Position numbers and translations under genes: made by a program
The notes under the pieces: model-generated
The model's database searches: none
Told to the model about the DNA's origin: nothing
What the model saw: the letters and a program-made list of their open reading frames with translations, nothing else
Source of the DNA: Bacillota bacterium
GTDB lineage: Bacteria; Bacillota; Dethiobacteria; DTU022
Assembly (NCBI GenBank): GCA_051748565.1
Contig: JBNJHN010000005.1
Span: forward strand, 1-61,765
Length of the DNA: 61,765 nucleotides
Direction of reading: 5' to 3'
Shown: piece by piece, positions 1 to 61,765 of the stretch
Layout: the number at the start of each line of letters is the position of its first letter
Position numbering within the stretch: the first letter of the stretch is position 1

Positions 1-818
1 CCCACCTTGCGATCAACACGGTCTTTAACTTCTTCATACATTTCCCTGTAAAAATCAACTGCCTCCTGATCGCCGACCAGGTACATCTGGGGGATTATCG
101 AATGAAAATAGTCGGTTGAGCCCATCGGACTGGGGATCGCTTTTCTAAGAGCCAGTGTGTCGCGCCAGTAACCCAGTGCTTCATGTGACAGAGCAAGTAT
201 CTCACGTAGCCGGTCCAGGTCAAGCTTTTTCCCGGTATGTTTTTCCATAAAGGCTACCTGACCGGCCAGGTCATCTCTTAGCAAAGTTAGGTAATGATTT
301 TCAATGCGGGGGTCACGCGGGTCAATGTCCCAGGGCGGAGCCAGGGGATCGCTGCTGTAAACGGGGACATCGAAGAAGCGTGTTGCTATTGATTGAAACC
401 ATTTCCAGCGTGGTTCACATATAAAACCAGAACCGAGCAGCATGGACGGAGTGCCCATACCTCCGGGAAGCGGTGATTCTTCCGGTGCTTCACCGGTTTC
501 TTTAAATAGCTTGCAGTAGCCCATAGTGTTTGTTACATATGAACAGAGTTCCTGCGAATAACCGTCACCCTCGGCAACCTCAATAAAGTGAGGAGCAACC
601 AGCCTGCTGGCACACATGGTACCAAAATTCTCAGGCCACTCGAAAAGCAGGTCGAATGCTTTCAGCAGCTCGGGGGGTACTCCGACCATGCACCAGGCCA
701 GGGGTTCGTTGCTGAACATTCGCTCCATCATGCGCATAAAAAAACGCGGCAGCATCTCTTTCATTTTTCGGGTTGTCTCAAGGTGGCGTTTAGCCCGGCT
801 CATTTCACTCTGACTCAT
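1..818 (-). CDS. 2-hydroxyacyl-CoA dehydratase / benzoyl-CoA reductase-type subunit (HgdA/BcrB/BzdO-like), 3' end runs off the window
   Basis: Not in ORF track. Manual minus-strand translation from ATG 818 (SD GAGGAGG upstream): MSQSEMSRAKRHLETT...PELLKAFD...WPENFGTMCA...AEGDGYSQELCSYV...ICEPRWKWFQ...FDVPVY...GKKLDLDRLREIL, open to the window edge; these are HGD-D family motifs. Confidence 0.85.
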   Translation of the reverse strand, partial: MSQSEMSRAKRHLETTRKMKEMLPRFFMRMMERMFSNEPLAWCMVGVPPELLKAFDLLFEWPENFGTMCASRLVAPHFIEVAEGDGYSQELCSYVTNTMGYCKLFKETGEAPEESPLPGGMGTPSMLLGSGFICEPRWKWFQSIATRFFDVPVYSSDPLAPPWDIDPRDPRIENHYLTLLRDDLAGQVAFMEKHTGKKLDLDRLREILALSHEALGYWRDTLALRKAIPSPMGSTDYFHSIIPQMYLVGDQEAVDFYREMYEEVKDRVDRKV

Positions 819-854
819 TTAACGGCCTCCTCATGAAGTTAACTGCTGAAATCA

Positions 855-882
855 ATTCTTGCTATTACTCCCTTTATCCTGC
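855..882 (-). promoter_or_regulatory. sigma-H-like promoter of the dehydratase-family gene
   Basis: Minus strand GCAGGA-N18-GAAT. Confidence 0.5.
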
Positions 883-1007
883 CTGTCTAATAGGCTCAGT
901 TCATTTTTTAAGTATCGATCAAGAATTTCTTCATATATAAAACCTAAAAAGTGTTACGAAGACCATTTTGTTGCAAAGCACTCTTCCAGATAACAGGCTT
1001 TGTTGAA

Positions 1008-1036
1008 TTGACAGCAGGAAATCAACGTGCTACCTT
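1008..1036 (+). promoter_or_regulatory. sigma-A-like promoter of hisG
   Basis: TTGACA-N17-TACCTT upstream of SD AAGGAGG. Confidence 0.5.
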
Positions 1037-1069
1037 ATTACTACTTGTATTTAAGAAGGAGGGAATAGC

Positions 1070-1942
1070 ATGAATAAAATAAAATTGGGCCTGCCGGCCG
1101 GCAGTTTGCAAAGCACGACCCTGGAAATATTCAAAAAAGCCGGCTATAATATCCAGATAGGTGAGCGCTCATATTACCCTTATATTGACGACGAGGAAAT
1201 TGATTGTGTTTTAATGCGGGCCCAGGAAATTCCGAAATATGTGGAAGACCAGGTGTTGGATGTTGGGCTGACTGGAAAAGATTGGATCAATGAAACGGCT
1301 GCCAATGTTACGGAACTTACAGATCTACATTATTCAAAAAGCGGTTTGCGGCCCGTTCGCCTGGTTTTAGCCGTACCCCTGGAGTCTGATATAAAAAAAT
1401 TGGAAGATCTGGAAGGAAAACGTATTGCTACCGAACTGGTCGAAAGCACAAAACGTTATTTGAAAGAAAAAGGAGTAAAGGCCCAGGTTTCATTCTCCTG
1501 GGGAGCAACGGAAGTCAAGCCGCCATTGCTGGCAGATGCCATAGCTGAACTGACTGAAACAGGACGTTCTCTGAAAGCTAACCAGCTGCGCATAATTGAT
1601 ACAATCTTAGTCTCTACACCACGGGTAATCATGAATCATAATAGTTACAATGATCCCTGGAAGAGAAAAAAAGTCGATCGGATGATAACTCTTCTAAAAG
1701 GAGCCTTATTGGCGGAACAGAAAGTAATGCTGAAAATGAACGTGCACAGCAGCAACCTGGAAAAAGTAATCGATTTACTGCCTGCACTGCGAAAGCCGAC
1801 TATCTCAAACCTGTGCGCTGATGAATGGGTGGCCGTGGAAAGTGTGGTTGATGAAAAGAAAGTGCGCACATTAATTTGTGAATTACAGGATGCCGGTGCA
1901 GAAGGCATCCTTGAATTTGCGATAAACAAGATAATTCCATAA
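1070..1942 (+). CDS. hisG: ATP phosphoribosyltransferase, long form
   Basis: LGLPAGSL, RAQEIP, DVGLTGKDW, SWGATEVKP, AIAELTETGRSLKAN; C-terminal regulatory domain LPALRKPTIS...GAEGILE. Confidence 0.95.
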   Translation: MNKIKLGLPAGSLQSTTLEIFKKAGYNIQIGERSYYPYIDDEEIDCVLMRAQEIPKYVEDQVLDVGLTGKDWINETAANVTELTDLHYSKSGLRPVRLVLAVPLESDIKKLEDLEGKRIATELVESTKRYLKEKGVKAQVSFSWGATEVKPPLLADAIAELTETGRSLKANQLRIIDTILVSTPRVIMNHNSYNDPWKRKKVDRMITLLKGALLAEQKVMLKMNVHSSNLEKVIDLLPALRKPTISNLCADEWVAVESVVDEKKVRTLICELQDAGAEGILEFAINKIIP

Positions 1943-1958
1943 ATAAAATAAAAAGTGG

Positions 1959-2903
1959 GTGAAGATTTTGGAAAATGAAAAGCGGGAAAAACCCGAGTAC
2001 TTAAAGGAATTAATGAGGCCGCAATTGCTCTTGGGTGTGATTGCGGTTTTAATCTTGGCAATAATAGTTATGGCGATAGCTCTCATTCAGGATTCGCCGC
2101 AACAGCTGGATCAGGTAGCAACCACCGTTAACGGGGAACCAATTACCAGGGAGGAGCTCTTCGAAGCTATGTATGCCCAAAGTGGTCAGGAGGTTCTTGA
2201 CCAGCTTATTACCAGGCAGTTAATTGCCCAGGAGGCGGCAAGAGAGGGCCTTGCAGTAAGTGATGAAGAATTGGATGGAGAAATCAGGTCCATAATAGAT
2301 GAAAATTTCCAGGGTTCGGAAGAAGATTTTGAACAAGCGCTCGAATATTACGGGATCACTTATGATTCTTTCATAGAAGATACCCGTCTCAATCTCCTGA
2401 TCCGTAAAATAGCTATGTTGCGCATTGATGCATCTGAAGAAGAGGCGAGAAAATATTTTGAGGAACGGAGCCACCAGTACGGCCTGCCGGAAGAAGTAGA
2501 AGCGAGGCATATCCTGGTTGAAACTGAAGTGGAGGCAGAAGAAATTATAGTCTTGCTTGAAGATGGAGCAGAATTTGCTGATATGGCCCAGGAATATTCG
2601 ATAGATCCATCCAACAAAGAAGAAGGTGGTTATCTCGGTTTCTTCGGCCGGGGGATGATGGTACCTGAATTTGAAGAAGCCGCATTTTCTCTTGAAATTG
2701 GTGAGCGCAGCGGCCCGGTCGAGACTAATTTTGGTTTTCATATTATCGAGGTTCTTGGAAAAACAGAAGAAGAGAAAGCTGTCTATGAAGATGTAAGTGA
2801 GCAGGTTATAGAAGCAATGATTGCCGACCAGATACCGGTTGTTATCAGTGATCTGATCCAGCTGCTTTATGAACAGGCTGATATTGAGTATAAACTGGAA
2901 TGA
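1959..2903 (+). CDS. PrsA/SurA-like parvulin peptidyl-prolyl isomerase (foldase), membrane anchored
   Basis: N-terminal TM helix, VATTVNGEPIT, VEARHILV, FADMAQEYSID, GGYLGFF, MVPEFEEAAF, TNFGFHII. Confidence 0.9.
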   Translation: MKILENEKREKPEYLKELMRPQLLLGVIAVLILAIIVMAIALIQDSPQQLDQVATTVNGEPITREELFEAMYAQSGQEVLDQLITRQLIAQEAAREGLAVSDEELDGEIRSIIDENFQGSEEDFEQALEYYGITYDSFIEDTRLNLLIRKIAMLRIDASEEEARKYFEERSHQYGLPEEVEARHILVETEVEAEEIIVLLEDGAEFADMAQEYSIDPSNKEEGGYLGFFGRGMMVPEFEEAAFSLEIGERSGPVETNFGFHIIEVLGKTEEEKAVYEDVSEQVIEAMIADQIPVVISDLIQLLYEQADIEYKLE

Positions 2904-2955
2904 TTTAATGGTTAAAGGGAGATATGGATATGGCTAAGAATGCTGCGGTTAGCAC

Positions 2956-3717
2956 CTATGCCCGGGATGCCATTCTTCTGTATCTGCGGGAACCGGCCAG
3001 CCTGATGGCGGCATCGTGGGCCTGCTGCTCTAATTCATCATCGAGATCTTTTAGCCGATAATCCTGGTCACGATAATCAAGGGCTTTCCGCAGCAGATAA
3101 TCTGCCAGCCGGGGATTTTTCGGTAAAAGCGAACCATGGAGGTAAGTTCCGATTACATTTTTGTAAACGGCTCCTTCTGTCTTATCGCTGCCATTGTTGC
3201 CATAACCTGTAATAATCGTACCCAGGGGCTGCAGGGAAGAACCAAGATATGTTTTGCCTGCATGGTTTTCAAAACCGACGAGTGTTTGGGCAGGATCCCA
3301 TAAAGAGCAATTGATTACTGCATTGCCGATTAGTCTTTCCTGCCCGGCTTCTGTGTAAAGGTCGACAATCTCAAGGCCCCCCATCTTATCTCCCCTGCTG
3401 GTTGTATAGTAAAGGCCAAGCAGCTGGTATGAGCCGCAGACAGCAAAAATAACCATACCCTCTTCAACTGCCCGCCGCATATCCCGGCTGCGTCCCTTCA
3501 AATCCTCAGCTATAAGTTTTTGATCGCTGTCCTGACCGCCGCCCATAAAAAGCAGATCACATCGTGAAAAGTTAATCTTGTCGCCGGGTTCCACGGGGAT
3601 TATTTGAACATTGATTTCTCGCCAGCAAGCCCGGCGGTAAAGCGCCAGCATATTGCCCCTATCTCCATATAGATTTAAATGTCCGGGGTAAAGATGATAA
3701 ATGTTTATAGCAGCCAT
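2956..3717 (-). CDS. gatD: lipid II isoglutaminyl synthase glutaminase subunit (CobQ-like GATase)
   Basis: LNLYGDRGN, MGGGQD, AVCGSYQLLG, GFENHAG, TYLHGSLLPKNP; directly downstream of murT. Confidence 0.9.
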   Translation of the reverse strand: MAAINIYHLYPGHLNLYGDRGNMLALYRRACWREINVQIIPVEPGDKINFSRCDLLFMGGGQDSDQKLIAEDLKGRSRDMRRAVEEGMVIFAVCGSYQLLGLYYTTSRGDKMGGLEIVDLYTEAGQERLIGNAVINCSLWDPAQTLVGFENHAGKTYLGSSLQPLGTIITGYGNNGSDKTEGAVYKNVIGTYLHGSLLPKNPRLADYLLRKALDYRDQDYRLKDLDDELEQQAHDAAIRLAGSRRYRRMASRA

Positions 3718-3718
3718 C

Positions 3719-5167
3719 TTAATTCTCCCAGTAAGGTTTTGCCAGTCCTGATTTACTTAGAATGCGCCGCATTTCCAGCATTGCCGTATAAGTTGGCAGT
3801 ATAAAAAGCCTGCCTCCGGGCGGGGTTTGCTGAAGGGAGCTTTTAATTGCTTTGGTCGTATTCTCCTCGACGTTTATTTGTTCAGGATTGAAGCCGGCGT
3901 ATTTAAAGCGGACGGCCATATCCAGGGCACGCAAACCGGATACCGTCACGGTTGAAAACTTCTCTTTGATCGTGCAGAGCTGATCAAAATCGACATCCCA
4001 CAGCCAGGATACATCGGTGCCGTCGGCAATTTTATCATTTATCGCTACCAGTAAACTTATGCTATCTGTTTGTGCCAGGATGGTTCTCAATACCTCGTTT
4101 GCTCCGACCGGATTTTTTATCAGGGCCATGATCATTGTTTTACCTTCAATTTCGAAAAGTTCCATCCTTCCAAAAGAAGGAGCCGCTGATTCCAATGCAC
4201 TTACCACTGCCGTATCCGGAATTTCCAGAGCTTTTGCACAGGTAATGGCAGCTAAAACGTTATATAAATTATAGGTGCCCGGCAGGGGATTTTTCACTTC
4301 CAACTCAGACTCGGGTAAGCTTATTTTTAAGATTGTTTCGTCTTTGGGGTTTGAAATTTGCCCGACCAGTCTGACTTCGGGTTCAGGGCGCTTATAACTG
4401 CAGACCTGGCAGTGGTAATGTCCAAGATGGGCAAAGTAGATTTTTGTGTACACCAGTTTTTCATTGCAGGCCGGGCAGCTTTTAATATCCCGTCCGGTAT
4501 TTTGAAAAGTATCCTCAGGGAGATCCAGTGCCAGGCCATATGTCCATCTCTTTTTTCCGGTAATATTTTTGATACTGGCCAGGGAAGGATCGTCTGCGTT
4601 AATAACCTCGAAACCGTTGTCTGGTTGTAATTCCAGGCCCAACTTTATCGAGTCCCGAACGTGATCAACTTCTCCGTAACGGTCTAGTTGATCCCTGAAG
4701 ATGTTTGTAAGGACTATACCCCCGGGCCGAATCTCTTTTGTTAAACCGGGGAAAGCCCCTTCATCAACCTCCATGACGGCGAAATCTGCGTCTATTTTCC
4801 CTGTTAGCGAAGCGGCCCCGATCAAAGCTGAGGCTACCCCCCAGGACATATTTGAGCCCGATTGGTTGTGGATGCACCGATAGCCGGCGTTTTTCAGGAT
4901 GGAGCTTATTAGAGCGGAGGTTGTCGTTTTTCCATTGGTGCCGGTTACGATCAGGCTTTTTTCAGCTAATCTTTCTGTTAAGGCTGATGATAGCTGTGGC
5001 ACTATCTTCAGTGCTATCCGTCCGGGTAGAGTTGTCCCGCCTCGTCCCAGGATTCTGGATAAAACCATCAGTTTTTTCCCGGCCCAAATCCCACCGAGCA
5101 GTTTTAGTTTAAAAAGGCGGTTATCGAAACCGCCTGTTCCAGGATCATAACCCGGTTTTTTTCCCAC
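3719..5167 (-). CDS. murT: lipid II isoglutaminyl synthase Mur-ligase subunit
   Basis: GGTTLPG, VTGTNGKTTT, NIFRDQLDRYGE, CxxC..CxxC zinc finger, LIKNPVG, ADGTDVSWLWD, PTYTAML. Confidence 0.92.
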   Translation of the reverse strand: MGKKPGYDPGTGGFDNRLFKLKLLGGIWAGKKLMVLSRILGRGGTTLPGRIALKIVPQLSSALTERLAEKSLIVTGTNGKTTTSALISSILKNAGYRCIHNQSGSNMSWGVASALIGAASLTGKIDADFAVMEVDEGAFPGLTKEIRPGGIVLTNIFRDQLDRYGEVDHVRDSIKLGLELQPDNGFEVINADDPSLASIKNITGKKRWTYGLALDLPEDTFQNTGRDIKSCPACNEKLVYTKIYFAHLGHYHCQVCSYKRPEPEVRLVGQISNPKDETILKISLPESELEVKNPLPGTYNLYNVLAAITCAKALEIPDTAVVSALESAAPSFGRMELFEIEGKTMIMALIKNPVGANEVLRTILAQTDSISLLVAINDKIADGTDVSWLWDVDFDQLCTIKEKFSTVTVSGLRALDMAVRFKYAGFNPEQINVEENTTKAIKSSLQQTPPGGRLFILPTYTAMLEMRRILSKSGLAKPYWEN

Positions 5168-5190
5168 TTCTTACCTCTCAAGTCCGGCTT

Positions 5191-5655
5191 TTAGAAATTA
5201 GCCAAACACTGCACCACATCGGATCTTGTTATAATGCCAACCAGTTTTTCGTCATCGTCAATTACGGGAACCCGGTTTATATTTCGGCGATTCATCAGCT
5301 TTGCAACATCTGTAGCTGGAGTGTCCTCTTTAACGCTGTAAACTTTTTTGGTCATTACCTGGCTTATCAGGGTTCGATGCAGCATTTCAAAGCCTTCACG
5401 TATGCTAGCTATATCATCCATTTCAGTATACGGTGAAGTCCAAAACGAAAAATTGGATTGCGGAATTACACTCCTTTTCTGGGAGTAGCGAATAATATCG
5501 GTGTCGGAAATGATACCGATAACTTTACTCTCATCATCAACAACTATAAGACCGCTTATTTTGTGTTCGGCAAGGATGTCAAGAGCTTCCTTTACGGTTT
5601 GATCCTCTTTGACACTGACTGCAGGTGTACTCATAATTTCCTTTGCTGTAAACAT
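5191..5655 (-). CDS. tandem CBS-domain protein
   Basis: AKEIMS..VSV, VIGIISDTD, VMTKKVYSV, RVPVID..LVGIITRSD. Confidence 0.9.
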   Translation of the reverse strand: MFTAKEIMSTPAVSVKEDQTVKEALDILAEHKISGLIVVDDESKVIGIISDTDIIRYSQKRSVIPQSNFSFWTSPYTEMDDIASIREGFEMLHRTLISQVMTKKVYSVKEDTPATDVAKLMNRRNINRVPVIDDDEKLVGIITRSDVVQCLANF

Positions 5656-5784
5656 ATCATACCTCCCGGCTTAATAGAAACTTAAAAATGCTGGGACATG
5701 GTCTGCCATGCCCGCTGACTTATAAATAATTCTACAATAAGTTGTAGTTTCCTGCTCAGCTCCAGGCTATCAGGGAAATATGGT

Positions 5785-7626
5785 TTATTCAATATTTTGA
5801 AAAGCCATTGCATCGATAAAAATATCCTGAAAATCGGGACGGGTTGACAGTTCCAGGTGCTCAACCTTTTCGGGCAGGGCCAATGCTCTTTCCCGCATGG
5901 TTTTTGAGGCCAGGGCCATTCTCGATCCATCACCGGCAGCATTGCCGACAGCAATTATTTTTTCCGGTGGCAGCTGGGGCAGCAGCCCAATAGTCAGGGC
6001 ACTCTCTTTACGTACATAGTTGCCAAAGGCGCCTGCCAGTAATATTTGGTCAAGATCATCCGCACTTATTCCTGCTTCCTTAAGCAGTATCATCAGGCCG
6101 GCATATATTGCGCCTTTAGCCAGCTGCAGCTCGCGCAGGTCACCCTGGGTCAGAACAATGTCTTCTCCGGTGTCTGAATCTTCAGCCGGTACAAGAATAA
6201 ACTCAAAACCGCTTATAGTACGGCGTAATCTATTTATTAAATTAGCGGGTATTTTTTCAGGAGCTTCCTCAGGATTAACGAAGCGTCCGCTTGGCTCAAT
6301 TAAACCGGCATCAAGTAAAGCGGCGGCAGCGTCGATCAGACCCGAACCGCAGATTCCACAGGCAGCGGCATCGTCGATCATACTCAGCTTTATTTCACCA
6401 TCTAAGTAATCGCAAGCTTCAATTGCCCCGGAGGCTGCCCGCATTCCATGTTTAATCTGGGCTCCTTCAAAGGCGGGGCCCGCTGCTGTTGAACAGGCCA
6501 TCAGCTTTCCGTTGGCTGTCAAGACCAGTTCGCCGTTGGTTCCGATATCAATTGCGGCGCAATTATCTTTACGCTGGTCCATATTGGTGGCAAGGATAAC
6601 GCCTACAGTATCCGAGCCGACATATCCTGCAATGTTGGGCAGAAAAGTAACTCTTCCGGAAGGGCTTATCTTCAAGCCCAGTTCCGCTGCTTCTACTTCA
6701 AGGGCCCGGCTGTAAGCGGGAATAAAAGGAGCAGGGGCCAGGAAGGTAGGATCGATTCCCATAAAGAGGTGGCTCATGGTCGTGTTGCCGACAGCGACAA
6801 ACTCGTAAACACGATCCCGGGCTACCCTGGTTTGTTTAAGAAGGTCTTTAATAATCATGTTTGCCGCTTCAATTACCTTGTTCTGAAGTTGCTTTAAATT
6901 ATCCTTACCTTCTGAAGCATGAGTAATCCGCGAAATTACATCGGCCCCATAAGCATTCTGAGGATTGGTAGTTGCCGCCACGGCAATTACTGACGCGGTT
7001 TTTAAGTCAAGCAGCGAACCCATTATTGTGGTTGTCCCGATATCAAAAGCAACTCCGTAGATCTGGTCAGATGTATCTCCGGGTTCGATTGAGATAATTT
7101 TGCTGCCGGCAATAGCGGCAGTAATGGAATAGGTGTTATTTCTCAGCAGGGAAGGGAGACCGGAGAGTTCGCGAAGCTGGACAGTCAGATCGGGGCGTTT
7201 TAGGTGGTCAAGCAAACGTTCCAAATCAGCAGTCTGGTCTTTAACAGCAGGGCGGCTTAGCTTAACTGCTGCTTTTTCGACCATCGGCTCTGCTGCAAGC
7301 TCTTCCACACCTCCGGCTAAAGTTGTTTTACGCAGGTGGGCATCTTTTTGCACCGGTACTTCAACGACAAGGTCGTGGTCAACCGTTCTCTGGCAGGCCA
7401 GCGCCCAGCCATTTTCCAGTTCTGTTGATGAAAGGTGTTTGTTTTCAGCAGCTGTGGGGACGGTATTATCGCCCCCGGTAATTTTAACCCGGCATTTACC
7501 GCAGGTTCCTCTGCCAGCACAATCACCTTCAATATAGAGACCGGCCCTGTCAGCCGCTTTAAGTAAATTTGCTCCTGATTCAATGTCAATTTCTTTATTC
7601 TGGGGGACAAACTTGACTTTTGGCAT
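5785..7626 (-). CDS. RACo/AcsV-type reductive activator of corrinoid proteins (N-terminal [2Fe-2S] ferredoxin + ASKHA ATPase)
   Basis: CAGRGTCGKC...LACQ [2Fe-2S]; FDIGTTT, YGADVISRI, IDIGTNGE, TAAGPAFEG, GICGSG, LAGAFG, GNAAG. Confidence 0.9.
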   Translation of the reverse strand: MPKVKFVPQNKEIDIESGANLLKAADRAGLYIEGDCAGRGTCGKCRVKITGGDNTVPTAAENKHLSSTELENGWALACQRTVDHDLVVEVPVQKDAHLRKTTLAGGVEELAAEPMVEKAAVKLSRPAVKDQTADLERLLDHLKRPDLTVQLRELSGLPSLLRNNTYSITAAIAGSKIISIEPGDTSDQIYGVAFDIGTTTIMGSLLDLKTASVIAVAATTNPQNAYGADVISRITHASEGKDNLKQLQNKVIEAANMIIKDLLKQTRVARDRVYEFVAVGNTTMSHLFMGIDPTFLAPAPFIPAYSRALEVEAAELGLKISPSGRVTFLPNIAGYVGSDTVGVILATNMDQRKDNCAAIDIGTNGELVLTANGKLMACSTAAGPAFEGAQIKHGMRAASGAIEACDYLDGEIKLSMIDDAAACGICGSGLIDAAAALLDAGLIEPSGRFVNPEEAPEKIPANLINRLRRTISGFEFILVPAEDSDTGEDIVLTQGDLRELQLAKGAIYAGLMILLKEAGISADDLDQILLAGAFGNYVRKESALTIGLLPQLPPEKIIAVGNAAGDGSRMALASKTMRERALALPEKVEHLELSTRPDFQDIFIDAMAFQNIE

Positions 7627-7648
7627 CCTTTCAGCGCTCCTTTTTACA

Positions 7649-7680
7649 ATAAAAAATAAGCAACCTTGAACCAGGTTGCT
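7649..7680 (-). terminator. intrinsic terminator downstream of tRNA-Arg
   Basis: Stem AGCAACCT (7659-7666) / AGGTTGCT (7673-7680) followed on minus strand by TATTTTTTAT. Confidence 0.65.
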
Positions 7681-7688
7681 CCTTAATC

Positions 7689-7763
7689 TGGTACGCCCGC
7701 AGGGATTCGAACCCCGACTTCAGGCTCCGGAGGCCTGCGTGATATCCCTTTCACCACGGGCGC
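7689..7763 (-). tRNA. tRNA-Arg(CCG)
   Basis: Reverse complement folds as a cloverleaf: GCGCCCG acceptor, anticodon arm CAGGC-CTCCGGA-GCCTG, T-loop TTCGAAT, encoded CCA. Confidence 0.95.
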
Positions 7764-7784
7764 CTGGCAGTTATACACATTGCC

Positions 7785-7813
7785 ATAATATCACTCAGCA
7801 GGGGACAAGTCAA
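7785..7813 (-). promoter_or_regulatory. sigma-A promoter of tRNA-Arg
   Basis: Minus strand TTGACT-N17-TATTAT with TG extended -10. Confidence 0.65.
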
Positions 7814-7968
7814 ACCTAGCGGGAGCTCTCTGACGGGAAGTGCAAGATGTCTTGATTCGTTCTGCTGTCCGGGAAAAGACCGTTAATCATGTCTAAGCAA
7901 ACCATGTCATTTGCCCAAAAAATGGGCTGACCAATGAAGGCTATTAATAGAGGTGTTATTTTTACAAG

Positions 7969-7995
7969 GCAGGAAAAAGGATTTTAATATGGAAT
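7969..7995 (+). promoter_or_regulatory. sigma-H-like promoter of ymfF-ymfH
   Basis: GCAGGA-N17-GAAT. Confidence 0.55.
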
Positions 7996-8038
7996 TTAGA
8001 GTGAAAGCGGGCCTATCATTGTTCAAATTGGAGGAGGT

Positions 8039-9334
8039 TTGGTTTTGCAGGCAGATTACTCATATAATTATTTGCCAAACGGAATCAGGCTTATTTTTAT
8101 GCCTACGGTTAAGTTTAAAACAATCTCAATGGGGGTTTTTTTACACCAGGAGCTTAAACCCGACATGGCGGCGTTAAATGCTCTGCTGCCGTCTGTTCTC
8201 GAGCAGGGGAGCCGTTTATATCCCGATTACCTGACCTTGCAAAGAGAGCTTGAAAAACTTTATGGAGCCGATATCGCCACAGATATAATAAAAAGCGGTG
8301 AAAGGCACATCCTTGCTTTTACCCTGGAAACAGCCCATGATAAATATTTAGGTGAAGACGGCAAGCTTTTGCAGAAGGGCATGTCTCTTCTTGGATCTGT
8401 GCTTGGAGATCCTCTTGTTATTGACGACGCTTTCAGACAGGATTATGTAAAACAGGAGAAGAGTCAGCTAATAAAAGACATTAAGGCTATGCTTAATGAC
8501 AAGGTTTCATACGCTATGGAGCGCTGTCTGGCCTTAATGTGTGCCGATGAAAATTTTGGTATCTATAAGCTTGGAAAGATAGAGGATTATGGAAAAATTG
8601 ATGCAGCAGGGCTTTACCGCCACTACAGCGATCTCTTAACCCACAGTCCAATCGATCTTTATGTTATCGGTGATCTTGATCAAAAGCAGGTTTTGGAAGC
8701 GGCGGCGGAGATTTTCAGTTTTTCTCGCAACAGGGAGTATTATCCCCTGCCTGAAACTGAGATAATGCGCCCGGTGGGAGAAGTTAAATATGTTGAGGAG
8801 GATATGACGGTCAACCAGGCCAAAATGGTTCTCGGTTTTCGCACTTATACCGGGTACAGGGATGTGCTGTACTGCCCACTTATGGTTTACAGCGGTGTTT
8901 TAGGCGGCTTCCCTCATTCCAAGCTTTTCATGAATGTCAGGGAAGAAGCAGGGCTGGCCTACTATATCAACTCCCGCCTTGAAAAGCATAAAGGATTGAT
9001 GGTTATTTCAGCAGGGATTAACTATGCTGATCTGCAGAAAGCCAGGGAGATAATTGATCGCCAGCTGGAAGATATGGCCTCGGGAGCGATTACTGACGCA
9101 GAGCTTGATAATACAAAACAGGCCTTGACTAATCAGCTGCTTTCCAGGCAGGATAGCCCCAGCCAGATGATTTCTTTTCACCTGGAAGGCTCAGTGGCTG
9201 GTAAAGCATATGGTGTTCAAGAACTGACTGATGGAATTGAAGCGGTTGACCGGAAAGATATAATGGCGGTGGCCGAACGGATAAAACTAGATACTGTATA
9301 CCTCCTGCGGCCCCGGGAAGGAGGCAGTAAATAA
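8039..9334 (+). CDS. ymfF: M16 family peptidase, non-catalytic subunit (YmfF-like)
   Basis: KFKTIS, LEKLYGA, GGFPHSKLFMNVREEAGLAYY; no HxxEH; paired with the next gene. Confidence 0.85.
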   Translation: MVLQADYSYNYLPNGIRLIFMPTVKFKTISMGVFLHQELKPDMAALNALLPSVLEQGSRLYPDYLTLQRELEKLYGADIATDIIKSGERHILAFTLETAHDKYLGEDGKLLQKGMSLLGSVLGDPLVIDDAFRQDYVKQEKSQLIKDIKAMLNDKVSYAMERCLALMCADENFGIYKLGKIEDYGKIDAAGLYRHYSDLLTHSPIDLYVIGDLDQKQVLEAAAEIFSFSRNREYYPLPETEIMRPVGEVKYVEEDMTVNQAKMVLGFRTYTGYRDVLYCPLMVYSGVLGGFPHSKLFMNVREEAGLAYYINSRLEKHKGLMVISAGINYADLQKAREIIDRQLEDMASGAITDAELDNTKQALTNQLLSRQDSPSQMISFHLEGSVAGKAYGVQELTDGIEAVDRKDIMAVAERIKLDTVYLLRPREGGSK

Positions 9335-9335
9335 T

Positions 9336-10643
9336 ATGCTGGACAACTGCAGATTAATCGAAAACCGTGAATTGCATGAGACCCTTTACCATTACCGTGT
9401 TCACCCGGGAATGGATGTTTATGTTTTGCCCAGGCCGGGATACCAGAAAAAATACGCAATTTTCTCGACCCGGTTTGGTTCAATTGACAACCAATTCCGT
9501 GTAGAGCCGGAGCAGGAAATAACAGTTTTGCCTGACGGGGTGGCGCACTTCCTTGAACATAAACTTTTTGAAGATGAGCGAGGCAATGTCTTTGATCGGT
9601 TTGCCTCTCTGGGTGCTTCTGCCAATGCCTTTACATCTTTTACACAGACATCATACCTTTTTTCGTGTATCGCTAATTTTGAGAAGAGCCTTCAGGAGCT
9701 GCTTGACTTTGTGCAGGAACCCTATTTTACTGAACAAACTGTGGGAAAAGAGCAGGGAATCATCGGCCAGGAGATCAAGATGTATGAAGACCACCCCCAC
9801 TGGCAGGTTTTCTTTAACCTTTTGGCCGGACTTTACCGGGAGCACCCGGTACGTAAAGATATTGCCGGTACAATTGATAGTATTGCCCAAATCTCTCCTG
9901 ATCTGCTCTATCGCTGTTACAATACTTTTTACCACCCAAGCAACATGGCTCTCTTCGTAACAGGCGATCTTAATCCGGACCAAATTGGGCAGCAGGTGGA
10001 GACTAACCTTGCGGCGCGTGATTATAAACCAATGGGAACTATTATACGTCACTACCCTCATGAACCTGCAGAAATTAAACAGGAGCGTACGGTTCAGGAA
10101 TTAGTTGTTTCCGAACCGATTATATTTCTCGGTTTTAAAGATATGGTTGTGGAGAAACTGCAGGAGAGAGAGTTGATGCGCCGTGAGATTCTAATGGAAC
10201 TTCTGCTTGATACCCTGTTTGGCACAAGTGAAGCGCTCTATAATGAGCTTTACAAAGACGATTTAATTGACGAAAACTTCGGTGCGGAATATACGGCTGA
10301 AACTAATTATGGCTATGTAATGATTGGCGGAGAAACGAAAGATCCCGATCGGCTCTATGAACGGATTATGGATGCCATCTCGAAAATAAAAAGAGAAGGA
10401 GTCAGTGCCGAGCAGTTTGAAAGGCACCGTCGCAAACTTTTAGGCGGTTATATCAGGCGCTTCAATTCGCTTGAATTTATTGCCAATAATTTTCTTGCTT
10501 ACCGTTTTCGGGGCACAGATCTTTTTCAATTGCCGTCTATCTTACATGAAGTCAGGCGAGAAGAGGCCCTGGCCCTGGTTGAAGAAAATTTGGATCCTGC
10601 CCGCCATGCTGTTTCGCTAATTATACCGCCGGAAGAAGAGTAA
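9336..10643 (+). CDS. ymfH: M16 family zinc peptidase (YmfH-like)
   Basis: PDGVAHFLEHKLFE (HxxEH), ANAFTSF, KEQGIIGQEIKMY, FYHPSNM. Confidence 0.88.
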   Translation: MLDNCRLIENRELHETLYHYRVHPGMDVYVLPRPGYQKKYAIFSTRFGSIDNQFRVEPEQEITVLPDGVAHFLEHKLFEDERGNVFDRFASLGASANAFTSFTQTSYLFSCIANFEKSLQELLDFVQEPYFTEQTVGKEQGIIGQEIKMYEDHPHWQVFFNLLAGLYREHPVRKDIAGTIDSIAQISPDLLYRCYNTFYHPSNMALFVTGDLNPDQIGQQVETNLAARDYKPMGTIIRHYPHEPAEIKQERTVQELVVSEPIIFLGFKDMVVEKLQERELMRREILMELLLDTLFGTSEALYNELYKDDLIDENFGAEYTAETNYGYVMIGGETKDPDRLYERIMDAISKIKREGVSAEQFERHRRKLLGGYIRRFNSLEFIANNFLAYRFRGTDLFQLPSILHEVRREEALALVEENLDPARHAVSLIIPPEEE

Positions 10644-10713
10644 CTTGATAAAATTTAGCACATTCTAATCCACTGATTACTGGTTTAAGTCATCGAAAAA
10701 ATAATTAAGCGAA

Positions 10714-10742
10714 AAAAGGGGCTGATATTTATGGCTCCTTTT
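10714..10742. terminator. possible intrinsic terminator after ymfH
   Basis: AAAAGGGGC...GCTCCTTTT hairpin with one G-U pair. Confidence 0.4.
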
Positions 10743-10809
10743 AGTTTTCCGGGTGAATCTGTTATCATGCCTCCTAAGTATTTTAAAAGTATAGTTCTGC
10801 ATTGAATCA

Positions 10810-10836
10810 GCAGGTGATATAGATTTTTTGTCGAAT
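10810..10836 (+). promoter_or_regulatory. sigma-H-like promoter of fbp
   Basis: GCAGGT-N17-GAAT. Confidence 0.5.
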
Positions 10837-10898
10837 GAAGTAAAGAGTATATATTTAAAACCACAGGTATAAGAACCAAACCAAAAGGAGGGAACATT

Positions 10899-11993
10899 TT
10901 GAAAACGACCTTAAGTGTAATTAAGGCGGACATTGGAAGTATTGCCGGCCATATAAAACCGAGCCGGGCTTTAATTGAATCTGTCAGAGAATGTATTTCC
11001 CGCCAGGTTGGCAAGCTTATAACCGACTTCTATATTGGCAGCACGGGTGACGATGTGGCCATTCTATTTTGTCATCGAAATGGGTTGGGCTATAGTGAAC
11101 TTCATCAGCTGGCCTGGGATGCATTTATGTGCGGAACGGAAAAAGCTAAAGAACAGGGTCTTTATGGAGCCGGGCAGGATCTGTTGGCTGATGCTTTTTC
11201 CGGAAATGTTAAGGGTCTCGGTCCGGCTGTAGCAGAAATGGAATTTGAGGAGCGTATAGCGGAACCTTTTTTGCTTTTTACAGCGGATAAAACTGATCCG
11301 GGCGCATATAACCTGCCTCTTTATTTAGGCTTTGCTGATCCGATGCATTGCTCGGGATTAATCCTTTCGCCCAAGATCGGACAGGGTTTTAAATATGTTA
11401 TTTTTGATGTTGCCTGCACCGAAGAAGATCGACTCATTGAACTCAACACCCCCGAGGATAGTTATGACCTTGCTGCGCTGTTAAGAGATAACGAGAGGTT
11501 TGTAGTTTCCGCCATTTATTCAAGGGCTACAGGCGCACAGGCGGCAGTCGCCAGCACTACCCGCCTGCATAATATTGCCGGAAAATATACCGGGAAAGAT
11601 GATCCGGTGCTCCTGGTTCGCTGCCAGGGAGATTTTCCGGCCACCGGTGAGATTCTGTCACCCTATTCTATCGGTCATTTTGTAGCCGGTTTTATGCGGG
11701 GCAGTCATACCGGACCGTTAATGCCTGTCAAGATGGGCAGTTCCATATCATATTTCGATGGTCCACCGGTGGTAAGCGCAGTTGGTTTTTGTGTTCACGA
11801 CGGCAAATTGACCGAGCCTGTAGACTGTTTTGATCATCCCTGCTGGGATTATATCAGGGATAAAGTATCACGCAAGGCTCTCGATATGAGAGAACAGGGC
11901 TTTTCAGGTCCGGCAATGCTCCATTACTCCGAGCTCGAATACGGTGGTATTGTAAGTATCATGGAAAAACTGGAGAAAAAGTTTTCCTGCTGA
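10899..11993 (+). CDS. fbp: bifunctional fructose-1,6-bisphosphate aldolase/phosphatase (archaeal-type class V FBPase)
   Basis: SVIKADIGSIAGH, GDD, GLYGAGQDLL, DAFSGNV, ADKTDPGA, RLHNIAGKYTGKDDP (Schiff-base Lys), MRGSH, ELEYG. Confidence 0.95.
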   Translation: MKTTLSVIKADIGSIAGHIKPSRALIESVRECISRQVGKLITDFYIGSTGDDVAILFCHRNGLGYSELHQLAWDAFMCGTEKAKEQGLYGAGQDLLADAFSGNVKGLGPAVAEMEFEERIAEPFLLFTADKTDPGAYNLPLYLGFADPMHCSGLILSPKIGQGFKYVIFDVACTEEDRLIELNTPEDSYDLAALLRDNERFVVSAIYSRATGAQAAVASTTRLHNIAGKYTGKDDPVLLVRCQGDFPATGEILSPYSIGHFVAGFMRGSHTGPLMPVKMGSSISYFDGPPVVSAVGFCVHDGKLTEPVDCFDHPCWDYIRDKVSRKALDMREQGFSGPAMLHYSELEYGGIVSIMEKLEKKFSC

Positions 11994-12076
11994 TATATGT
12001 CTTCTTTAACTAAACTTTTTCAGAACCGGCTCCCAGAGAACCTGCCGGACGATTAATCAGTTTCGGTTGTTTGGTG

Positions 12077-12105
12077 TTGATTTTTTTCAGTGGTCAGGTT
12101 AAAAT
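12077..12105 (+). promoter_or_regulatory. sigma-A promoter of the aminotransferase-reductase fusion
   Basis: TTGATT-N17-TAAAAT. Confidence 0.6.
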
Positions 12106-12115
12106 AGAGCTATTG

Positions 12116-12137
12116 ATGTGCACATTTATGTGCACAT
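12116..12137. promoter_or_regulatory. candidate repressor operator: two copies of the perfect palindrome ATGTGCACAT
   Basis: ATGTGCACAT at 12116-12125 and 12128-12137, between the -10 box and SD AGGAGG. Confidence 0.6.
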
Positions 12138-12156
12138 AGCAACAGGAGGCCTGACC

Positions 12157-14787
12157 ATGAACAATTTTACTAGGTACGTAAATCCACACCTGGGTGAGAT
12201 GCTTGAGAACATCAAACTTGATCAAAAGTATGTACGCGGTGAAGGTTGTCATCTATATGACGATCAGGGCAACCGTTATCTTGATTGCATCGCCGCTTAC
12301 GGCGCCCTTCCTTTTGGACATAATCCAGAACCAATCTGGAAAGCTATCAATGACTACCGCGATTCCGGAGAACCTGGTTTCATTCAGCCTTCTGCCCTTG
12401 ATGCGGCCGGGGAGCTGGCCCGCCGACTTATCGAAATTGCGCCGGAAGGTCTTGAATATGTAACTTTTACCAACAGCGGTGCCGAAGCAGTTGAAGCGGC
12501 GATCAAACTCTGTCGATCCGCCACCGGACGGCCGGGTATACTCGCAACCGAAAATAGTTTTCATGGAAAAACTTTAGGTGCTCTTTCGGCAACCGGCAAT
12601 TCTGCCTATCAGGCGCCCTTTAATGCGCCGGCCGGGGATTTTAATCATATTCCGTTTGGTAATGTTGAAGCCCTGAAAGTTGCACTAATTGAAAAGACCG
12701 GCTATTACGCTGCTTTTATCGTCGAACCAATCCAGGGAGAAGGCGGCATTGTAGAACCGGAGGATGGTTATCTTGCTGAGATAAAAAAGATTTGTAATGA
12801 ACATGGGGTACTGCTTGTATTTGATGAAGTTCAGACCGGCCTTGGTAGAACGGGTGCACTTTTTGCCTGCGAGAAGGAGGGTATTTCTCCCGATGTAATG
12901 GTCCTGGCTAAAGCCCTGGGCGGAGGAATCATGCCTGTCGGCGCCTGCCTGAGCACCGAAAAAGCATATACCGAAGATTTTGGGTTAAAACATTCATCCA
13001 CCTTTGCCGGGAATTCCCTTGCCTGCCGGGTTGGCCTGCAGGTGATCGAAGAGCTTACTGCCGGTAACAGGTCTTTACTTAAAGAAGTTCAGGCTAAAGG
13101 TAAGCTGCTTAAGGAAGGTCTTCTCAAACTAAAAGACAAATATCCCCGGCTGATCAAAAAGATCCGCGGCCGGGGATTGATGCTTGGTATCGAGTTCTAT
13201 ATGGACCGTGAACATTTTTCGGGAAGCCTGCTGGGTGTGATGGCTGAACAGGAACTGCTGACCCCGGCAATTTCTTCATATCTTCTGAATGTGGAAAAAA
13301 TCCGTGTGGCTCCTACCTTAAATGGAAATGCAGTTATCCGGATTGAGCCTCCCCTTGTAATAAGTGATGAACAATGTTTCCAGGCCCTGAACGGGCTTGA
13401 TGCAATGCTTGGGGTTCTCAGCGAAGGCAGTACAGCGCGTTTTCTTTCCTACCTGGTAAGATCCGAACCAGGAGGTAATTTTCCGCAGTTTGTACCTTAC
13501 CCGGCTGAAGCAATACGGCCGGGCAATACACCGGAAGAGGGCCGCTTTGCCTTTCTGATTCACGCTCTCGATCTGCAAAGTTATCATCAGTTTGACAATA
13601 GTCTGCTTGCCTTCAGCGAAGAAGAGTTGGCTGAATTAACCGGCAGGTTTGGTGATATGATAGAACCGTTTGTCGCCGGTCGAACCAGGATAAATTCAGC
13701 TGCAGGTAAAACTGCATACGGTGAATTTATCGGCCTGCCCCGCACTACGGAAGAATTTTTGCAAATGCCGCGCAGCCAGGCCTTAAGTGAACTTAAATCA
13801 GCAGTGGCCATCGCCCGGGAACGCGGAGCCAAAATAGTTGGTCTCGGTGCTTTCACCGCTGTAGCTTCTATGGGCGGGCTTTATCTGAAAAATGAGGGAG
13901 TGCCAATTACAACCGGTAACAGTTATACCGTGGTTTCAGCAGTTGATGCCGTTAATACCGCTACCGACAGGCTGTATATTGACCGATCAGAGATTACGGC
14001 AGCTATCGTCGGAGCAGCCGGATCAATCGGCAGAGGCATTTCGTTGCTGCTGTCCGAAACCGTTCCCCGCCTGATCCTGATCGGCAACCCGAATAATCAA
14101 ACCTCCAGTGACAGACTTCAGCTTGTAGCAGCCGAAATTTACCGTTATCAATCTGCATTGCTGCGGCAGGGCCGAACCCTGAAACCTGGCAGCATGGGCC
14201 ACCTGTTATCCGATTGCCCCGAATTGCCCGGCCCTGAAGCCCCGATGGATGCTTTTGAAAATTTTGTCGAAGGGGAAGGGAAGCGCAGGGGCTTGATCGA
14301 GTTTTCTACTGATATTGATGCCGTCCTGGCCAGGGCCGATGTTGTGATCAGCGCAACAAGTGCAACAGAAAAAGTTATTCATGCCGGTAACCTGAAGACA
14401 GGCGCGATCGTCTGCGATATATCCCGGCCTGCCAATGTGAGCGAAGAAGTCGATCAGGCCCGTCCCGATGTTCTGGTTATTGATGGTGGGGTTGTCGAAG
14501 TGCCGGGCCAACCCTCGCTCGGCTGGGACTTCGGTTTTGAAAAAGGTCTGGCCTATGCCTGTATGGCCGAAACGATGATGCTGGCCCTTGAACAGCGCTA
14601 CAAACATTACAGTTTAGGTTCTTCGGGAGTCAACCTCGAAACAATTTTGCAGACCAGATACTGGGCAGTCGAGCATGGTTTTAAGCTGGCCAACTTCCGC
14701 AGTTTCAACCGCCCGCTAAGCGAAGAAAGCTGGCACAGACTGCTTAAAACCCGCAGCGAACTGGCCGCGGCTTATAAACTGTGTTAA
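12157..14787 (+). CDS. class III PLP aminotransferase fused to a C-terminal acyl-ACP reductase-like NAD(P)-binding domain
   Basis: N-term YLDCIAAYGALPFGH, NSGAEAVEAA, FHGKT, EPIQGEGG, DEVQTGLGRTG, LAKALGGG; C-term FAFLIH, GAKIVGLGAFT, TTGNSYT, VGAAGSIG, CDISRP, IDGG, AYACMAETM. Start moved to ATG 12157 (SD AGGAGG). Confidence 0.85.
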   Translation: MNNFTRYVNPHLGEMLENIKLDQKYVRGEGCHLYDDQGNRYLDCIAAYGALPFGHNPEPIWKAINDYRDSGEPGFIQPSALDAAGELARRLIEIAPEGLEYVTFTNSGAEAVEAAIKLCRSATGRPGILATENSFHGKTLGALSATGNSAYQAPFNAPAGDFNHIPFGNVEALKVALIEKTGYYAAFIVEPIQGEGGIVEPEDGYLAEIKKICNEHGVLLVFDEVQTGLGRTGALFACEKEGISPDVMVLAKALGGGIMPVGACLSTEKAYTEDFGLKHSSTFAGNSLACRVGLQVIEELTAGNRSLLKEVQAKGKLLKEGLLKLKDKYPRLIKKIRGRGLMLGIEFYMDREHFSGSLLGVMAEQELLTPAISSYLLNVEKIRVAPTLNGNAVIRIEPPLVISDEQCFQALNGLDAMLGVLSEGSTARFLSYLVRSEPGGNFPQFVPYPAEAIRPGNTPEEGRFAFLIHALDLQSYHQFDNSLLAFSEEELAELTGRFGDMIEPFVAGRTRINSAAGKTAYGEFIGLPRTTEEFLQMPRSQALSELKSAVAIARERGAKIVGLGAFTAVASMGGLYLKNEGVPITTGNSYTVVSAVDAVNTATDRLYIDRSEITAAIVGAAGSIGRGISLLLSETVPRLILIGNPNNQTSSDRLQLVAAEIYRYQSALLRQGRTLKPGSMGHLLSDCPELPGPEAPMDAFENFVEGEGKRRGLIEFSTDIDAVLARADVVISATSATEKVIHAGNLKTGAIVCDISRPANVSEEVDQARPDVLVIDGGVVEVPGQPSLGWDFGFEKGLAYACMAETMMLALEQRYKHYSLGSSGVNLETILQTRYWAVEHGFKLANFRSFNRPLSEESWHRLLKTRSELAAAYKLC

Positions 14788-14827
14788 AATAGTCAGGTGT
14801 TGACCTGGTGAAATATTTCTGGAAAGG

Positions 14828-16309
14828 GTGGTCGCAGTGGCGCAAAAGGCCGGGCAGGATAAGCCTGCAGATAACAAGGAATTCGTTAAAGAAATTACCC
14901 CCAAGGCGGTAGACTATTCGCAATGGTATATCGATGTAATTCTAAAAACAAAAATGATGGATTATGCCCCGATGAAAGGTTTTATGGCTATCCGGCCTTC
15001 AGGATATGCCCTCTGGGAAAAGATCCAGGAGCAGCTCGATCGACGTTTTAAGGATACTGGCCATCATAATGCATACTTTCCAATCTTTATACCCCAGAGC
15101 CTGCTGCAAAAAGAAGCCGATCATGTCGAAGGGTTTGCCCCTGAACTTGCCTGGGTGACCAAGGGCGGTAACGAGGTTTTAAACGAACCGCTGGCTGTTC
15201 GCCCGACATCTGAAGCCATTATCTGCGATTTTTATTCCCGCTGGGTCCAGTCCTGGCGTGATTTGCCAATCCTGATTAATCAGTGGTGCAACGTCGTCCG
15301 CTGGGAGCGTTCCACCCGTCCCTTCCTGCGTACTTCCGAATTCCTGTGGCAGGAGGGTCATACCTGCCATCGTACTGAAGAAGATGCAGAGGAAGAAACC
15401 CTTAAAATGCTCGAGGTATACCGCGAATTCTTGGAGACCGAAATGGCTATCCCGGCAATCGCCGGGCGTAAAACCGAGCGGGAAAAATTTGCCGGGGCGC
15501 TGCGGACCTATTGCGTTGAAGCTCTTATGACAGATGGGCGGGCCCTGCAGGCCGGTACATCCCATAACCTGGGCCAGCATTTTGCTAAAGTTTTCGATAT
15601 CACTTTCCTGGATCAGGATGACCAATTAAAACATGTCTGGCAGACATCCTGGGGAGTTTCAACCAGGTTAATCGGGGCTTTAATCATGGTTCATGGAGAT
15701 GATCGCGGATTAGTCCTGCCTCCCCGTATGGCTCCGATCCAGGTTGTCATTGTCCCAATTTTAAGCAAAAAAGAAAGGGAGCGCGTTCTGGAATCTGTCC
15801 GTACGTTGGAGGGACAGCTGAAAGGAACCGTCCGCATTAAACTCGACGAACGTGAAGAGTATTCACCCGGTTGGAAGTTTAATGACTGGGAAATGCGGGG
15901 TGTACCGATTCGCATTGAAATGGGGCCCAGGGATCTTGACAAGGGCCAGGTTGTGCTGGTGCGCCGGGATACGGGTGAAAAAGAATTTATTCCCCGTGAT
16001 AAGCTGCCCGAACGTTTACCACAGCTGCTGGAAAAAATTCAGAATGATATGCTTCAGCGGGCACTGAAGTTCCGTGAAAAAAATACCCGCCGTGGTTCAG
16101 ATTACGAAGAATTCAAGAAAATTATGGAGAATGAGCGGGGCTTTTTTCTCGCATCCTGGTGTGGCGACAACTCCTGTGAAGAAAAGATTAAGAATGATAC
16201 GAAGGCTACAATTCGCTGCCTCCCCTTTGACAAGAAAACCGAGGATGAAAAGTGTTTCGCTTGCGGTAGCAAAGCGGCCGAAGCGGCTTACTTTGCCAGG
16301 GCTTATTAA
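14828..16309 (+). CDS. proS: prolyl-tRNA synthetase, archaeal/eukaryotic type
   Basis: EADHVEGFAPE, RPTSE, QWCNVVRWE, FLRTSEFLWQEGHT, QAGTSHNLGQHF, TSWGVSTR; ends FARAY; start could be GTG 14837. Confidence 0.96.
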   Translation: MVAVAQKAGQDKPADNKEFVKEITPKAVDYSQWYIDVILKTKMMDYAPMKGFMAIRPSGYALWEKIQEQLDRRFKDTGHHNAYFPIFIPQSLLQKEADHVEGFAPELAWVTKGGNEVLNEPLAVRPTSEAIICDFYSRWVQSWRDLPILINQWCNVVRWERSTRPFLRTSEFLWQEGHTCHRTEEDAEEETLKMLEVYREFLETEMAIPAIAGRKTEREKFAGALRTYCVEALMTDGRALQAGTSHNLGQHFAKVFDITFLDQDDQLKHVWQTSWGVSTRLIGALIMVHGDDRGLVLPPRMAPIQVVIVPILSKKERERVLESVRTLEGQLKGTVRIKLDEREEYSPGWKFNDWEMRGVPIRIEMGPRDLDKGQVVLVRRDTGEKEFIPRDKLPERLPQLLEKIQNDMLQRALKFREKNTRRGSDYEEFKKIMENERGFFLASWCGDNSCEEKIKNDTKATIRCLPFDKKTEDEKCFACGSKAAEAAYFARAY

Positions 16310-16373
16310 TTCAGATCAACGCAGAGGGATTATTTAACATGAATACCAGGGGAGACAATCAGAAGGCCGGGGG

Positions 16374-16958
16374 ATGGTTTCAGTAGAGAAAAAAGCGCTT
16401 CGTAAAACAATCATCAGCTTGCGTGATCAACTTTCACCGCAGGATATAACGGATAAAAGCAGCCTGATTGCCGACGGTCTTTACAATCTGAAAGCTTACC
16501 GGGATGCCGGGGCGGTTATGTTTTTCATCACATTCGGCACCGAGGTTGATACCAGGCCAATGGTCGAAGAAACAATTAACCGGGGTAAGCTGGCGCTTGC
16601 TCCGAAAGCCTTACCTGAAAGCCGCGAGCTGATTCCTTCCCGGATTCTCGATTGGGAGCGGGACCTGGTTCCCGGTGCCTATAATATTCCGGAACCGGAT
16701 GAAAACACACTCCGTCCTGTTAAGCCGGAAACCATAGATCTCTTAATCGTACCCGGGGTTGCCTTTGATTTAAAGGGCAACCGCCTCGGTTACGGAGGCG
16801 GTTACTATGACCGGTTTTTTCCCCTTTTAAATAAACAAACTCCCCTGGTTGCACTGGTTTTCGATTTGCAAATTCTCCCTGAATTACCCGTTGATGAATG
16901 GGACCGCAGGGTGGATATTATAATCACTGAAAAAAGAGTAATAAGCTGCAGAAAATGA
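16374..16958 (+). CDS. 5-formyltetrahydrofolate cyclo-ligase
   Basis: KKALRK, EVDT, IPEP, IVPGVAFD..GNRLGYGGGYYDR, D..VDIIITE. Confidence 0.93.
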   Translation: MVSVEKKALRKTIISLRDQLSPQDITDKSSLIADGLYNLKAYRDAGAVMFFITFGTEVDTRPMVEETINRGKLALAPKALPESRELIPSRILDWERDLVPGAYNIPEPDENTLRPVKPETIDLLIVPGVAFDLKGNRLGYGGGYYDRFFPLLNKQTPLVALVFDLQILPELPVDEWDRRVDIIITEKRVISCRK

Positions 16959-16981
16959 ATAAGCTTACTGTTTTATTGTTT

Positions 16982-17605
16982 TTATCTTATTTCAGGGTTG
17001 AAAAAACCTTGGAAAAGCATGTCCATAATTGTATTGGTAATATGTTCCAGGTTATCCTCATGCTCGTTTACAACTTCCCAGATGAATCGATCTACCAGGA
17101 GTATATATGCCTTGGCGCCAACCTGGATATCAAAATCTTTTGCCAGCCCTTTTTCCTGGGAATAGGCAAAGGAGCGAGCTGAGCTTTTTATAAACTGATC
17201 AATGATATTTTGCCAGTGAGCGGCAATCGATGGTGATTGTCCGAGTGCCTCCTGGTATACTTTCATAATCGGGCGGTGCTGTTCGGATAAACGGAATGAA
17301 GTTAATACCAGTTCATAATAGGCATTACGTGTTTCTTCAAGGGTTTCCGGGGCAAAAGGGACTTCCAGCAGGTTGTAGAATTCGTCAAGCACATTGTCAA
17401 CGACCTTGTTCAGGATATCATCTTTACCTTTGAAATGGCTGTATACAGTGCCGTAACCAACTTTAGCCTGTTGGCTGATTTTAGCAATGGTTGTTTTTGC
17501 GTATCCTTCACTGAGAAATACTTCCAATGCAGTGTCCAGTATTAATTTGCGTGTAATTCTGCTGCGCAGGTAGCGACGTGGTCTCCTTGAGGTATTATTT
17601 TCCAC
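16982..17605 (-). CDS. TetR/AcrR family transcriptional regulator
   Basis: TRKLILDTALEVFLSEGYAKTTIAKISQQAKVGYGTVYSHFKGKDDI HTH; start moved to GTG 17605 (SD AAGGAGG). Confidence 0.92.
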   Translation of the reverse strand: MENNTSRRPRRYLRSRITRKLILDTALEVFLSEGYAKTTIAKISQQAKVGYGTVYSHFKGKDDILNKVVDNVLDEFYNLLEVPFAPETLEETRNAYYELVLTSFRLSEQHRPIMKVYQEALGQSPSIAAHWQNIIDQFIKSSARSFAYSQEKGLAKDFDIQVGAKAYILLVDRFIWEVVNEHEDNLEHITNTIMDMLFQGFFNPEIR

Positions 17606-17658
17606 AGGTAAAACGACCTCCTTAAACATTTTTTGAAAAACCATCAAACCGTGGCGAC

Positions 17659-17687
17659 ATTATATCATTTTATTAAAATATTTGCAA
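17659..17687 (-). promoter_or_regulatory. sigma-A promoter of the TetR gene
   Basis: Minus strand TTGCAA-N17-TATAAT with TG extension; spacer contains palindrome ATTTTA-T-TAAAAT. Confidence 0.6.
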
Positions 17688-17818
17688 AGCTTAATTTTAA
17701 ACAAAAAACGTTTTAATAAGCAGAAAAAATCTCCTTTTGCATTTCATTCATTGATTTAGTAATATAAAACAGTAATCTTGAAAGAGGGTTCGGTAACAGG
17801 TCTTCTAAAGGAGAAGCT

Positions 17819-18511
17819 ATGGGCATTTTCGCCATCGGAGATTTACACCTCTCCCAGCAGCAGGAGAAGCCAATGGATATATTCGGGTCCGATTGGGAGA
17901 ACCATGCTGTAAAAATCAAAGAAAACTGGAACCGTACCGTTGGAGAAAACGATCTCGTTATTGTTGCCGGTGATATTTCATGGGCCATGTATCTTGCCGA
18001 TGCACTTCCTGATTTACAGTGGTTGGCTGAGCTTAAAGGGACAAAGCTTATGATCAGGGGTAATCATGATTACTGGTGGAACTCAATCGGTAAAGTCCGA
18101 TCTCAACTGCCATCTTCGCTTTATGCTTTGCAGAATGATCACTTTTCCTGGGAAAAAAGTGTGGTTTGCGGTGCCAGGGGATGGATCTGCCCCGGAGAAG
18201 AAGGCTTCGATAACGAACAAGATCAAAAGCTGTATCAAAGGGAGGTCCAGCGTCTCAGGCTCTCTCTGGAAAGTGCAACCCGGGGTGGTTTTTCCGAAAT
18301 TATCGTTGCTCTTCATTTTCCGCCGTATAACAGGAAAGGACAGCCCAGTGCATTTACGAGGTTGCTTGAAGAATATAAAGTAAAAATCTGTGTATTTGGA
18401 CATATCCATGACAGCGGAAGGGAAAATATCTGCCAGGGCATAAGAAATGGAGTTGAGTATCGTTTTGTAGCTGCTGACGGAATCGGCTTTACCCCTCTCA
18501 GGCTGGTGTGA
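17819..18511 (+). CDS. calcineurin-like metallophosphoesterase
   Basis: GDLH, AGDISW, RGNHDYWW, LHFPP, FGHIH. Confidence 0.9.
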   Translation: MGIFAIGDLHLSQQQEKPMDIFGSDWENHAVKIKENWNRTVGENDLVIVAGDISWAMYLADALPDLQWLAELKGTKLMIRGNHDYWWNSIGKVRSQLPSSLYALQNDHFSWEKSVVCGARGWICPGEEGFDNEQDQKLYQREVQRLRLSLESATRGGFSEIIVALHFPPYNRKGQPSAFTRLLEEYKVKICVFGHIHDSGRENICQGIRNGVEYRFVAADGIGFTPLRLV

Positions 18512-18527
18512 ACTTTTTGTTTTCAGG

Positions 18528-18554
18528 GCAGGATTGAGGCAACAAAAAGAGTAT
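18528..18554 (+). promoter_or_regulatory. possible sigma-H-like promoter of the nuoEF/fdh-like operon
   Basis: GCAGGA-N17-GTAT (one mismatch in -10). Confidence 0.4.
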
Positions 18555-18605
18555 TAGTAAACTGGAAGTGTATGTGAATTATTATTGAACAGGAGGATCG
18601 GCAAT

Positions 18606-19100
18606 TTGAGCACTGAAGCTGCAACTGCAGAAGTAATTAACAAGGAAATTGATTTAAGCGAGGTCGATTCTATAGTTGAGCCTTACCTGGGCAAAAAAGA
18701 AATGGTTATACCGGTATTACAAAAAGTGCAGGACCATTTCGGTTACCTGCCGCGTGCCGCCATGGAACAGGTATCACAAAGGATGCGCATACCTCTCAGC
18801 CGGCTCTACGGTATAGCCACTTTTTATGCCCAGTTTAAAATGAAGCCGCGGGGCCGGTATATTATCAGGGTTTGTAAAGGAACAGCCTGTCATATACAGG
18901 GGAGCCCCAAGATCGCCGGCCGGATCGAAGAGCTTCTGGGTATCGAAAGCGGGGAAACTACCGAAGACCTGCGTTTTACACTCGAAGAGGTTGCCTGTAT
19001 CGGGGCCTGTGCCCTGGCCCCGGTTATTATGATCAACGACGATCCGCACGGTCGGCTGACCCTGGATAAAATAGAAGAAATTCTTGACAGTTACGAATAA
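18606..19100 (+). CDS. NuoE/HydC-like [2Fe-2S] subunit
   Basis: IPVLQKVQDHFGYLP, GIATFYAQF, CKGTAC, CIGAC; start TTG 18606 (SD AGGAGG). Confidence 0.92.
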   Translation: MSTEAATAEVINKEIDLSEVDSIVEPYLGKKEMVIPVLQKVQDHFGYLPRAAMEQVSQRMRIPLSRLYGIATFYAQFKMKPRGRYIIRVCKGTACHIQGSPKIAGRIEELLGIESGETTEDLRFTLEEVACIGACALAPVIMINDDPHGRLTLDKIEEILDSYE

Positions 19101-19122
19101 ATGAATTGTGGGAGGTAGCCTG

Positions 19123-19302
19123 ATGGAAAGGTTTATTGATCATTGCTGTGAAAAATGTACCCATACTAAATCAACGCCCTGTAAAGATTTTATCGCCTGT
19201 TGTGTTGAAGGACCGATCTGTCATCAGAACCGGTCCTGTGAAGACAGCAGGAAGGCGATCATTGATAAAGTAGCCATTAACGGACAATTTGTAATCTGCT
19301 AA
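19123..19302 (+). CDS. small Cys/His-rich protein (59 aa) within the redox operon
   Basis: SD GGAGG then ATG 19123: MERFIDHCCEKCTHTKSTPCKDFIACCVEGPICHQNRSC...; fills the gap between the nuoE-like and nuoF-like genes. Confidence 0.65.
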   Translation: MERFIDHCCEKCTHTKSTPCKDFIACCVEGPICHQNRSCEDSRKAIIDKVAINGQFVIC

Positions 19303-19333
19303 TGAAAAGTTCCGGAAGAGGGAGGTAAATAAA

Positions 19334-21151
19334 TTGTATGAGAAGCACCTTATGATTTGTGGAGCCACGGGCTGCCTGTCTTCAGGGTCTCACTTGGTTG
19401 AGGCAGCCCTGATTGAAGAGCTTGATAAACAGGGGATTAAGGATAAATACCGCCTGGTCATGGGTGGTTGCCCCGGTTTTTGTGAAGTGGGCCCGATTAT
19501 TGTTATCTACCCTGACGAAGTTTTTTACTGCCGCCTGAAACCAAAGGATATGGCTGAACTGGTTGAAAAGCATTTGGTCGGTGGCGAAATAGTCGAACGG
19601 CTTCTGTACAAGGGTCCTGATGTCGATGCGCCGGCCCGTTTTTATGATACGATACCTTTCTATCACAAGCAAAAATTTAATGTTTTACGAAACAGCGGTA
19701 TTATAGATCCGGAGAGTATAGATGAATATATCATGCGCGGTGGCTATCGTGCTTTTACACGGGCCATGGACATGGATCCGGCCTTAATCTGTGAAGAAGT
19801 TAAGCAGTCAGGTTTACGTGGGCGGGGTGGAGCCGGTTTTTCAACCGGCTTGAAATGGGAATTTACCAGTAAAGCACCCGGCCCAAAAAAATATGTTGTC
19901 TGTAATGCTGATGAAGGCGACCCGGGAGCATTTATGGACCGCAGTATTCTTGAAGGAGATCCCCATGCTATCCTGGAAGGGATGCTGATCTGCGGGAAGG
20001 CTATAGGTGCAGATGAGGGCTATATTTACTGCCGGGCTGAATACCCGCTTGCTATAAAAAGGCTTAAGATTGCCATAGAGAAAGCTGAGCTGTACGGTCT
20101 GCTTGGAGAAAACATTTTAGGTTATGATTTTAACTTCAAAATAAACATTAAAGAGGGGGCCGGCGCATTTGTCTGTGGAGAAGAAACAGCCCTGCTGGCT
20201 TCGATTGAAGGTAAAAGAGGCATGCCACGCCCCCGCCCGCCTTTTCCGGCTCAATCCGGCCTCTTCGGCAAACCGACTACAATCAATAATGTGGAAACCC
20301 TCGCTAATATACCCCTTATTGTTAAAGAGGGTGGTGCAGCGGAGTTTGCCAAAGTCGGCACCGAGGGAAGCAAAGGGACAAAGGTATTTGCCCTGGCCGG
20401 CAAGATTCGCAACACCGGTTTATGCGAGGTTCCCATGGGTATAACCATCAGGGAGATAATCTACGATGTTGGCGGAGGGATTAAAGGCGGACGTGAATTT
20501 AAGGCTGTTCAGGCCGGCGGACCGTCAGGAGGCTGCATACCGGCAGAACAGCTTGACTTGCCGATAGATTATGACTCACTGAACCAGGCCGGAGCAATTA
20601 TGGGTTCGGGAGGCCTGGTGGTAATGGACGAGCGGACCTGCATGGTAGATCTGGCCCGTTATTTTTTAAGCTTTACCCAAAAAGAATCCTGTGGCAAGTG
20701 CACTCCCTGCCGGGAAGGCACAAAGCGCATGCTGGAAATATTAAACCGCATTGCCGAGGGGTTCGGCAAGCCGGAGGATCTGGATACACTCGACAGCCTG
20801 GCCATAAGCATTAAAGACAGTTCCCTTTGCGGGCTTGGGCAGACCTGTCCCAACCCTGTCCTCAGCACTATTCGTTATTTCCGTAATGAATATGAAGAAC
20901 ATATTATCGATCATTACTGCCGGGCAGGCGTCTGCAAGGAGCTGTTTAATTTAAGGATTGACGAGGAAAAGTGTACCGGCTGTACTGCCTGTGTGCGGGC
21001 CTGCCCCGTGGATGCAATCAGGGGCGAGAAGAAAGAACCCCATGAAATTATACAGGAATTGTGCACCCGCTGCGGAAGCTGTGTGGAAAAATGCCGGCAG
21101 GACTGTATAATGATTACTCCGGTTGGGAGGAAAGCCGATGTCAGCAATTAA
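19334..21151 (+). CDS. NuoF/HydB-like FMN- and NADH-binding subunit with N-terminal [2Fe-2S] and C-terminal 2x[4Fe-4S]
   Basis: CGATGC..GCPGFC, SGLRGRGGAGF, CNADEGDPGAFMDRS, GAFVCGEETAL, GGPSGG, ESCGKCTPCREG, CTGCTACVRACP, CTRCGSCVEKC. Confidence 0.93.
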   Translation: MYEKHLMICGATGCLSSGSHLVEAALIEELDKQGIKDKYRLVMGGCPGFCEVGPIIVIYPDEVFYCRLKPKDMAELVEKHLVGGEIVERLLYKGPDVDAPARFYDTIPFYHKQKFNVLRNSGIIDPESIDEYIMRGGYRAFTRAMDMDPALICEEVKQSGLRGRGGAGFSTGLKWEFTSKAPGPKKYVVCNADEGDPGAFMDRSILEGDPHAILEGMLICGKAIGADEGYIYCRAEYPLAIKRLKIAIEKAELYGLLGENILGYDFNFKINIKEGAGAFVCGEETALLASIEGKRGMPRPRPPFPAQSGLFGKPTTINNVETLANIPLIVKEGGAAEFAKVGTEGSKGTKVFALAGKIRNTGLCEVPMGITIREIIYDVGGGIKGGREFKAVQAGGPSGGCIPAEQLDLPIDYDSLNQAGAIMGSGGLVVMDERTCMVDLARYFLSFTQKESCGKCTPCREGTKRMLEILNRIAEGFGKPEDLDTLDSLAISIKDSSLCGLGQTCPNPVLSTIRYFRNEYEEHIIDHYCRAGVCKELFNLRIDEEKCTGCTACVRACPVDAIRGEKKEPHEIIQELCTRCGSCVEKCRQDCIMITPVGRKADVSN

Positions 21152-23591
21152 CATTACTATCGATGGAATAGAGATCGGAGTGGATCCGGGAACTACCATA
21201 TTAGAGGCTGCCCGTCAGCTGGGCATAGATATACCAACTTTTTGCTACGACCCGGAATTGGCTCCAAACGGAGCCTGCAGAATCTGCGTGGTAGAGGTTG
21301 AAAACGCCCGGAGCCTGATTGCTTCCTGTGTCGCTCCCGCGGGACCGGGGATGATCATTCAAACCGAATCTGAAAGAGTTATCAAGGCCCGCAAAGGCAT
21401 ATTAAGTTTGCTTATAGCCAACCACCCCCTGGATTGTATAACCTGTGAAAGAACCGGTTCCTGTAAACTGCAGGATTACTGTTACCGCTATGGTGTTGCC
21501 GAAAGCGAGTTTAGCGGAGAAGTCAAGAGGCTGCCCTATGATGATACCAATGCATTCTTTGTCCGTGATATGAATAAATGTATTCTCTGCGGAATCTGTG
21601 TCGGTAAGTGCCAGGAAGTTGTCGGTGCAGGAGCAATCGATTTTACCAGGCGGGGCTTTATATCAAATGTTGGCCCGCCATTTGAAGATTCTATTGAAGA
21701 TTCAACCTGTGTTTTCTGCGGGCTCTGTATAGATAACTGCCCGGTCGGGGCCCTGATTCCCAAACATGGTATTGGGCTGGGACGCCCATGGCAATTCGAG
21801 TGTGTCAGGACTGTTTGCCCTTACTGCAGTGTTGGCTGTAATCTATATCTGCATGTTAAAGATAATGATCTGATCGGAGTCAGTCCTGTTGAAAATAACC
21901 CTGTTAACCGTGGTCAACTCTGTATCAGGGGCAAGTTCGGTTGGGATTACCTGAAAAGCGGTGACCGCCTGAAAGCCCCGCTGGTCAAGTCAAACGGAGT
22001 ATTTGTTGAAGTCAGCTGGGAAGAGGCTCTCGGGCTGATAGCCGACAACTTTGAAGAAATAAGGAGCCGCTATGGCGTAGATGCCTTGATGGGGCTCTGT
22101 TCACCGAAAACAACCAATGAAGAAAGTTACCTCTTCCAGAAATTAATCCGTTCCCTGGGCACAAACAATGTGGATAGTTATACCCGTCATTGTCATGCTC
22201 CCATGGTAGATGGAATGATGGAATCCTTTGGCAGTGCAGCCACGACAAATAGTATTGAAGAGCTTTCCACAACAGGAGCGGTTTTTATTGTCTGCGCAAA
22301 TCCTTATGAAAGCCATCCCATAATCAGCAACCGGGTTCGAGAAGCGGTTGCGGGAGGAGCAAAGCTGATAATTGCTGAGCCTGAACCGATCCAACTCGTA
22401 GAAATTGCTCATCATTACCTCTCTCTCAAACCGGGCAGTGCCATTGCCCTAATCAATGCCATGGCCCACATTATTCTTGAGGAAGGGCTGCAGGACCAGG
22501 CCTTCATTGATAAGCGCACGGAGGGGTTTGACTTATTCAAGACGTCAATTACAAAATATACCCCGCATTATGCTGCTGAACTCACCGGGGTTTCGGAGGA
22601 AGAACTGCGCTGTGCAGCCCGTGATTTTGCTGCAGCAAAGAATGCAGCTATTATATCGTCAGCAGGCGGCGATAAATACACCGAAAATGACGGACTCGTT
22701 TTAGCGCTGGCCAACCTGGCCCTGCTAACCGGCAACCTGGGTAAAGAATCGGCCGGATTATACCTGCCTTATGGTGAAAACAACCTGCAGGGAATATCCG
22801 ATATGGGCGTCCTGCCGGCAGTTTTAACCGGTTATCAATCGTTAAAAGATAAAGCGGTTCGCGATAAATTTGAACAGGCCTGGGGGGTAACAATCAGTGA
22901 GGCCCCCGGCCAAACTGCGGCTGAAGTATTCGAAAGCACAGAAAAATCAACAGTTAAATCAATGTATATTTTGGATGAAAACCCGGTATACTGCAGCGGT
23001 GTAAGTTCGGAAACAGCAGATTTTTTGAACAACCTGGAGTTTCTGGTTGTGCAGGATATTTTTATGACCGAAACCGCTGCCCTGGCGGATGTTGTACTGC
23101 CTGCCGCCGCTTTTGCCGAACAACTGGGCACTTATACCAATATGGAAAGACGTGTCCAACTTGGCCAACCGGCCATGGAACCACCTGGAGAAGCCTATCC
23201 CGGTTGGGCTATTATAGCTGAATTGGCAGGCTGGCTGGGATTTGAATGGAACTATGATGGGCCTGAAGAAATATTTAAAGAGATCGCATCACTAACTCCG
23301 CAGTACAGCGGCATATCCTATGAACGTCTTCTCGATCAGGGTCTTCAGTGGCCCTGTCCTGAAGAAGACCATCCCGGAAAAAGATTTTTATTCGACGGGC
23401 GTTTCAGCCGCGGGCTGGGCAAATTTACAGCAGTTGAATACAAGGTCTCCGAGGAGCTGACAAATGAACGTCAGACGCTGGAAATTAGGCAGGATCATAG
23501 CACCTGCCGATGTCAGAGCGATAGTATGGTCAGTCGCTCAGTAATCGGCAATTTTAAAAACGTTTCCGGGTTAAAGCCTGCTGGAAACTAA
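21138..23591 (+). CDS. FdhA/NuoG-like molybdopterin oxidoreductase family subunit; catalytic motifs degenerate and C-terminal domain truncated
   Basis: N-terminal Fe-S motifs (PTFC..GACRIC, HPLDCITC..C, CILCGIC, CVFCGLC, CPYCSVGC..LCIRG), NNVDSYTRHCHAP, VVQDIFMTETA..ADVVLPA, GTYTNMERRVQ; start ATG 21138. Confidence 0.85.
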   Translation: MSAINITIDGIEIGVDPGTTILEAARQLGIDIPTFCYDPELAPNGACRICVVEVENARSLIASCVAPAGPGMIIQTESERVIKARKGILSLLIANHPLDCITCERTGSCKLQDYCYRYGVAESEFSGEVKRLPYDDTNAFFVRDMNKCILCGICVGKCQEVVGAGAIDFTRRGFISNVGPPFEDSIEDSTCVFCGLCIDNCPVGALIPKHGIGLGRPWQFECVRTVCPYCSVGCNLYLHVKDNDLIGVSPVENNPVNRGQLCIRGKFGWDYLKSGDRLKAPLVKSNGVFVEVSWEEALGLIADNFEEIRSRYGVDALMGLCSPKTTNEESYLFQKLIRSLGTNNVDSYTRHCHAPMVDGMMESFGSAATTNSIEELSTTGAVFIVCANPYESHPIISNRVREAVAGGAKLIIAEPEPIQLVEIAHHYLSLKPGSAIALINAMAHIILEEGLQDQAFIDKRTEGFDLFKTSITKYTPHYAAELTGVSEEELRCAARDFAAAKNAAIISSAGGDKYTENDGLVLALANLALLTGNLGKESAGLYLPYGENNLQGISDMGVLPAVLTGYQSLKDKAVRDKFEQAWGVTISEAPGQTAAEVFESTEKSTVKSMYILDENPVYCSGVSSETADFLNNLEFLVVQDIFMTETAALADVVLPAAAFAEQLGTYTNMERRVQLGQPAMEPPGEAYPGWAIIAELAGWLGFEWNYDGPEEIFKEIASLTPQYSGISYERLLDQGLQWPCPEEDHPGKRFLFDGRFSRGLGKFTAVEYKVSEELTNERQTLEIRQDHSTCRCQSDSMVSRSVIGNFKNVSGLKPAGN

Positions 23592-23633
23592 CAACAGGCT
23601 AAAGCCGGGGTAAAAAAGGATTTTTGAATAAAT

Positions 23634-24428
23634 ATGGAAAAAGCGGTCCGGAAACAGATAATCAGGGTTAGCCGGGGCCCGGATGGCGGGCGGGAAGAGC
23701 TTCAGGACCTGGTAATAGTTGAAGCTCCTGTAACCATTTATGTTAACGGCAGGGAACTGGTAACATTACTGTGCAGCCCGGAGAAAACCGACTGCCTGGC
23801 CCTGGGATTTCTTCGCTCTGAAGGTCTGATTACTTCGACTGATGATCTCAGTTCAGTCCGGGTTAAGGAAAAAGAAGGCCTGGTTGAAATAGAGCTTAAA
23901 AACGAAACCGGCCTGGCCGAAAAGCTGTACGGTAAAAGAACTGTAACTTCGGGCTGTGGCAAAGGGACCCTTTTTTTCAATGTGCTGGACTCGCTGCGCA
24001 GCCGGCCGCTTACCGGTAAACAAAAAATTAAGGCCGCTGAAATTCTGGCCCTGATCGGCTCACTGCAGAATAAGGCGGAATTATTTAAGTCTACCGGTGG
24101 TGTACACAGTGCAGCTATTGCTGATCGGGAAAACATTCTTTATTTCCATGAAGATATTGGCAGGCATAATGCCATTGATAAAATTATCGGTGAATGTCTC
24201 CTGGCTGGATTAGCTACCGGGGATAAAATTATTATTACAAGTGGCCGATTGAGCTCGGAAATATTATTAAAAGCGGCCAAGCTGGAAATACAAATGCTCA
24301 TTTCCCGGGCCGCCCCGACTTCACTTTGCATTGAACTGGCTGAAAACTTAAATATCACCCTGGTCGGTTTTGCCAGGGGTAAACGGTTTAATATTTACAG
24401 CCACCAGTGGAGAATTGAAAACTTCTGA
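23634..24428 (+). CDS. fdhD: formate dehydrogenase accessory sulfurtransferase
   Basis: LALGFLRSEG, TSGCG, TGGVHSAA, EDIGRHNAIDK, SGRLSSE, LVGFARG. Confidence 0.93.
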   Translation: MEKAVRKQIIRVSRGPDGGREELQDLVIVEAPVTIYVNGRELVTLLCSPEKTDCLALGFLRSEGLITSTDDLSSVRVKEKEGLVEIELKNETGLAEKLYGKRTVTSGCGKGTLFFNVLDSLRSRPLTGKQKIKAAEILALIGSLQNKAELFKSTGGVHSAAIADRENILYFHEDIGRHNAIDKIIGECLLAGLATGDKIIITSGRLSSEILLKAAKLEIQMLISRAAPTSLCIELAENLNITLVGFARGKRFNIYSHQWRIENF

Positions 24429-24471
24429 CCAGTCAGCTTTTCCTGCCATAAAAGATTTTATTGCAGGATTT

Positions 24472-25350
24472 TCAGGAAGTTACATGCCTGCGCAGCGCTT
24501 TCTTGTCATCAACCAGTTTTTTATCAAGGTGAAGCTTTCTGGCACTTACATTAACTTCGTCCAGGTACAAGCCGGTCTGGTATTCTATCCCTTCCTTGAC
24601 TGTTTGCTGAACTTCACGTAGAAGGGTATCTAATTTCATGCCCGGTATATGGGCCAAGTCGATTTCCAGGTCAATGTTTATAACTACTTGTTTACTTCCA
24701 TTTTCCAAATCAACATGTATTACCTTGTAAACGCCCGGTATTTTAGAGATTATATATTCTACCAGTTCTGTGATCACGTGCTCGGCAATAAAAAAGCTGC
24801 CCAGGGTACTGAAAACAGGCCTGACTACGGAACGTTCAACCGGGGCACCTTCAGGCAGGGAAGAAGGAAAGCTGAAAAATGAACGAAGTGGATCGATTAT
24901 ATAACCGGGAAATTCCTTTTTAATCGCAAAGGTGGGCAGTGGTATAACATGACGGTTTTCCTTTGCCCTTAAAGTAAGAGCAGCTTTAATAGAATCGGGA
25001 TCGGAAACTTCTTCGATGGTATAATAATGTGCAGGTTTGGGCAGCCCCAGGTTCTCCGCAATGAGGTCTGCCATCCGCCTTGAGGTGCTTATAATCAATA
25101 AACGCCCCGGCTTGATTTCAGATAACTTGTCCTTTACCTGCCGGGCATGATCGGGATTTTTGAAGATTGCTCTCTTTATTGCTCCAAAGCGGGTATTTTC
25201 CCTTTTTGCCGAGCGGCCTGCCAGGTTTATATTGCCTTTTATCAATAGGCCGTCATCGATTATGTATTCGATACTGTACTGCCTGGCGATGACCGGGGCC
25301 CGGTGGCTCTTACCCGTCCCGCTGTGTCCGATTAGCGCATATATTTCCAT
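24472..25350 (-). CDS. P-loop NTPase fused to an Asp23/Gls24-like C-terminal domain
   Basis: ALIGHSGTGKS Walker A, IIDDGLLI, AGRSAKRE; C-term LLREVQQTVKEGIEYQTGLYLDEVNV. Confidence 0.75.
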   Translation of the reverse strand: MEIYALIGHSGTGKSHRAPVIARQYSIEYIIDDGLLIKGNINLAGRSAKRENTRFGAIKRAIFKNPDHARQVKDKLSEIKPGRLLIISTSRRMADLIAENLGLPKPAHYYTIEEVSDPDSIKAALTLRAKENRHVIPLPTFAIKKEFPGYIIDPLRSFFSFPSSLPEGAPVERSVVRPVFSTLGSFFIAEHVITELVEYIISKIPGVYKVIHVDLENGSKQVVINIDLEIDLAHIPGMKLDTLLREVQQTVKEGIEYQTGLYLDEVNVSARKLHLDKKLVDDKKALRRHVTS

Positions 25351-25438
25351 TTAACCACTTCCATAACTGCAAATATTCCGGTACTTGCGCCCGGTAGCAA
25401 AACTGTTTTATTATTATAGCACAATCTGAAGAAGTGAA

Positions 25439-26734
25439 TTGGAGAATCAAGTGATAATAATAACAGCTCCACCTGAAAAATTTTCCGGCGAATTAAATAT
25501 TCCCGGTGATAAATCAATTACCCACCGAGCCGCGATGCTCGGGGCGCTGGCCCGGGGGATTACCGAAATTCATGGGTATCTCAATGCAGAAGACTGCCGG
25601 TCAACTTTCAGCTGTCTGAAATCCCTGGGGGTTAAAATCAATACCAGGGGGGGGCGGCTTTTCGTAGAAGGAAGGAATATGGCCTTAAAAAGTCCATCAC
25701 ATCCCCTTGAGGCTGGAAATTCAGGCACAACGGCCAGGCTTCTGCTTGGCATATTGGCCGGTCAGCCTTTTAGCGCTACTATCACCGGTGACCAATCTCT
25801 CCGGAAACGGCCGATGAAACGGGTTGTTGAGCCGCTGCGATTAATGGGTGCCTCTATTACAGCAGAAAACGATGACGATTACCTTCCTCTTACCATCAAT
25901 GGAGCAAACCTTCAACCTCTGGATTATGAGTCCCCCCGGGCCAGTGCACAGGTTAAATCGGCAATCTTATTGGCCGGCTTGTATACTGAAGGCATTACCA
26001 CAGTTGAAGAGCCTTACAGAAGCCGCAATCACACTGAGTTAATGCTCTCCCGTTTCGGAGCGTCTGTCAAAATTGAGGGTTGTAAAGTTGCCCTGCAAGG
26101 CAGGCCGATTTTGCATGGAACTCAAATCAATATCCCCGGGGATATTTCTACTGCCGCATTTTTCATGGTTGCTGCGGCGATTATGCCCGGCTCGGAATTG
26201 CTTCTTAAAAATGTCGGTGTTAACCCCACACGTAGCGGCATTATTGATATCCTTAATACAATGGGAGCTGAAATTGAGCTGCAGAATAAACGTGACTGGG
26301 GTGGGGAACCGGCTGCAGATATTTTAGTCAGGGGAGGAAGCCGATTAAAAGCTGCATCTCTCAGCGGTGAAATAATTCCCCTGCTTATCGACGAAATACC
26401 GATATTGGCAGTCGCGGCGTCAGTCGCCGAAGGTAAAACTGTGATCAGCGGCGCTTCAGAATTAAGGGTCAAAGAGTCGGACCGTATTTCCGCCCTTTCC
26501 GGGCAGTTGATTAAGCTGGGTGCAGCTGTGGAAGAAACTGAAGACGGACTGATTATTGAAGGTAAAAATGTACTCCGGGGTGCTGAAGTAGAAAGCTATG
26601 GAGACCACCGCATTGCCATGTCGCTTGCTGTTGCCGGGTTGGTGGCTAAGGGAGAAACAGTCATACACGGTGCAGAAGCAATAAATATTTCTTATCCCGG
26701 ATTTATGCCCGCTCTTCGCTCCCTGACCAAATAG
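25439..26734 (+). CDS. aroA: 3-phosphoshikimate 1-carboxyvinyltransferase (class II EPSP synthase)
   Basis: PGDKSITHRA, GNSGTTARL, SAQVKSA, RNHTELML, LIDEIP, ELRVKESDR, DHRIAM. Confidence 0.96.
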   Translation: MENQVIIITAPPEKFSGELNIPGDKSITHRAAMLGALARGITEIHGYLNAEDCRSTFSCLKSLGVKINTRGGRLFVEGRNMALKSPSHPLEAGNSGTTARLLLGILAGQPFSATITGDQSLRKRPMKRVVEPLRLMGASITAENDDDYLPLTINGANLQPLDYESPRASAQVKSAILLAGLYTEGITTVEEPYRSRNHTELMLSRFGASVKIEGCKVALQGRPILHGTQINIPGDISTAAFFMVAAAIMPGSELLLKNVGVNPTRSGIIDILNTMGAEIELQNKRDWGGEPAADILVRGGSRLKAASLSGEIIPLLIDEIPILAVAASVAEGKTVISGASELRVKESDRISALSGQLIKLGAAVEETEDGLIIEGKNVLRGAEVESYGDHRIAMSLAVAGLVAKGETVIHGAEAINISYPGFMPALRSLTK

Positions 26735-26743
26735 CCAGCGAAA

Positions 26744-26772
26744 TTGACGCTTTAACTCTCCTATGTTAAAAT
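26744..26772 (+). promoter_or_regulatory. sigma-A promoter of the his operon
   Basis: TTGACG-N17-TAAAAT with TG extension. Confidence 0.65.
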
Positions 26773-26832
26773 ATGGTTGCTTTTTCCGCTTACCTTCGTA
26801 CCCAAATAATCAGTATGGCAGATGAGGAGAAA

Positions 26833-28137
26833 ATGATGGTCCTGCCCGTATATTCATACGCAGAATATAAGAAAAATCATCCTTTGATCAGCTTGAATGA
26901 TTATCTAAAGGAGCGGGAGCAGGTTCTGAAAATAATTGAAGATGTTCGCCATAACGGTGATAATGCCCTGATAAAATATGCCCTGGAATTTGATCGGGCT
27001 GAACTCTCAAAATTGCAGGTGACCGCAGAAGATCTTGCCGCAGCAGCCCGCTCAGTTGAACCATATTTATTGGAAGCCATTCGTGGGGCGAAAGAAAATA
27101 TTGAGCGATTCCACCGCCGCCAGGTTGAACAGGACTGGTGGGAAAGCGGACCGGGCCGGCTGGCAGGACAGCGCTTCATACCGCTGCAATCAGTCGGAGC
27201 TTACATTCCGGGCGGAACAGCGGCTTACCCATCATCTGTTTTGATGACCGTTGTTCCGGCACAGGTTGCCGGCGTGAAAGAGATATATATCTGCACCCCC
27301 CCGGGTAGCGATGGTTCAGTTAACCCCCTGACCCTTGCCGCTGCTCATGAAGCCGGAGCAAAAGCAGTCTACATGGCCGGTGGAGCCCAGGCGATTGCAG
27401 CGATGGCTTATGGCACAGAAACCATTCCAGCGGTGCAGAAAATAGTCGGCCCCGGTAATATCTATGTAACACTGGCTAAAAAAGAAGTTTTCGGAGAGGT
27501 CGGCATTGATATGCTGGCCGGCCCCAGTGAAATAGTAATTGTTGCTGATCAGGCGGCCAGGCCGTCTTTTATTGCTGCCGACCTTTTATCGCAGGCTGAG
27601 CATGATCCTCTTTCCCGTTCAATATTAATTACCACATCCGAAGAACTGGCTTTTTCGGTTGCCGAACATCTTGAAGAGCAGCTGGCCACGCTGCCGAGAA
27701 AAAATATAGCAGAACAATCTCTTAAAAAACAGGGTGCAGTTATCCTGGTATCCAGCCTGGATGATGCCTGGCCGATTGTTAACGAACTGGCCCCCGAACA
27801 CCTCGAACTGCATATTGAAGAAGCCTGGCGATATATTGATTCTGTAAGAAGTGCCGGTGCCGTGTTTGTCGGTTCATTTACCCCGGAATCGCTTGGGGAT
27901 TACTGGGCGGGTTCGAACCATGTATTACCCACGGCAGCTGCAGCCCGTTATACATCGGCCCTGGGGGTGGCTGATTATATCAAACGTTCTCACGTTCTCT
28001 GTTATTCCAGCCATGCTTTAGAGCAGGCAGCGCCGCAAATAGCTGCACTGGCCAGGGCCGAGGGCCTTGAAGCTCATGCCAGGGCAGTGTTAATAAGGAG
28101 GCAGATCAATGAATCGTCAGGCAAGAGTCGAACGTAA
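26833..28137 (+). CDS. hisD: histidinol dehydrogenase
   Basis: YIPGGTAAYPSSVLM, GGAQAIAA, VGPGNIYV, DMLAGPSE, QAEHD, APEHLE; start moved to ATG 26833 (SD GAGGAG, promoter just upstream). Confidence 0.96.
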   Translation: MMVLPVYSYAEYKKNHPLISLNDYLKEREQVLKIIEDVRHNGDNALIKYALEFDRAELSKLQVTAEDLAAAARSVEPYLLEAIRGAKENIERFHRRQVEQDWWESGPGRLAGQRFIPLQSVGAYIPGGTAAYPSSVLMTVVPAQVAGVKEIYICTPPGSDGSVNPLTLAAAHEAGAKAVYMAGGAQAIAAMAYGTETIPAVQKIVGPGNIYVTLAKKEVFGEVGIDMLAGPSEIVIVADQAARPSFIAADLLSQAEHDPLSRSILITTSEELAFSVAEHLEEQLATLPRKNIAEQSLKKQGAVILVSSLDDAWPIVNELAPEHLELHIEEAWRYIDSVRSAGAVFVGSFTPESLGDYWAGSNHVLPTAAAARYTSALGVADYIKRSHVLCYSSHALEQAAPQIAALARAEGLEAHARAVLIRRQINESSGKSRT

Positions 28138-28699
28138 AACTGCTGAAACTGCAGTAATTCTTGATTTAAAACTTGACGGGACCGGTCAGGCAGAATTGAA
28201 AACCGGACTGCCATTTTTTGAACATATGCTTAACCTGTGGTGCCGCCACGGGTTCTTTGACCTGGCCATTAGAGCCGAAGGCGACATTGAAGTCGATCTC
28301 CATCACCTGGTTGAAGATATAGGTATATGTCTTGGCCGGGCCTGGCAGGAAGCATTGGGTAATAAAGACGGGATCAGGAGATACGGTTTTAGCGCTGTAC
28401 CGATGGACGAAGCACTGGTTACTGCAGCAGCCGATCTTTCCGGTCGCCCCTGGCTTCATTATAATATTTTGCTTTCTCCCGGACTGGTGGGAACGATGGA
28501 TCCGGAGTTATTCAGGGAATTCTGGCAGGCCTTTGTAAATGAAGGGCGTTTTAACCTGCACCTGGACATGAATCACGGCCAGAATAAGCATCATATCATT
28601 GAAGCATCTTACAAGGCCGCCGGCAGGGCATTGAACGAAGCATCTTCATTAATGGACGGGTACCATGGTATCCTTTCGACCAAGGGAAAATTAGAATGA
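28109..28699 (+). CDS. hisB: imidazoleglycerol-phosphate dehydratase
   Basis: FFEHML, DLHHLVED, PMDEAL, NKHHIIEA, STKG. Confidence 0.96.
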   Translation: MNRQARVERKTAETAVILDLKLDGTGQAELKTGLPFFEHMLNLWCRHGFFDLAIRAEGDIEVDLHHLVEDIGICLGRAWQEALGNKDGIRRYGFSAVPMDEALVTAAADLSGRPWLHYNILLSPGLVGTMDPELFREFWQAFVNEGRFNLHLDMNHGQNKHHIIEASYKAAGRALNEASSLMDGYHGILSTKGKLE

Positions 28700-28709
28700 G
28701 GTGACACAT

Positions 28710-29429
28710 ATGCTGGTTATACCAGCCATCGATTTGCACCGTGGCCGCTGCGTCCGCCTTTATCAGGGTAATCCTGAGCGCGAAACTGTTTATGGGAACA
28801 ATCCCGTCGAGGTAGCCCGCCAGTGGGAGCAGCTGGGTGCAAAAATGCTTCACCTTGTCGATCTTGACGGGGCTTTTACCGGGCATTCCAAAAATGCGAA
28901 GGTTATCTGCTCCATCGGTGAAGAAGTGCATATACCCCTGCAGCTGGGCGGTGGTATAAGATCCGCAGAAGCAGTTGAAAAGGCCATTTCTGCAGGTGTA
29001 TCAAGAGTAATTCTCGGAACTATTGCCATAGAGCAGCCTAAACTGGCCCGACAAATTGTGGATGAATATGGTGAAAGGATAATTGTCGGTATTGACGCCC
29101 GTGATGATATGGTTGCCGTTAAAGGCTGGACTGAATTTTCTGCAGTCAAAACGGTCGAGCTGGCTTTACGCATTGAGCAGTGGGGTGTTAAAGAGATTAT
29201 TTATACCGATATCAAAAAAGACGGAACCATGCAGGGGCCTGATATGACCGGTCTTGAAGATATTCTGCAAAAGACATCCCTGCAGGTAATTATGTCTGGC
29301 GGGATATCTTCAATAGAAGATCTGGTTTCCCTAAAACCTTACAGCAGCCGGGTTAGTGGTGTGATTATCGGAAAAGCCTTATATTCTAACCAGATTACAT
29401 TGCCGGATGCCATGGCGATATTTAATTGA
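28710..29429 (+). CDS. hisA: ProFAR isomerase
   Basis: VIPAIDL..GRCVRL, HLVDLDGA, QLGGGIR, YTDIKKDG, SGGI, GKALY; start ATG 28710. Confidence 0.95.
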   Translation: MLVIPAIDLHRGRCVRLYQGNPERETVYGNNPVEVARQWEQLGAKMLHLVDLDGAFTGHSKNAKVICSIGEEVHIPLQLGGGIRSAEAVEKAISAGVSRVILGTIAIEQPKLARQIVDEYGERIIVGIDARDDMVAVKGWTEFSAVKTVELALRIEQWGVKEIIYTDIKKDGTMQGPDMTGLEDILQKTSLQVIMSGGISSIEDLVSLKPYSSRVSGVIIGKALYSNQITLPDAMAIFN

Positions 29430-29492
29430 AATACAGGGGGAGCAAAATTTGGACTTCATTATTAGTGATTGCGGAGATTTGGAGGAGAGAAC

Positions 29493-29882
29493 GTGAAAGA
29501 CGATATTGAAAACCGGAAGTTGGACCCACTGGAAACAGAAAAGCTTAAATATGATCAAAATGGCCTTGTTCCTGCTGTTATCCAGGATTATAGAAACAAT
29601 GTGGTCCTCATGGTCGGGTACATGAACGAAGAGGCGGTAAAACGGACAATAAAAGAAGGGAAAGTCTGTTTCTGGAGCCGCAGCCGCCAGGAATACTGGG
29701 TTAAAGGAGAAACTTCAGGGAACTTTTTCGAGGTACGGTCAATATATGCCGATTGCGATGCCGATACCCTCCTGGTGAAGGTTATTCCTCTCGGCCCGGG
29801 TCTGGCATGTCACACCGGGCGCTATTCCTGTTTTTTCAATACCCTGGACGGTTTTAATCTGCAGGAGGAGAAAAATGGTTGA
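29493..29882 (+). CDS. hisI: phosphoribosyl-AMP cyclohydrolase (monofunctional)
   Basis: GLVPAVIQD, VLMVGYMN, SRSRQ..WVKGETSGN, DCDADTLL, ACHTGRYSCFF; no HisE domain. Confidence 0.93.
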   Translation: MKDDIENRKLDPLETEKLKYDQNGLVPAVIQDYRNNVVLMVGYMNEEAVKRTIKEGKVCFWSRSRQEYWVKGETSGNFFEVRSIYADCDADTLLVKVIPLGPGLACHTGRYSCFFNTLDGFNLQEEKNG

Positions 29883-30675
29883 CTATCATCTGCATACCTC
29901 CCGATGCTGCCATGCCGTTGGAACAATGGATGAATACCTGGCTGAAGCAGAACTCAAAAAGATCAGGGAAATCGGTTTTGCCGATCACTTCCCCCTGGGG
30001 CTGCTTGACTATAACCCGCGCGTTCAGGTTACGATGAATCCCGGGGAATTGGATGAATATATCCTGCAGGTAGAAAATCTGAAAAAACTTAGCAACAGAG
30101 TTAAGATTAAGCTGGGAATTGAGATAGACTATTTACCCGGTACTGAAGATAAATTAGGCAAACTTCTCAAAGAATACAGTTTTGATTTTGTTATCGGTTC
30201 AATCCATTTCATGGATGACTGGGATTTTACCCATCCTGTTTATGCAGACACCTATAAAGATCGTGATTTAAACCGTCTTTACGAAACTTATTTTGATCTG
30301 GTCTGGAATCTTTGTCACAGTGGCCTTATAGATATAATAGGCCACATTGATGTAATTAAAAAATTTGGATACAGACCGAGCGTTGATCTGGAGCCGCTCT
30401 GGGAGCAAACTGCCCGTATTCTGAAGCAGACCGATACATGTATGGAACTTAATACCGCCGGGCGGGATGCACCGGTGGGAGAGTTCTATCCGGAGAAGCT
30501 GCTTATCGAAAAATGTTTCAAAGAAGGGGTTTCAGTAACCCTGGGTTCTGATGCTCACGGGCCGCAGCAGGTCGGAAGATATTTTGAAGAAGCTCTTCAA
30601 ACGCTAAAAGAGGCAGGCTACCGCGAACTCACTGTTTTCGAAAAACGGATTAAATCCAGTCTGCCTTTAGATTAA
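29875..30675 (+). CDS. hisK: PHP-family histidinol-phosphatase (HisJ/HisK type)
   Basis: DYHLHT, GFADH, GIEID, IGSIH, GHIDVIKKF, ELNTAG, GSDAH; inside the his operon. Confidence 0.88.
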   Translation: MVDYHLHTSRCCHAVGTMDEYLAEAELKKIREIGFADHFPLGLLDYNPRVQVTMNPGELDEYILQVENLKKLSNRVKIKLGIEIDYLPGTEDKLGKLLKEYSFDFVIGSIHFMDDWDFTHPVYADTYKDRDLNRLYETYFDLVWNLCHSGLIDIIGHIDVIKKFGYRPSVDLEPLWEQTARILKQTDTCMELNTAGRDAPVGEFYPEKLLIEKCFKEGVSVTLGSDAHGPQQVGRYFEEALQTLKEAGYRELTVFEKRIKSSLPLD

Positions 30676-30689
30676 AGAGGAGGATTTCA

Positions 30690-31166
30690 TTGACGAAGCT
30701 CCATCAGGATCGGATTGATACGCCAAAAGGCGTTTTTTTGATTCGATTCAGCAGCAGAGGTATTTATGAAATATGCTTTCCCGGTTCAAGAACAGATCTG
30801 GGTTATCCTCCATGCAGCCTGCCCTGGACCGGGTTCGCCGGTGATCTCCATTGCTACCTGTCAGGGAAAAAAGTAGACTGGGCAGGTTACCCCCTTGATC
30901 AAAGCGGTTACCGGCCTTTTACGGCCAGGCTGCTTGAAGAAGTTAGCAATATTCCATATGGGCAGGTCTGTACATACCGGGAAGCAGCCGAACGAGCCGG
31001 ATCACCCCTGGCCTGGCGAGCGGCGGGGCAGGCTCTGAAAGTCAATCGCCATCCTGTAATAGTACCCTGTCACCGGGTTGTAGGAAGTAATAACAGGATC
31101 GGTGGATTCAGCGGTCCCCCCGGTTGGAAACAGATGCTTCTTGAACTGGAAGGTGTACTCATTTAA
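30690..31166 (+). CDS. ogt: methylated-DNA--protein-cysteine methyltransferase
   Basis: IPYGQVCTY, RAAGQAL, PCHRV active site, GGFSG..WKQMLLELE. Confidence 0.9.
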   Translation: MTKLHQDRIDTPKGVFLIRFSSRGIYEICFPGSRTDLGYPPCSLPWTGFAGDLHCYLSGKKVDWAGYPLDQSGYRPFTARLLEEVSNIPYGQVCTYREAAERAGSPLAWRAAGQALKVNRHPVIVPCHRVVGSNNRIGGFSGPPGWKQMLLELEGVLI

Positions 31167-31269
31167 CATAATAGAAGAGTCTTCTTCCGAAGCCACCCCT
31201 GTCAGGTATTCTGAATGGCAGGAGCCGGTGTGGTACGCTTCATGATCTTTAAACTGAAGGAGTTTTTAA

Positions 31270-32433
31270 ATGCGTTACTTATCCGGCGGTGAATCGCACG
31301 GGCCTTGTTTAAGCGGTATAATCGATGGTTTGCCGGCAGGTCTCGAACTGAATATAGACGACATCAATAAACAATTAGGGCGCCGTCAGATTGGTTACGG
31401 CAGAGGCGCCAGGATGGCTATTGAAAAAGATCAGGTTCAAATTCTTTCAGGGCTGCGTTTTAGGCGGACTATAGGCAGCCCGCTAACCCTTCAGATCAAA
31501 AACCGCGATTGGGAAAATTGGCGGGAAATTATGGCACCGGAAGGTTTCGAACCGCAGGATGCAGTTTTACAGACCCGGCCCCGTCCCGGGCATGCCGACC
31601 TGGCCGGCGGTCTGAAATATAACCATGAAGACCTGCGGATGATTTTAGAACGCTCCAGCGCCCGGGAGACAGCTATGAGGGTGGCTGTAGGCAGTGTGGG
31701 CCGCATTTTACTTGAGAAATTCCGGGTTCGTTTTTACAGCCATATTGTCAGTATCGGTTCGGTTGATACTGCTCTTGACAGCAGTGAACTGCCTGACTTA
31801 TTTGATCAAATTGAAAAATCACCTTTGCGCTGTGCTGATCCAATCGCAGAAAAGGATATGCGGAAAGAGATTGATAAAGCAAAAAATGATGGAGATACCC
31901 TGGGCGGAATTATGGAGATCGTAGTCACCGGCCTGCCTCCTGGTTTGGGCAGTCATGTGCATTGGGATCTTCGCCTCGACGGACGCCTCGCCGGGGCCAT
32001 TGCAAGTATCCAGGGTATCAAAGGCGTCGAAATCGGGACCGGGTTTAAAAGCGCCCGGCTGCGGGGATCACAATTACATGATCCAATTGTTCGGGAAGAT
32101 GGTTCCGGTATAGTTCGCCCATCCAACCGGGCGGGAGGCCTGGAGGGGGGAATTACTAACGGCCAGCCTTTGATCCTCAGGGCTGCCATGAAGCCAATCC
32201 CTACCCTGGCTGATCCCCTGCCCAGCATTGACTGGAATACAGGCCTGGCTTCACATGGAGCTACTGAAAGATCCGATGTCTGCGCTGTTCCCGCTGCCGC
32301 AGTGGTTGCAGAAGCAGTCGCTGCCTGGGAGCTGGCAGTATCTTTTCGGGAAAAATTTGCAGGAGACTATATCGAAGAAGTTGAAGCCGCCTACCAATTC
32401 TATATGGAGCAGGTAAACAGGCGGTTGAGGTAA
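31270..32433 (+). CDS. aroC: chorismate synthase
   Basis: GESHG, RRQIGYGRG, RPGHAD, ERSSARET, GGLEGGITNG, MKPIPT, ERSDVCAVP. Confidence 0.97.
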   Translation: MRYLSGGESHGPCLSGIIDGLPAGLELNIDDINKQLGRRQIGYGRGARMAIEKDQVQILSGLRFRRTIGSPLTLQIKNRDWENWREIMAPEGFEPQDAVLQTRPRPGHADLAGGLKYNHEDLRMILERSSARETAMRVAVGSVGRILLEKFRVRFYSHIVSIGSVDTALDSSELPDLFDQIEKSPLRCADPIAEKDMRKEIDKAKNDGDTLGGIMEIVVTGLPPGLGSHVHWDLRLDGRLAGAIASIQGIKGVEIGTGFKSARLRGSQLHDPIVREDGSGIVRPSNRAGGLEGGITNGQPLILRAAMKPIPTLADPLPSIDWNTGLASHGATERSDVCAVPAAAVVAEAVAAWELAVSFREKFAGDYIEEVEAAYQFYMEQVNRRLR

Positions 32434-32445
32434 GAGGAGGTTTTT

Positions 32446-33573
32446 ATGGCACGACGGGAAATCACAGTTAAATCAACCGGCTTTGCTTACAGGGTGCTGA
32501 TCGAAGAAGGCGTATTGGCTAACCTCGGCAAGTCTTTGCGTCTCCTCTTTCCATCAACTAGAACACTGCTGGTCAGCGATAGGAGAGTCTTTACCCTCTA
32601 CGGTGATCAAGCATTAAAAACCTTAAAGCAAGAGATGTGGCAGGTCGGTACATTTTTAATCAGGCCGGGTGAAAGATCTAAGACTCTGAGTACTGCTTCC
32701 CGCTTATTTGATGCCGCCGTTGAAACAGGTCTCGATCGCAACTCGCCAATAATTGCTCTTGGCGGTGGGGTAGTCGGCGATCTGGCCGGCTTCGCCGCGG
32801 CTACTTATATGCGTGGGGTACCCCTGGTCATGGTTCCCACCTCACTATTAGCCCAGGTTGACAGCAGCGTCGGTGGGAAGGTTGCTGTGAACCATCCCCG
32901 TGGAAAGAATATAATTGGCGCTATTTACCCACCACGGATTGTGCTGATCGACCCGCCGGTTCTAAACACCCTTCCGAAACGGCAGCTGCGGGCCGGCCTG
33001 GCCGAGGTGATCAAGTACGGCATCATTGAAGACAGCTCGTTTTTCAGATTGCTGGAAGAAAATTTAGATCATTTATTAGATGGCGATAATTGTTTTCTTG
33101 CTGAAGCGGTGCAAAGATCCCTTCAATCAAAAGCCAGGGTTGTCGAAGAAGATGAATATGAAAAAGATTACCGTCGAATTCTTAATTTCGGGCATACTAT
33201 CGGGCATGCTCTCGAAACGGCTACCGCTTACCGTTACTATCTCCATGGAGAGGCAGTTCTGGTCGGCATGTATGCTGCAGTGAAAATTGCTGTTCAATTA
33301 AACCTGCTTGATAGAATCTCGGCTGGGCGTATTATTTCATTAATAGAAAAGATCGGATTAAAAAAACCGCCTGCAGGCTTGACCGCTGAGAAGGTAATCG
33401 ATAAACTAAGGCAAGATAAAAAGCGTCGGGGAAACAATATAATATTTGTCCTGCCGACAGCTATCGGTTCTGCTATTATGGTTCCGGTGAGCGATGTGCA
33501 GCTGATCAGGGAAGCGGTCGAATTATATTTTATACATAAGACGATATATAAGTCCGGCCTCTCCGGCTGGTAA
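32446..33573 (+). CDS. aroB: 3-dehydroquinate synthase
   Basis: GERSK, LGGGVVGDL, PTSLLAQVDSSVGGK, AEVIKYG, LNFGHTIGHALE, HGEAV. Confidence 0.96.
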   Translation: MARREITVKSTGFAYRVLIEEGVLANLGKSLRLLFPSTRTLLVSDRRVFTLYGDQALKTLKQEMWQVGTFLIRPGERSKTLSTASRLFDAAVETGLDRNSPIIALGGGVVGDLAGFAAATYMRGVPLVMVPTSLLAQVDSSVGGKVAVNHPRGKNIIGAIYPPRIVLIDPPVLNTLPKRQLRAGLAEVIKYGIIEDSSFFRLLEENLDHLLDGDNCFLAEAVQRSLQSKARVVEEDEYEKDYRRILNFGHTIGHALETATAYRYYLHGEAVLVGMYAAVKIAVQLNLLDRISAGRIISLIEKIGLKKPPAGLTAEKVIDKLRQDKKRRGNNIIFVLPTAIGSAIMVPVSDVQLIREAVELYFIHKTIYKSGLSGW

Positions 33574-33596
33574 GAATTGAATGGAGAGTGGTTTAG

Positions 33597-34838
33597 ATGA
33601 AGCAAGCAGTAAAGCCCGGCTGGCTTTTAATTCTAATTATCGTAAGCTTTCTGATTATCGGGTCAGGCTACTGGGCATTTATTAATGCGGCTGACAGGGA
33701 AGAAGGGATCAAACGCGGTTTGGATATTGCCGGGGGGCTTTATGTGCTCCTTGAGGCGGTAGAAACAGGAGACCGTGATATTGACGAGGATGCTATTGAA
33801 CGCGCCATTACAGTTATTCGCATGCGTGTCGACGAACTCGGGGTTGCTGAACCGATTATTGCCGCACAGGGTGATAACCGTATCCGCATTGAACTTCCCG
33901 ACCTGGAAGATGTTGAACAGGCTCGTAATATAATTGGACGGACAGCTTTGTTGACCTTTGTCGGCCCGGATGGTGAGGTAATAGTTACCGGTGCCAACCT
34001 GGTCCAGGCCAGGGCTGAAAGAGCCCCTGAATTTAACCCTTATCCCTTTGTCAGCATAGAATTTGACCAGGAAGGTTCAAGACTTTTTGCCATTGCAACA
34101 GAAGAGTTTTTAGGTGAACCGATAGCCATTGTTCTCGATGATGAAATCATATCTTCGCCGGTAGTCAGGTCTGTAATTCCTGATGGAAAAGCAACTATAG
34201 AGGGTAACTTTAGTTTTGAAGAAGCAGCTGAATTGGCTCTGCTCCTGCGCAGCGGTGCCCTGCCTGTCGAACTGCGTGAACTTGAATCCCGCCTGATCGG
34301 GCCCACGCTTGGCCAGAGGACCGAAGAGATTGCTGTTTATGCCGCAGGTATTGGCCTGGCCCTGGTTGTGCTCTTTATGATCTTTTATTACAGGGTTGCA
34401 GGAATAATTGCCGGAATAGCCCTGATTTTTTACCTTTCACTGGTTTTGTGGGCTTTGACTTACCTGCCGACAACTCTGACGTTGCCCGGTATTGCCGGGC
34501 TGATTCTATCGATCGGTATGGCTGTTGATGCCAACGTGATTATTTTTGAAAGGATAAAAGACGAATTACGTTCAGGCCGGACCCCCAGGAGTGCCATGGA
34601 AAGCGGTTTCCAGCGGGCATTCAGGGCTATACTTGATGCAAATGTAACCACTTTGATCGTGACGATTGTACTCTTCAGTATGGCCAGCGGCCCGGTCAGG
34701 GGTTTTGCCGTAACCCTCTTCATTGGAATCATCTGCAGCATGTTTACAGCAATAATTTTAACCCGCTTGCTGATGCGTCTTGCTTTTAAAACCGGTCTGA
34801 TCAGCAGTGGGGTCTATGTGGGGGTGAAAGCTCAATGA
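33597..34838 (+). CDS. secD: protein translocase subunit SecD
   Basis: GLDIAGG, RVDELGVAEP, LRSGALP, IGPTLG, LTLPGIAG, GMAVDANVIIFERI, DANVTT. Confidence 0.95.
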   Translation: MKQAVKPGWLLILIIVSFLIIGSGYWAFINAADREEGIKRGLDIAGGLYVLLEAVETGDRDIDEDAIERAITVIRMRVDELGVAEPIIAAQGDNRIRIELPDLEDVEQARNIIGRTALLTFVGPDGEVIVTGANLVQARAERAPEFNPYPFVSIEFDQEGSRLFAIATEEFLGEPIAIVLDDEIISSPVVRSVIPDGKATIEGNFSFEEAAELALLLRSGALPVELRELESRLIGPTLGQRTEEIAVYAAGIGLALVVLFMIFYYRVAGIIAGIALIFYLSLVLWALTYLPTTLTLPGIAGLILSIGMAVDANVIIFERIKDELRSGRTPRSAMESGFQRAFRAILDANVTTLIVTIVLFSMASGPVRGFAVTLFIGIICSMFTAIILTRLLMRLAFKTGLISSGVYVGVKAQ

Positions 34839-35758
34839 TTGATTTTATCGGCAACCGTCGCAAAGCTTACTTTTTATCAGCGCTGCTGGTCATTGCCGGT
34901 TTGATATCGCTGGCTGTTTTTGGATTAAACCTTGGTATCGATTTTACCGGCGGGACGGTTCTGCATCTTAACCTGGGAGAAGATTTTTCATTGGAAGAAG
35001 TGGAATCAGTTCTGGCCCCTTTTGAAGAACTAGAAGGAGCTGTGATACAAATAGTTCAGGGAAGAGACCTTTCAGGAGAATTGACAGAGGAAGGCCTGGT
35101 TATCAAAGCCTCTCATATCGATGCCGACAGCAGGGATATGTTATTGAATACCATAAGGGATCGCTGGCCTGCCCTTGATCCCGCTGACTTGAGGATTGAA
35201 AGCGTAGGTGCTGTAATTGGGAGTGAACTGGCCAGGCAGGCTCTTCTCTCCCTGGCTGTGGCGATAGTTTTAATGGTTGCCTATATCACGATTCGCTTTG
35301 AATTCAGGTTTGCCCTGGCGACAATAGCAGCCTTACTGCACAATATCATTATAGTCATCGGTGTTTTTTCAATCCTGCAGATGGAGGTTAATGTGCCTTT
35401 TGTTGCGGCAATTTTAACGGTCTTCGGTTATTCAGTAAACGACACGATTGTAATTTTTGATCGGATCCGTGAAAATATAAAGCATAAACAAAGGAAAGAT
35501 TATGCTGCTGTGGTCAATGAGAGCATTAACCAGAACCTGATGCGTTCGATCAATACTTCTTTGACCACTCTTTTTGTCCTGGTAGCGCTTCTCTTTGGTT
35601 TTCATTACTTCATCGGCAGCCTGGACCTGATTGTTTTTGTGGTTGCCCTGATCCTGGGAGTTGTAGTCGGCACCTATTCATCCATATTCGTTGCCAGCCC
35701 GCTTTGGTTGAACCTCCAGTCGCTTAAATTCAAGGGTGTCCGCCGCAAAGCGGCTTAG
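34835..35758 (+). CDS. secF: protein translocase subunit SecF
   Basis: LGIDFTGG, VGAVIG, YITIRFE, GYSVNDTIVIFDRIREN, RSINTS, GTYSSIFVA. Confidence 0.95.
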   Translation: MIDFIGNRRKAYFLSALLVIAGLISLAVFGLNLGIDFTGGTVLHLNLGEDFSLEEVESVLAPFEELEGAVIQIVQGRDLSGELTEEGLVIKASHIDADSRDMLLNTIRDRWPALDPADLRIESVGAVIGSELARQALLSLAVAIVLMVAYITIRFEFRFALATIAALLHNIIIVIGVFSILQMEVNVPFVAAILTVFGYSVNDTIVIFDRIRENIKHKQRKDYAAVVNESINQNLMRSINTSLTTLFVLVALLFGFHYFIGSLDLIVFVVALILGVVVGTYSSIFVASPLWLNLQSLKFKGVRRKAA

Positions 35759-35782
35759 TATGAACAGAGGAGATGAATATAT

Positions 35783-36196
35783 ATGGGTTCTTTTTACCTG
35801 ATATTAGGTCTTGTTTTCAGCCTGATTATTGCCATAGTCGCCCTTGCCAATACTGAATCAGTTACTGTCAGCTATATCTTCGGTCGTGCCGAAGTATCTC
35901 TGATCCTGCTTATCCTCGGATCGGCCTTCATCGGGGCACTTGTTACGGGACTCTTCAGCCTTTTTCGCAGCATTCGTTCGGCATTTGCCTTTCGTGATAT
36001 GCGGCAGAAGCAGGAAGCTTTGCAGAAGCAGGTTAAGGCTCTTGAGGAGGAAAAGATCTTCCTTGAAGCGGAGCTGAATAAAGCGATATCAGTTCCTGAA
36101 GATGCAGAAGAGGCGGAAGCAGAAAAGCAGGAGGAAGATCTTCAACCGGCAGAACCTGTTTCGGCCGATGAAGAGGTGGAAGAGGAGCCTTCATGA
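35783..36196 (+). CDS. LapA/DUF1049 family membrane protein with coiled coil and acidic tail
   Basis: Two TM helices around ALANTESVTVSYIFG, SLILLILGSAFIG, then coiled coil. Confidence 0.75.
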   Translation: MGSFYLILGLVFSLIIAIVALANTESVTVSYIFGRAEVSLILLILGSAFIGALVTGLFSLFRSIRSAFAFRDMRQKQEALQKQVKALEEEKIFLEAELNKAISVPEDAEEAEAEKQEEDLQPAEPVSADEEVEEEPS

Positions 36197-38616
36197 GCCT
36201 TAGTGGGAAAAAGTGGATTTGGCCCGATCAGGATCACAATTCGTTTTTTACCTTTACCCGGGATTTAAAGTATCCACCCGCCCTGGCCAGACTGCTTATT
36301 AACCGCGGGATCAAGGATCCTGAGCAGGCCCGGGCTTTTTTGGCTCCTTCAATTGATCAATTTCATCCTCCCTGGGACATGTTGGGTATGAAAGAGGCCG
36401 TTGACAGGCTCCTAATTGCCATTAAAAAGAATGAAACAATAGTTATTCATGGTGATTACGATGCTGATGGCATATCGGCAACCGTAATTTTAGTCGAAGT
36501 TCTGCGGCAGCTTGGCGGCAAGGTCGATTATTACCTGCCCAGCCGTTTTGAAGAAGGCTATGGGTTGCATTTGGAACCCCTGAAGGAGTTTAAAGAGGCC
36601 GGCTGTTCTCTGGTCGTAACTGTCGATTGCGGGATCAATGCAGTTGATGAGATAGCACATGCCGCTAAACTGGGTCTTGACCTGATTATTACCGATCACC
36701 ACCAGCCTCTGGAGCGCCTGAGCGGTGCCCTGGCCGTCATCAATCCCCTGCAGGAAGCATGTGAATATCCTTTTAAAGAACTATCGGGTGCAGGTATTGC
36801 TTTTAAACTTGCCTCCGCTTTGATGGAAGAAACCGGTTCTGCTTTTCCAGATCACCTCCTGGATCTGGCCGCTCTCGGCACTGCTGCCGATGTGGTTCCC
36901 CTGTTGGGCGAAAACAGGGTTATAGTTGCATCCGGGTTAGAGGTCCTGCGAAGCCTGCAGAGGGTTGGTTTTAAGGCCCTTGCCGAAGCAGTCAGTCTTG
37001 ACGAAACCCGTATAAACAGCACGGCGCTCTCTTTTATCCTCGCCCCTTCAATTAATGCCGCCGGACGGATGGGTGCAGCTCTGCCTGCCGCCCGGCTTCT
37101 TCTGGAAAAAGATATCGAAAAAGCGTCACAATTGGCCGGACATTTGTACCGTGCCAACCAGTCGAGGCGCTCTACGGAACAAGCCATATTGAAAGAAGCT
37201 GAAGCAGCAGCTGAACAGCTTTCGACTGCAGACAATAAAGTGCTTACCCTGGCCCGGGAAAACTGGCATCATGGTGTGATCGGCATTGTGGCTTCACGTC
37301 TGGTGGAAAGGTTTAATCGCCCTGTAGCCCTGATTGCAATTGAAAATGGTGAGGGTCGCGGCTCGGCGCGCAGTATACCCGGGTTCGATATTACAGCCGC
37401 CCTGGCTGACAGTTCGGATCTTTTGGAAAAATTTGGTGGGCATGAGCAGGCTGCAGGTTTTACAGTTCAAGCCGATCATATTGACGAATTGAGGGAAAAG
37501 TTAAACCGCTACGCCAGAAAAAAAATCGACGCATCTCGATTAGATGCATGCCTTTATATAGAGGTGGAATTGGAAGAGAAGGAAATTGACTTCAATCTGA
37601 CAACAGAACTTGAAGATCTGCAGCCTCACGGAACTGGAAACCCTGAACCACTTTTCGGCAGCCGGTCCTGGGAAATTATCTCCTGGCGGCTGGTTGGAAA
37701 TGATCAAAAACATCTTAAACTTAATGTAAGAAAAGATGCTCGTACTCTTAACCCAATTGTTTTCTCAGGTGCGCCCCTTGCAGCACAGCTGGAAAAAGGG
37801 CGCCGCGTGGACCTTGCTTTCAAGATGAAAAATGGCAATTTTCGGGGCCGCAAAACCCTGGATCTTGAAGTGAAAGATTTGTGCTACAGCGATAGGGCAG
37901 CTATTGGGGCCCTTGAGCTTACAGATTATCGTGGAAGCAAAAACCGTGCAGGCTTATTAGAGGAAATTCTTGAAAGGGAAAAAAAGGATACGGTTCTCTT
38001 TGTTGCCGCTCAATCACGGGCTGAAAAAATCATGAACAGCATTTCATTTGATAATCTGCCCTATATAATTACCAGCGGGGCAATGAATGGTGAATCTGAA
38101 CTGCCCGTGAATCCTGAAATACTGGTTCTATATGATCTGCCCCTTCATGGCAGCATTCTGAAAACCACCCTGAGGCAGGGATTGAATAGAAACAAGTTGA
38201 GGGTTTACCTGCTCTACAATCGTGCCGATCTCAGGCAGAACTTACTGTTGACAGAGATTTCCCTGCCTTCAAAGGAAAACCTCTTAAAAATAAAAACAGT
38301 TTTGGAAGAGACGGCAAAAACGGGCATCGATCCTGATTTCCCCGGCCAGGCTGAGAAAGCTTTGGGTTTTAAACCTGCCGGGAGTTTTTGGACCCGGGCA
38401 GAAAGCATTTTCTCAGAAGCCGGTTTGCTTAAAAACGGCCGTTTTTCTAATGAACAATTGGAGCTCAGTTCAAGTTGGCCCGGATGTCTTGACTCGTCAC
38501 CCACATACCTGGCAACCAGGGAACTTTTAGAAAGCTGCCAGCAATTCCAGCATCTGTTTCTCGAAGGCACCCCGGTCGAAATCACAGCTTACCTGCATGA
38601 CCTTGGAGTCAGTTAA
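36193..38616 (+). CDS. recJ: single-stranded-DNA-specific exonuclease
   Basis: HGDYDADG, EGYGL, TVDCG, ITDHH, GTAADVVPL, INAAGR, GVIGIVASR, GSARS, FGGHEQAAG. Confidence 0.96.
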   Translation: MSLSGKKWIWPDQDHNSFFTFTRDLKYPPALARLLINRGIKDPEQARAFLAPSIDQFHPPWDMLGMKEAVDRLLIAIKKNETIVIHGDYDADGISATVILVEVLRQLGGKVDYYLPSRFEEGYGLHLEPLKEFKEAGCSLVVTVDCGINAVDEIAHAAKLGLDLIITDHHQPLERLSGALAVINPLQEACEYPFKELSGAGIAFKLASALMEETGSAFPDHLLDLAALGTAADVVPLLGENRVIVASGLEVLRSLQRVGFKALAEAVSLDETRINSTALSFILAPSINAAGRMGAALPAARLLLEKDIEKASQLAGHLYRANQSRRSTEQAILKEAEAAAEQLSTADNKVLTLARENWHHGVIGIVASRLVERFNRPVALIAIENGEGRGSARSIPGFDITAALADSSDLLEKFGGHEQAAGFTVQADHIDELREKLNRYARKKIDASRLDACLYIEVELEEKEIDFNLTTELEDLQPHGTGNPEPLFGSRSWEIISWRLVGNDQKHLKLNVRKDARTLNPIVFSGAPLAAQLEKGRRVDLAFKMKNGNFRGRKTLDLEVKDLCYSDRAAIGALELTDYRGSKNRAGLLEEILEREKKDTVLFVAAQSRAEKIMNSISFDNLPYIITSGAMNGESELPVNPEILVLYDLPLHGSILKTTLRQGLNRNKLRVYLLYNRADLRQNLLLTEISLPSKENLLKIKTVLEETAKTGIDPDFPGQAEKALGFKPAGSFWTRAESIFSEAGLLKNGRFSNEQLELSSSWPGCLDSSPTYLATRELLESCQQFQHLFLEGTPVEITAYLHDLGVS

Positions 38617-38799
38617 TTCCCCTGTCAATAAATATTCTGTAAATGGAAACATATTACAATAATCAGCAAGCCCCGGATTCAGGAATAAGTTATAGATAGC
38701 TCACGTTATTCGAGTAGCCGCCATGAATCATGCTATAGAATTTAGCGCCATTTTTTAGTATTATAGATATTAGATTTTTACATTCGGAGAATGATTAGA

Positions 38800-40986
38800 A
38801 TGGCTGTTAAAGAAAAAAAACTTAACGAACTTAAAAAACGCATCCAGCGCTACTATCCTGACCTGGAGGACTGGGCCCTGGTTGAGAAAGCCTACAATTA
38901 TTCTGTGCAGGCTCATTCCGGCCAGCTGCGTGAATCCGGTGAATCTTACATTACGCATCCGCTCGGTGTGGCCATGATTCTGACTGAACTTGAACTTGAC
39001 CTGGTTACTATCATAGCCGGGCTGCTTCATGATGTGGTGGAAGATACTGATATTTCCCTGGAGCAAATCCGCAATGAATTTGGCGAGGAAGTGGTAGCAC
39101 TCGTCGATGGCGTGACCAAGCTTAGCCGGCTCGATTTTACCTCCAAGGAAGAACAGCAGGCCGAAACTCTGCGTAAAATGTTTATTGCAATGGCCCAGGA
39201 TATAAGGGTTGTTCTAATCAAGCTGGCTGACAGGACCCATAATCTGCGTACGCTGCGTTACCTGAATACCAGCAAGCAAAAAGAGATCGCCCGGGAGACA
39301 TTGGAAATCTATGCACCGTTGGCCCATAGACTCGGTATATATATGATCAAATGGGAACTGGAAGACCTGGCCTTCCGCTATATGCAGCCGTCCGATTATT
39401 TCCAGCTGGTTGATAAACTGGCCAAAAAAAGACGCGAACGCGAAAATTTTATCAACCGGATTATATGGATACTGCAGGACTATTTATCTGAGGCCTCTAT
39501 TGAGGCAGAAATTCAGGGCCGCCCGAAACATCTTTTCAGCATATACAATAAAATGAAAACCCAGGGTAAAGATTTAAATGAGATCTATGACCTTACCGCA
39601 ATTCGAATCATTGTCGATACCGTAAAAGATTGCTATCACACCCTTGGTATAGTGCATACGATCTGGAAGCCGATCCCCGGGCGGTTTAAGGACTTCATAG
39701 CGATGCCGAAACCGAACATGTACCAATCGCTGCACACCACGGTTTTTGCAGCAGAGAACGAACTTGCGGAAATCCAGATCAGGACCTGGGATATGCATCG
39801 TACCGCTGAATATGGCATTGCTGCTCACTGGCGCTACAAAGAAAAACTTAAGGACTCGGGAGAAGTTGATGATAAGCTGACCTGGCTGCGCCAGCTGCTC
39901 GAGTGGCAGCATGATTATCGAGACGCCCGCGATTTTATAAAAGATCTGAAGGGAGATCTTTTTACCGATGAAGTTTTTGTTTTTACCCCCAAGGGAGATG
40001 TCATCGACCTGCCAGCCGGCTCAGTTACCCTTGATTTTGCCTATAAAATCCATACAGACATTGGCAACCAATGTACCGGGGCCCGGGTTAACGGCCGCCT
40101 CGTTCCACTTGATTATCAGCTAAAAACCGGTGATATGGTTGAAGTGATTACTTCAAAGCATGGTTCGCCCAGCCGCGACTGGCTCAAGCTGGTTAAAACT
40201 TCTCATGCCAAAAATAAAATCCGGACCTGGTTCAAAAAGGAAAGACGTGAAGAAAATATTGAAAAAGGGCGGGAAATGATTGAAAGAGAAATCAGGCGTG
40301 TAAATGTTGAGCAGCGAATTTTCCTGAAAAGTGATCTTTTCGAAGAGGTCGGACAGTCTTTTAATATAATGTCTCTTGATGATCTTTATGCTGCCGTCGG
40401 TTACGGTGGGGTGTCAGTACACCAGGTATTAAGCCGTCTTCGCGAAGAATATAACAAAAAATACAAAGACAAGGAGCAGGAGGCGGTTTTGCCGGAGTTT
40501 AAACCGACCAAACACCTGAAGCAGGGTTCTCCCGGAGTTTTAATTCAGGGCATGGATGATCTGTTGATGCGGGTTGCCCGCTGCTGCAATCCTGTGCCCG
40601 GTGATGACATTACCGGCCTTGTCACCCGCGGGCGCGGAGTTTCCATTCATCGCAGTGACTGTCCTCACCTTAAACAATATAAGGGCGACAGAGACCGTTT
40701 ACTGGAAGCTTACTGGATGGGGGAAGCGGGCACCTCTTACCCGGTCGAGATTGAAATCAAGGCGAGCGATCGGAAAAACCTCCTGGCTGATATCATAGCA
40801 ACAGTAAATGAAAGCAGGATTGATGTAAGTGCTGTTTCAGCGCGGGCTGATAAAAACCATGATGCAACTATCCATATGACCCTTGCGGTCAGGGATCAGG
40901 GCCACCTGGATCAAATCATGGCTAAAATTAATAAAGTCAAGGATGTTTTTTCCGTCCGCCGATATGTTTATGGTTCAAAAAGTTGA
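38800..40986 (+). CDS. relA: bifunctional (p)ppGpp synthetase/hydrolase
   Basis: HD domain (YITHP, LLHDVVED), IKLADR, GRPKHLFSI, RFKD, YQSLHTT, EIQIRT, TGS (DFAYKIHT), CCNPVPGD, ACT; start ATG 38800 or 38791. Confidence 0.96.
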   Translation: MAVKEKKLNELKKRIQRYYPDLEDWALVEKAYNYSVQAHSGQLRESGESYITHPLGVAMILTELELDLVTIIAGLLHDVVEDTDISLEQIRNEFGEEVVALVDGVTKLSRLDFTSKEEQQAETLRKMFIAMAQDIRVVLIKLADRTHNLRTLRYLNTSKQKEIARETLEIYAPLAHRLGIYMIKWELEDLAFRYMQPSDYFQLVDKLAKKRRERENFINRIIWILQDYLSEASIEAEIQGRPKHLFSIYNKMKTQGKDLNEIYDLTAIRIIVDTVKDCYHTLGIVHTIWKPIPGRFKDFIAMPKPNMYQSLHTTVFAAENELAEIQIRTWDMHRTAEYGIAAHWRYKEKLKDSGEVDDKLTWLRQLLEWQHDYRDARDFIKDLKGDLFTDEVFVFTPKGDVIDLPAGSVTLDFAYKIHTDIGNQCTGARVNGRLVPLDYQLKTGDMVEVITSKHGSPSRDWLKLVKTSHAKNKIRTWFKKERREENIEKGREMIEREIRRVNVEQRIFLKSDLFEEVGQSFNIMSLDDLYAAVGYGGVSVHQVLSRLREEYNKKYKDKEQEAVLPEFKPTKHLKQGSPGVLIQGMDDLLMRVARCCNPVPGDDITGLVTRGRGVSIHRSDCPHLKQYKGDRDRLLEAYWMGEAGTSYPVEIEIKASDRKNLLADIIATVNESRIDVSAVSARADKNHDATIHMTLAVRDQGHLDQIMAKINKVKDVFSVRRYVYGSKS

Positions 40987-41007
40987 CCGATCCCGGGAGG
41001 TTGCCTG

Positions 41008-41457
41008 ATGAGAGCAGTTGTCCAGCGTGTAAGTAAAGCCAGTGTGGAGGTAGATGGGGAAACGGTCGGCGAGATTGGTTATGGTTTGGTTGTTTTTCTC
41101 GGGGTTGGCCGGGATGACGGACCTGCAGACAGCGATTACATGGCAGGTAAAATTTCCGGCCTGCGCATTTTTGAGGACAAAGCAGGATTAATGAACCTTT
41201 CGGTGGAGGACACCGGCGGTTCAATTCTCTGCATATCACAGTTTACCATAATGGGTGATTGCCGCAAAGGTCGCCGCCCCGGTTTTTCTGCTGCCGCCCC
41301 ACCGGAGCAGGCTGAGAGACTGTATGATTATTTTTGTGAAAACCTGAGCAGCAGAGGTATCAGCATAGCTACCGGTCGTTTTCAGGCAACCATGCGCATC
41401 GTGGTTGATAACGAAGGGCCGGTTACCATGCTGCTCGACAGCAAAAAGCTTTTTTAA
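41008..41457 (+). CDS. dtd: D-aminoacyl-tRNA deacylase
   Basis: MRAVVQRV, LRIFED, SQFT, KGRRP, NEGPVT. Confidence 0.96.
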   Translation: MRAVVQRVSKASVEVDGETVGEIGYGLVVFLGVGRDDGPADSDYMAGKISGLRIFEDKAGLMNLSVEDTGGSILCISQFTIMGDCRKGRRPGFSAAAPPEQAERLYDYFCENLSSRGISIATGRFQATMRIVVDNEGPVTMLLDSKKLF

Positions 41458-41529
41458 CATTTATAACAAACCGGATAGGGCCAAACCCAGCCAACAGGAT
41501 AATATAGAAGATTTGAAAGGAGCATAAAG

Positions 41530-44500
41530 ATGAAATACAAGGCACCCCGCGGGACACGCGACATATTACCGGACGAAGCAAAGAAATGGCAGCACCTGGA
41601 ACAGAGGTTCAGAGATTTTTGTGATCTCTACGGCTTCGGAGAAATCCGGACCCCCATATTTGAACAAACTGAGCTGTTTACCCGCAGTGTTGGTGAGGAT
41701 AGTGATATCGTTTCCAAGGAAATGTATTCATTCAAAGACCGGAGCGGCAGGGACTTAACCCTCCGGCCGGAATTGACTGCAGCAGTAGCCCGGGCCTACC
41801 TCGAGCACAACCTCAAAGAAATACCCCAGCCGGTAAAATTATATTATATTGGTCCCATGTTTCGCTACGATCGTCCCCAGGCCGGTCGTTACCGCCAGTT
41901 TCATCAATTCGGCCTGGAGATTTTCGGAGCATCCAGTGCTGCTGCTGATACTGAAATTATTGCTTTTTGTTATAATTTTTTTAATTCCCTGCATATAGAA
42001 AACCAATCTATCGAGCTAAACAGTGTTGGCTGCCCCGTATGCCGGCCTCAATTTCGCGATGCCCTGATGCCTTACCTGGAAAATATAGAGGGAGATTTAT
42101 GTGCTGATTGTATTAAACGCTACAAGAGTAATCCGATGCGCGTCCTGGACTGTAAATCTGAGAGCTGCCAGGCCGGGGTAACAGGGGCACCAAAGATGAT
42201 TGATCATCTTTGCCAGGACTGTGACAATCATTTTGCTGCTGTAAAAATATTTTTAACCAGGCTGAATATTCCTTTTAACCTTAACAGCCGCCTGGTTCGT
42301 GGCCTGGATTATTATACACGCACTGCTTTTGAAATTGTGGCCGGAGGCTCAGGAGCCCAGGCTTCATTGTGCGGTGGCGGTCGTTATGATCACCTGGTAG
42401 AACACTGCGGCGGGCCTCATACACCGGGGGTGGGAGTTGCTTTTGGTGTCGAGAGGATCCTGCTGGCTATGGATTGGGGTAAGCAGCTGCCGGAAGCTGA
42501 AGCAAAGGTGTATATCGCAACTGCCGGCGATGGGTTGGAAGGAGAATCAATCTTGCTGGCTTCTGAATTGCGAATGCGACACATTGCTGCCGAAACCGAG
42601 ATGATGGGCCGCAGCCTGAAAGCGCAGATGAAATATGCCGGCCGGCAGGGTTGCCAAAAGGTAGTGATCATTGGTGCAGATGAAATAGCCCGTGGTAAGG
42701 TAGCTTTAAGAGATATGGATAGTGGAGAACAGAAAGAGCTGCCCCGGGAAGCTCTGTTTGCCTTGTTAAAGGGCGATTCGCAAAAAACTGAAAAAGCATC
42801 TGCTTCTGCCAGAGAAGCAGAATTTTGTTTACCTCATCCTGGGGAGTCGATTTTTAAAACTCATTATTGTGGTTTGCTCAACCCGGGCCATGTCAATACC
42901 AGGGTCAAACTTTCGGGCTGGGTCGACAGGCGCCGCGATCACGGCGGACTGATTTTTATTGATTTAAGAGACCGCAGTGGTATGATGCAGCTGGTTTTTG
43001 ACCAGCAGCTGGGTGTTCAGCTTTTCAAACAGGCCGAAAGCCTGCGCAGTGAATACGTAATTGCTGTTGAAGGTGAAGTTGTTGTACGTTCCGGGGATAA
43101 CATCAATCCTGCTTTACCCACGGGTACGATTGAAGTCCGGGTTGCTAACATGGAAATATTAAATACTTCAAAAACGCCGCCTTTCTACATTGAAAATGAT
43201 CTGAATGTAGATGAGAATCTGCGTATGCGTTACCGCTATCTTGATTTAAGGCGTCCGGAAATGTTTGGCCGCCTCCGGCTTCGTCACAGGGTTGTAAAAA
43301 TGATCCGTGACTATATGGATAGTTACGATTTTCTGGAAATTGAAACGCCTATTCTAACCCGCAGCACACCGGAAGGAGCCAGAGATTTTCTTGTTCCCAG
43401 TCGACCCCACCCTGGTTCTTTCTATGCCCTGCCCCAGTCACCTCAGCTGTTCAAGCAGTTGTTGATGGTCAGCGGGATAGAGCGTTATTTTCAGATTGCG
43501 CGCTGTTTTCGGGATGAGGATCTGAGGGCTGACCGTCAGCCGGAGTTTACCCAGGTTGATATTGAAGCCTCATTTTTCGGTCAGGAAAACCTTTTTGCCC
43601 TGATTGAAGAACTGATGGTCCGGCTTTGGAAAGAATTCCACGGGGTGGATATAAAACGTCCCTTTTTGCGGATGCCCTACAGGGAAGCCATGAACCGATT
43701 TGGTTCTGATAAACCGGATCTGCGTTATGCAATGGAGCTTGTAGATCTGAATGAAGAGGCCCAAAAAAGCAGGTTCAAGGTGTTTACCTCGGCACTGGAA
43801 AGTGGCGGATCCGTTAAAGGCCTGCGTGTGCCCGGTGGCAGTGCTATGAGCCGCAAAGAACTGGATGATTTAACCCTTCTGGCCAGGCAGCTTGGCGCCA
43901 GGGGGCTGGCCTGGGTTTTTATCGAAAAGGAGGGTTGGCGTTCGCCTATCAGCAAATTTTTCGATGAGTCAGTTATGGTAGAGATAAGCAGTAAGATGGG
44001 AGCCGGTATTGGAGATGTTCTGCTCTTTGTAGCTGACAGCTGGGAAACCACCTGCCAGGTCCTCGGTCACCTGCGCAGCATTCTTGCCCCGGTAGAAATT
44101 GACCCCAGACCGTATTTCCTATGGGTAGTCGATTTTCCTCTTTTCCATTTTAATGCAGAAGAGCAGCGTTACGATTCGGATCATCACCCTTTTACTGCAC
44201 CCAGGGTTGATGATTTGCTTCTCCTGGAAAGCGATCCCCTGGATGTAAGGGCCCAGGCTTATGACCTGGTGCTTAATGGTGTGGAAATCGGTGGCGGCAG
44301 CACCCGTATTCACGATAGCGAAACCCAGTCCAGGATTTTTAGTTTGCTCGGTTTGTCGGAAGAGGAAAGTAAGGAGAAGTTCGGTTTCCTGCTGGAAGCA
44401 CTATCCTTCGGCGCCCCGCCGCACGGTGGGATTGCCCTTGGCCTGGATCGGATGGTTGCTTTGCTGACAGGTGATCAGTCGATACGTCAGGTTATACCCT

Positions 44501-44613
44501 TTCCTAAAACTGCGGCGGCCAGCTGCCTGATGACCGGTGCTCCCGCTGTTGTTGCCGGTGAGCAGTTGAACGAGCTTAAAATTGAACTTCAGGCGCAGGA
44601 AAGCGAAGAATAA
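41530..44613 (+). CDS. hisS-aspS: fused histidyl-tRNA synthetase (about aa 1-415) and aspartyl-tRNA synthetase (about aa 443-1027), single ORF
   Basis: HisRS: PRGTRD, LRPELTA, FRYDRPQAGRYRQFHQ, LVRGLDYYTR, GGGRYD, FGVER. AspRS: THYCG, RRRDHGGLIFIDLRD, RYRYLDLRR, PEGARDF, LPQSPQLFKQ, CFRDEDLRADRQPEF, GAPPHGGIALGLDR. No stop between them. Confidence 0.92.
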   Translation: MKYKAPRGTRDILPDEAKKWQHLEQRFRDFCDLYGFGEIRTPIFEQTELFTRSVGEDSDIVSKEMYSFKDRSGRDLTLRPELTAAVARAYLEHNLKEIPQPVKLYYIGPMFRYDRPQAGRYRQFHQFGLEIFGASSAAADTEIIAFCYNFFNSLHIENQSIELNSVGCPVCRPQFRDALMPYLENIEGDLCADCIKRYKSNPMRVLDCKSESCQAGVTGAPKMIDHLCQDCDNHFAAVKIFLTRLNIPFNLNSRLVRGLDYYTRTAFEIVAGGSGAQASLCGGGRYDHLVEHCGGPHTPGVGVAFGVERILLAMDWGKQLPEAEAKVYIATAGDGLEGESILLASELRMRHIAAETEMMGRSLKAQMKYAGRQGCQKVVIIGADEIARGKVALRDMDSGEQKELPREALFALLKGDSQKTEKASASAREAEFCLPHPGESIFKTHYCGLLNPGHVNTRVKLSGWVDRRRDHGGLIFIDLRDRSGMMQLVFDQQLGVQLFKQAESLRSEYVIAVEGEVVVRSGDNINPALPTGTIEVRVANMEILNTSKTPPFYIENDLNVDENLRMRYRYLDLRRPEMFGRLRLRHRVVKMIRDYMDSYDFLEIETPILTRSTPEGARDFLVPSRPHPGSFYALPQSPQLFKQLLMVSGIERYFQIARCFRDEDLRADRQPEFTQVDIEASFFGQENLFALIEELMVRLWKEFHGVDIKRPFLRMPYREAMNRFGSDKPDLRYAMELVDLNEEAQKSRFKVFTSALESGGSVKGLRVPGGSAMSRKELDDLTLLARQLGARGLAWVFIEKEGWRSPISKFFDESVMVEISSKMGAGIGDVLLFVADSWETTCQVLGHLRSILAPVEIDPRPYFLWVVDFPLFHFNAEEQRYDSDHHPFTAPRVDDLLLLESDPLDVRAQAYDLVLNGVEIGGGSTRIHDSETQSRIFSLLGLSEEESKEKFGFLLEALSFGAPPHGGIALGLDRMVALLTGDQSIRQVIPFPKTAAASCLMTGAPAVVAGEQLNELKIELQAQESEE

Positions 44614-44639
44614 ACGGAGAACAGAGGTTTTCTGCCGTC

Positions 44640-44668
44640 TTGCGCCGGGCTTAAATTTGTGCTATTAT
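44640..44668 (+). promoter_or_regulatory. sigma-A promoter of 6S RNA
   Basis: TTGCGC-N17-TATTAT with TG extension. Confidence 0.55.
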
Positions 44669-44697
44669 TTTTTTAGAAATAGTTGGCAAATTATGAA

Positions 44698-44875
44698 TGT
44701 AGCCCTGCGGTGTTCGTGACAGCCGATAAAGTTTTGAGCTAACACTTTTACATCGGGAACCTGGACTTCGGGTGCAGCGCAGCAGCCTTTGTAAAGAGGA
44801 CCTGCAAAACAGCTGAGAGGGTACCCACCTTTCGGGGGAACAGTTCAAAACGACGGACCACGGCACGGCGGGGTT
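44698..44875 (+). ncRNA. ssrS: 6S RNA
   Basis: Typical position after aspS; termini pair (CCCTGCGGTGTTCGT with ACGGACCACGGCACGGCGGGG), internal TTTTGAGCT/AGTTCAAAA pairing, GGGAACC/GGTACCC motifs, then U-tract; ends approximate. Confidence 0.85.
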
Positions 44876-44947
44876 TTTTATTGTTTTTTAGCGTGCTATA
44901 ATAAAAGTTGTTTGCCTGGAATTGCCCTGATTTGATGCAACAGGGAG

Positions 44948-46282
44948 GTGAGAGAGCTGTCTGTCGAGCATTTGTACCTTCTGATCAGTCGGGAATTAAA
45001 AGCCGGAGCCCATCCCGGGGATCTTCTCGATTTGTTCGAGGAACTGGAAGTCGAAGAAAAAGTTGAGCTGATGGAGAAGCTTGCTGTTGAAGATGCGGCT
45101 TCTATCTTTCAGGAAATGGAAGACTTCGAACAAGCCGAAATTCTCAGGCTCTTAAATCCCGAACGAGTAAAAGTTATCCTCAAAAGCCTTGCTTCTGACG
45201 ATGCGGCCGACTTGATCGGCGAGCTCTCACCTGAAGAAGCTCAGGAAATGATCGATTTAATCAGCGAAGAGGAAGAAGCTTTAGACTTTGGCGATCTATT
45301 GAAATACCCCGAAGAGAGTGCCGGGGGCATAATGACAACCGAGTTTATCTCGCTCCCGGCGGATATTCCGGTTGAAGATGCCATTGCCCGGTTGAGAGAA
45401 CTGGCCCCTGAAGCAGAAACTATCTATTATGTTTATGTAGTTGATCAAGAAGGCCACCTGATCGGGGTGCTTTCTCTTCGTGACTTGATTGCATCATCTG
45501 ACGGTACCTTGTTGAAAAATGTCATGCGGCGCAATGTGATCTCTGTTCAGGCCGAACTTGACCAGGAAGAGGTCGCCCGGATTGTTTCAAAGTACGATCT
45601 GCTTGCTGTCCCGGTTGTCGATGCCGGGGAAAGACTGCTCGGCATTATTACCGTTGACGATGTCATTGACGTCATGGAACAGGAAGCGACAGAAGATATC
45701 TACCGCCTGGCCGGGGCCAGCGAAGTGGAAGGTACGGAGCTGACCAAGGCCTCTGTAGGTAAGGTTGTCCGCCTGCGCATGCCCTGGCTGATCATCAGCC
45801 TGGCCGGTGGTGTGTTATCAGGAAGAGTTATTGGTGGTTTTGAAAGTACCCTGGAAGCTATTGTCCTGCTGGCTGTTTTTATTCCAGTCGTTATGGGGAT
45901 GGGGGGTAATGTGGGTACTCAGTCATCTACTATTTTTGTTCGTGGACTTGCTACCGGGGCAATTGAAAAGACCGAAGTCTGGTCATATCTCCTCCGGGAA
46001 ATTAGAATTGGCCTGGCCATGGGGATATTATGTGGTTTTATAATTTCAATAACTGCCTACATCTGGCAGGGCAACCCCTACCTGGGCCTGGTGGTTGGAA
46101 TTTCTATGTTGATAACGATAACCACCGCTGCTATTTTGGGCACTTTAGTTCCTCTGTTACTCAACATGATTCATATTGATCCTGCTATTACGGCGGGGCC
46201 TTTTGTTACCACCATTAAGGATGTAACAGGGCTGCTGATTTATTTTACCGTGGCTACAACTTTCATCGAATATCTCAGGTAA
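44948..46282 (+). CDS. mgtE: magnesium transporter
   Basis: SDDAADL, YPEESAGGIMT, CBS pair, GIITVDD, LRMPWL, MGGNVGTQS, DPAITAGPFVTTIKD. Confidence 0.95.
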   Translation: MRELSVEHLYLLISRELKAGAHPGDLLDLFEELEVEEKVELMEKLAVEDAASIFQEMEDFEQAEILRLLNPERVKVILKSLASDDAADLIGELSPEEAQEMIDLISEEEEALDFGDLLKYPEESAGGIMTTEFISLPADIPVEDAIARLRELAPEAETIYYVYVVDQEGHLIGVLSLRDLIASSDGTLLKNVMRRNVISVQAELDQEEVARIVSKYDLLAVPVVDAGERLLGIITVDDVIDVMEQEATEDIYRLAGASEVEGTELTKASVGKVVRLRMPWLIISLAGGVLSGRVIGGFESTLEAIVLLAVFIPVVMGMGGNVGTQSSTIFVRGLATGAIEKTEVWSYLLREIRIGLAMGILCGFIISITAYIWQGNPYLGLVVGISMLITITTAAILGTLVPLLLNMIHIDPAITAGPFVTTIKDVTGLLIYFTVATTFIEYLR

Positions 46283-46326
46283 TCATTTTCCAGATCCTAA
46301 TCATATAATGGTAGTATATGTAATAT

Positions 46327-46362
46327 GAGGGTTATTGTACAATAAATTCCCTCTTTTTTTTA
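46327..46362 (+). terminator. intrinsic terminator after mgtE
   Basis: GAGGG-TTATTGTACAATAA-ATT-CCCTC hairpin followed by a long T-tract. Confidence 0.55.
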
Positions 46363-46381
46363 TATTTTTTTTTATTTTTTA

Positions 46382-46409
46382 GCAGGAAAACGCAAAAAGG
46401 GGTTGAAAT
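46382..46409 (+). promoter_or_regulatory. possible sigma-H-like promoter of the mraZ/dcw operon
   Basis: GCAGGA-N17-GAAAT. Confidence 0.4.
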
Positions 46410-46416
46410 ATATAGA

Positions 46417-46452
46417 AAAGTGGTGTAAAGTGGTGAAAAGTGGTTGTAAGTG
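46417..46452 (+). promoter_or_regulatory. MraZ-binding direct repeats
   Basis: AAGTGG at 46418, 46428, 46438 and AAGTG at 46448, 10-bp period, just upstream of mraZ. Confidence 0.85.
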
Positions 46453-46472
46453 CCCCAAACGGAGGCGAACAG

Positions 46473-46904
46473 ATGTTTACAGGCGAATACCAGCATACTT
46501 TGGATGGAAAGGGAAGGGTCATTATTCCTTCGCGCCTGCGCGACGGTTTGGGGGAGCGTTTTGTGGTTACCCGCGGTCTTGATCAGTGCCTCTTTGTCTA
46601 TCCTTCATCCGAGTGGGTCCGCCTCGAGCAGAAGTTAAAACAGCTGCCCTTTACCAAGCGAGACTCCCGCGCATTTTCGCGCCTCTTTTTCTCCGGGGCC
46701 ATGGAGGTGGAAACCGACAAACAGGGCCGGGTGCTCATACCCCACAATCTCAGGGAATATGCCGGCATTGAAAAAGATGTCATGTTTATAGGTGTTTCGA
46801 ACCGGGTCGAGGTATGGAGTGAAGAGGCCTGGAAAAATTACTTTGGCCAGGCCAATGAAAATTATGAGGAACTTGCTGAGAAACTGGTTGATTTTGACCT
46901 CTAA
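46473..46904 (+). CDS. mraZ: division/cell wall cluster transcriptional repressor
   Basis: [46 protein letters not shown]; start ATG 46473. Confidence 0.96.
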
Positions 46905-46907
46905 AAA

Positions 46908-47882
46908 GTGGTGTTTGTTTTGGTTGAAATGCACCTGCCGGTTCTGGAAAAAGAAGTGCTTCGATACCTCCGTATCAGGGATGAAGGAGTGTATGTCGAC
47001 GCCACGGTCGGAGACGGCGGGCATGCTGAAGCGATAGCAAGAGCACTATCTGATAAAGGTCGGCTGATTGGTATAGATTGGGATAGTGCCGCCCTGGAGC
47101 GGGCGAAGTCGAGACTGGCGAATTATTCAGGCCGGTTATTGCTGATTCATTCAGATTATACCCGGCTAAAAGAGGTTCTTATAGAAGCAGGTTATCCCCG
47201 GGTTGATGGAATTTTAATCGACCTGGGAGCGTCAACACTACAGCTGATGGATCCTGAACGAGGTTTTTCGTTTCACCAGGAAGGCGACCTGGACATGAGA
47301 ATGGATCGCCGCCGTTCTTTGACAGCAAAATATATCATTAATGAGTATTCTGCTGAAAAGCTGGCTGATATTTTTTTCAGTTTCGGAGAAGAGCGTTGGT
47401 CGAAGCGAATAGCAGCAAGGATTGTACGGGAACGTGAACAAAAAGGACCGATTACCGGAAGCAGGCAGCTCTCGGAAATAACCAAACAAGCAGTTCCGGC
47501 ACGCTACCGGCGCCATGGGGGCCATCCTGCACGTAAGGTTTTTCAGGCTTTACGCCTGGCTGTTAACAGCGAACTTGATAATATTTCAGCTATACTACCA
47601 CAGGCAGTCAGCTGCCTGTTTCCGGGTGGTCGCATATGCGTTATCTCTTATCATTCTCTCGAAGACCGGTTGGTCAAACACTATTTTCGTGAAAAGTCGG
47701 GATACTGCAGCTGCCCTCCGGGCAGGCCCTGCCTCTGTAAAGGGCAGGCTGTTTTAACTGTTCTTACTTCCAAAGCAGTTAAGCCTTCGGATGAGGAGAT
47801 AAACAGAAATTCACGGGCGCGAAGCGCCCGCTTAAGAGCAGCAGAGCGTTTAATAACGTTACAGGAGAAAGATGGTGAGTAA
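46908..47882 (+). CDS. rsmH: 16S rRNA m4C1402 methyltransferase
   Basis: HLPVL, VDATVGDGGH, DLGAS..QL..ERGFSF, LDMRMD, FQALRLAVN, SYHSLEDR, RARSARLR; start uncertain. Confidence 0.95.
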   Translation: MVFVLVEMHLPVLEKEVLRYLRIRDEGVYVDATVGDGGHAEAIARALSDKGRLIGIDWDSAALERAKSRLANYSGRLLLIHSDYTRLKEVLIEAGYPRVDGILIDLGASTLQLMDPERGFSFHQEGDLDMRMDRRRSLTAKYIINEYSAEKLADIFFSFGEERWSKRIAARIVREREQKGPITGSRQLSEITKQAVPARYRRHGGHPARKVFQALRLAVNSELDNISAILPQAVSCLFPGGRICVISYHSLEDRLVKHYFREKSGYCSCPPGRPCLCKGQAVLTVLTSKAVKPSDEEINRNSRARSARLRAAERLITLQEKDGE

Positions 47883-48273
47883 GATGCAGCAGGCAAGAAA
47901 ATTGTCCCATACAAATCGTTTAATATCACCGGCTCAGCCAACAAGAAGTCCGGGTGTAAGGCCGCAACCAGGCCATAAACTAAGAAAAGCTAAACTGGCT
48001 TTGATTTTGGCATCATGTTTTGTGCTAAGCCTTGCCGTAGTAGCACAGTATTCATCCCTGGTTATTCTTAACTACCGGCTAAGCAGTGTCCGCACAGAAC
48101 TTGCTCAATTGAAGGAAGCGTCCCGTGTGCTTGAGCTCGAAGTGGCGCAGCTCAGCTCGGTCAGCAGGATTGAAGAGATCGCCCGTGGCGAACTGGGTAT
48201 GGTCGACCCTCAGGTAAGCCAGATGATAGTGCTAACAGCGGGGTTGGGAGAAGTTAACCGACTTGGGGAGTGA
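47872..48273 (+). CDS. ftsL: cell division protein FtsL
   Basis: Basic N-terminus, one TM helix, coiled coil, RIEEIARGELGM; position after rsmH. Confidence 0.8.
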   Translation: MVSKMQQARKLSHTNRLISPAQPTRSPGVRPQPGHKLRKAKLALILASCFVLSLAVVAQYSSLVILNYRLSSVRTELAQLKEASRVLELEVAQLSSVSRIEEIARGELGMVDPQVSQMIVLTAGLGEVNRLGE

Positions 48274-48278
48274 ACTGC

Positions 48279-50009
48279 ATGGCTGAATTTGCAGTTAGCC
48301 GCGCAACCGTGAGGAAGAGACTGATTTTTGTTTTTATCTTCACATTACTCATTACTTTAATGCTTATCAGTAGGCTGGCCTGGATCCAGATCGTGCGTGC
48401 CGATGAATTGTACGAACAGGCCTGGAACCAGTGGAATTATAACATTCCCGTTAATCCTGCCCGCGGCTCAATTTTTGATCGGCAGGGCAGGTTGCTTGCC
48501 GGCAGCACCTCTGCCCATACGGTTGCCGCCATTCCCGCCCAGTTGGAAGATCCGCAGGCAGTGGCAGCAGCCCTGGCTCCGGTTTTAGAAATGGATACCT
48601 GGAAGATTTATGATCTGATTTCCCTGGATCGCAGTGCGGTTTATATCAAGCGCAAAGTTGATCCCCGGGTATCTGAGGCGGTTCGAGAGATGAATATACC
48701 GGGAATAATTTTTTTCAACGAAGAGAAACGCTATTATCCGGGCGGCAACCTGGCTTCCCAATTGCTCGGTTTTGTCGGCATGGACCAGGGATGGGCCGGC
48801 CTGGAAGTTCAATATGAAGAATACCTCAGCGGTCGTCAGGGAAGCCTGCTTTATCCAGCGGATGGACGCGGAAGGCAGTTGCCGCATGATATTACCCGCT
48901 ATGTTTCGCCACAACAGGGGTTTGACCTTTACCTGGCTGTAGATGAAACCATACAGCATATTGTTGAGAAGGAGCTCAACCGGGTTATGAATGAACTTGC
49001 TCCAAAACAGGCAATTGCTTTAGCAGTGGATCCGGTCACGGGTGCGGTCCTTGCCGCGGCAGCAAAACCCGGTTATAACCCGGAGACTTATGAAAGCTAT
49101 GATCCTGACAGCTGGAACCTGGCACCGTTTACATCTTCTTTTGAGCCCGGTTCAACTTTTAAAATGGTTACTTTGGCGGCTGTGGTTGAAGAAGGGTTGT
49201 TTAATCCTGATGAGTACTATCACTGCCCGGGTCACACAACTATAAACGGTACCCGCATAAACTGCTGGACCGCTGCTCGAGGCGGACATGGAGATATAAG
49301 TTTTTTTGATTCGGTAGGTGCTTCCTGCAACACCGTTTTTATCGAACTGGGAAGTCGACTGGGAAAAGAGAAATTGTTTCAATACATAGAGGCTTTCGGG
49401 TTTGCTTTGCCGACGGGAATAGATTATCCCGGGGAAGGCAGCGGTATGATTTTCAATCCCGACGCTATAGGTCCCGTTGAGTTGGCAACCACCACTTTCG
49501 GGCAGGGTATTTCAGTCACACCGATCCAGCAGGTAATGGCCGTCACCGCTATGGTTAACGGAGGATACCTCTACAAACCATATCTTGTTGAAGAAATCCG
49601 TGACCAGGACGGCAAGATTATTTTTAAAAGAGAACCTGAACTGGTGAGGCAGGTTATATCGGGCACCACATCAGCCAAACTGGTCGAAATGATGGAAAGT
49701 GTTATCCTCAGCGGTACCGGATATGCAGCTGCCGTTGAAGGATATAGAGTAGCCGGCAAAACGGGAACTGCAGAAAAAATCGATGCAGACGGTAGTTACA
49801 GCCAAAATGATTATATTTATTCACTGGTTGGATTTGCACCGATAGAAGAACCCCGTGTAGTTCTCTATGTGGCGGTTGACGGGGTGACCAGGGGTCCGCG
49901 CCTGGGAGTGCATACAAGTGCCCCGCTGTTTAAGAGAATTATGGAAGATGCTTTAAATTACCTGAAAGTAGCACCGACAGGGAAACCGTCTGCCGAAGGC
50001 GATAATTGA
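48279..50009 (+). CDS. class B penicillin-binding protein (FtsI/SpoVD-like), no PASTA domains
   Basis: RGSIFDR, KRYYP, EPGSTFK (SxxK), SCN (SxN), GKTGTA; ends right after the transpeptidase domain. Confidence 0.92.
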   Translation: MAEFAVSRATVRKRLIFVFIFTLLITLMLISRLAWIQIVRADELYEQAWNQWNYNIPVNPARGSIFDRQGRLLAGSTSAHTVAAIPAQLEDPQAVAAALAPVLEMDTWKIYDLISLDRSAVYIKRKVDPRVSEAVREMNIPGIIFFNEEKRYYPGGNLASQLLGFVGMDQGWAGLEVQYEEYLSGRQGSLLYPADGRGRQLPHDITRYVSPQQGFDLYLAVDETIQHIVEKELNRVMNELAPKQAIALAVDPVTGAVLAAAAKPGYNPETYESYDPDSWNLAPFTSSFEPGSTFKMVTLAAVVEEGLFNPDEYYHCPGHTTINGTRINCWTAARGGHGDISFFDSVGASCNTVFIELGSRLGKEKLFQYIEAFGFALPTGIDYPGEGSGMIFNPDAIGPVELATTTFGQGISVTPIQQVMAVTAMVNGGYLYKPYLVEEIRDQDGKIIFKREPELVRQVISGTTSAKLVEMMESVILSGTGYAAAVEGYRVAGKTGTAEKIDADGSYSQNDYIYSLVGFAPIEEPRVVLYVAVDGVTRGPRLGVHTSAPLFKRIMEDALNYLKVAPTGKPSAEGDN

Positions 50010-50060
50010 TAATCAGGAATAAAAACCGGCCGGAGACTTTTAACGAAGGGAGATTGCAGC

Positions 50061-51452
50061 TTGAGATTGAAAGGGAGCGAAATTATCGAAGCCTGCAGGG
50101 GCAAACTGCTTCAGGGTAATCCTGAACAGTTTTTGTCCGGCTTTGCCATAGACTCCCGGCAGATCCGGGCGGGGGACTTTTTTGTTCCACTTCCGGGTGA
50201 ACGCACCGACGGTCATCTTTTTATAGCTGCAGCCGCAGCGGCAGGTGCTGACGGTGCTTTCCATGAACTGGCCAAGGCACCGGATCCGGAAATACCACCC
50301 GGTTTCCTTTTGATCGGGATTAATGATCCACTAACTGCTTTACAGCAGCTTGCCTCTGTATACCGGGAGAAATTCGATCTTCCGGTAATCGGCATAACAG
50401 GAAGCAGTGGAAAAACTACGACCAAGGATTTCACGGCAGGTGTTCTGTCGGCAAAATATGAGGTATTGAAAACTACCGGCAACCTGAACAATGAAATTGG
50501 GCTGCCGCTGACCATATTAAAACTTGAAGAAAATCACCAGGTTGCTGTGCTCGAAATGGGTATGAGTGCAGGTGGTGAAATAACAACCCTTTGCAATATT
50601 GCAAAACCCTCAATCGGTATTATTACAAATATCGGTGAAGCTCATATTGAGCTGCTCGGTTCAATCGAGGCTATTGCAGAAGCGAAGGGAGAATTACTGG
50701 ATTACCTCGGCTCAGGCGGGGTAGCCGTTCTTAACGGTGATGATCCCCGCCTCCTTGAAATCAGAAAACGCTACCCGGGGAAAGCATATTACTACGGCTT
50801 TAACCAGGGCGATATAAAAGGCTTAAAGTTGTCTCTAAGGGGAGAAAAAAGCTTTTTCCGGGTGCGTTTTCCTGATAAATCAGAGGGCTGGTTTGAATCA
50901 CCTCTACCGGGACGGGAGTCGGCCGGAAATGCCCTGGCGGCTCTTACCGTCGGTTATATCCTTGGGCTGACCCTGCAGCAAATGACAGAAGGGCTTGCGA
51001 AAAGCGAAGTAACATCAGGGAGGCTCCAGGTTTTGCATAATAAAAAAGGAACGGGGATTATTGACGATACCTACAATGCTAATCCCAGTTCAGTGAGGGC
51101 AGCTTTAAAGGTGCTTGCTGAATTGGGTGGGGCCAAAACAGTTGCAGTCCTGGGCGACATGCTCGAACTTGGCCATGCTGCTGCAGAAGCACATTTATCT
51201 ATCGGGCGCTACACTGCTGAATGCGGTATCAGTTATCTGGTGACCGTAGGAGAATTTGCCCGTACTATTGCTGATGGGGCATCCGGCAGTGGTATGTTCG
51301 TTCATGCCTGCACTGACCATGATCAAGCCCTGGATTTTCTGAGAAGCTTGCCGCTGGATAAAAACTGGTATGTGCTTGTAAAAGGTTCCAGGGGCATGCA
51401 AATGGAAAAAATTGTCCATTCTTTAATCAGCAGGGAAGGAGAAGGGGGATAA
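50061..51452 (+). CDS. murF: UDP-MurNAc-tripeptide--D-Ala-D-Ala ligase
   Basis: IDSR, DGHLF, ITGSSGKTTTK, NNEIGLP, EMGM, DTYNANP, GDMLELG, KGSRG. Confidence 0.95.
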   Translation: MRLKGSEIIEACRGKLLQGNPEQFLSGFAIDSRQIRAGDFFVPLPGERTDGHLFIAAAAAAGADGAFHELAKAPDPEIPPGFLLIGINDPLTALQQLASVYREKFDLPVIGITGSSGKTTTKDFTAGVLSAKYEVLKTTGNLNNEIGLPLTILKLEENHQVAVLEMGMSAGGEITTLCNIAKPSIGIITNIGEAHIELLGSIEAIAEAKGELLDYLGSGGVAVLNGDDPRLLEIRKRYPGKAYYYGFNQGDIKGLKLSLRGEKSFFRVRFPDKSEGWFESPLPGRESAGNALAALTVGYILGLTLQQMTEGLAKSEVTSGRLQVLHNKKGTGIIDDTYNANPSSVRAALKVLAELGGAKTVAVLGDMLELGHAAAEAHLSIGRYTAECGISYLVTVGEFARTIADGASGSGMFVHACTDHDQALDFLRSLPLDKNWYVLVKGSRGMQMEKIVHSLISREGEGG

Positions 51453-52411
51453 TGGCTGTTCAGATTACAATCACTTTAATTTTAACATTTCTGATTACCC
51501 TTATTTCCTACCCTCTATTTATCAACCGCATGAGACTCCTGCAGTATGGGCAACAGATAAGGGAAGATGGGCCGGCCCGCCACGCAGGCAAAGCCGGCAC
51601 ACCGACCATGGGGGGAGTAATAATCCTTATGGCGGCAGCGTTAATCAGCATAATAATGACCGGCAGGTCTCCGCTACTTTACCTTTTGCTTCTGATTACT
51701 CTAGGCTGCGGTTTGATCGGTTTCCTTGATGATTATTTTAAAATAGCCCGCAGCCATTCGCTGGGTCTGAAGGCCAGGACAAAACTGGCCGGAGAATTTA
51801 TACTTGTCTTGTTATTTATTCTGTCGGCCCGGTTCATGGGACTCTACTCTTCAGAATTAATCCTGCCTTTTTTTAACCTGGTTATCGATCTGGGAATCTT
51901 ATACCCGGTATTTGTTTTCCTGATGATAAGCGGTTTCAGCAACAGTGTTAACCTGACCGATGGAGTTGACGGTCTGGCTGCCGGGACTTCCGTTATATCC
52001 CTGGTGGCCTTGATTGTTATAGCTGTTATGGCAGGGTTTCCTGAAGCAGCGATATTATCTGCGGCCCTGGCCGGAGCATGTCTCGGGTTCCTGGTGTTTA
52101 ACCGGCATCCGGCCCGTTTATTTATGGGCGACGTAGGATCTCTGGCCCTGGGAGGTACATTTGCCGCCCTGGCCGTGGTAACCAAGGCGGAGCTTTTCTT
52201 TGTCATAATCGGGGGTATATTTGTTCTGGAAGCATTTTCAGTTATTATCCAGGTTGCCAGTTTTCGACTGACCGGCAGGCGGGTTCTGTTGATGAGCCCT
52301 CTGCACCATCATTTTGAACTAAAAGGGTGGTCGGAGTGGAGAGTCGTTACAGCTTTCTGGAGCGGTTCACTGTTTTTCGCTTTGGTCGGAGTCTTTGCAT
52401 ACAGCCGGTAG
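51452..52411 (+). CDS. mraY: phospho-N-acetylmuramoyl-pentapeptide transferase
   Basis: KAGTPTMGG, GFLDDY, NSVNLTDGVDGL, FMGDVGS, PLHHHFE. Confidence 0.96.
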   Translation: MAVQITITLILTFLITLISYPLFINRMRLLQYGQQIREDGPARHAGKAGTPTMGGVIILMAAALISIIMTGRSPLLYLLLLITLGCGLIGFLDDYFKIARSHSLGLKARTKLAGEFILVLLFILSARFMGLYSSELILPFFNLVIDLGILYPVFVFLMISGFSNSVNLTDGVDGLAAGTSVISLVALIVIAVMAGFPEAAILSAALAGACLGFLVFNRHPARLFMGDVGSLALGGTFAALAVVTKAELFFVIIGGIFVLEAFSVIIQVASFRLTGRRVLLMSPLHHHFELKGWSEWRVVTAFWSGSLFFALVGVFAYSR

Positions 52412-52438
52412 ACTCTGAAATAGGTTAGGAGGAGATTA

Positions 52439-53851
52439 GTGATCAACCTGATTAAGGGCAAAGAGATCCTGGTTGTCGGAATGGCCCGCAGCGGCATGGC
52501 AGCGGTAGAGCTGTTGAGCAAGACCGGTGCGGCAAAAATAACGGTAACCGATCAAAAACAACCGGGCGAACTGAAAGAGGAGCTGGCCAGGCTGGAGGGC
52601 TATCCGACTGTAAAGCCGGTAACCGGTGGAAACCCCGCTGAGCTGGTTACACCTGACCTTTCGATGATCATCAAAAGCCCGGGTGTGCCTCCTTCGCTTC
52701 AGATATTCAAAAAGGCTGAAGAATTTCACATACCTGTTCTGTCGGAAATAGAACTTGCCTATGCTTTTATTAAGGCTCCCCTGATTGGGGTAACCGGAAC
52801 AAATGGGAAAACCACTGTGACTGCCCTGATCACTGCAATGCTTAAAGAAGCGCGTATGGAACCGGTTGTTTCCGCCGGCAATATAGGTAATCCCCTGGCC
52901 GGAATAATCGACAAGATCAGTGCCCAGGGTGCAGTTGTTGCCGAATTAAGCAGCTTTCAACTTGAAAACATTCTTTACTTTCGCCCGGCAGTGGCTGTAT
53001 TTCTCAATTTTGCCGAGGATCATATCGATTACCACGGCAGTATTGATAAATATTTCCATGCCAAGGCGCGTATTTTTGAGAACCAGGGCGAAGGAGATTT
53101 TGCGGTGCTTAATGCCGGTGACCGGGCTGTAGCATCACTGAAGGAAAAATGCAGGGGCAGGGTTCTCTGGTTTGACCGGGCTGTCGTATCTGCCGGGGTC
53201 GGCCTGGAAGATGGCTGGGTTAAAATTTTTAACCCAAAATGGGCACCTGTTAAAATTTGCCCCAGGACTGAAATAGTTCTGCCCGGGGAACACAACCTTG
53301 AAAATGTTCTTGCCGCTGCAGCTGCAGCCTGGGCTGCCGGTGCCGACCCGGAATCAATTGGTAATGTTTTGCGCAGGTTTCGGGCCATTGAACACCGGCT
53401 TGAACATGTAACTGTTTTGGGTGGTGTTGATTACATTAATGATTCAAAGGGAACCAATCCCGGGGCTACAATAAAAGCTCTGCAGTCTTTTCCAGGCCGT
53501 CATAAGATCCTGATAGCCGGGGGCAAAGATAAGGGAAGCGACTTTACCGGGCTGGCCGGGGTGATCCGGGATCATGTCCGTTTGCTGCTCTTGTTTGGCG
53601 AAACGAAGGAACAGATTGCGCGGGCAGCAGAAAAGGCCGGGTTTACAGCTTATAGAATAGTTGCCGATCTCGGAGATGCTGTTCAAAATGCTTACAGAGA
53701 AGCCCGCGAAGGTGATATTGTGCTTCTATCTCCGGCCTGTGCCAGCTGGGATATGTTCAGCGATTATGAAGCACGGGGCAACCAGTTTAAAGAATTGGTT
53801 AAGGCACTCTCTGATCTTGAAAAAGGTAAAGGAGGCAGGCATGGTGGCTAA
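52439..53851 (+). CDS. murD: UDP-MurNAc-L-Ala--D-Glu ligase
   Basis: GMARSG, KSPGVP, TGTNGKTT, AGNIG, ELSSFQL, EHRLE, NDSKGTN, LSPACASWD. Confidence 0.96.
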   Translation: MINLIKGKEILVVGMARSGMAAVELLSKTGAAKITVTDQKQPGELKEELARLEGYPTVKPVTGGNPAELVTPDLSMIIKSPGVPPSLQIFKKAEEFHIPVLSEIELAYAFIKAPLIGVTGTNGKTTVTALITAMLKEARMEPVVSAGNIGNPLAGIIDKISAQGAVVAELSSFQLENILYFRPAVAVFLNFAEDHIDYHGSIDKYFHAKARIFENQGEGDFAVLNAGDRAVASLKEKCRGRVLWFDRAVVSAGVGLEDGWVKIFNPKWAPVKICPRTEIVLPGEHNLENVLAAAAAAWAAGADPESIGNVLRRFRAIEHRLEHVTVLGGVDYINDSKGTNPGATIKALQSFPGRHKILIAGGKDKGSDFTGLAGVIRDHVRLLLLFGETKEQIARAAEKAGFTAYRIVADLGDAVQNAYREAREGDIVLLSPACASWDMFSDYEARGNQFKELVKALSDLEKGKGGRHGG

Positions 53852-54974
53852 AAACAATCCGGCCCGTGAATATGACCGCACCCTGCTGCTGGTTACCTTT
53901 CTGCTCCTTGCGATAGGGTTAGTAATGGTTTTCAGTGCCAGCTTTGTCTCTGCTGAAGAGAGCCATGGAGATCCCTATTATTTCCTGAAACGTCAGGCCC
54001 TTTGGGTGGCAATTGGTCTGCTGGCCATGTTTTGCCTGTCCCGCCTGCACTATAAAAAGTTAAAACGCCTATCATTGCTCATTCTAATGATTAACTTTGT
54101 TTTTCTCGTGATGGTCTTTACCGGTTTCGGTTCTGGCCTGGGCACAGAAGCCAGGCGCTGGTTGGTTTTTGGCCCGGTAATTCTTCAGCCATCAGAATTC
54201 AGTAAATTGGCTTTTGTCATTTTTACCGCAGCGTATATGAGCAGTCGCAGGCTGAATGTAAGAAACTTCTGGGCAGCCGTATTCATACCGCTTACCATGG
54301 TCGGAATTGCTTTCTTCCTGATCCAGTATCAACCGGATCTTGGCACGGCCCTGGTCGTCGTTGCCGCCAGTGCTCTGGTTATATTTCTGGCCGGTGCACC
54401 GGTCCAGCAGTTTGCGGGGCTTTCGTTATTTACAATGCCGGTTTTTGCTTACTTCACTTTTAAACAGGATTATCGGGTTCAGAGGCTCTTTACATATTTT
54501 GATCCATGGGCTGATTCCAGCGGTTACGGCTACCAGATCATCCAGTCCCTTTATGCTCTCGGGCCGGGCCATATATTTGGAGCCGGACTGGGTCGAAGCA
54601 GGCAAAAACTATTTTATCTCCCCGAACCGCAAAATGATTTTATATTTGCAATTATTGGCGAGGAGCTTGGCTTTATTGGGGCTGTCACTGTGATACTGCT
54701 TTACCTGATTTTTGTTTGGCGCGGTTTTCAGATTGCCCAAAAGGCCCCGGATCTTTTCGGCAGTCTGCTGGCAGGTGGTATCACTTTCGCTATCGCCACG
54801 CAGGTTATTATTAACATTGCAGTGGTTACCGGTTCACTGCCGGTTACCGGTATCAACCTGCCCCTGATCAGCGCAGGTGGCAGTTCGGTATTTTTCACCC
54901 TGATCAGCATTGGTATTTTACTTAACATATCAAGGCATGGAAGAAACACGAGCCAATCAAAAGGGAGAGCCTAA
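53841..54974 (+). CDS. ftsW: SEDS peptidoglycan polymerase FtsW/SpoVE
   Basis: GLVMVFSAS, ARRW, QPSEFSK, QPDLGT, GYQIIQS, LPEPQNDFIFA..EELG, PVTGINLPLISAGGSS; start moved to ATG 53841 (SD AAGGAGG). Confidence 0.93.
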   Translation: MVAKNNPAREYDRTLLLVTFLLLAIGLVMVFSASFVSAEESHGDPYYFLKRQALWVAIGLLAMFCLSRLHYKKLKRLSLLILMINFVFLVMVFTGFGSGLGTEARRWLVFGPVILQPSEFSKLAFVIFTAAYMSSRRLNVRNFWAAVFIPLTMVGIAFFLIQYQPDLGTALVVVAASALVIFLAGAPVQQFAGLSLFTMPVFAYFTFKQDYRVQRLFTYFDPWADSSGYGYQIIQSLYALGPGHIFGAGLGRSRQKLFYLPEPQNDFIFAIIGEELGFIGAVTVILLYLIFVWRGFQIAQKAPDLFGSLLAGGITFAIATQVIINIAVVTGSLPVTGINLPLISAGGSSVFFTLISIGILLNISRHGRNTSQSKGRA

Positions 54975-54977
54975 CCA

Positions 54978-56066
54978 GTGAAAATACTTATCGGTGCAGG
55001 AGGAACAGGCGGTCATATTTACCCGGCCCTGGCTCTGGCCCGCTACGCCCGGGCTAAAGACAGTAGTAATGAAATACTTTTTGTCGGCAGTTCAAATGGT
55101 CTTGAAAGCAAAATTGTTCCTTCCGCGGGATTTTCACTGGAAATAATACCGGTTCGGGGTTTCCAACGCAACTTCAGGCAATTTGGCTCTTTTATCAGGG
55201 ATCTTTTCAGGGGCCTGCGTCAGGCAGCCAGGATAATCAATGAATACCGGCCCAATGTGGTTCTCGGAACAGGGGGTTATGTGTCCGCTCCCCTGGTTAT
55301 TTCAGCCCTGCTTAAGCAGCGGCCCGTAGTTATTCACGAACAGAATGCATTGCCCGGTATGGCTAACCGCAGGCTGGCCCCTTTCGTCAGGAGGGTCTGC
55401 ATATCTTTTTCCGAAACCGGAAAAAGAATGCCTCGCTCCAGCAAAATTGTTTTTACCGGTAATCCGAGAGCCTCCGAAGTTTCTGCCCTGAGCAGAGAAG
55501 AGGGCTGTCATTATTTCGGGCTTGACCCCCGGAATAAGACTGTTCTCATCTATGGAGGAAGCAGGGGCGCATTGAAATTAAACCAGGTTGTTACCGCATA
55601 CCTGAAGGCAAAACTTTTACCGGAGAATGTAAACCTGATTTATGTTACCGGGGATATTTATTATGAAGAGGTATCCGGAGAACTGGGCCCGCTTCCTGAA
55701 AGGATCAGGCTTTTTCCTTACCTGAAAGAAATGCTGCAGGCCCTTGCAGCGGCAGACCTGGCGGTAACAAGAAGCGGGGCGACTACACTGGCCGAAATAA
55801 CGGCTCTCGGTATACCTGCCCTGCTAATTCCATCGCCGAACGTTGTTGACAACCATCAGTATTATAATGCCCGGCTGTTGTCTGATGCAGGCGCGGCTGT
55901 GCTGATAGAAGAGAAGGACTTTGATGATAAACGCCTGCAGCATGAGATCGATGACCTGATCATAAAGCCGGCCCTGTTGGAGAAAATGAGCAGAAACAGC
56001 AGGCGAATGGGTGTGACCGATGCAGCGGAGAGGCTCTATAAATGCATTTTGGAGGTAGCTTCATGA
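54978..56066 (+). CDS. murG: undecaprenyl-PP-MurNAc-pentapeptide GlcNAc transferase
   Basis: GGTGGHIYP, GTGGYVS, HEQNALPG, TGNP, GGSRGA, RSGATT, HQYYNA. Confidence 0.96.
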   Translation: MKILIGAGGTGGHIYPALALARYARAKDSSNEILFVGSSNGLESKIVPSAGFSLEIIPVRGFQRNFRQFGSFIRDLFRGLRQAARIINEYRPNVVLGTGGYVSAPLVISALLKQRPVVIHEQNALPGMANRRLAPFVRRVCISFSETGKRMPRSSKIVFTGNPRASEVSALSREEGCHYFGLDPRNKTVLIYGGSRGALKLNQVVTAYLKAKLLPENVNLIYVTGDIYYEEVSGELGPLPERIRLFPYLKEMLQALAAADLAVTRSGATTLAEITALGIPALLIPSPNVVDNHQYYNARLLSDAGAAVLIEEKDFDDKRLQHEIDDLIIKPALLEKMSRNSRRMGVTDAAERLYKCILEVAS

Positions 56067-56962
56067 ATATCGAGCAGGAATTGGGGTCAAAACTAAAATC
56101 GGGTGTCAAAATAAATGAACCGATGTCAAATCACACTTCCTGGCAGGTAGGCGGTCCGGCCGATTATTATGTCTGCCCGGCTGATCAATCCGAATTAATA
56201 GAGATTGTCCGCTTCAGCAGGAAGCATGAACTGCCTCTCTTTATTCTTGGGAACGGGACTAACCTGCTTGTCCTTGATGGTGGTATCAGGGGTATGGTTG
56301 TTAATATTGGCGAGGCTTTCAGCAATATTACCCGTTACGATAACAGCCTTGTGGCAGGATCCGGCACTTCGATGACTATTTTGGCCAATGTTGCTGCCGA
56401 ACAGGGTCTGGTCGGATTGGAGTTTGCTGTCGGCATTCCCGGTTCACTGGGCGGCGCGGTGATCATGAATGCAGGGGCTTTCGGGCTTCACATCGGTGAT
56501 AAGATTCACTCGGTTAAGCTGATTACAATGGAAGGTCTAGAGGTTACCAGGGGTATTGATGACCTTTCATTCGGCTATCGTACCAGTAATTTAATTGGAA
56601 AAGGGATTATTACTGAAGTTACTTTAAAGCTTAAAGAGGGCGATTCTGCCGAATCACTTAAACTGATGGACTACTACTTAAAAGAACGCAGCCGCCGGCA
56701 TCCCAACCTGCCCAGTGCCGGTTCAGTATTTCGTAATCTGACCGGGCAGCCGGCCGGTAAAATAATCGAAGATCTTGGCTGTAAAGGGATGAGAGTCGGA
56801 GGAGCACAGGTATCACCCAAGCATGCTAATTTTATTGTAAATACCGGTGATGCCACAGCAGCCGATATTCTGGCCTTGATTGAAACCGTTCAAAAGATGG
56901 TTAAGGATAATCAGGACATTGATCTTCAACCCGAGGTTAAAATTGTCGGTGAGGAGAGTTAA
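56063..56962 (+). CDS. murB: UDP-N-acetylenolpyruvoylglucosamine reductase
   Basis: HTSWQVGGPA, GNGTNLL, GIPGSLGGAVIMNAGA, FGYRTS, PSAGSVFRN, KHANF; start ATG 56063. Confidence 0.95.
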   Translation: MNIEQELGSKLKSGVKINEPMSNHTSWQVGGPADYYVCPADQSELIEIVRFSRKHELPLFILGNGTNLLVLDGGIRGMVVNIGEAFSNITRYDNSLVAGSGTSMTILANVAAEQGLVGLEFAVGIPGSLGGAVIMNAGAFGLHIGDKIHSVKLITMEGLEVTRGIDDLSFGYRTSNLIGKGIITEVTLKLKEGDSAESLKLMDYYLKERSRRHPNLPSAGSVFRNLTGQPAGKIIEDLGCKGMRVGGAQVSPKHANFIVNTGDATAADILALIETVQKMVKDNQDIDLQPEVKIVGEES

Positions 56963-56965
56963 CCG

Positions 56966-57757
56966 ATGAAAAGGAAAAATGACCACCTGAAGCTGATAAA
57001 CAAGCGTACCGGCCAACCCGGTTGGAAAAGGGGCTTACGCTTTATATTCCGGCTGGCCATAATCGCAGCCTTAATCCTTCTGCTCAGGCTGGGTGATACT
57101 TACTTCAGGATTAATGATATCAGGGTGGAGGGAACTCTTGAGTTGTCCTCCGCAGAAGTAATTGCTGCGACCGGAATCCAAAAAGGAACCAGCATCTTTA
57201 TGCTCAAAGAAAAGGCTATAGCCGGGAGTATTCAAGAAGAGCTGCCCCGGGTTAAAAAGGTAGAACTGACCCGCAGCCTTCCTGATACAGTTATTGTCAA
57301 TATAGATGAACGAATACCGGCCGGGTATGTAATGACAGCTGACGGCTTCTGGCTCATCGATAGTGATGCCGTTTGTTTTGCTTATCTTGTGGAACCTGAT
57401 GATGATTTACCATATATTTCTGGAATAGACAGTAAGCTGGTTATACCGGGCGCTCCATTGGACTGTCGTTTCAGGCAGGAAGCCTTACAAAGCTTTTTTG
57501 CCGCCTGGGGTGGGAGCAGCTGGTTGGAAATAAAGCAGATTGATTTAGCCGACAACTATAACCTGATCATTTATACAACTGAAGAGCTGGAGATATGGTT
57601 GGGCGGGGAGGGAGATATGGAATACAAATTGGAACTGGTTCAACAGAGCATCCCCCATATCACAATTGAAGCCGGCACAAGGCTCGATGTTCGCTCCGGA
57701 AATCGGCTGGTTGTCTCCAGCAGCGCAGTGGTGAAAGAAAAGGAGGTGGAGCCGTAG
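56966..57757 (+). CDS. ftsQ: cell division protein FtsQ/DivIB
   Basis: One TM helix, POTRA domain (FRINDIRVEG...RSLPDTVIVNIDER), C-terminal LDVR; position before ftsA. Confidence 0.85.
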   Translation: MKRKNDHLKLINKRTGQPGWKRGLRFIFRLAIIAALILLLRLGDTYFRINDIRVEGTLELSSAEVIAATGIQKGTSIFMLKEKAIAGSIQEELPRVKKVELTRSLPDTVIVNIDERIPAGYVMTADGFWLIDSDAVCFAYLVEPDDDLPYISGIDSKLVIPGAPLDCRFRQEALQSFFAAWGGSSWLEIKQIDLADNYNLIIYTTEELEIWLGGEGDMEYKLELVQQSIPHITIEAGTRLDVRSGNRLVVSSSAVVKEKEVEP

Positions 57758-57765
57758 TAAAATAA

Positions 57766-57792
57766 AAAGGAAATTGTTGATATGTGTTGAAT
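57766..57792 (+). promoter_or_regulatory. sigma-H-like promoter of ftsAZ
   Basis: AAAGGA-N17-GAAT; B. subtilis ftsAZ has a known sigma-H promoter. Confidence 0.6.
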
Positions 57793-57840
57793 AATTTAGA
57801 AGAACTTGCACCATGTTGGGAAGGGTAAGGGGGTAATTGA

Positions 57841-59073
57841 GTGATTAAGAGAAGCTATATGGTTGGCATTGATGTAGGCACAGCTGAGGTAAGGGTTGGG
57901 CTCGGCGAACCCCGTCCCGATGGTACTGTGAACATTATCGGTCTAGGTCTGAGCCCTTCCGATGGTGTACGTAAAGGTGTAATCGTTGACCTTGAAAAAA
58001 CAGTTGAATCGATTGTCAGCGCAGTTGAGGAAGCCGAAAGGATGGCCGGGTTCAAGATTGACTCCGCTTATGTTGGGTTGAAAGGCCTGAATATGGAGTT
58101 AATAAACAACCGGGGTGTCGTTGCCGTAACCTCAGAAGACCGTGAAATACGCGAGGACGATGTTGATCGGGTGATGCAGGCTGCCAAGGTTGTCGCTCTG
58201 CCCATGGATCGTGAGATTGTGGATATAATCCCCCGGGAATACATTGTTGACGGTTTCGAAGGCATCAGAGATCCGGTCGGCATGCTTGGAGTCAGGCTAG
58301 AAGTAGATGCTCTGGTAGTGACCAGTTTGATTACTTCCCTGCACAACCTGCTGCGCTGTATCAATCGGGCCGGAATTACCATCAACGCCCTGGTCCTGCA
58401 GGCGATGGCCAATTCTGAAGTATCACTATCTCCTGATGAAAGAGATCTGGGAGTATTCCTGGTCGACATTGGCAGCGGAACAACCGAGATTGCTCTATTC
58501 CAGCACGGCAAGCTGCAAAAGCTCGCAGTAATACCGGTCGGGGGAGATCATATCACTACCGATCTGGCCGCGGGCCTGAGAATCAATTATCACATTGCTG
58601 AAGAATTAAAAAAAGAACATGGTTCAGCCCTTCTTTCTCTTGCTGAAAGCGAACCAAAAATTGAAATTAAGACTGTAGGCAGCAACGAGCTCAGGCTGGT
58701 TTCGGAAAGAGAGCTCACTTCTTTTATCGAGCCGAGGGTACAAGAGATTTTTCAAATAGCCAAAGAAGAAATGATAAAAATGGGTTGGCCATATTTGCCA
58801 CCGGCGGGAGTTGTTCTCCACGGTGGAGTATCATCGATGAATGGAATTATCGAAGTCTCACGCCAGTTTTTTGAAAGCAATCAAGTCAGGCTGGCTGAGT
58901 ATGATATGGTCGGTGTTCAGAATCCGACCTATTCGACGGTGGTCGGACTGCTTCATTACGTCCAGCAATATCAGCCAAGAATGTTTGTCCAGGAAAGGGG
59001 CAAACCGACCAAAAAACGCGGACCCGGTCTCTGGCAGCGATTTAAGGACTGGATGGCCGACATAATTGAGTAG
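57841..59073 (+). CDS. ftsA: cell division protein FtsA
   Basis: GIDVGT, GVRKGVIVD, PVGMLGVRLE, DIGSGTT, GGDHITTD, C-terminal amphipathic helix LWQRFKDWM. Confidence 0.96.
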   Translation: MIKRSYMVGIDVGTAEVRVGLGEPRPDGTVNIIGLGLSPSDGVRKGVIVDLEKTVESIVSAVEEAERMAGFKIDSAYVGLKGLNMELINNRGVVAVTSEDREIREDDVDRVMQAAKVVALPMDREIVDIIPREYIVDGFEGIRDPVGMLGVRLEVDALVVTSLITSLHNLLRCINRAGITINALVLQAMANSEVSLSPDERDLGVFLVDIGSGTTEIALFQHGKLQKLAVIPVGGDHITTDLAAGLRINYHIAEELKKEHGSALLSLAESEPKIEIKTVGSNELRLVSERELTSFIEPRVQEIFQIAKEEMIKMGWPYLPPAGVVLHGGVSSMNGIIEVSRQFFESNQVRLAEYDMVGVQNPTYSTVVGLLHYVQQYQPRMFVQERGKPTKKRGPGLWQRFKDWMADIIE

Positions 59074-59105
59074 GAGAGCATACCAATCTTTAGGAGGTGC
59101 TTTTA

Positions 59106-60179
59106 ATGATTGAGTTCGATATTGAAATGGAACAATTTGCATCTATAAAAGTAGTTGGAATAGGTGGAGGAGGCAGTAATGCGGTAAACAGGATGATTGC
59201 TGCCGGTCTTCAGGGAGTTGATTTTTGCGCGGTTAATACGGATGCCCAGGCTCTCTTTCTGGCCAACGCCGGAACAAAGCTGCAAATAGGTGAACAGCTC
59301 ACCAAAGGGCTCGGGGCCGGAGCAAATCCGGAAATCGGCAGTAAAGCAGCAGAAGAAAGCCGTAATGATATTGAAGCTATGCTCAAAGGATCAGACATGG
59401 TATTTATTACGGCAGGAATGGGTGGCGGAACAGGTACAGGTGCTGCACCGATTATTGCAGAAATAGCACAAAAACTGGGGGCCCTGACAGTCGGCGTTGT
59501 TACCAAGCCGTTTACCTTCGAAGGCAGAAAACGTAAGCAGCAGGCTGAAGAAGGTATCGCCTGCCTGAAGGAGAAGGTAGATACTTTGATAACCATTCCC
59601 AACGATCGTCTTTTACAGGTGGTTGAGAAGAAGACACCTATCCTGGAAGCCTTCAGGGTTGCCGATGATGTGCTCCGGCAGGGTGTACAGGGGATATCCG
59701 ACCTGATCGCTGTTCCCGGCTTGATTAACCTTGATTTTGCCGATGTGCGCACGATTATGGCTGAAACCGGGCCCGCCCTGATGGGTGTCGGACAGGGAAG
59801 CGGGGAAAACCGGACCGTAGAAGCAGCCAGAGCCGCCACGAACAGCCCCCTTCTGGAAACCTCTATTGAAGGTGCGCGGGGAGTACTGATTAATGTTACG
59901 GGCAGCTCGGATCTCAGCCTCTACGAGGTGCATGAAGCTGCCGAGATTGTAGGCGGCTATGCTGATCCCGAAGCAAACATTATCTTCGGTGCGGTTATCG
60001 ACGATAACTGCCAGGATCAAGTCAGGGTTACCGTTATTGCCACCGGTTTCAAGGTTCAGAAAAAGGGTTTCAAGCCTACACTGGCGGCAGTTGGCAGCAG
60101 CGCTTATGCCCGCGGTGAAAACCTTGATTCACCGGCCTGGTCCCGCTGGCAACAGGAAGATAAAATTGTTAACGAGTAA
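59106..60179 (+). CDS. ftsZ: cell division protein FtsZ
   Basis: [49 protein letters not shown]; start ATG 59106. Confidence 0.97.
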
Positions 60180-60213
60180 TTTAATCTAAAATGATATTGG
60201 AAAACTGAATAAA

Positions 60214-60248
60214 CGGCCCGGCACACTATTAAAATTAGTGCCGGGCCG
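60214..60248. terminator. GC-rich hairpin / terminator after ftsZ
   Basis: CGGCCCGGCAC...GTGCCGGGCCG, 11-bp perfect inverted repeat. Confidence 0.65.
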
Positions 60249-60318
60249 GAATTTTAGTAACAGCAAAGCAGCCTGATATATTTTAGCACTCTAAGTATAA
60301 AAATTTTTCAAAAAAGGC

Positions 60319-60370
60319 TTTACACACAATATATTGTGTTCTATAATGGGATAACTGCAATATATTGATG
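60319..60370 (+). promoter_or_regulatory. nrdR-nrdD promoter with tandem NrdR boxes
   Basis: TTTACA-N17-TATAAT (60319-60347); perfect palindrome ACACAATATATTGTGT (60324-60339) and a second box CTGCAATATATTGATG (60355-60370), 31 bp apart. Confidence 0.85.
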
Positions 60371-60383
60371 GGAGAGCACATAT

Positions 60384-60860
60384 ATGAAATGTCCCTACTG
60401 CGGCGAAATTGATACCCGGGTCCTTGATTCAAGGTCGACCCAGGATTCTTCGGCTATTCGCCGCCGGCGCCAGTGCATCGGCTGTACCAATCGTTTTACA
60501 ACCATGGAAAAATTAGAAGAAGAACCGATAGTCGTAGTCAAAAGAGACGGGCGAAGAGAGCTTTTTGATCCCAATAAAATTCTTAAGGGGCTGGTATTAG
60601 CCGGTCAGAAGCGCAATATTCCGCTCTCCCGCTGGGAAGAAGTTGTTGAAAATCTCGAGCGGGAGCTGCGCAGCAGTTATCCCAAGGAGGTTCCCGCCGA
60701 CAAAATAGGCGATATAGTTTTAAAAAAACTGCGCACAATAGACGAAGTAGCCTATGTCCGCTTTGCCTCAGTATTCCGCCAGTTCCCTGACGTTGAAACA
60801 TTTAAAACTGAGCTGGAAGAAATGCTGTCAGAAAAAAGAAGTCAGAATCCTGAGACCTGA
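60384..60860 (+). CDS. nrdR: transcriptional repressor NrdR
   Basis: MKCPYC..VLDSR, IRRRRQC..C..RFTT, ATP cone, DEVAYVRFASV. Confidence 0.97.
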   Translation: MKCPYCGEIDTRVLDSRSTQDSSAIRRRRQCIGCTNRFTTMEKLEEEPIVVVKRDGRRELFDPNKILKGLVLAGQKRNIPLSRWEEVVENLERELRSSYPKEVPADKIGDIVLKKLRTIDEVAYVRFASVFRQFPDVETFKTELEEMLSEKRSQNPET

Positions 60861-60955
60861 GCTTAAAATATATAATTTAAAAAAATTTTTGAAAAATTAG
60901 AAGCAGTGTTTTCCGGTACCTCACATGCGACATCCAGGACAAGGGGGTTTTATAA

Positions 60956-61765
60956 TTGGACGAAGGCGCAGCAACGGTTAAATCTGAAAAAAGGTCGGTT
61001 GTTGAGTCTGCCTTTAAAGAAATTCGCAAGCGTGATGGTCGGGTAGTGCCATTTGATCCCGAAAAGATCACTGACGCAATTTTTAAGGCGGCCAGGGCGG
61101 TTGGTGGAAGCGATCGCGGTATTGCTGAAAACCTGACCGGCCAGGTGATTAGAAGCCTGGAAGAGAAGGCCATGGACGGGGTTATTCCGTCGGTTGAAGA
61201 AGTTCAGGATGCCGTGGAAATTGCCTTGATCGAAAACGGCCATGCCCGTACTGCCAAAGCTTATATTCTTTACAGGGACCGACGCACTCGTATTCGTGAA
61301 GGAAAATCAGAACTAATGGATGTGGTCAAAGATATCCTGGTTGAAACCAGCCGTGAAAATGCCAATGTAAGCAATTCTCCTTCGGCCAAGATGTTGCAGA
61401 TAGCCACAGCAGCCAGCAAACAATATTATTTAACCAACCTGCTGCCTGAAGAATATGCCCGTGCCCACGACGAAGGGGCAATGCACATTCACGATCTCGA
61501 CTATTACAGCAAAACTTTGAACTGCTTGCAGATCGATCTTACCACCCTTTACCGGAATGGTTTTAATACGGGCTACGGTTTTATCCGTCCCCCAAAAAGG
61601 ATTGCTTCGGCGGCCGCGCAGGCAGCTATTATTCTGCAGAGCAACCAGAATGATATGTTTGGAGGCCAGAGCTTTCCTCACTTCGACCGCAGTATGGGAG
61701 AGGTGATCCGCAGCCTGAAAGTGAAACCGGATTACGAAGAGATCTACCAGGCCATGGAAGGGCTG
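60956..61765 (+). CDS. nrdD: anaerobic (class III) ribonucleoside-triphosphate reductase, 3' end runs off the window
   Basis: Not in ORF track. From TTG 60956: ATP cone IRKRDGRVVPFDPEKI..VEEVQDAVE..KAYILYR, RENAN, HIHDLDYY..LNCLQID, QNDMFGGQS; start approximate. Confidence 0.92.
   Translation, partial: MDEGAATVKSEKRSVVESAFKEIRKRDGRVVPFDPEKITDAIFKAARAVGGSDRGIAENLTGQVIRSLEEKAMDGVIPSVEEVQDAVEIALIENGHARTAKAYILYRDRRTRIREGKSELMDVVKDILVETSRENANVSNSPSAKMLQIATAASKQYYLTNLLPEEYARAHDEGAMHIHDLDYYSKTLNCLQIDLTTLYRNGFNTGYGFIRPPKRIASAAAQAAIILQSNQNDMFGGQSFPHFDRSMGEVIRSLKVKPDYEEIYQAMEGL

Follow-up and report, generated by a model that had tools for sequence, protein, structure and literature searches.

We found a gene for an aminotransferase–thioester reductase fusion in a 61,765-nt stretch of DNA from a Bacillota bacterium (contig JBNJHN010000005.1; this whole stretch is hereafter called the window). 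Sequence comparison suggests, with a probability that we put at roughly 0.65, that the protein is a TamH-type bifunctional enzyme, which would convert an acyl thioester to an aldehyde and then to a primary amine, and that its gene belongs to the regulon of an HTH protein. This enzyme type is already in print: TamH (PMC9594044), PigE (PMC8341465) and four fusions of a transaminase (TA) with an acyl-ACP reductase (AAR), including that of the Firmicute Thermincola (PMC10829540), have been reported.

The open reading frame (12118..14787, + strand) is intact, and its likely start, ATG 12157, gives a protein of 876 aa (Table 1). This length fits that of the homologues, which is 867–914 aa in 118 of the 120 matches listed. 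All the motifs that had been quoted for an intact class III aminotransferase–reductase fusion are present: DEVQTG (residues 223–228) and LAKALGGG (250–257) in the aminotransferase part, and FAFLIH (464–469), GAKIVGLGAFT (557–567), TTGNSYT (585–591), GAAGSIG (619–625) and AYACMAETM (799–807) in the reductase part.

Table 1. Features of the fusion gene and its upstream region (positions in the window).
Feature	Positions	Strand	Basis
Promoter-like site TTGATT-17-TAAAAT	12077..12105	+	Consensus scan, 9/12 matches
Putative operator, palindrome ATGTGCACAT twice, 12 bp spacing	12116..12137	.	Between -10 box and ribosome-binding site
Ribosome-binding site AGGAGG	12144..12149	+	7 nt before ATG 12157; read from sequence
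CDS, 876-aa aminotransferase–thioester reductase fusion	12157..14787	+	Stop included; full-length homologues at 58–96% identity
Class III PLP aminotransferase domain, aa 24–417	12226..13407	+	Pfam PF00202 (Aminotran_3), E 4.5e-95
PLP lysine, Lys252	12910–12912	+	K252 kept in at least 90% of 31 family members
AAR-family thioester reductase domain, aa ~463–860	13543..14736	+	TIGR04058, E 5.8e-22; alignments with PDB 4ppm and 6jzq
GxxGxxG, aa 619–625	14011–14031	+	G619, G622 and G625 invariant in 31 members
Insertion of ~55 residues, aa 657–711	14125..14289	+	Against AAR, PigE and stand-alone reductases
Cys802	14560–14562	+	Invariant in 31 members

The assignment of the C-terminal half to the acyl-ACP reductase family, proposed from motifs in the first-pass annotation, is borne out by profile and structure searches. 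In addition to the TIGR04058 match, the C-terminal 436 residues match the domain at the N-terminus of PigE (4ppm, E 1.2e-25) and the cyanobacterial AAR (6jzq, E 4.4e-15) among solved structures. The cysteine of ACMAETM, rightly placed in an ACxAExM-like context, is aligned with the cysteines of ACFAEAM in AAR and GCMAETI in PigE, and D223 and E224 of the aminotransferase part are also invariant across the 31 family members. None of the 25 family models listed for the fusion protein reached its curated cut-off, and every NCBIfam model stayed under its own: the equivalog model for PigE (NF053554), in which the domain order is also reversed, scored 562 bits against 850, and that for long-chain acyl-ACP reductase (TIGR04058) scored 78.5 bits against 449.7. 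The protein does combine the features of the TamH type, namely an N-terminal class III aminotransferase with a PLP lysine and a C-terminal AAR-family domain with GxxGxxG and Cys.

An insertion of about 50 residues had also been noted within the Rossmann domain, and the alignment confirms it: residues 216–276 of the C-terminal part correspond to just residues 198–209 of PigE and AAR alike. The insertion comprises 45–58 residues in most TA-linked reductases, whereas the stand-alone reductases encoded at the dusB locus (see below) have about 10 residues there. In the phylogenetic tree, all 112 insertion-bearing sequences fall in one clade (support 0.998). As judged from these sequences, the insertion is a mark of the whole TA-linked reductase clade and not a peculiarity of the window protein.

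By homology, the AAR-family domain would take an acyl group from a thioester (of an acyl carrier protein or CoA) onto Cys802 and reduce it with NAD(P)H to the aldehyde, and the N-terminal aminotransferase, with PLP on Lys252 and L-glutamate as the probable donor, would then convert the aldehyde to a primary amine. The best-supported order of reaction leads from the thioester through the aldehyde to the amine, because natural TA–TR (thioester reductase) fusions carry adenylation and carrier-protein domains. A relative of 1538 aa at locus L064 (52% identical) has AMP-binding, PP-binding, TA and TR domains in one chain, as do three further proteins (P0124, P0130 and P0134), and the architectures TA-TR-AMP ligase, ACP-TA-TR, C-A-T-TA-TR and KS-TA-TR are also found among the 28 proteins scanned. 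The earlier proposal of an alkylamine formed from acyl-ACP or acyl-CoA keeps its chemistry, but a "fatty" substrate was an overstatement. TamH is described as making a C12 amine from TamA-bound acyl-ACP with L-Glu (PMC9594044), and thioester reduction by PigE is reported in lysates (PMC8341465). In the same reports, neither free thioesters nor acyl-CoA were reduced by PigE or TamH once purified (PMC8341465, PMC9594044); the acyl donor may therefore be a specific carrier. No carrier is encoded next to the fusion gene in the window. Three related fusions, TfFusion, TmFusion and TsFusion, transaminate aldehydes, transamination being the only activity assayed in the published description (PMC10829540).

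We then investigated the upstream region. The fusion gene is no orphan: it has its own putative promoter and a putative tandem TGTGCACA operator, as judged from consensus matches and sequence. A TTGAT..-N17-TAAAAT-like pair is found at the same place upstream of the fusion in close relatives. The two copies of ATGTGCACAT at the operator are the only ones in the window and in the 2.06-Mb genome (the reversed control gave 0), and in 42 of the 68 loci examined GTGCAC occurs in the 180 nt that precede the fusion. A near-copy of the operator (one mismatch) precedes the gene of a 179-aa HTH regulator on another contig (C58) of the genome. In 16 other loci, a homologue of this regulator (38–44% identity) is encoded immediately in front of the fusion; the order regulator–p309–fusion, p309 being a 309-aa protein, exists in two more loci and in genomes G096, G289 and G158. 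An operator-like site precedes the regulator gene in 15 of 18 loci in one set and in 11 of 12 in another. The regulator is present in 19 of the 25 genomes with a fusion-type match (E<=1e-10); it was not found at this threshold in the other six, and family f21 scored 0/4. Comparative genomics thus indicates that the fusion probably belongs to the regulon of a dedicated 179-aa HTH protein encoded on another contig. Searches of Pfam and NCBIfam returned a weak HTH match for the regulator and no further family. In Foldseek, its structural model matched Rex-like structures weakly (E 2e-3, TM about 0.3), and a wide structure search gave a generic small Rossmann-like fold (best Z 7.9).

The regulator is probably co-transcribed with p309, which is found in 5/5 further fusion-bearing genomes. 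The first-pass description of the fusion gene as stand-alone thus holds for the absence of a cluster around it and fails in that it appears to be included in a regulon whose HTH regulator and AAR-like partner are encoded on another contig. No Pfam or NCBIfam family matched p309, and its matches in a protein atlas are "quinate 5-dehydrogenase" clusters only, a public name that would be a misnomer. The p309 model (pLDDT 86.6) is predicted to have an AAR-like fold: among solved structures AAR matches it best (Z 14.1 over 250 residues, rmsd 4.5), followed by the terminal amidation domain (TAD) of carmabin (13.0), with the next fold at about 10. At the sequence level, no homology was detected between the p309 profile and the reductase family (hhalign probability 0.2), and the search of p309 against solved structures returned chance-level GroEL rows only. 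p309 appears to lack the Cys and the glycine motif; from motifs and gene order, our own reading is that it may be catalytically dead and act as partner to the reductase.

Among related genomes, the fusion is found in place of a stand-alone reductase in the gene order dusB–regulator–p309–reductase–greA–lysS; in G096 and G289 it lies between p309 and greA. The reductase is found in 195 of the 301 sampled genomes of the phylum and the regulator likewise in 195 of 301, often together in this core housekeeping locus. A tentative and broader reading, rather doubtful as a whole, is that the fusion is one output of an undescribed but widely conserved regulon of anaerobic Bacillota. This regulon would comprise a small HTH repressor that also has a Rossmann-like sensor domain, the tandem TGTGCACA operator, the dead AAR-fold p309 and an AAR-like reductase, normally encoded between dusB and greA–lysS. 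It would form or consume a primary-metabolic aldehyde or amine, p309 would serve the reductase as a non-catalytic partner or carry its substrate, and in several lineages a TA-linked reductase of the natural-product clade would have displaced the stand-alone reductase, adding amination. Our search of the literature on COG5322 in Clostridium and on a TGTGCACA repressor brought up no paper on this module among those listed, but was too limited to call the module unpublished.

The reaction in vivo could also run in the reverse direction. In an improbable catabolic or detoxifying role, a primary amine (for example, a diamine or alkylamine) would be converted to an aldehyde by the aminotransferase and oxidised, through a thiohemiacetal on Cys802, to an acyl thioester that passes to CoA or ACP, under a substrate-inducible repressor. 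Reduction of a thioester by NAD(P)H is thermodynamically uphill, dedicated repressor control is typical of inducible pathways, and the closest single-domain aminotransferase models are those of catabolic putrescine aminotransferases (331.6 bits; PDB 4uox, E 1.2e-84). An aldehyde dehydrogenase gene follows the fusion after 20 nt at one locus (L076), and an APC-family permease gene lies near p309 in three genomes (in both G301 and G303 two genes after it, in G302 downstream), both of which would suit catabolism. However, every characterised AAR-family member and TA–TR fusion acts reductively in the published descriptions, the adenylation and carrier domains fused in close relatives make sense only biosynthetically, and the module lies among housekeeping, not catabolic, genes.

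It is very unlikely that the C-terminal domain acts like a TAD, as in carmabin-type pathways, or on a non-thioester donor such as an aminoacyl-tRNA (compare glutamyl-tRNA reductase, GluTR). TAD is described as AAR-like, with the same invariant Cys and its chemistry left open (bioRxiv 10.1101/2024.10.28.620694). The domain also gives weak matches to GluTR (TIGR01035, E 3e-6), and the home locus of the regulon lies between dusB and lysS. On the other hand, AAR and PigE are far more similar to the domain in sequence than GluTR is, the aminotransferase to which the domain is fused requires an aldehyde, as reduction but not amidation would provide, and the fusions with carrier-protein domains point to phosphopantetheine thioesters.

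The surroundings of the gene are housekeeping, as first annotated: no PKS, NRPS or other biosynthetic genes are found among the 22 neighbouring ORFs scanned. In 81 ORFs of 15 distant loci there was likewise no PKS/NRPS partner apart from the fused domains of the L064 protein itself, and the gene does not lie in a natural-product cluster with an acyl-loading partner. Near the gene, Rfam detected neither a T-box nor a riboswitch, its sole matches being a tRNA (7692–7763) and a 6S RNA (44699–44878), and the terminator scan gave 13 sites against a shuffle mean of 12.0, with no excess. The fusion stop is separated by 40 nt from the proS ORF (GTG 14828), and the upstream genes include members of YfmF_fam (E 1.1e-131) and YfmH_fam (E 6.4e-163). 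With these neighbours, the fusion could be imagined to modify EF-P (or another protein) by replacing steps of the Bacillus 5-aminopentanol pathway, which is reported to require an aminotransferase and to be unresolved (PMC5885033). In 30 of 76 loci, most of them from close relatives and two at 60% identity, YmfH is encoded together with the fusion, with YmfF and YmfH adjacent, and no YmfI above the cut-off is found in this genome (best 209.6 against 238 bits). Such a role is hardly to be expected, however. The 40-nt gap to proS stands, but the linkage with proS and YmfF/YmfH is limited to close relatives, at more distant loci the neighbours are unrelated, and the fusion has its own putative promoter and operator. 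A glycolytic gene parts ymfH from the fusion in the window, the regulon partners have no tie to EF-P, and G096 and G289, which have the fusion between p309 and greA, also have a YmfI that passes the cut-off. G062 likewise holds both the fusion and YmfI, and the YmfI survey gave no anti-correlation with the fusion.

An ordinary putrescine- or acetylornithine-type aminotransferase with an inert or structural C-terminal domain would agree with the public names of the homologues ("putrescine aminotransferase" or "aminotransferase class III-fold") and with the reported activity of transaminase-only truncations of related fusions (PMC10829540), but is scarcely credible, since none of the 31 members, which go down to 40% identity, departs from Cys802 or the three nucleotide-motif glycines, the single-domain aminotransferase models all stay below their cut-offs (putrescine aminotransferase PRK11522, 331.6 against 612; acetylornithine aminotransferase TIGR00707, 309.5 against 410.05) and the genome has at least seven other class III aminotransferase loci.

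A TamH-type enzyme at this locus would be a repressor-controlled version, in anaerobic Firmicutes, of an enzyme design known from pigment pathways. Such enzymes are wanted in biocatalysis as a one-protein route from acid to amine, and the large clade from anaerobes adds candidates. The operator and regulator offer a direct experimental handle, by which the substrate could be identified. An envelope amine or a signalling aldehyde as the product would add something new to Firmicute physiology; were it a minor step of salvage or detoxification, the interest would be modest.

Among the known systems, PtTamH of tambjamine YP1 biosynthesis in Pseudoalteromonas tunicata bears the resemblance that had been noted in the first pass: the domains and their order are the same, with a class III transaminase at the N-terminus and an AAR-family reductase with GxxGxxG and Cys at the C-terminus (PMC9594044). 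The Cys follows the glycine motif at a distance of 180 residues in TamH (G707 and C887, published positions; PMC9594044), 183 in the window protein (G619 and C802) and 132 in AAR. Since TamH and the window protein have alike spacing and that of AAR is shorter, the insertion is probably shared with TamH, as far as the published residue positions tell. TamH has 941 aa and belongs to a pigment cluster of 19 genes, with the adenylation–ACP protein TamA serving it (PMC9594044), whereas neither cluster nor carrier of this kind lies near the window gene, which would have a dedicated repressor instead. Over the whole sequence, PigE of the prodigiosin MAP pathway in Serratia (4ppm) is the solved structure that matches best (E 1.3e-115); it shares both domains and the Cys (Cys296), but its domain order is reversed, it is without the insertion of ~50 residues and its gene lies in a pigment cluster. 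The cyanobacterial AAR (TIGR04058; 6jzq/6jzu) shares the fold and the catalytic Cys with the C-terminal domain, for which a ping-pong acyl-enzyme mechanism would follow from AAR; yet its sequence similarity is weak, and it is a stand-alone protein of 340 aa without the insertion that passes its aldehyde to a deformylating oxygenase. The stand-alone "shikimate dehydrogenase"/COG5322 proteins of the dusB locus have the regulator, operator and p309 partner in common with the fusion, as well as the chromosomal slot in G096 and G289, and are 32–36% identical to the reductase domain of the window protein, but they have no aminotransferase domain and no insertion and form a separate clade. Finally, TfFusion, TmFusion and TsFusion, of Thermincola ferriacetica and two Thermaerobacter species, are TA–AAR fusions of thermophilic Firmicutes with a mapped Cys (C824 in TfFusion), and their transaminases are described as accepting aliphatic and aromatic aldehydes with L-Glu (PMC10829540). 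Set beside the window protein by their published description, these three are probably its nearest tested relatives.

The fusion gene is a single open frame (see the table), in which the longest ORF opens at GTG 12118. We assumed a start at ATG 12157, because AGGAGG lies seven bases before this codon and the product then has the length of its homologues. All of the motifs noted in the first-pass annotation are there in the order it gave, and its description of an intact class III aminotransferase (TA) joined to an acyl-ACP reductase (AAR)-type domain is borne out by a Pfam match (PF00202, residues 24-417, E 4.5e-95), by alignment with AAR and by the catalytic residues. No good Pfam family covers the last 436 residues, where the sole match is a short Shikimate_DH; this thioester reductase (TR) part aligns with PigE (4ppm, E 1.2e-25) and with the cyanobacterial AAR (6jzq, E 4.4e-15; TIGR04058, E 5.8e-22). 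In these alignments, Cys802 (ACMAETM) pairs with the catalytic cysteine of AAR and PigE. A comparison of 31 family members, the most distant at 40% identity, shows no variation at D223, E224, G619, G622, G625 or C802, and K252 is present in at least 90% of them. This conservation points to an intact gene with both activities under selection. We did not file the protein as PigE, AAR or putrescine aminotransferase, because its scores miss every curated NCBIfam cut-off. The fusion is a real, intact enzyme of an already known kind.

The reductase-domain family comprises 2812 representatives at E<=0.001. Among 28 proteins scanned for architecture, we found adenylation + carrier + TA + TR, TA + TR + AMP-ligase, carrier + TA + TR, C-A-T + TA + TR, and KS + TA + TR. 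The first of these is exemplified at locus L064, where the TA-TR portion shares 52% identity with the fusion and the whole chain reads as a complete acid-to-amine machine. Such carrier and adenylation fusions are the best computational support for a predicted thioester to aldehyde to amine chemistry. By analogy with relatives, an acyl group would be transferred to Cys802, reduced there by hydride and then transaminated with L-Glu. The same enzyme working in the catabolic direction is a serious rival, although we consider it unlikely.

The first-pass annotation also described an insertion of about 50 residues in the Rossmann domain. The insertion is real: residues 657-711 (about 55) have no counterpart in AAR, PigE or the stand-alone reductases of about 360 aa. 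It is not unique to the fusion, being typical of TA-linked reductases. We compared 163 reductase domains, each spanning 85% or more of a profile (shorter pieces were left out), taken from 150 library representatives (P0123-P0272), 11 picked full-length fusion homologues and 23 locus-cut ORFs. In this set the segment has 45-58 residues in most TA-linked domains, versus about 10 in stand-alone reductases encoded at the dusB locus (dusB-regulator-p309-reductase-greA-lysS). In a midpoint-rooted tree with FastTree local support, every sequence with 30 or more extra residues (112 in all) falls into one clade (support 0.998), together with 10 that have fewer; this clade includes 44 of 46 plain TA-TR proteins and 23/23 of the ~950-aa class. 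All eight dusB-locus reductases fall outside it. TamH probably has the insertion too, since the spacing from its glycine to its cysteine (G707 and C887 as reported in PMC9594044) is 180, near the 183 of the window fusion, versus 132 in AAR. Because segment lengths, tree and TamH spacing agree, the insertion reads as a clade feature of the transaminase-coupled reductases and not as a peculiarity of the window gene. Our guess is that it may touch the transaminase domain.

Positions of features in the window and in related loci
Feature	Record	Position	Strand	Remark
Fusion coding frame	window	12157-14787	+	single open frame, 876 codons
YfmF_fam/YfmH_fam pair	window	8039-10643	+	M16-peptidase-like; NCBIfam name 'EF-P 5-aminopentanol modification-associated'
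Fructose-1,6-bisphosphate aldolase/phosphatase gene	window	10899-11993	+	between ymfH and fusion
TetR-family regulator	window	16982-17647	-	weak Bacillus FadR likeness, 60.6 bits (cut-off 200)
tRNA gene	window	7692-7763	-	Rfam
6S RNA	window	44699-44878	+	Rfam, 84.7 bits
AMP-binding + PP-binding + aminotransferase + reductase	L064, Chloroflexota-labelled MAG	5874-10490	+	single 1538-aa chain
Aldehyde dehydrogenase gene	L076, Sporotomaculum syntrophicum	10624-12096	+	20 nt after fusion
S-adenosylmethionine decarboxylase gene	L062	7190-7669	+	after fusion
SCP2-like (lipid-binding fold) 118-aa ORF	L115, Peptococcaceae-type genome	4244-4600	-	after p309, with APC-family permease
SCP2-like (lipid-binding fold) 118-aa ORF	L118, Peptococcaceae-type genome	3608-3964	-	after p309, with APC-family permease
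Divergent reductase-like gene	L106 (G178)	212-976	-	after p309; 29% identity
DUF2229 / HGD-D-like protein	L095 (contig C58)	5016-6110	-	364 aa; CoA-enzyme-activase-related; upstream of dusB

Full-length fusion homologues with 58-96% identity occur, among the matches listed, in many anaerobic Bacillota, with source names including Dethiobacter, Halanaerobiales, Thermohalobacter and Oxobacter. A species-genome scan yielded 204 relatives, from which 76 distinct loci were retained. ymfH shares the locus in 30 of these and proS lies downstream in 29, nearly all being at least 73% identical to the window fusion, and the 81 ORFs scanned in the flanks of 15 more distant loci are unrelated housekeeping or transport genes. 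The linkage to proS and ymf is therefore local. The expected lack of a biosynthetic cluster is confirmed by these scans; the housekeeping setting before proS, present in the window, held only among close relatives. The aldolase/phosphatase gene stands between ymfH and the fusion in the window, L012 and L019 only, and in other close relatives the fusion directly follows ymfH. The TetR gene keeps its position after proS and MTHFS in close relatives, and we found no link between it and the fusion's operator. At gathering score, Rfam finds nothing in the window besides the 6S RNA and the tRNA. The genes downstream of the fusion in L076 and L062 could hint at a metabolism of aldehydes or polyamines.

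Upstream of the fusion, between a promoter-like TTGATT-17-TAAAAT and the ribosome-binding site, the palindrome ATGTGCACAT occurs twice, 12 bp apart. These two copies are the only ones in the 2.06-Mb genome (reversed control, 0). Of 68 loci, 42 have GTGCAC in the 180 nt before the fusion, a count that is no statistical test because the loci are related: 31/31 of those at 73% identity or more, and 11 of the 37 others, with Dethiobacter-, Halanaerobiales- and Limnochordales-labelled records among them. The boxes are unchanged while the intergenic sequence around them has diverged. The fusion is thus under its own control, through a predicted promoter and a putative operator. A role in EF-P modification is a weak alternative: no YmfI exceeds the curated cut-off in the window's genome (best 209.6 of 238 bits), but the fusion has its own predicted promoter, the ymf linkage is just local, and G096, G289 and G062 carry both the fusion and a YmfI above that cut-off.

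Elsewhere in the genome, the operator has its best match (1 mismatch) on contig C58, immediately before a gene whose 179-aa product shows a weak HTH signature and matches no family. In 16 Peptococcaceae-type loci, homologues of this regulator (38-44% identity) immediately precede the fusion. L062 and L058 have regulator, p309 and fusion in succession, and L060 and L075 carry partial regulator copies at contig starts. In 15 of 18 loci (the 16 together with L062 and L058), the regulator gene has operator-like boxes between its -10-like box and its ribosome-binding site, and so it does in 11 of 12 further loci by a permissive pattern with no shuffle control. We infer that the 179-aa protein is a repressor acting on its own gene and on a regulon to which the fusion belongs; by analogy with relatives, it would repress the fusion. 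Its model (pLDDT 79.7) combines an HTH with a small Rossmann-like domain and matches Rex repressors weakly; a wide structure search gave generic matches (best Z 7.9).

Locus maps were drawn for 12 genomes. The dusB locus with a reductase of about 365 aa is seen in G142, G079, G002 and G211, as well as in G011 up to the end of the fetched stretch, and G052 and G134 have it without p309. G096 and G289 show dusB-regulator-p309-fusion-greA-lysS, and G158 regulator-p309-fusion. The window's genome has dusB-regulator-p309-greA-lysS, the fusion lying elsewhere with its operator; G305 is the same, and G268 likewise up to the contig end. Among 301 genomes sampled from the phylum, 195 have the reductase domain (E<=1e-20), 25 of them with fusion-type matches (E<=1e-100); the remaining matches are mostly stand-alone genes of about 360-400 aa. 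Twenty-four of the 25 fusion genomes have a single reductase match. The regulator is found in 195/301 genomes and in 19 of the 25; in family f21, the fusion is present in 4/4 genomes and the regulator in 0/4. Since the reductase domain of the fusion falls in another clade than the dusB-locus reductases, the simplest reading is that, in a pre-existing regulon, the stand-alone reductase gave way to a TA-linked one and that, in some lineages, the fusion later relocated with its operator retained. The two domains, catalytic residues, putative operator and gene-order links all come from sequence and comparison.

Some other features of these loci were observed. G178 belongs to the same family as the window's genome; its fusion lies elsewhere, and a very divergent reductase-like gene is still present after p309. 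The DUF2229 protein is conserved in G178 and G142 (70-81% identity). The stand-alone reductase gene is often about 2.4-3 kb from a contig end (for example, G002:C105, G032:C137 and G214:C102), which fits with an rRNA operon after greA-lysS breaking assemblies.

The regulator gene overlaps the start of the 309-aa ORF encoding p309, which has no family in Pfam or NCBIfam. Its homologues number in thousands (7991 of the 8000 scored candidates have E<=0.001) and, where named by sources, are called 'quinate 5-dehydrogenase'. Its confident model (pLDDT 86.6) best matches AAR among solved structures (Z 14.1, 250 residues, rmsd 4.5, 14% identity), followed by the carmabin terminal amidation domain (Z 13.0), with glutamate dehydrogenases below both (Z about 10); Foldseek agrees. 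In two alignments matched by eye, SAMDRLG stands opposite the reductase GAxGSIG, and RSFGTN opposite ACMAET. An hhalign comparison with the reductase family did not support sequence homology. Given the AAR-like fold and the altered glycine and cysteine motifs, we propose that p309 may be an AAR paralogue that has lost its catalytic activity. A search of 5 further fusion-bearing genomes found it in every one. In G301 and G303 it is followed by the SCP2-like ORF and then the permease, and in G302 a permease lies downstream, a faint hint, from related genomes only, of a hydrophobic ligand. The setting of the fusion is moderately interesting and offers a way to find the substrate.

The pairing of a transaminase with an AAR-like reductase is already published for TamH, PigE and fusions from 2024. 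TamH, with the transaminase first like the window fusion, is described as making a fatty amine from TamA-bound acyl-ACP and L-Glu while not accepting acyl-CoA (PMC9594044). PigE has the reverse order; according to PMC8341465, the thioester is reduced and the aldehyde transaminated in lysates, a conversion reported as not seen with purified PigE. Four TA-AAR fusions, three from thermophilic Firmicutes, were cloned in 2024 and are reported to transaminate aldehydes with L-Glu, their cysteine having been located by structure comparison (PMC10829540).

Follow-up and report, generated by a model that had tools for sequence, protein, structure and literature searches.

Proteins that unite two different tRNA synthetases are regarded as rare, and the animal GluProRS (EPRS) is the standard example. 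EPRS is also named as the example of two-synthetase polypeptides in a 2024 synthetase database paper (PMC11580382), whose accessible part lists no two-amino-acid fusion for bacteria. According to the accessible parts of PMC11580382 and PMC9437257, two synthetase-type modules per chain also occur in the double-length TyrRS of some parasites and in the (alpha-beta)2 GlyRS fusion. In these chains, one synthetase is present as two copies or two subunits, and a single amino acid is served. Furthermore, the protein family NF009460 (AspRS/GatC) comprises a bacterial AspRS joined to another component of aminoacyl-tRNA synthesis, the small GatC subunit, which is located C-terminally. The protein analyzed here likewise contains a bacterial AspRS, but with HisRS instead of GatC as partner, and it differs from the TyrRS and GlyRS chains by combining modules for two amino acids. 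Its score with NF009460 (640 bits versus a cut-off of 1379) identified it as a non-member of that family. No description of a HisRS-AspRS fusion was found in the literature searched. Thus, a bacterial two-in-one synthetase of this kind is apparently previously undescribed.

The window, i.e., the whole stretch of 61,765 nucleotides that was analyzed, contains at 41530..44613 on the plus strand a single open reading frame, which begins with ATG and encodes 1027 amino acids followed by a stop codon. An earlier note on this DNA had interpreted it as one HisRS-AspRS frame, and this was confirmed by the ORF call and its translation, by the Pfam and NCBIfam models and by full-length fused homologues found elsewhere. 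All parts lie on the plus strand: the HisRS module (residues 1-414) at 41530..42771, the linker (residues 415-440, GDSQKTEKASASAREAEFCLPHPGES), a low-complexity tether, at 42772..42849, and the AspRS module (residues 441-1027) at 42850..44610. The junction DNA reads ...ALFALLKG DSQKTEKASASAREAEFCLPHPGESIF KTHYCG... without a stop, K443 being located at 42856, where the beginning of AspRS had been placed before. The statement that the linker is devoid of stop codons as well as of ATG, GTG and TTG also proved correct, as the sole such start-type codon within the 40 codons preceding AspRS is a TTG (L412) upstream of the linker. Pfam assigned no domain to residues 415-458 and only HisRS and AspRS domains to the whole protein.

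The HisRS module consists of a class IIa catalytic core with a Cys-rich insertion and an HGTP anticodon-binding domain. Residues 4-405 matched positions 1-405 of the 406 positions of the NCBIfam model TIGR00442 (hisS) with 529.6 bits (cut-off 286.75), and Pfam placed tRNA-synt_His (PF13393) at residues 8-310 and HGTP_anticodon (PF03129) at 326-414. The top PDB match of this half was 1qe0, a HisRS (E 3.7e-111). In 80 fused sequences, F111, R112, R115, P116, Q117, G119, R120, R122, Q123 and F124 were invariant, as were R257-G-L-D-Y-Y262, G282-G-G-R-Y286 and G302/A304/G306/E308/R309. We assign these residues to motifs 2 and 3 of class II synthetases and to the boxes specific for HisRS.

The AspRS module is of the bacterial type (NF001750/TIGR00459) with an OB-fold anticodon domain, a class IIb catalytic core and a GAD insertion. 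Pfam located OB (PF01336) at 459-544, tRNA-synt_2 (PF00152) at 561-994 and GAD (PF02938) at 752-845, and PDB entry 4wj3 was the top structural match (E 6.3e-184). The sequences QSPQ, FRDEDLRADRQPEF and GLDR were invariant in the 80 fused sequences. With 832.9 bits (cut-off 443), residues 441-1023 matched positions 3-589 of the 590 positions of the aspartate--tRNA ligase model NF001750; ahead of the match positions 1-2 alone are missing, the place of the Met in the free-standing enzyme. The AspRS part is a module without a translation start of its own and not a free-standing AspRS.

Among the best 120 database proteins, 86 were full-length fused homologues (1022-1051 aa, 60-99% identity), which came from NCBI, JGI, ENA and Logan. 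Of 73 genomes from the same family of uncultured Bacillota, 59 yielded a stop-free match spanning the junction, and these belong to 16 of its 23 genera, while the fusion occurred in none of 16 genomes of the sister families, 13 of which had separate genes and three of which yielded no assignment. The search in related genomes thus revealed many fused homologues and showed that the fusion is not confined to one assembly. The genome under study, a metagenome-type assembly of 110 contigs, is 95% complete. A search of this sequence for another HisRS, HisZ or AspRS was negative, leaving the fused gene as its sole hisS and aspS, and the 59 fused genomes contained no extra stand-alone hisS or aspS copy at E <= 1e-50.

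Relatives from the same family and order with separate genes share the gene order relA/spoT, dtd, hisS, aspS, 6S RNA with the fused locus and encode orthologous proteins of 50-68% identity. In 11 of 13 unfused relatives read at the junction, hisS ends with a stop codon, which is followed by a spacer with a Shine-Dalgarno sequence (ca. 10 to ca. 130 nt in length) and the aspS start. In the fused gene, the coding linker replaces all three elements. The two other relatives (G019 and G072) possess a hisS gene ending in a stop but no adjoining aspS. The layout with separate genes is the expected ancestral state. The corresponding cluster of Bacillus subtilis has the order relA-dtd-hisS-aspS, and its operon has a T-box. 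At Rfam gathering scores, neither a T-box nor another leader was detected before hisS in the window or in the loci of 16 relatives.

Phylogenetic analysis recovered the main fused clade with an SH-aLRT support of 100, and one origin for all fused forms was not rejected (AU p = 0.396). The tree base of the family is without resolution and requires a minimum of two changes, which is why two fusions or, alternatively, one fusion followed by a fission are possible. Complete HisRS-AspRS frames also exist in at least three unrelated lineages (P0094/P0095, P0096 and P0104). In the 50%-representative protein library, the whole family had collapsed to P0072.

Taken together, we assume with a probability of roughly 85% that the neighbouring genes hisS and aspS have truly fused, that the fusion has become fixed in evolution and that it gives rise to one bifunctional polypeptide of approximately 115 kDa. 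In an ancestor within the family, the stop codon of hisS, the short spacer including the ribosome-binding site and the start codon of aspS would have been converted into an in-frame linker of ca. 26 residues. The fused gene would then specify a single chain of about 115 kDa comprising a complete class IIa HisRS and a complete class IIb AspRS, and this protein, to judge from the gene content, is probably the cell's sole supply of His and Asp charging. Both modules are presumably active and may each pair with their own kind as class II synthetases do. On the basis of class II enzymology, such pairing would result in a dimer that is closed through two interfaces or, alternatively, in a longer chain, which is in line with the double dimer or higher oligomer proposed before. 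The tether is presumably flexible. One translation start would also keep HisRS and AspRS at a strict 1:1 ratio.

The nearest analogue is EPRS, with a likely resemblance in function and not in descent. Like EPRS, the fused protein contains two complete synthetases for different amino acids with a linker between them, and like EPRS it has become fixed throughout a lineage. EPRS, though, is a eukaryotic protein that connects the class I GluRS with the class II ProRS by structured WHEP repeats, whereas the bacterial chain unites two class II enzymes by a tether of about 26 residues, which is predicted to be disordered and carries no Pfam domain. GluRS and ProRS modules as well as WHEP repeats were absent from the Pfam matches of the fused protein. 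Furthermore, HisRS-AspRS, unlike EPRS, is derived from genes that are neighbours in relatives.

The linker was studied in 87 fused proteins. It comprises 19-41 aa (median 28) and is about 26 residues long in the protein of the window. Across the family, Ala, Gly, Pro, Glu and Ser are abundant in it, and the earlier description of the linker as Ala/Ser/Glu/Lys rich holds for the genome of the window. In an AlphaFold model of the fused protein, which did not place the two modules confidently relative to each other (pTM 0.46), residues 417-440 had pLDDT values below 50 and were thus predicted to be disordered. The motif hydrophobic-x-Leu-Pro (family consensus aEVxLP), represented in the window by F432-C433-L434-P435 (42823..42834, plus strand), was present in 66 of 68 linkers of the main clade, whereas among shuffled linkers it occurred in 8.1 on average and in 15 at most. 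In the deeper fused branch it was found in just one of 19 proteins. Outside the motif, the linkers of the main clade vary freely. At the motif positions synonymous codons differ between genera, indicating that the constraint acts on the protein. The conserved motif suggests that the linker may have acquired a role of its own, e.g., in docking or processing. The window linker also contains a terminator-like hairpin (42799-42821, -15.3 kcal/mol, z = -3.17). Across 33 fused loci, the linker window of highest stability lay at a median percentile of 0.075 among the windows of the gene, which is about the value that chance gives for the lowest of a dozen windows, and the hairpin was therefore not taken as a family feature. 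The idea that Gly-Glu/Lys in the linker is the translated relic of an old Shine-Dalgarno sequence was dropped as well, because the codons are too variable to lend it support.

An assembly or sequencing artefact, in which a missing base or a chimeric join had deleted the hisS stop, would be compatible with the metagenome-type assembly in 110 contigs and with the fact that the junction was checked with contigs and not with raw reads. Logan contigs of two other studies (X2, X3/X4) covered 42632-43239 or all of 42300-43300 without any indel, a result that demonstrates presence and continuity but not read-level support. Among the sequencing runs listed for this stretch, none was recorded as RNA. 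The same frame is also seen in the 86 database proteins, each representing a cluster, and in the 59 species-level genomes, and the fused forms diverge from each other by many substitutions while the frame stays open. Since the frame recurs in dozens of independent assemblies, chance or error is excluded, and we assign next to no probability to an artefact. The contigs of the other studies, the 59 of 73 family genomes, the relatives with separate genes and the sole copy thus bear out the claim that this is a real gene fusion and neither a local loss of a stop nor an assembly error. It could also be argued that one half no longer acts as a synthetase, either because HisRS became HisZ-like or regulatory or because the AspRS part is a paralogue, and that the true enzyme is encoded by the unassembled 5% of the genome, which is not closed. 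HisRS paralogues (HisZ) and AspRS paralogues do occur in other bacteria, as can be taken from the accessible part of PMC9437257. In the fused protein, though, both the hisS and the aspS model scored far above their equivalog cut-offs, while the HisZ model TIGR00443 remained below its own (189.6 versus 271.65 bits). Motifs 2 and 3 as well as the boxes specific for His and Asp were invariant in 80 sequences, and none of the 59 fused genomes showed a second, stand-alone copy. These findings also speak against an inactive half, which we consider very improbable.

A further possibility is that only the genes are fused and that the proteins are separate, either by cleavage within the tether, with hydrophobic-x-Leu-Pro as recognition site, or by internal initiation ahead of AspRS. 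Conservation of the motif in an otherwise freely varying linker of the main clade would fit cleavage, as would the predicted exposure and disorder of this region; the deeper branch, though, has kept the fusion essentially without the motif, and bacterial synthetases are not known to be processed from cytoplasmic polyproteins. Internal initiation could be invoked because in the window a GGGGAG lies 3 nt ahead of an in-frame ATT at I441 and because some NCBI records of the family consist of AspRS alone (594-596 aa), whose starts were set at internal Leu or Ile codons of the frame (P0274 and P0093). These starts probably resulted from model-guided start picking. However, 3 nt is a short distance, the ATT lacks conservation, and no ATG, GTG or TTG was conserved at any linker position ahead of the AspRS module in the 33 fused loci, which rules out a conserved internal start of AspRS. 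Moreover, even under internal initiation, the longer product would still be HisRS joined to a full-length AspRS. We therefore regard separate proteins as unlikely.

If the fusion gives rise to a single chain, this HisRS-AspRS chain would have been relied on throughout the divergence of at least 16 genera. Nature would thus have provided a test case for the accommodation of two obligate class II dimers in a single polypeptide, and for the oligomer that results, and also a simple model, culturable in Escherichia coli, for the benefit of fusions, be it fixed stoichiometry, stability or channelling. A more far-reaching proposal is that the fusion, instead of being a neutral read-through, builds a particle of defined structure from the two synthetases, comparable to the multi-synthetase complex of eukaryotes but minimal and bacterial. 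The HisRS and AspRS dimers would be fixed relative to each other or linked up into an open-ended chain, and the linker motif would dock on or regulate the assembly. We put this forward tentatively and consider it rather improbable. If it were true, the frames in P0094/P0095, P0096 and P0104 would reflect repeated selection for the coupling of HisRS and AspRS, one possible reason being that the tRNAs of both enzymes belong to the G/Q34-U35 anticodon family.

Public records label the fused proteins just as "aspartate--tRNA ligase" or "histidine--tRNA ligase, partial". This calls for caution with annotations, as completeness checks could score hisS as missing.

The AspRS half contains RRRDHGG, whose His is presumably a determinant of non-discriminating AspRS. 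An enzyme of this type would charge tRNA-Asn in addition and act together with GatCAB. The motif is common to the PDB entries 4wj3, 5w25, 4o2d and 4rmf, three of which are named Asp/Asn ligase, and it is also found in unfused relatives. The genome carries two gatB genes, and its best match to Asn synthetase reached 186.7 bits, which is under the cut-off of 267.1. AsnRS is encoded in the same genome by asnS (606 bits). The motif, gatB and the result for Asn synthetase are consistent with a non-discriminating AspRS, whereas asnS and the occurrence of the motif in unfused relatives stand on the other side.

The fused gene extends on the forward strand from 41530 to 44613 and encodes 1027 aa according to the ORF listing and its translation. 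Its product comprises a complete HisRS (residues 4-405; NCBIfam model TIGR00442, 529.6 bits at a cut-off of 286.75 bits, model positions 1-405 of 406) and a complete AspRS of the bacterial type (residues 441-1023; NF001750, 832.9 bits at a cut-off of 443 bits, model positions 3-589 of 590). By Pfam, an HGTP anticodon domain was located at residues 326-414, an OB fold at 459-544 and a GAD insertion at 752-845. The single HisRS/AspRS frame reported in the earlier note was correctly placed and described. The junction DNA is an open frame without a stop running from LLKG through DSQKTEKASASAREAEFCLPHPGESIF to KTHYCG, and the sole start-type codon nearby is a TTG at L412, which lies 5' of the linker. 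The claim that the linker contains neither a stop nor a start codon was therefore borne out. No PDB chain covering both halves emerged from a whole-protein search.

An open frame of this kind could have arisen by an assembly error. To the region 42300-43300 we aligned contigs of public sequencing runs, that is, assemblies and not raw reads; run X1, a possible source of the window DNA, was left out of the independent evidence. Record 9 of run X2, which belongs to another study, covers 42632-43239 with zero differences, while X3 and X4 from a third study each cover the entire region and disclosed 16 substitutions and no gaps. Not a single letter was inserted or deleted within 42300-43300 in these contigs. 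Furthermore, in a search space of 5.8 billion protein clusters, 86 of the 120 best proteins (P0002-P0087) were fused homologues of 1022-1051 aa with 60-99% identity at 98-100% coverage, drawn from NCBI, JGI, ENA and Logan. The indel-free contigs of the two other studies and these homologues affirmed that the fusion is genuine, as the earlier note had supposed, and the wider evidence from the databases makes the question of an artefact moot.

The family to which the window belongs is represented by 73 species genomes including the source genome. A stop-free match spanning the junction was found in 59 of them, distributed over 16 of 23 genera, so that the relatives, for which the earlier note had proposed a search, do not all possess separate genes. 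In the genome collection the fused relatives are labelled 'MAG: Syntrophomonadaceae bacterium' or 'MAG: Bacillota bacterium'. Five genomes (G012, G014, G016, G066, G067) contain adjacent but separate hisS and aspS genes, and in two (G019, G072) hisS is closed by a stop with no aspS adjoining, as read from the junction. Four genomes (G010, G023, G070, G075) only gave fragments ending short of the junction, and three (G001, G022, G045; 69-86% completeness) gave no match. Within the same order, none of the 16 genomes of the four sister families carries the fusion; 13 have separate genes, the other three (G025, G030, G040) being not callable. Among 13 unfused relatives whose junction DNA was read, 11 (all except G019 and G072) exhibited the ancestral state, in which the hisS stop is followed by a spacer of ~10 to ~130 nt with a GGAGG-like ribosome-binding site and then by the aspS start, which in unfused relatives has the form M-x-x-(K/R/Q)-R-T-H-(Y/W)-C-G. 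Genome G002 harbors two fused copies on separate contigs (C146:193-3237 and C258:5-2482), 64% and 63% identical to the query, which could be due to duplication, strain mixing or contamination of the bin.

The origin of the fusion was studied by a tree in which the HisRS and AspRS parts of each locus were concatenated; it comprised 33 fused and 11 separate loci (44 in all) and omitted L020 (same place as L060), L042-L057, and L062, L063 and L067 (HisRS only). Thirty fused rows constituted one clade with an SH-aLRT support of 100. The remaining fused genera (g2, g15, g17) are on a second branch, which shares an unresolved base with the separate-gene genera g12, g14 and g16. A minimum of two changes is needed on this tree, only one of which is forced by well-supported branches, and a single fused clade was not rejected by the AU test (p = 0.396). 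Three histories fit these data: one fusion, one fusion and a later fission, or two fusions. A FastTree tree of 78 proteins, built from AspRS alone, recovered the family as one clade (support 100) and positioned fused frames from outside the family elsewhere among ordinary AspRS.

In 87 family proteins the linker, taken as the stretch flanked by the columns of residues 413 and 442, measures 19-41 residues (median 28); Ala, Gly, Pro, Glu and Ser are abundant in it. An AlphaFold2 model based on the 80-sequence alignment (mean pLDDT 74.5, pTM 0.46), in which residues 417-440 had a pLDDT below 50, indicates a flexible tether and gives no confident prediction of how the modules are placed relative to each other. 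The AspRS module might also be produced separately by internal initiation. Since no conserved in-frame ATG, GTG or TTG precedes this module in 33 fused loci, internal initiation was ruled out as a family feature. About eight residues ahead of the AspRS start, a motif hydrophobic-x-(Leu/Met)-Pro (consensus aEVxLP; E431-F-C-L-P435 in the window protein) is present in 66 of 68 proteins of the main clade, whereas shuffled linkers averaged 8.1 occurrences and never exceeded 15, though kinship inflates such counts; in the deeper fused branch, only one protein out of 19 contains it. Because its codons differ synonymously from genus to genus, the constraint is on the protein. The motif may serve in docking or in processing. 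The DNA that encodes the linker contains a perfect 9-bp hairpin (42799-42821, forward strand; -15.3 kcal/mol, z = -3.17), which is followed by AUUUUGUUU and resembles an intrinsic terminator. In 33 fused loci the linker region was not structured beyond chance expectation, so the hairpin appears to be lineage-specific.

In the 95% complete source genome, the fused gene alone passed the hisS cut-off, and a whole-protein search detected no second HisRS, HisZ or AspRS; its other matches were a LysRS-like frame on contig C58 and a frame on C24 identified as asnS. Likewise, none of the 59 fused genomes revealed an extra stand-alone hisS or aspS copy at E <= 1e-50. Across 80 aligned fused proteins (mean column identity 71%), the class II motifs and the HisRS- and AspRS-specific boxes are invariant. 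As HisRS and AspRS activities are both essential, we strongly infer that both modules must work. The same alignment disclosed seven invariant cysteines (C168, C171, C191, C194, C208, C228, C231) and a nearly invariant one (C213) in the HisRS insertion domain (residues 168-231, ~42031-42222), whose CxxC...CxxC spacing resembles that of a metal-binding site.

A non-discriminating AspRS module is plausible. Four PDB sequences, of which three are named Asp/Asn ligase, contain the identical segment RRRDHGG, and it also occurs in unfused Bacillota AspRS; the top whole-protein PDB match (4wj3) is an Asp/Asn ligase. The source genome contains two gatB genes (C6:1929-3353, C1:49851-51278) as well as asnS (C24:2357-3739) and no Asn synthetase over the cut-off, one sub-threshold Asn-synthetase-like frame lying at C33:8581-9585. 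Thus asparagine may be made on tRNA in this organism.

Complete HisRS and AspRS models in one frame were also obtained for four proteins of other lineages, P0094, P0095, P0096 and P0104; another member of the P0096 cluster carries the name of an Acidobacteriota MAG. P0094 and P0095 share 51% identity over both halves and have unlike linkers. These are possibly independent fusions. Such frames, each seen only once or twice, are therefore sporadic elsewhere, and within what was searched, only the family of the window shows fixation across many genera. Two further candidates, P0102 and P0106, were rejected as complete fusions and probably represent errors or pseudogenes: their HisRS parts are truncated, and their linkers appear to be out of frame.

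Full-text searches found no description of a HisRS-AspRS fusion. In passages of the synthetase database paper PMC11580382, the only fused or fissed forms named are EPRS, double TyrRS, GlyRS alpha-beta, AlaRS, PheRS and PylRS. The named proteins among the fused homologues in the best 120 are labelled 'aspartate--tRNA ligase' or 'aspartyl-tRNA synthetase', and some NCBI AspRS entries begin at a Leu or Ile codon within the fused frame: P0274 begins within the frame of P0072, and P0093 matches the linker of locus L028 from its Ile codon on. Single-enzyme names and internal starts thus conceal the fusion in public records. The AspRS entries among P0093, P0274, P0276 and P0099 comprise 594-632 aa, beginning with a Leu, Ile or Met codon inside the fused frame; a partial fused protein in this set is named histidine--tRNA ligase and bears a Limnocylindrales label. 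We regard the protein as a real and fixed, apparently undescribed bacterial bifunctional synthetase. It belongs, as a variant, to the kind of which EPRS, the likewise bifunctional metazoan GluProRS, is the example, and can be described as two tethered enzymes.

Upstream of the fused gene are relA/spoT (38791-40986) and, separated from it by 72 nt (41458-41529), dtd (41008-41457). Neither a T-box nor another Rfam leader was detected 5' of hisS in the window or in the loci of 16 relatives (upstream flanks L005-L066). A 6S RNA (44699-44878, forward strand; RF00013, 84.7 bits) begins 85 nt past the stop and is followed by mgtE (44948-46282). Among the loci of 16 relatives, 14 likewise have 6S RNA after aspS, regardless of fusion.
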